Below, piece after piece: positions 1 through 13,037 of a stretch of DNA of 13,037 nucleotides (positions are counted from its first letter, which is position 1; each line of letters begins with the position of its first letter). The translations under genes were made by a program, and so were the position numbers. Source of the DNA: Nitrospirota bacterium (GTDB taxonomy: Bacteria; Nitrospirota; UBA9217); contig CAWCKW010000011.1 in the NCBI GenBank assembly GCA_963796285.1, positions 1 to 13,037 on the forward strand, in the 5' to 3' direction. A model generated the notes under the pieces. It was not told the DNA's origin. It saw only the letters and a program-made list of their open reading frames with translations, and did no database searches.

Positions 1-13
1 CATGATTTATTTA

Positions 14-87
14 TTTTAACTGCTGAATACCGTTTTGAGCCGTGACGCGGGTACGAGCACGGTCTTTCATAAGCTGATTAGTTAAAT
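14..87 (-). other. Possible highly degenerate attC-like site downstream of the YHS gene
   Basis: The minus strand reads ATTTAAC ... CCGTG/CACGG inner stem ... GTTAAAA, followed 10 nt later by an ATG at 3..1. L-box pairing is poor. Confidence 0.25.
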
Positions 88-108
88 GCTGAGGGTATAG
101 AATGGAAG

Positions 109-579
109 TCATGCGATCAATTTTCTGCCGGAAAATTTCAGCCAATTCATATCGGCCTTTTTGATATTACCGGGAATATCCCTACTCCATTTTTCATACG
201 CTGACTGGCTGCAATTCAGGTAAAGCTTCCCGTCAACGATCTTCCATACTTCAGGATCGATTATGGCTTTCCGTGACTCCGTCAAGGCCCAGGCACAATA
301 ACCGTCATATTGCGGAGCGTATTTCTCCGGACTGGCCGCAAACAGATCCCTGTTCTCTTTGGTTGAGAAATACCAAGTCATGTCGTGCCACTGGAAGGTA
401 AATGACTCGCTGCCTTTTAGTGCTTTGCCATCCTTGAAATATGCGACAGTATCATACCCCTTTATGGCCAAATCATCCCCCGGTGACTTTCCGACAGCTA
501 TGCCTCCGAATCCAGTTAATAGTAATAATACAAACGAGAAACTCATGAGAATCCCATCCATTGCTTTCTGTAATTTCAT
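109..579 (-). CDS. YHS domain-containing (seleno)protein family member, Cys form, likely exported
   Basis: 156-aa ORF with a hydrophobic N-terminus and motifs AIKGYDTVAYF, WYFSTKENRDLF, PEKYAPQYDGYCAW and WKIVDGKLYLN, typical of this YHS family. A GGAGG Shine-Dalgarno lies upstream on the minus strand. Confidence 0.85.
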   Translation of the reverse strand: MKLQKAMDGILMSFSFVLLLLTGFGGIAVGKSPGDDLAIKGYDTVAYFKDGKALKGSESFTFQWHDMTWYFSTKENRDLFAASPEKYAPQYDGYCAWALTESRKAIIDPEVWKIVDGKLYLNCSQSAYEKWSRDIPGNIKKADMNWLKFSGRKLIA

Positions 580-648
580 ATCCCACTACCTCCATGTTTA
601 TTATGATTTAAACTGTGTAAAATATGATTATTTACTATACCCAACCAG

Positions 649-696
649 CGCTAACGATGAGTTCGGCGGCTTGGCCGCTGGAACGATTGGTCGGGC
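649..696 (-). mobile_element. Short, partly degenerate integron attC site
   Basis: The minus strand reads GCCCGAC-caatc-GTTCCAGCGGC-caa-GCCGCCGAAC-tcatc-GTTAGCG. This gives an R''-like box (GAC for AAC), a 5-nt spacer, an L''/L' stem with one extrahelical base, a 5-nt spacer and a GTT core. It is only 48 bp long. Confidence 0.65.
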
Positions 697-880
697 GACC
701 GCCTATAACCTGCTGCCCCTTTCTCAAACCTTCTGAAGCGATAGGGAAAAAGCAAACGTGTCGGGTTTCGCGTTGCTTTCCCGCTTTACGGACTTGGAAG
801 GCTGATACGAACTATGACGAGAGGAAACTGAATGAGTGGATCCACTCCCGGAAAGAGCAGGGGGATTCCACGTCGCGGGA

Positions 881-1522
881 TTAAAAGACGCATTTGTTAA
901 CACGCGACTGTGTTGGCCGAGAAACCGGTTCTCCTGATTTGGCGAAATCACGCTCCGCCTCGGCGGTTTTCCCCTGTTTCAAATAAGCAATTCCTCTGTT
1001 ATTATATGCTTTGGAATACCCGGGATTAAGCTGGATGGCTTTTGTATAGTCACGGATGGCCTCGTCAATTTTTCCCTGATCGAAATAAGCGATGCCGCGA
1101 ATGTTATACGCAGCCTGGTTTTTAGGATAGAGACGAATAACCTCGGTGAAGTCTTGAACAGCTTCGTCCACCTTCTTTAAATGATACAAAGCAACGCCTC
1201 GATTAAAGCGAGCCGTGTAGTCGCTTGACGAGAGGCTGATTGCTTTGGAAAATGCTATTGCTGCTTCGTCGTATCTCACTTGCTGCATCAAAACCTTTCC
1301 CAGGTGGTCATAGGCTTCAACATAGTTTGGATTCAGGGCAATCGCGTCAATAAATGCCTTTTTAGCTTCTTCATACTTGCCGCTTTCGAGCAGGCTGTCT
1401 CCCTGCTCCAAAAGTACGTGGGACTGGCTTTGCGCATCAGGCGTTTGAACGCCCTCAGCTGAGAATACGGGTGCTGCAAATGTCAGAGATGCAATTGCCG
1501 TTGCAATAAGTGCCTTTTTCAT
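881..1522 (-). CDS. Secreted tetratricopeptide repeat (TPR) protein
   Basis: Signal peptide MKKALIATAIASLTFAAPVFSA, followed by about 5 34-aa TPR units (e.g. AYNIRGIAYFDQGKIDEAIRDYTKAIQLNP, AYNNRGIAY). AGGAG Shine-Dalgarno upstream. Confidence 0.9.
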   Translation of the reverse strand: MKKALIATAIASLTFAAPVFSAEGVQTPDAQSQSHVLLEQGDSLLESGKYEEAKKAFIDAIALNPNYVEAYDHLGKVLMQQVRYDEAAIAFSKAISLSSSDYTARFNRGVALYHLKKVDEAVQDFTEVIRLYPKNQAAYNIRGIAYFDQGKIDEAIRDYTKAIQLNPGYSKAYNNRGIAYLKQGKTAEAERDFAKSGEPVSRPTQSRVNKCVF

Positions 1523-1793
1523 AGTGTCTCCTGCCGGATAATTTGCTTTGACGTAGTTTCATATTACCCGTTTTACCGCATTCACGCAAATAAATCACTC
1601 AATGGGAAGAACTGATTATGCTATAAGCCGAAAGAAAAGGGAGAACCAGTTGATGTCCGAACGGAACCGTTCCACTACCCCCGTATTTTAAATATAAGTC
1701 CCTGCTTCAATATAGCAGATGGACAGGATTGCCCCTCAGTTTCCCTTTGTCAATCATCAATACCTTGTCCCGGGCAAGAGATCGGCGTCCACC

Positions 1794-2927
1794 CTACAAG
1801 CCTCTGTTCAGATTTTTCTTCAGCGCCTCGACAACGACATCAATCTCCGCCTCAGTCGTTTCTCTCCCCAGGCTGAAGCGAATAGCGCCGCGGGCAAGCG
1901 CGGGGTCCCTACCCATGGCGACCAGAACATGCGACGCATTCACCGTACTACCGTGGCACGCTGCGCCGGGAGAAACAGCAATATTTCTACCCAGTGCCTC
2001 CATGACCGCTATCGAATCGAACCCTTCAAAGCTTATGTTCCAGGTATTCGGAAGCTTTTTTTCAGGATGGCCGTTCAGATGCACCTTCAGTCCCGCGCGT
2101 TTCAGTCCTTCAAACAATCGCTGCCCGAGTTTAATCTGGCGGGGCCCCTCGGTATCCATGATCTCCGAAGCTACCATACATGCCGCGCCCAGCCCGACGA
2201 TGAACGCCGCGTTCTCCGTTCCCGGCCGCAGGCCGCGTTCATGTCCTGCCCCGTGCATCATCGGCTGAAGATTTCGGCCGCTTTTAATATACAAAGCGCC
2301 GATGCCTTTCGGAGCATAAAACTTGTGCCCGGCAATGGTCATGAAATCCATACCAAGATCCCCGACCTGCACGCGGACCTTGCCCACGCTCTGCGCAGCA
2401 TCGGTGTGGAACAGCACGTTACGGGCAGATGCTATTCTGCTCAGCGCCTTAATATCCTGGATCGTCCCGACCTCGTTGTTCGAATGCATGATCGTAACAA
2501 GCGCGGTATTCGGCGTGATCGCCTTTTCGAGGTCAGTTGGATTCACCATGCCGTATTTATCAACCGGCAGGTACGTTACCGTATACCCGAATCGTTCAAG
2601 ATTGCGGCAGGGTTCCAGGACTGCGGGATGCTCGATCTGTGACGTAATGAAGTGCTTCCCCTTGCCTGCTGCCTTGGCGATCCCCTTGATCACCATGTTG
2701 TTCGATTCCGTGGCCCCGCTCGTGAAGATGATCTCCGACGCCTTGCAACCCAGAAGCGCCGCGACTTGCTCGCGCGCCTGTTCGATGCCCGCCTTGAGCG
2801 CGACGCCGTAGGGATGGCTGCTCGATGGATTGCCGTATTTATTCTTCAGATACGGCAGCATTTCGTCGAGGACCCTCGGGTCGACAGGTGTGCTTGCGTT
2901 ATAGTCGAGATAGATGGGGTTCATCAT
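1794..2927 (-). CDS. Cysteine desulfurase, NifS/IscS-like (group I, PLP-dependent aminotransferase class V)
   Basis: Motifs IYLDYNASTP, YGNPSS, FTSGATESNN, HTDAAQSVGK, AGHKFYAPKG (PLP lysine), RPGTEN and SPGAAC (catalytic Cys loop). The start may be 2924. Confidence 0.95.
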   Translation of the reverse strand: MMNPIYLDYNASTPVDPRVLDEMLPYLKNKYGNPSSSHPYGVALKAGIEQAREQVAALLGCKASEIIFTSGATESNNMVIKGIAKAAGKGKHFITSQIEHPAVLEPCRNLERFGYTVTYLPVDKYGMVNPTDLEKAITPNTALVTIMHSNNEVGTIQDIKALSRIASARNVLFHTDAAQSVGKVRVQVGDLGMDFMTIAGHKFYAPKGIGALYIKSGRNLQPMMHGAGHERGLRPGTENAAFIVGLGAACMVASEIMDTEGPRQIKLGQRLFEGLKRAGLKVHLNGHPEKKLPNTWNISFEGFDSIAVMEALGRNIAVSPGAACHGSTVNASHVLVAMGRDPALARGAIRFSLGRETTEAEIDVVVEALKKNLNRGL

Positions 2928-2994
2928 ACAGATTATTCGTTAGCGTGGTTCGCTTCAGACCATCAAGATATGAAACGAACCTGACACAAAAGCG

Positions 2995-3079
2995 TCTCGC
3001 GCAAAGCCGCAAAGGCCGCAAAGGGTAAATCATGAATTCAGCCTTTTTTGGCGCGCTTGGCGGTACTCTTTGCGCGAAA
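2995..3079. repeat. Inverted repeat built from CGCAAAG units
   Basis: The left arm is tctcg-CGCAAAG-c-CGCAAAG-gc-CGCAAAG (2995-3023). The right arm is tttggcg-cg-cttggcgg-tact-ctttgcgcgaaa (3047-3079). Positions 2997-3006 pair perfectly with 3068-3077. Confidence 0.8.
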
Positions 3080-3202
3080 ATTGATTTTGACTTGACTTGA
3101 AAAAACCTGACTCAAAATTAAATATTTTGGTTTGTAAATTACTTAAAAAGATTGAACATGCAATGAAAGACGAAAAAAGATTTTACCTTTCAATCCTAAC
3201 TT

Positions 3203-4129
3203 CTAATGCCGGTTGAATATCCCCATGGTCATGTACCGCTCGCCGACATCAGGCAGGACCGTGACGACCCGCGCGCCTTTTCCGAGTTTCTTCGCCACCT
3301 GGAGCGCTGCCCAGCAAGCCGCACCGGACGAGATGCCTACGAGCATGCCTTCCTCCTGCGCAAGCCGCCGCGTCATGTCGGCAGCATCATCCTGGGTGAC
3401 CTTGATGATCCCGTCGTACACATCTGTGTTCAATATGACGGGAATGAACCCCGCTCCAATGCCCTGAATGGGATGCGGACCAGGCTGACCTCCCGAGAGC
3501 ACCGGAGAGGCGGATGGTTCGACCGCATAGATCGTGATGTCCTTGAACTTTTTCCTGAGCACCTCGCCCACGCCCGTGATCGTGCCGCCGGTCCCGACAC
3601 CTGCCACAAAGGCATCTATCTTCTTTGTGCCCATCTGTTTCAAGATTTCCTTTGCCGTGGTCCTCCGGTGCACCTGCGGGTTCGCGGGATTGCCGAACTG
3701 GTCGGGCTTGAAATATTCCTTGCTCGAGGCGACGATCTCATCGGCCTTGGCGATCGCGCCCTTCATGCCCTTTTCCGCTGGCGTCAGCACAAGCTCGGCG
3801 CCGTAGGCTTCGAGCAGCCTGCGGCGTTCGACCGTCATGGACTCGGGCATGGTGAGGACGATGGTGTAGCCCTTGACCGCGGCGACCATGGCGAGACCGA
3901 TGCCGGTATTGCCGCTCGTGGGCTCCACGATCTTCATGCCCTTTTTGAGCAGTCCCTTTTTCTCCGCGTCTTCGATCATGGCGAGCGCCGGCCGGTCCTT
4001 GACACTCCCTCCGGGGTTGAACCCTTCGAGCTTTGCCCACACCTCTGCATCGCCGGCGCCCGGCAGCTTATTCAGCTTTACCAAAGGCGTGTTCCCGATC
4101 AGGTCCAGCACTGTTTTAATCTTTGGCAT
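3203..4129 (-). CDS. cysK: Cysteine synthase A (O-acetylserine sulfhydrylase)
   Basis: 308 aa with motifs [51 protein letters not shown] and GISSGAA. Confidence 0.96.
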
Positions 4130-4175
4130 ATTCGTCCTATTCGTCCTTTCCGATGTCTTGGTCCCGCACTCTTCA

Positions 4176-4223
4176 CCCCGTTAGAAGTTGGGCGGGCAAT
4201 TCCGCCCGCGACTTCTAACGGGG
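4176..4223. repeat. REP/MITE-like palindrome between recN and cysK
   Basis: Perfect 13-bp inverted repeat CCCCGTTAGAAGT (4176-4188) / ACTTCTAACGGGG (4211-4223), enclosing an inner GGGCGG/CCGCCC stem. Confidence 0.85.
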
Positions 4224-4246
4224 CAAGCTCCGAACTCCAAACTTTT

Positions 4247-5947
4247 TTACGCTGCCCCCCGCTCGATCATCTCCTCGGCATGCTTGATCGTGGCCTCGGT
4301 GATGGTCTTTCCGCCGAGCATGCGCGCGATCTCGTCCACGCGTTCCTGTTTGTCGAGCAGCCGCACCTCGGTGCTCGTCCGGTCCTTCTTCACGGACTTG
4401 GTAACACCGTAGTGGCTCCCGGCCATGCTCGCGATCTGCGGCAGATGAGTGATGCAGAAGACCTGTCGTTTTAATGCCACGCGTTTGAGTTTTTTACCGA
4501 CCTCTTCCGCCACCGCCCCGCCGATCCCCGCGTCCACCTCGTCGAACACAAGCGTGGGGATGCTGTCGCCTTCCACCAGGATGGTCTTGAGCGCGAGCAT
4601 GATGCGCGAAAGCTCGCCGCCAGAGGCGATCTTTGCGAGCGGCTTCGGCTCCTCGCCCGGGTTCGGCGAGATCAGGAACTCCACGCGGTTCGCGCCGCGC
4701 GGCCCGAGCTTGAGGCCGTCAAACGTGTCTCCTCCGGGTTCCTGCGTGATCTTCACCGTAAAGGTCGTCTTCTTCATTCCGAGGTGGCTGAGCTCTGTCT
4801 CGACTTTCTTCTCGAGCTCCCGGGCCGCCGTTCTCCGCTTCTTCGTCAGTTGGTTCGCCTTGTCGGTCAATCCGAACTTGATCTCCTGGATCCCGGATTT
4901 CAATTTCTCGATCTCCTCGGTGCTCCGTTCCATGCGGTCGAGCGCAGCCGCCGCTTGTGTGCCGAAGTCGATGATTTCTTCGATCGTATTCCCGTACTTT
5001 TTTTTGAGCTTTTGGATCAGGTCCAGCCGGTCCCCGATCTGCTCCAGCCGCTGGGGATCGGACTCCACCCGGGTGTGGTATGACGTGATCTCCCGTGCAG
5101 CCTCTTCGATCTGCGCGCGGCCCGACTCGCACAGCTCAAGCGCACCCGCGAGGCTGGTGTCGATCTCGGCCAGGTCTTTCAGCCCGTTGATCGCCTTTTT
5201 CAGGCTTGCGAGCGCCGAATCGTCCGATGAATAGAGCGCCTCATCAGCCATGGCGGAAAGGGCCGCGAGCTTTTCAGTGTTTGCCAGGACCTTCTGTGCG
5301 TTCGCCAGCTCTTCTTCCTCACCCGGCTTGAGCTGGGCCGCTTCGATCTCATTCTTCTGGTATCGCAGCAGGTCCTCTCGCTGCGCTCGGTCGCGCTCGC
5401 CCTCCTGGAGTGTTGCCAGGTCCTTTCGAACGTCAAGCAACTTGCGATATGCGTCGATCACTTCATCGAGGAGTTCACCGTGCCCGCCGAAGGAGTCGAG
5501 CATCTCCATCTGGCGTTCGAGGGAGAGCAGCGACTGGTGCTCGTGCTGGCCGTGGATATCGGCAAGGTTCGCGCCCACTGCCGCGAGCGTGGTGAGGTTC
5601 GCCAGGCTCCCGTTGATATAGACCTTGTTCTTGCCCGAGGCAGAGAGCACCCGGCGTACGATCAGGTCCTCGCCCGGGTCCATCTCGATCCCCTGCTCCG
5701 ACAGCAGCTCCATCATCTCCGCTCTACTCCGCCCGTTCAGTTCGAAGGCCGCCTCCACCACGGCTTCCTGAGACCCGGTGCGGATCAGATCAGCGCTCGC
5801 ACGTTCGCCAAGAGCCAGGTTCAGCGCGTCCACCACGATGGACTTGCCTGCCCCGGTCTCGCCGGTGAAAACGTTCAGCCCGGGCGCGAACTCCACCCGG
5901 AGCTGGTCGATGATGGCGATATTTTTTATGTTCAGTTCTTTCAGCAT
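4247..5947 (-). CDS. recN: DNA repair protein RecN
   Basis: Starts MLKELNIKNIAIID at ATG 5947 (566 aa). It has Walker A TGETGAGKS, the IHGQHEHQ motif, a coiled coil, signature ASGGELSR, Walker B FDEVDAGIGG and CITHLPQIA. Confidence 0.97.
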   Translation of the reverse strand: MLKELNIKNIAIIDQLRVEFAPGLNVFTGETGAGKSIVVDALNLALGERASADLIRTGSQEAVVEAAFELNGRSRAEMMELLSEQGIEMDPGEDLIVRRVLSASGKNKVYINGSLANLTTLAAVGANLADIHGQHEHQSLLSLERQMEMLDSFGGHGELLDEVIDAYRKLLDVRKDLATLQEGERDRAQREDLLRYQKNEIEAAQLKPGEEEELANAQKVLANTEKLAALSAMADEALYSSDDSALASLKKAINGLKDLAEIDTSLAGALELCESGRAQIEEAAREITSYHTRVESDPQRLEQIGDRLDLIQKLKKKYGNTIEEIIDFGTQAAAALDRMERSTEEIEKLKSGIQEIKFGLTDKANQLTKKRRTAARELEKKVETELSHLGMKKTTFTVKITQEPGGDTFDGLKLGPRGANRVEFLISPNPGEEPKPLAKIASGGELSRIMLALKTILVEGDSIPTLVFDEVDAGIGGAVAEEVGKKLKRVALKRQVFCITHLPQIASMAGSHYGVTKSVKKDRTSTEVRLLDKQERVDEIARMLGGKTITEATIKHAEEMIERGAA

Positions 5948-5956
5948 AGTAAAGAT

Positions 5957-6058
5957 AGGGTCATGGGTCAAGTAGCAAGGGTCAAGTAACGTCAAATTCA
6001 AAATCACTCTGACCCCGGACCCGTGTCCCTTGACCCTTGACCCCTGACCCCTGACCCT
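5957..6058. repeat. Inverted pair of 7-bp tandem repeat arrays
   Basis: AGGGTCA-TGGGTCA-AGTAGCA-AGGGTCA (5957-5984) faces TGACCCC-GGACCCG-TGTCCCT-TGACCCT-TGACCCC-TGACCCC-TGACCCT (6010-6058). Confidence 0.9.
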
Positions 6059-6612
6059 TTTTTTACCGCATTCGCCTTCTTCATCGCAAAGCGCCCCTGG
6101 GTGGACGTTCCCTTCCCTCCGGCCTTGCGGTACAACTCCGCTGCCTGCTCTTTCCTGCCCATGCGTTCGCTCGCCCTGCCTGCCCAATAGTAAGCGGTGC
6201 CGACCCACATTCCGGATGTTGGATAACTCTCGGGTATTTTCAAGAATTCTGTCACCGCCTCGGCGTCTCTGCCAAGAAGAAAGGTGCAGAACCCGATCCA
6301 GTACTGGGTCTGCGCCCGTTCAGCAGGCTTCTGTTCTTTCAATGCACGGCGGTATGCATCGAGGGCACGCTGGTAATCTGTCAGGCGAAAAAAACTATCG
6401 GCGATCCGGGTATGGAGAACACCTGGGGAAATAGCGTGGGATGAAGAGGAAAGCACTGCCTGATATAATCGAATTGCTTCCGTGTATCGGCCTTGCGAGA
6501 AGAGCTGGTCCGCTTTTACATATTCCCGTGGAACACTCCGGATGCCGGCACTATGCGAAGTACCAGTGAGTGCAAAGATAATAAGGAAAGCGATAATAAA
6601 TATTCTTTTCAT
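6004..6612 (-). CDS. Secreted TPR protein (BamD/CpoB-like repeats)
   Basis: Probable start MKRIFIIAFLIIFALTGTSHSA (signal peptide), followed by TPR-like units ADQLFSQGRYTEAIRLY, QYWIGFCTFLLGRDAEAVTEF and AYYWAGRASERMG. The C-terminus runs into the heptamer array. Confidence 0.85.
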   Translation of the reverse strand: MKRIFIIAFLIIFALTGTSHSAGIRSVPREYVKADQLFSQGRYTEAIRLYQAVLSSSSHAISPGVLHTRIADSFFRLTDYQRALDAYRRALKEQKPAERAQTQYWIGFCTFLLGRDAEAVTEFLKIPESYPTSGMWVGTAYYWAGRASERMGRKEQAAELYRKAGGKGTSTQGRFAMKKANAVKKGSGVRGQGSRDTGPGSE

Positions 6613-6646
6613 AAGAATCATAAGAATCCCGTCCGCCAGTGTGTCA

Positions 6647-6675
6647 AATTTAACACAAAGCATGGGCCTATTCAA
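6647..6675 (-). promoter_or_regulatory. Putative sigma70 promoter for the TPR-recN-cysK run
   Basis: The minus strand reads TTGAAT-N17-TAAATT with an extended TGn, 34 nt upstream of the ATG at 6612. Confidence 0.5.
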
Positions 6676-6889
6676 GGATAATCTTTTCTAGAAATTTGAA
6701 ATATATTCAAAAAAGCAAGGGATTATCCCGGAGACAGGGCGGTAATGAGAAAGAATAAATCCTGCTATACATCGAACAATGTTTTGCCATGCCCTGATAT
6801 CCCACTTTCCCTTGACGACAAGAGGAGACTTGTGGCAGAGTATAATGGACAAGCAGAACGACAAAGTAAAAAACTAAAAGGCATCTCTC

Positions 6890-6988
6890 GCGGAGGCGCG
6901 GAGCTCGCAGAGAAAAGCTTAAAATTGCTCTGGGTTAAGTCAAAGGATTAAAGGTTTTGATGTAACTCTGCGAGCTCCGCGGCTCTGC
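6890..6988. repeat. Inverted repeat built from CGCRGAG units with an AT-rich spacer
   Basis: CGCGGAGCTCGCAGAG (6897-6912) is the exact reverse complement of CTCTGCGAGCTCCGCG (6966-6981). Pairing extends imperfectly about 7 bp outward, and the spacer is 53 bp. Confidence 0.9.
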
Positions 6989-7113
6989 TTGTGCCCGCGT
7001 TATCGCAAGAGCAGGGTACGTGAAAATTGATTCCCATACTTTTTTCAGATTGATCGTTCCATAACTCAAGCAGCCTGAACATCCATTTCCCATGAGGCAG
7101 GACGGCTGTACCT

Positions 7114-7825
7114 ATGAACTGGCGTTTACTTGATTCTGGCCCCAATTTCGGCGCATACAACATGGCCGTTGATGAAGAACTGCTCGCGCGGGCACAGGCG
7201 GGCGAAACCCCACCTACACTCCGGTTCTACACCTGGCACCCGCCTACCGTTTCGATCGGCAGGTTCCAGAAGATCGGGACAGCAGTGGATGTCGAGGCCT
7301 GTCGCCAACGGGGCATCGACATCGTGAGGCGCATCACCGGCGGAAGGGCGGTCCTCCACGACCGGGAACTAACGTACAGCATCATCGCGCGCACGGACGA
7401 TCCCTTGTTTCCCACGAATGTCCACGGCACCTACAAGATCATCGCCGCCGGCCTTCTGCAGGGGCTCAGGAACCTCGGCATTCCCGCCGAGATGGTATCG
7501 CGTTCCAGCCGCCACGCCGCGCTCGTAAAAAAAGACTCAAAAGATCCCGCGTGCTTCTCCTCCCCTTCCTGGTACGAGATCCTCGTGCACAACAGAAAGA
7601 TCATCGGCAGCGCACAGCGCAGGCTGTCGGGCGCATTTCTCCAGCACGGTTCGATCCTCATTGGACTACGATCCCACGCTCGAGGCCGAGGTCATCCGCG
7701 GCGGCGGCAGTGGTGAGGTGGTCACTTCGATCAACCAGGAACTCGGCAGGGATGTTCCTCTTGCAGAAGTGAAGCAGGCGTTCATAAAAGGGTTTTCCGA
7801 AGCGCTGGGAATCGTCTTCACTTAA
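7114..7825 (+). pseudogene. lipM: LipM-like octanoyltransferase / lipoate-protein ligase family gene with a +1 frameshift near 7660-7664 (pseudogene or sequencing error)
   Basis: Motifs NMAVDEELL, PTLRFYTW, RRITGGRAVLH, ACFSSPSWYEI, RKIIGSAQRR and LQHGSIL. After ATTG the shifted frame continues DYDPTLEAEVIRGGGSGEVVTSINQELGRDVPLAEVKQAFIKGFSEALGIVFT to TAA at 7823-7825, giving 236 aa if repaired. Confidence 0.85.
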
Positions 7826-7857
7826 TTACATCACCGTTCAGGGAGGATTAATCTGAC

Positions 7858-8373
7858 ATGGTGTTACAGGCTCACAGCAGACATTTGAAGCACGGACGTT
7901 CCTTGATGGAAAAAGCAAATTACTTGATAATGATTTCTGCTGTTGCCCTCCTGGCCTGCGGTTCCACCTTTGCCGCCGAGCTCCATGACTTTACCAGCGA
8001 CGGCTGCAGTTTATTCCCGGACGGCAACATGAAAGACCGGGCGCTTTGGTGCGATTGCTGCCTGACCCATGATATCGCTTATTGGCAGGGGGGAACGAAG
8101 GAGGACCGCAAACACGCAGATGAAGTTCTGCGTGATTGCGTGCTCCAGAATACGGGCAGCAAGGCCCAGGCGGACATGATGTATAACGGTGTCCGAGCAG
8201 GCGGACATCCCGCGTTCCTCACGTGGTATCGCTGGGGATATGGCTGGAAATATGGTAAGGCATATGCTCCGCTCACGAAGCAGGAGAGACAGCAGGTCCG
8301 GGAGAAGCTGGACGCCTATTATAAAAAGCATCCTTCAGGTTACTGCCGGGAGGCACATGGAGATATGAAGTGA
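7858..8373 (+). CDS. Secreted Cys-rich protein, prokaryotic phospholipase A2-like
   Basis: GGGAGG Shine-Dalgarno upstream (alternative ATG at 7906) and a signal-like hydrophobic stretch. Motifs FTSDGCS, WCDCCLTHDIAYWQGG, ADEVLRDCV and MYNGVRAGG resemble the CCxxHDxxY active-site helix of secreted PLA2 folds. Confidence 0.7.
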   Translation: MVLQAHSRHLKHGRSLMEKANYLIMISAVALLACGSTFAAELHDFTSDGCSLFPDGNMKDRALWCDCCLTHDIAYWQGGTKEDRKHADEVLRDCVLQNTGSKAQADMMYNGVRAGGHPAFLTWYRWGYGWKYGKAYAPLTKQERQQVREKLDAYYKKHPSGYCREAHGDMK

Positions 8374-8428
8374 GAGAAGAAAGAACGCAAACCTGGATAC
8401 AAATCTGCACGTATGGCTGACTTGTTTC

Positions 8429-8521
8429 CCTCCGGGAATTTTCGCGCAATGAAAATATAAACGCCTTCTGTTCCAAAACCGCATTAAATTGCGAACGAAT
8501 GTCTTCCGGGATAAGCTGCAT
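8429..8521 (-). pseudogene. intI: Truncated 5' stub of a probable integron integrase
   Basis: A strong AAGGAG Shine-Dalgarno precedes ATG and MQLIPEDIRSQFNAVLEQKAFIFSLRENSRR. From recall, not a search, this resembles the N-terminal extension of long integron integrases in Desulfobacterota/Nitrospirota. It is divergent from an attI-like site and cassette, where intI would be expected. Confidence 0.55.
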
Positions 8522-8621
8522 GGTCTCCTTCTGGAATTAGCTAATACCGAATTTGCATATTAGTCAATTGCTCGAAGTTCAATTAAATCCGCAAGATACG
8601 TCAAGTTTTTTCTTAAATTCA

Positions 8622-8651
8622 TTGACTCACAAATCGGTTCCATGCTACTGT
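8622..8651 (+). promoter_or_regulatory. Putative cassette promoter (Pc-like)
   Basis: TTGACT (8622-8627)-N18-TACTGT (8646-8651) with a TGn extension, pointing into the attI-like site. Confidence 0.45.
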
Positions 8652-8660
8652 GTTCCGTAC

Positions 8661-8679
8661 CGCTAATTACTGGTTAGTC
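8661..8679 (+). mobile_element. attI-like simple site (L box, 5-bp spacer, R box)
   Basis: The sequence is CGCTAAT-tactg-GTTAGTC. GTTAGTC is complementary at 6 of 7 positions to the R'' box GACCAAC of the downstream attC, as expected for an integrated cassette. Confidence 0.65.
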
Positions 8680-8691
8680 ACAGGAATGAAG

Positions 8692-9096
8692 ATGCAAAAA
8701 GATATCATAATAATTATCGCTTCATTGCTGATCTCAATCTCCTTTCTTTTTTTGCTTCGTCCTAAAGTAAAAAATGATGAAACAGCACTTATATACAAGA
8801 TGGACTCGTCTTACCTAATAGTATTAACTGGAACTAGATATCTGATGGTACATGACCCAATCTCTGCTCTTTTAGGCAAGACATACAATGAGACATACAA
8901 AATAATAGTGCCGCGAATAAATGGCGTTGTGTCGGGATCTGAGATTCCCGTAGAAAAAGGATATTATCGTTACGAAGGGCAAATTGAATTTAGAGACAAC
9001 AAGATGAGCATAAATCTGTATGCCGACAACTACGAAGACAAAAAGAAAGACGCTCTTTCATGGAATGGTGAATATTCCTTTGTCTTAAACAAGTAA
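8692..9096 (+). CDS. Hypothetical membrane-anchored protein, integron gene cassette ORF
   Basis: Visibly AT-rich ORF (134 aa from ATG 8692; alternative ATG 8686) with AGGA upstream and an N-terminal hydrophobic helix IIIIIASLLISISFLFLL. It starts 12 nt after the GTTAGTC core and stops 1 nt before the attC. Confidence 0.8.
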   Translation: MQKDIIIIIASLLISISFLFLLRPKVKNDETALIYKMDSSYLIVLTGTRYLMVHDPISALLGKTYNETYKIIVPRINGVVSGSEIPVEKGYYRYEGQIEFRDNKMSINLYADNYEDKKKDALSWNGEYSFVLNK

Positions 9097-9097
9097 C

Positions 9098-9157
9098 GAC
9101 CAACCTGCGGGTCGAGACCGACGCGCAAACGACGCGCGTCTCACCCGCGCGTTACGA
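9098..9157 (+). mobile_element. Integron attC site (60 bp)
   Basis: The sequence is GACCAAC-ct-GCGGGT-c-GAGAC-c-G-a-CGCG-caaacga-CGCG-C-GTCTC-ACCCGC-gc-GTTACGA. It has AAC/GTT ends, a long stem and unpaired bases at 9113, 9119 and 9121 (G, G, T on the bottom strand). Confidence 0.88.
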
Positions 9158-9272
9158 GGCCATCAAGGGGGTTCGTAAATCGCTAAAAGGCTGAATCTCT
9201 CATTGCGCAATCCTTTTGATGTGCCGGGTTCATCCTTGGTTATTCGTTGTTTCGCAGCCCATCTGTTCTTCC

Positions 9273-9301
9273 TTTACATTCCTGTCGTGTTGTGATAAAA
9301 A
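9273..9301 (+). promoter_or_regulatory. Putative sigma70 promoter immediately upstream of the Omp85 gene
   Basis: TTTACA-N17-TAAAAA with a TGn extension, ending 6 nt before ATG 9308. Confidence 0.35.
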
Positions 9302-9307
9302 TTCTTC

Positions 9308-12058
9308 ATGAAATCATTGTGCTGGTTGGCCGGGTGGTTCCTGATGATCATGCTTATCTCCCCGGTCCATGCGTTAGCTGGTTCCTATTCCGGGATGACG
9401 ATAACCCGGATCGAGGTCAAGGACGACCGCGGCGAACCCTGGCCCATGCCCGGGCAAGTGCTGCCGCTCATCGTGGTGAAGCCGGGAGACATTCTAACCG
9501 GCTCTGCTGTCCGCGAAGGGATCGCAACGCTCTATCTGAAAGGGATCTTTAAAGACATCCGGGTCGAGGCCTTCCCCGACGATGGCGGCGTTCGGCTCGA
9601 ATATGTCGTAACGCCGATCACGATCGTGGACACGATTGCCATCCATGGCAATAGCGCCGTGTCCACAGGCACGATCCTGGATATGCTCGCCAGTATCCAG
9701 GGGAAGGAACTGCACGAAGAGAAGCTTGCCTCACTTAAGGCATCCCTCCTTGCCTATTACCAATCAGAAGGGTTTTATGACGCGTCCGTGGCCTTCCGAA
9801 GCGAACCCCTCAAAGAACCGAACCGTGTCGCCCTCCATGTAGATATCCGGGAGTCAATTCCGACCCTTCTGGCAGACATCACCTTTTCCGGCAATAGCGT
9901 GTTCAAGGACAAACAACTCCTCAGGGCCATGAAAAGCAAAAAAGGATCGCGACTGAAACGCGAGCTTCTTCTGGATACGGACAGGGAAGCTATCCTGAAA
10001 AAATATTTGAACGCGGGTTATCCGGTGGCGAAAGTCGGGCCGATCGACACGAGCTTCAGGGACTCTCGTGCATTCGTGCACATCCAGTGCGACGAGGGAC
10101 CGCGCGTCATTACCCGGTTCACCGGCAACCGCGAGTTCAGCGCCAAGACGCTTACGCAAAACCTGCTGATCTGGTCGGAGCATGACGTCTCGGACTCCGT
10201 CGTCGATAGCAGTGTTGATAAGATCAAGGCCCTGTACCGGGAAAAGGGTTATGCCGAGGTGGCAATAGATGTAATAAAAACAGAGCAACCGGGTCTGCTC
10301 GACCTGGAATTCAAAATCCAGGAAGGGCCGCGGGTGATGGTAAAAGAGATCTCGGTCCGGGGAAACACCGTATTCACTGCCAAGGACATCAAAAAGCAGA
10401 TGGCGCTGCGAGAACCCGGCTGGTTCACATCACATCCCTTTCGGGAAGACCTCCTGGACAAGGACGTCGAAAACCTCCGCAATCGGTACCTTGATACCGG
10501 CTATTTGTCCGTGGCCGTGAAGCAAAAAACCGTCATGAGCAGCGACAAAAGCTCGGCAGCAGTGATGATCGAGATCGTCGAAGGACCGCAGACCAGGACA
10601 GGCAGTATTACGTTTGAAGGGAACACCGCCTTCACCGTGGCAAAGCTGCTGGACACGGTAATCCTGAAACCGGGCACACCGTTCAACGAACGGCTTATAG
10701 ACGAGGACAAATACCGGATCCTGATGGCGTACTCAAACAAGGCATACCTCTATGCCAGGGTGGATGTGGAAAAAACCCCTCATGACGGGACCGTCGACGT
10801 CCACTACCGGATCACCGAGGACCGTCCTGTCTCGATCGGCAGGATCATCCTGCGGGGGAACGTGCGGACCAGTGACGAGGTGATCATGCGCGAACTGCTG
10901 GTGAAAGAGGGGGACCCTTACGACTACGGGGCCCTCCTCACGAGCCAGCAGCGGATCTACCATTTCGGCTATTTCCGGGTGGCCAGGTTCGATCCCGTTC
11001 ATCCCGGCGAAAAGGAATACATTACAGACATGCTGTTCACGGTCGAAGAAAGACCTGCGGGCGCCGTGGAGTTCAGCGTGGGCTACGGCAGCCTGGACCG
11101 GCTCCGGGGTTCCGTGGAGGTCTCGTACCGGAACCTCTGGGGCACGGCACGGTACGCGAGCCTTCGGTACGAGCAGAGCGACATCCTCAAGCGCGCGATC
11201 TTTAATTTTCAGCAACCCTGGATCCTGGGCCATAAACTCGAGAACAAGTTCAGCCTCGTGTGGTCTGATTCCGAGAAGCTGAACTCCGACACCCGCGAGA
11301 TCTATTATAAATCGCGCAAAACAGTTGCCTCCTTCGGAGTTGAAAAGACCTTCAAGAATCTGACGCCTTCCCTGACGTACCAGTTCGAGAATGTCGTCAA
11401 CTATGACGTGCTGCAGGCGGCTGAGCTCACCACTGAGGACAGCGGCCGCGTGCTGGTGAGCAGTCTGAGTCCTGCCCTGGTCTGGGACCTGCGCGACGAT
11501 GTATTCAACCCGAAGAGAGGGGCGCTCTACGGGATCATTCTGAAGGAGGCTTTGCGGGAGCTGTGGTCGCAGGCGGACTTCTCAAAACTCACCGTCCAGG
11601 GAAGCTGGTTCCTGCCGATCGATACCGCGGTGCTCGCTTTATCAGTACGTGCAGGAATGGCATGGCCCTTCCGCGATACAATCGAAGTCCCGCTCCACGA
11701 GCGGTTCTATGCGGGCGGCAGCACCACGGTGCGGGGCTTCACCCAGGACTCCATCGGCCCGAGCGGCGTCGATGCGAACGGGAACCTGATCCCGACGGGA
11801 GGATCGAGCATGATAGTACTGAATGTGGAACTCCGTCTGAATCCCGGAGAGGGATTCGGCGTCGTCCTCTTTTGCGATGCCGGTAATGTGTGGGTGTCAC
11901 AAGAGATCGACGTTGGAAACCTCCGTTCCGCGTGCGGCCCAGGGATCCGGTACGGCACACCCGTCGGCCCCCTGAGGATCGACTACGGACAGAAGACGCA
12001 CCGGCTTCCCGGGGAAAGTCCGGGAGAACTTCATTTCAATATCGGCAATACGTTCTGA
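9308..12058 (+). CDS. bamA: Omp85-family outer membrane protein assembly factor (BamA/TamA-like) with about 7 POTRA domains
   Basis: 916 aa with a signal peptide, repeated POTRA starts (I.F.GN ... Y...GY), a beta-barrel with YRNLWG, DLRDDVFNPKRG, FYAGGSTTVRGF and GIRYGTPVGPLRIDYG, and C-terminal FNIGNTF. Confidence 0.93.
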   Translation: MKSLCWLAGWFLMIMLISPVHALAGSYSGMTITRIEVKDDRGEPWPMPGQVLPLIVVKPGDILTGSAVREGIATLYLKGIFKDIRVEAFPDDGGVRLEYVVTPITIVDTIAIHGNSAVSTGTILDMLASIQGKELHEEKLASLKASLLAYYQSEGFYDASVAFRSEPLKEPNRVALHVDIRESIPTLLADITFSGNSVFKDKQLLRAMKSKKGSRLKRELLLDTDREAILKKYLNAGYPVAKVGPIDTSFRDSRAFVHIQCDEGPRVITRFTGNREFSAKTLTQNLLIWSEHDVSDSVVDSSVDKIKALYREKGYAEVAIDVIKTEQPGLLDLEFKIQEGPRVMVKEISVRGNTVFTAKDIKKQMALREPGWFTSHPFREDLLDKDVENLRNRYLDTGYLSVAVKQKTVMSSDKSSAAVMIEIVEGPQTRTGSITFEGNTAFTVAKLLDTVILKPGTPFNERLIDEDKYRILMAYSNKAYLYARVDVEKTPHDGTVDVHYRITEDRPVSIGRIILRGNVRTSDEVIMRELLVKEGDPYDYGALLTSQQRIYHFGYFRVARFDPVHPGEKEYITDMLFTVEERPAGAVEFSVGYGSLDRLRGSVEVSYRNLWGTARYASLRYEQSDILKRAIFNFQQPWILGHKLENKFSLVWSDSEKLNSDTREIYYKSRKTVASFGVEKTFKNLTPSLTYQFENVVNYDVLQAAELTTEDSGRVLVSSLSPALVWDLRDDVFNPKRGALYGIILKEALRELWSQADFSKLTVQGSWFLPIDTAVLALSVRAGMAWPFRDTIEVPLHERFYAGGSTTVRGFTQDSIGPSGVDANGNLIPTGGSSMIVLNVELRLNPGEGFGVVLFCDAGNVWVSQEIDVGNLRSACGPGIRYGTPVGPLRIDYGQKTHRLPGESPGELHFNIGNTF

Positions 12059-12175
12059 CAGGAGATTACGCAGTACAAAGTTCAAAAAATTCAGCGTGGC
12101 CCTCTTCTTGGCCATTGTGGGAACAACTGCCGTTCTGAGGGTTAAATCCATGAGATTTGTGGAATCGGAGATCAC

Positions 12176-12811
12176 ATGAGCAGAATGCTTCATTGGGGTA
12201 TACTGACAGCTCTCCTTGTCATCGTCCTCCTGTTCCCCTTCGCCCTTCAGGCGGAACTCGTGGACCGCATCGTTGCCACGGTCAATACCGACGTCATCAC
12301 CGCGAGCGAGCTCAGCGCTGCGGTAGCGCTCAACCAGCGGCTCGGCAAAGCCGATAAGGACCGGACAGCCCTGGAGGCAACAACCCTCGAGGGTCTTATC
12401 AACCGCAGGCTGCTCGTCCAGGAGGCACATCGGCTCAAGTTCGTTGAAGTATCGGAACAGGATATCGGCGCAGAGGTCGAAAATGTCGTGAAACGATTCG
12501 CTTCGGAAAAGGAATTCAGCGATTTTCTGGCGGGGCTGGACATGACCCGTCAGGAACTTTCCCGCATGCTCGGCGAGCAGCTTCTGGCCGAGCGGTTTGT
12601 GGAAAAGAAGGTCGGACTGTTTGTGCGGGTGAGTCGGGAAGAGGAAGAGAGTTATTTCAACGGGCATGCCGCGGAGTTCAAGGACAAGCGTTTCCCGGAT
12701 GTCCAGAAAATGATCCTCGCCCTTCTGACGGAACAAAAGATGGGGTTACAGCTTGCCCAGTATCTGGCGGAACTCCGCGGAAGAGCGGACATCAGGATCA
12801 GCGCTCGCTGA
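12176..12811 (+). CDS. SurA N-terminal-domain periplasmic chaperone lacking a PPIase domain
   Basis: Signal peptide then AELVDRIVATVNTDVITASEL, LEGLINRRLLVQEA and C-terminal YLAELRGRADIRI. GGAG Shine-Dalgarno. No parvulin motif is visible. Confidence 0.85.
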   Translation: MSRMLHWGILTALLVIVLLFPFALQAELVDRIVATVNTDVITASELSAAVALNQRLGKADKDRTALEATTLEGLINRRLLVQEAHRLKFVEVSEQDIGAEVENVVKRFASEKEFSDFLAGLDMTRQELSRMLGEQLLAERFVEKKVGLFVRVSREEEESYFNGHAAEFKDKRFPDVQKMILALLTEQKMGLQLAQYLAELRGRADIRISAR

Positions 12812-12817
12812 CTGGGT

Positions 12818-12854
12818 TGCGCTGGTACCGCGGCAGGCCACAGAGCGCATTTTT
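12818..12854 (+). terminator. Possible weak intrinsic terminator after the surA-like gene
   Basis: TGCGCT (12818-12823) / AGCGCA (12844-12849) stem with an imperfect interior, followed by TTTTT. Confidence 0.3.
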
Positions 12855-12867
12855 ACAGCACGATCGG

Positions 12868-12897
12868 TTGACATCACAACAATGATTGTGCTATGGT
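12868..12897 (+). promoter_or_regulatory. Putative sigma70 promoter with a palindromic spacer
   Basis: TTGACA (12868-12873)-N18-TATGGT (12892-12897) with a TGn extension. The spacer contains ACAAT-G-ATTGT. Confidence 0.6.
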
Positions 12898-12922
12898 AGA
12901 AACACCAAGAGAGGAGGAGGCA

Positions 12923-13037
12923 ATGACGTATAATCGATCATTGATCTATGTTCTCACCGCCATGCTGAGCATGGCCGCTGCACCGGCATTTCCTGCGGAG
13001 GAGGTCTTCGACACTGCAACAGCTTCAAGACACCTGG
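12923..13037 (+). CDS. Partial CDS (5' end) of a secreted protein, truncated by the window edge
   Basis: GAGGAGGAGG Shine-Dalgarno, then ATG and an open frame MTYNRSLIYVLTAMLSMAAAPAFPAEEVFDTATASRHL with signal-peptide character. Confidence 0.8.
   Translation, partial: MTYNRSLIYVLTAMLSMAAAPAFPAEEVFDTATASRHL

Follow-up and report, generated by a model that had tools for sequence, protein, structure and literature searches.

The window, by which we mean the whole 13,037-nucleotide stretch of DNA analysed here, is the entire 13-kb contig C11 of a metagenome-assembled genome that is 96% complete with 5% contamination. It carries a lipoate/octanoate ligase gene of the LplA/LipB family and, further downstream, bamA (9308-12058), which encodes Omp85 and POTRA domains. 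An earlier reading made without database searches (the sequence-only reading) had named the ligase gene lipM. That name could not be established because the gene matched Pfam LplA-B_cat but no NCBIfam model above its cut-off, and the gene is referred to as lipB below. A conserved hypothetical gene of 171 amino acids (7858-8373, plus strand) lies between lipB and the following features:

8429-8521, minus strand: intI stub covering codons 1-31 of a long-form integron integrase (from its translation, tblastn and the N-termini of relatives' integrases).
8530-8525, minus strand: Shine-Dalgarno sequence AAGGAG of the stub, 3 nt from its ATG (read from the sequence).
8555-8565, unstranded: conserved box GCATATTAGTC (from alignments).
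8595-8607, unstranded: conserved box GATACGTCAAGTT, situated between intI and attI (from alignments).
8622-8651, plus strand: candidate promoter Pc, consisting of TTGACT, 18 nt ending in TGC, and TACTGT (from conservation).
8661-8679, plus strand: attI core CGCTAAT-TACTG-GTTAGTC; crossover at G 8673/T 8674, where homology ends.
8674-9151, plus strand: integrated gene cassette of 478 bp; it begins with the TT of GTT in attI and ends with the G of GTT in the R' box of attC.
8692-9096 (alternative ATG at 8686), plus strand: cassette ORF of 134 amino acids, predicted to encode a membrane helix and an eight-strand beta domain.
9098-9157, plus strand: attC site, with R'' GACCAAC (9098-9104), an imperfect stem and R' GTTACGA (9151-9157) (from covariance model R1 and folding).
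9150-9245, plus strand: flank of about 100 bp separating the last attC from the conserved bamA promoter (from alignment and BLAST).

All of the elements that the sequence-only reading had listed are present, within about 1 base of where it had placed them.

The minus-strand stub starts with an ATG at 8521-8519 and its translation opens MQLIPEDIRSQFNAVLEQKAFIFSLRENSRR. In a tblastn comparison it aligned with residues 1-31 of the 475-amino acid IntI of relative G001 at 61% identity. Full-length IntI proteins of same-genus relatives are 463-517 amino acids long and share the opening residues of the stub. Of 41 genomes (the window's own and 40 relatives), 13 encode an IntI above the TIGR02249 cut-off of 265 bits, and the M-x-P-I-P opening seen in the stub recurs in the IntI ORFs of 10 of these 13. 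The G001 protein scores 379.8 bits on TIGR02249, with the model beginning at residue 161, and the match to the stub falls in the preceding 160-residue N-terminal extension. Because classical IntI proteins do not have this extension, a BLAST search against textbook integrases would probably have missed the stub, and the stub ORF gave no match to Pfam, NCBIfam or PADLOC. When the full-length IntI proteins of same-genus and same-family relatives were used instead, the proposed integrase origin was confirmed for residues 1-31, and no unrelated protein family was matched.

The sequence-only reading had the integrase cut down to about 31 codons. This is correct for the homology to IntI, which ends near codon 31, but not for the reading frame. 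The frame has no stop there and runs for 82 codons, as far as 8273, overlapping the plus-strand gene at 7858-8373 at that gene's 3' end. No C-terminal remnant of IntI was found in any frame. No intact intI was detected with TIGR02249 in the 96%-complete assembly, the best match being a 203-amino acid C-terminal fragment at 225 bits. The additional domain of IntI that marks a complete integron is therefore missing at the locus, where 31 codons of the N-terminal extension make up the 5' remnant and roughly 430-490 further codons have been lost. A shared motif at the deletion junctions of eight such stubs, which would suggest deletions made by the integrase itself, was not evident.

To examine the region to the right of the stub, window positions 8430-8730 were aligned with the regions upstream of intI in 10 relatives, giving 11 rows. 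Positions 8522-8675 align with the intI-proximal region of these relatives, and homology ends at the GTT at 8673-8675 in nine rows including the window, the other two being cut by the ends of their loci. The four attI copies in the genome itself (the window and three others) likewise lose homology at this GTT and then continue into four different genes. Judged by this comparison, the sequence to the right of the stub represents the intI-attI intergenic region of the lineage and closes in the attI core, so that an attI next to the intI start with its GTT insertion point, as expected of a complete integron, can be assigned. The GCATATTAGTC box occurs in two copies in relatives; the window lacks about 37 bp and retains one copy. 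On the minus strand this box reads TAATAT, a −10-like hexamer that could have a role in the intI promoter. The promoter proposed at TTGACT received mixed support. The hexamer is present at 8622-8627 and is conserved (TTGAC in eight of the 11 rows and TTGATA in two), as is the ATGCTAC of the candidate Pc, but a sigma-70 consensus scan did not call the element, and its second hexamer TACTGT matches at three of six positions. None of the 20 public sequencing runs that contain the stretch is listed as RNA, and the share in every run is small.

The two GTT junctions, in attI and in the attC R' box, define the ends of the cassette, which contains a single ORF. Its GC content is 0.34-0.36 compared with about 0.55-0.6 in the surrounding DNA. 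According to an AlphaFold2 model (pLDDT 87.5), the product is a small membrane-anchored, beta-rich protein, with the membrane helix at its N-terminus and an eight-strand beta domain after it. The ORF had no match in Pfam, NCBIfam or PADLOC. A Foldseek search of the model against the PDB returned nothing at E <= 0.001 (best TM about 0.3), and the best ESM Atlas score, 0.78, was below the level of a lead. Seven further homologues with 34-80% identity are all unnamed and without Pfam assignment. The idea that relatives of this ORF carry att-like flanks was upheld at two loci (L056 and L039), in which distant homologues sit between attC-type repeats of cassette arrays that were found by a crude AAC...GTT hairpin scan and repeat finding. 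It was not upheld at the other 18 of the 20 loci with distant homologues, where no clear attC was seen near the homologue, and covariance model R1 gave 0 hits at E <= 5 over all 20. The predicted complementarity between the leading core of an integrated cassette and its own R'' box was borne out: the reverse complement of R'' GACCAAC agrees with the leading core GTTAGTC at 6/7 positions and with the integrated R' GTTACGA at 3/7. The array of relative G008 behaves in the same way, with means over 10 cassettes of 5.7/7 for the leading core and 4.4/7 for the integrated R'.

An attC site has an R'' box ending in AAC, an R' box starting with GTT and bulged bases on one arm of its hairpin. The 60-nt hairpin at 9098-9157 has these ends, with its bulged bases on the 5' arm, and folds at −20.3 kcal/mol; 0 of 200 shuffled sequences folded as well (z −2.9). 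Covariance model R1 was built from 11 attC sites beside the intact intI of the same-genus genome G008, picked by eye from repeat families and excluding the window sequence. RNAalifold found 17 pairs in this training set, eight of them with compensatory changes. R1 matched exactly at 9098-9157 on the plus strand with 46.1 bits (E 2.5e-9; 9.9 bits on the minus strand), in agreement with the earlier proposal of an attC at this position, and the alignment includes four non-standard pairs. With filters off and E <= 10, R1 identified this one attC in the whole 13-kb window, the next hits scoring 9.9 and 7.0 bits. Rfam gave no hit in the window at E <= 1. R1 has matches in 22 of 24 same-family relatives and one weak match each in four of 16 genomes from other families. 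Copies 92-96% identical to the window attC are found in arrays of G001 and G020. Structurally, the attC that closes the cassette is intact, and it belongs to the same family as the attC sites of the genus's intact integrons. The status of both attI and the intact attC is a structural and comparative assignment.

The region downstream was compared with contig C12 of the same assembly, since C11 duplicates C12:1649493-1664799 with 91% identity in its left part and 98% in its right part. The right junction at 9150/9151 is the point at which the window and the C12 copy, 98% identical downstream, begin to differ. The flank at 9150-9245 is common to the window, the C12 copy and G006 only, and it is these that have cassettes in front of bamA. 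G006 has two attC sites directly upstream of bamA, and the last of these joins the same flank at the same junction. The C12 copy and G006 hold other cassettes in front of the same GTTAC(G/A)AG flank, and an array upstream of bamA would accordingly be older than its present version in the window. The sequence-only reading had pointed to the lipB-bamA interval of relatives as a place to seek longer arrays and a full intI. G006 provides the former, but a full intI was found in none of these intervals, and an intact ancestor at this exact locus is for that reason inferred only. In most relatives lipB and bamA are unlinked; in G002 they are separated by 7.2 kb, and R1 gave no hit there at E <= 1. 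The intact intI genes of relatives lie elsewhere, with neither lipB nor bamA within the fetched stretches. A tblastn search with the lipB, bamA and neighbouring proteins of the window against 17 loci around relatives' intact intI genes or arrays gave no hit, and we did not retain the locus as an orthologue of those integrons.

Taken together, alignments with relatives and the covariance model bear out the layout of intI stub, spacer with candidate Pc, attI core, cassette and attC, and we are confident that 8429-9157 is a degraded chromosomal integron platform with one cassette. It is an integron remnant that has lost its recombinase gene and kept a docking site, one captured gene and a recombination hairpin. 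An In0 element has an intact intI and no attC, and the locus, with its truncated intI and its attC, differs on both counts.

Several other explanations were weighed against this reading. An assembly or binning artefact, with C11 a chimera of strain variants, is suggested by the duplication of C12, by the first 1.7 kb of C11, which are not syntenic with C12, and by the 5% contamination. We consider it very unlikely, as contigs from independent public runs cross both the stub junction (run X4 record 17 and run X2 record 5, from other samples) and the attI-cassette junction (run X1 record 1, 8637-8787). The stretches covered by contigs of other public runs, 8335-8522, 8409-8559 and 8637-8787, include these two junctions. 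In addition, C11 has an intact lipB and an intact bamA, while their C12 copies contain in-frame stops. The joint of cassette ORF, attC and bamA (9096-9160) is bridged by no contig from the listed runs and rests on this assembly. Two joints in run X3 (8415 to 9150 and 8675 to 9100) were set aside, each being seen in one contig with shorter sides of 30 and 27 letters and 85% likeness. Because C11 duplicates part of C12 in a bin with 5% contamination, it may come from a co-binned strain, which makes it less certain that the true host has no IntI. Insertion of the cassette at a secondary GTT upstream of bamA, with stub, promoter and attI present by coincidence, would fit the solitary attC sites scattered in the genome, and secondary-site integration is one possible origin of CALIN named by Cury et al., 2016 (PMC4889954). 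It is nevertheless highly improbable, because the upstream 250 bp share homology with the start of intI and the intI-attI spacer in 10 relatives, and this homology ends exactly at GTT, which is not expected of a random site. We give even less credence to the hairpin being a REP-like repeat or the terminator of the small ORF. It is a GC-rich stem-loop straight after a stop codon, and copies of it are dispersed at a few places in the genome, but no T-run follows it and a terminator scan reported only a 5-pair minus-strand piece at 9114-9097. The R1 score on one strand, the AAC and GTT ends, and the location of the closest copies inside cassette arrays beside intact intI in G001 and G020 also speak against this explanation.

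The remaining alternative is that the site is alive, one of several scattered attI docking and expression sites served in trans by a long-form IntI encoded elsewhere, in the host strain or on transferred DNA. In six genomes of the genus, 15 attI-like loci could be assessed: intI is truncated or absent at 13 of them and full at two. G005 combines one intact intI with four orphan attI loci. The crossover GTT is retained in 11 of 14 orphans, and the orthologous orphans of G000 (C12:977k) and G004 (C21) diverge right after it. In run X4 one contig crosses the stub junction, while another (record 18) follows 8554-8676 without mismatch and then leaves attI for different sequence. However, no intact IntI was found in the assembly. 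The overlap of the two X4 contigs is just 6 nt, and they may belong to different genomes. Orthologous orphans may already have differed in their cassettes before intI was deleted, and conservation of the core may be no more than a sign of recent origin. We regard a live site as unlikely, though less so than the explanations above. The same doubt attaches to a broader proposal, that the integron of this genus is a distributed system of scattered attI and promoter slots that exchange their first cassettes through one trans-acting long-form IntI. Under that proposal independent deletions would have trimmed the intI of most slots to 0-92 codons, and the bamA locus would be a live slot. What is clear is that the genus carries many integron remnants; the window's own genome also has dispersed single attC sites (13 R1 hits at E < 1e-3, mostly solitary).

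If the locus is a degraded platform, as we favour, a deletion would have taken intI from codon 32 on and moved the conserved hypothetical gene at 7858-8373 beside the stub. As the assembly lacks an intact IntI, the cassette could then be neither excised nor replaced in cis and would be fixed in the first slot, where the conserved outward-facing element TTGACT-18-TACTGT may serve to transcribe it. Both attI and attC would still be substrates if a matching IntI arrived in trans.

Degraded integrons are already known, which makes this one a well-documented case and not a discovery. It shares with complete sedentary integrons of the same genus or family, such as that on contig C3 of G008 (intI at 424803-426275, at least 11 cassettes), the N-terminus of long-form intI, the spacer boxes, the attI core ending at GTT, the attC family and the divergent arrangement of intI and cassettes. 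It differs in having 31 codons of intI, one cassette and an assembly in which no intact IntI was found. With CALIN and single attC sites, as described by Cury et al., 2016 (PMC4889954) and for IntegronFinder 2.0 (PMC9024848), it shares a cassette that has an attC but no functional integrase in its vicinity. The former source proposes integrase loss from a complete integron as one route to CALIN and reports intI pseudogenes near 15 of 279 CALIN. A CALIN has at least two attC sites, and R1 identifies one here, although a general attC model might find other types. The locus also still has an identifiable attI and a stub of the intI 5' end, neither of which the CALIN pipeline seeks, its pseudogene search using a C-terminal profile. 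According to these two sources the IntegronFinder pipelines discard single attC sites and by default require at least two for a CALIN, in line with the prediction of the sequence-only reading that such pipelines would miss the locus.

The integron remnant that Wu et al., 2013 (PMC3607928) describe in Treponema phagedenis is alike in that attC sites and cassettes are left at a chromosomal position after loss of intI, and the authors call it static. That remnant is syntenic with the intact integrons of sister species, whereas the intact integrons of the window's relatives lie at other loci; unlike the case described there, the genome studied here holds several remnants. Nemergut et al., 2008 (PMC2426708) report that nearly a third of intI genes are pseudogenes, that a fifth of integron-bearing bacteria have more than one intI, and that the IntI of 'clade 15' Deltaproteobacteria is about 120 amino acids longer through a fusion and thought to be functional. 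The 160-residue extension seen here resembles the latter by description. The pseudogenes in that study were found through the IntI additional domain and are near full length with frameshifts or stops, whereas the window keeps only the first 31 codons of the extension.

The locus illustrates what current pipelines lose: a lone attC, an attI that falls into none of the classical classes, and an intI stub confined to an N-terminal extension. About 20 aligned copies now define the attI core, the spacer boxes and a likely promoter of a non-proteobacterial integron lineage, in which homologues of the neighbouring genes carry the name Nitrospirota, and provide starting material for a recombination assay. 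With orphan loci outnumbering loci with a full intI by 13 to 2 among those assessable, integrase loss and the use of attI in trans become testable questions in this genus.

The sequence-only reading had described a truncated integron upstream of bamA, and all of the features that it listed (stub, TTGACT, core, AT-rich ORF, hairpin and bamA) are present in the sequence:

7114-7716, LplA/LipB-family ligase gene (lipB), upstream
7858-8373, plus strand, gene for 171 aa (DUF1353 match below threshold), upstream
8521-8519, minus strand, ATG of the stub ORF, preceded by AAGGAG at 8530-8525; the frame opens MQLIPEDIRSQFNAVLEQKAFIFSLRENSRR
8622-8627, TTGACT, right of the stub
8661-8679, CGCTAAT-TACTG-GTTAGTC, right of the stub
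8674-9151, cassette unit, 478 bp
8686 or 8692 to 9096, AT-rich cassette ORF (GC 0.34-0.36 vs mostly 0.55-0.6 in the contig)
9098-9157, GC-rich hairpin of 60 nt with bulges on the 5' arm
Downstream, bamA, with Omp85 and POTRA domains

The minus-strand frame of the stub extends to a stop at 8273, within the 3' end of the 171-aa gene, which belongs to a large family of conserved hypothetical proteins (2419 matches), some named as Nitrospirota. Just upstream of bamA, a promoter-like TTTACA-18-AAAAAT (9273-9302) lies in a stretch conserved across the seven bamA upstream regions that were compared. bamA is probably transcribed from this promoter of its own and need not rely on read-through from the cassette. 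Elsewhere in the window, 6877-7037, between the lipoate-ligase gene and a TPR gene, is occupied by a dispersed repeat of ~100-150 bp, of which over 15 copies (74-98% identity) occur across six or more contigs, and another short dispersed repeat (2964-3081) has copies on C3, C12 and C13 (71-100% identity). The window also encodes, both on the minus strand, a member of the YHS-domain (seleno)protein family (109-579; NF041384, 161 bits) and a 213-aa TPR protein (881-1522), a 72% identical paralogue of which is a cassette in the C12 array.

The hairpin at 9098-9157 folds better than 200 of 200 shuffles. The covariance model R1 was trained on 11 repeats, from AAC end to GTT end, of the same-genus genome G008, in which an intact intI is followed by a direct-repeat array with a spacing of 480-1309 bp; the window sequence was absent from the model. 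RNAalifold folded the 11 sites into a 17-pair hairpin with unpaired columns on the 5' arm only and compensatory changes in eight pairs. With filters off, R1 gave one significant match in the window, the plus strand of 9098-9157, with 46.1 bits and E 2.5e-9. This bears out the assignment of the hairpin as an attC; the minus strand there scored 9.9 bits. To control for specificity R1 was run on other genomes: at E <= 1e-4, it matched 22 of 24 same-family relatives (1-43 matches each) and, outside the family, 4 of 16 genomes with a single weak match apiece. Near-copies of the window attC reside within arrays of two relatives, G001 and G020 (96% and 92% over ~50 nt). The reverse complement of its R'' box agrees with the leading core of the cassette at 6 of 7 positions, as had been proposed, vs 3 of 7 for the present R', and the G008 array follows the same pattern (mean 5.7 vs 4.4 for 10 cassettes). 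Such a pattern is predicted if a circular cassette recombines by crossover at G/TT.

The stub aligned by tblastn with residues 1-31 of the G001 IntI, confirming that it encodes the N-terminus of an integron integrase. DNA and protein similarity both end at ~8429, the start coordinate in the sequence-only reading. The proposed length of 31 codons therefore holds for the IntI similarity, but the frame has no stop at codon 31 and stays open for 82 codons. A search in all frames found no C-terminal remnant of intI. Of 41 genomes (that of the window and 40 relatives), 13 have an IntI above the TIGR02249 cut-off, in open frames of ~460-520 aa. None of these hits is in the window's assembly, whose best match, a C-terminal fragment of 203 aa, lies on another contig (225 vs 265 bits). 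Ten of the ORFs start M-x-P-I-P-x-D/E-I-L-x-x-F-N/D-A-V-L-x-Q-K-A-V..., followed by YRKWL(K/R)YYLDF. In the 475-aa G001 IntI (379.8 bits) the TIGR02249 model starts at residue 161, and these enzymes thus bear a 160-aa N-terminal extension. Full-length intI loci (L012-L023, e.g. L017:1021-2448) encode integrases of 463-517 aa, in which the conserved ~160-aa extension (MxPIP...YRKWLRYYLDF...SEQVRLFIEK...) precedes the TIGR02249 region. Nemergut et al. (PMC2426708) describe a Deltaproteobacteria group with IntI ~120 aa longer than usual, which resembles the 160-aa extension of the present family. On C12 of the window's genome (L006, G000:C12:1310516-1311784), the 203-aa intI C-terminal fragment on the minus strand adjoins a toxin-antitoxin pair of RelE/ParE type on the plus strand, and an attC comes next (1311726-1311784, 61 bits); the 5' part of intI and attI are absent there.

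Window 8430-8730 could be aligned to the intI-upstream region in 10 relatives. Conserved in this spacer are GCATATTAGTC, whose minus strand reads TAATAT and is a possible intI −10, as well as GATACGTCAAGTT, TTGAC(C/T), ATGCTAC and the attI core (C/A)TAAT(A/T)ACT(T/G)GTT. The TTGACT promoter of the sequence-only reading is conserved in the alignment, but a consensus promoter scan made no call and the second hexamer is weak; we infer that it is a candidate cassette promoter (Pc). In 9 of the 11 aligned rows, counting the window, the similarity stops at this GTT; locus ends cut the two remaining rows. Three further copies of the module in the window's genome (C12:87402-87527, C12:977965-978255 and C13:357692-357935) and the window copy are alike up to the same GTT and continue into four different genes, behaviour that would be expected of an attI site. 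At two attI copies (L064 and L020), a ...CCAAC start of attC lies within ~10 nt after the GTT, the first 'cassette' being a mini-unit without an ORF.

Seven other homologues of the cassette ORF (134 aa, counted from 8692) occur in a collection of 5.8 billion proteins, none of them named; four are 76-80% identical and the rest 34-56%. A confident AlphaFold2 model built with 21 sequences (pLDDT 87.5) has an eight-strand beta domain after an N-terminal helix, and searches for protein families, defence systems and PDB folds returned no match. R1 had no match at 20 loci with more distant homologues. At one of these (L056) the homologue sits between two ~104-nt TAAC...GTTA hairpins that are 91% alike and part of a larger array, and at another (L039) it sits inside a TAAC...GTTAG repeat array, indicating that the gene family recurs as a cassette (2 of 20 loci).

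Contigs of four public DNA sequencing runs (X1-X4) were compared with 8200-9500. The stub junction is spanned by X2 and X4 contigs (8335-8522 and 8409-8559), and an X1 contig (8637-8787) bridges the attI-cassette joint. A contig of X4 shows no mismatch to the window over 8554-8676 and is unlike it beyond, and the match of X3 contigs begins at 9150/9151 with unlike sequence before. The attC-ORF joint was bridged by no contig of the four runs, and no RNA sequencing run contained the stretch. The contigs agree with both GTT junctions and, for the left half of the remnant, speak against a chimera.

The window makes up the entire contig C11 and duplicates C12:1649493-1664799, with 91% identity over 1728-7812 (left of the integron) and 98% over 9150-13037 (right); its first 1.7 kb are not syntenic. 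The two versions are unlike between 7813 and 9149, and the right breakpoint is exactly the attC GTT. Copies of lipB and bamA on C12 carry in-frame stops (one TGA, one TAA), whereas the window copies are intact. These observations point to a bin that contains two strains, or to consensus errors. The C12 lipB-bamA interval (C12:1655593-1660908; parts in L002-L005) is 5.3 kb long. It contains a transposase of IS type with a frameshift, R1 attC sites at three positions (1657313, 1658389 and 1660381), a half site (1659526) and cassettes for small membrane proteins, a RelE/ParE-like pair, an RsgA-like GTPase, a TPR protein and a cupin; it has neither attI nor an intI stub. Another species of the genus, G006, has two attC sites immediately upstream of bamA; its last cassette is a toxin-antitoxin-like pair, and the last attC is joined to the same flank (GTTACAAGACC vs GTTACGAGGCC in the window). 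The ~100 bp from the flank GTT to the conserved bamA promoter are common only to the window, C12 and G006 versions. Since C12 and G006 cassettes share this flank, an array upstream of bamA predates the window's version. The lipB-bamA adjacency is limited to the window's genome and G002 (unlinked in G001, G003, G005, G006 and G008), and a full intI sought in this interval of relatives did not turn up: the intact intI loci lacked lipB and bamA in the stretches fetched. We infer that an intact integrase once lay at this exact place.

Queried with a 251-bp sequence of stub plus attI, 6 of the 9 genus genomes yielded 17 loci. Judged by tblastn with the G001 IntI, two lie beside full-length intI, two at contig ends are not judgeable, and 13 (window included) retain 0, 23, 25, 29, 31, 31-45, 41, 49, 57 or 92 intI codons. 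R1 found attC downstream in 9 of 16 loci searched (E <= 0.1), and 11 of 14 orphans retain the crossover GTT. In the C12:977k orphan of the window's genome, codon 49 is followed immediately by the six final codons of intI (...SPLDF, stop), indicating an internal deletion; its G004 orthologue keeps 92 codons and has a different sequence right after the GTT. The three other orphan attI modules of the window's genome are L065 (G000:C12:86368-87527; no stub, a 321-aa cassette with a 75-bit attC at its end), L070 (C12:977837-978255; the 49-codon fusion) and L075 (C13:357692-357935; a 29-codon stub). The integrase has thus been lost repeatedly and independently in this lineage, and the promoter-attI-cassette part has persisted. 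That orphan attI sites are still in use in trans seems to us rather unlikely.

The observation made from the sequence alone is confirmed, and its interpretation as an integron remnant is supported. The locus is neither a complete integron (no intI) nor an In0, and with one attC it falls outside the definition of a CALIN; it is best described as a remnant that holds a single cassette, an attI that can still be recognised and the 5' stub of intI. In PMC4889954, PMC9024848, PMC3607928 and PMC2426708, integrase loss, intI pseudogenes, several integrons per genome and static remnants are already on record, and standard detection leaves out single attC sites and stubs without the C-terminal domain, in agreement with the suggestion that pipelines would miss this locus. 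Remnants are themselves of a known kind, and the chief value of the locus lies in the genus-wide pattern of orphan attI sites.
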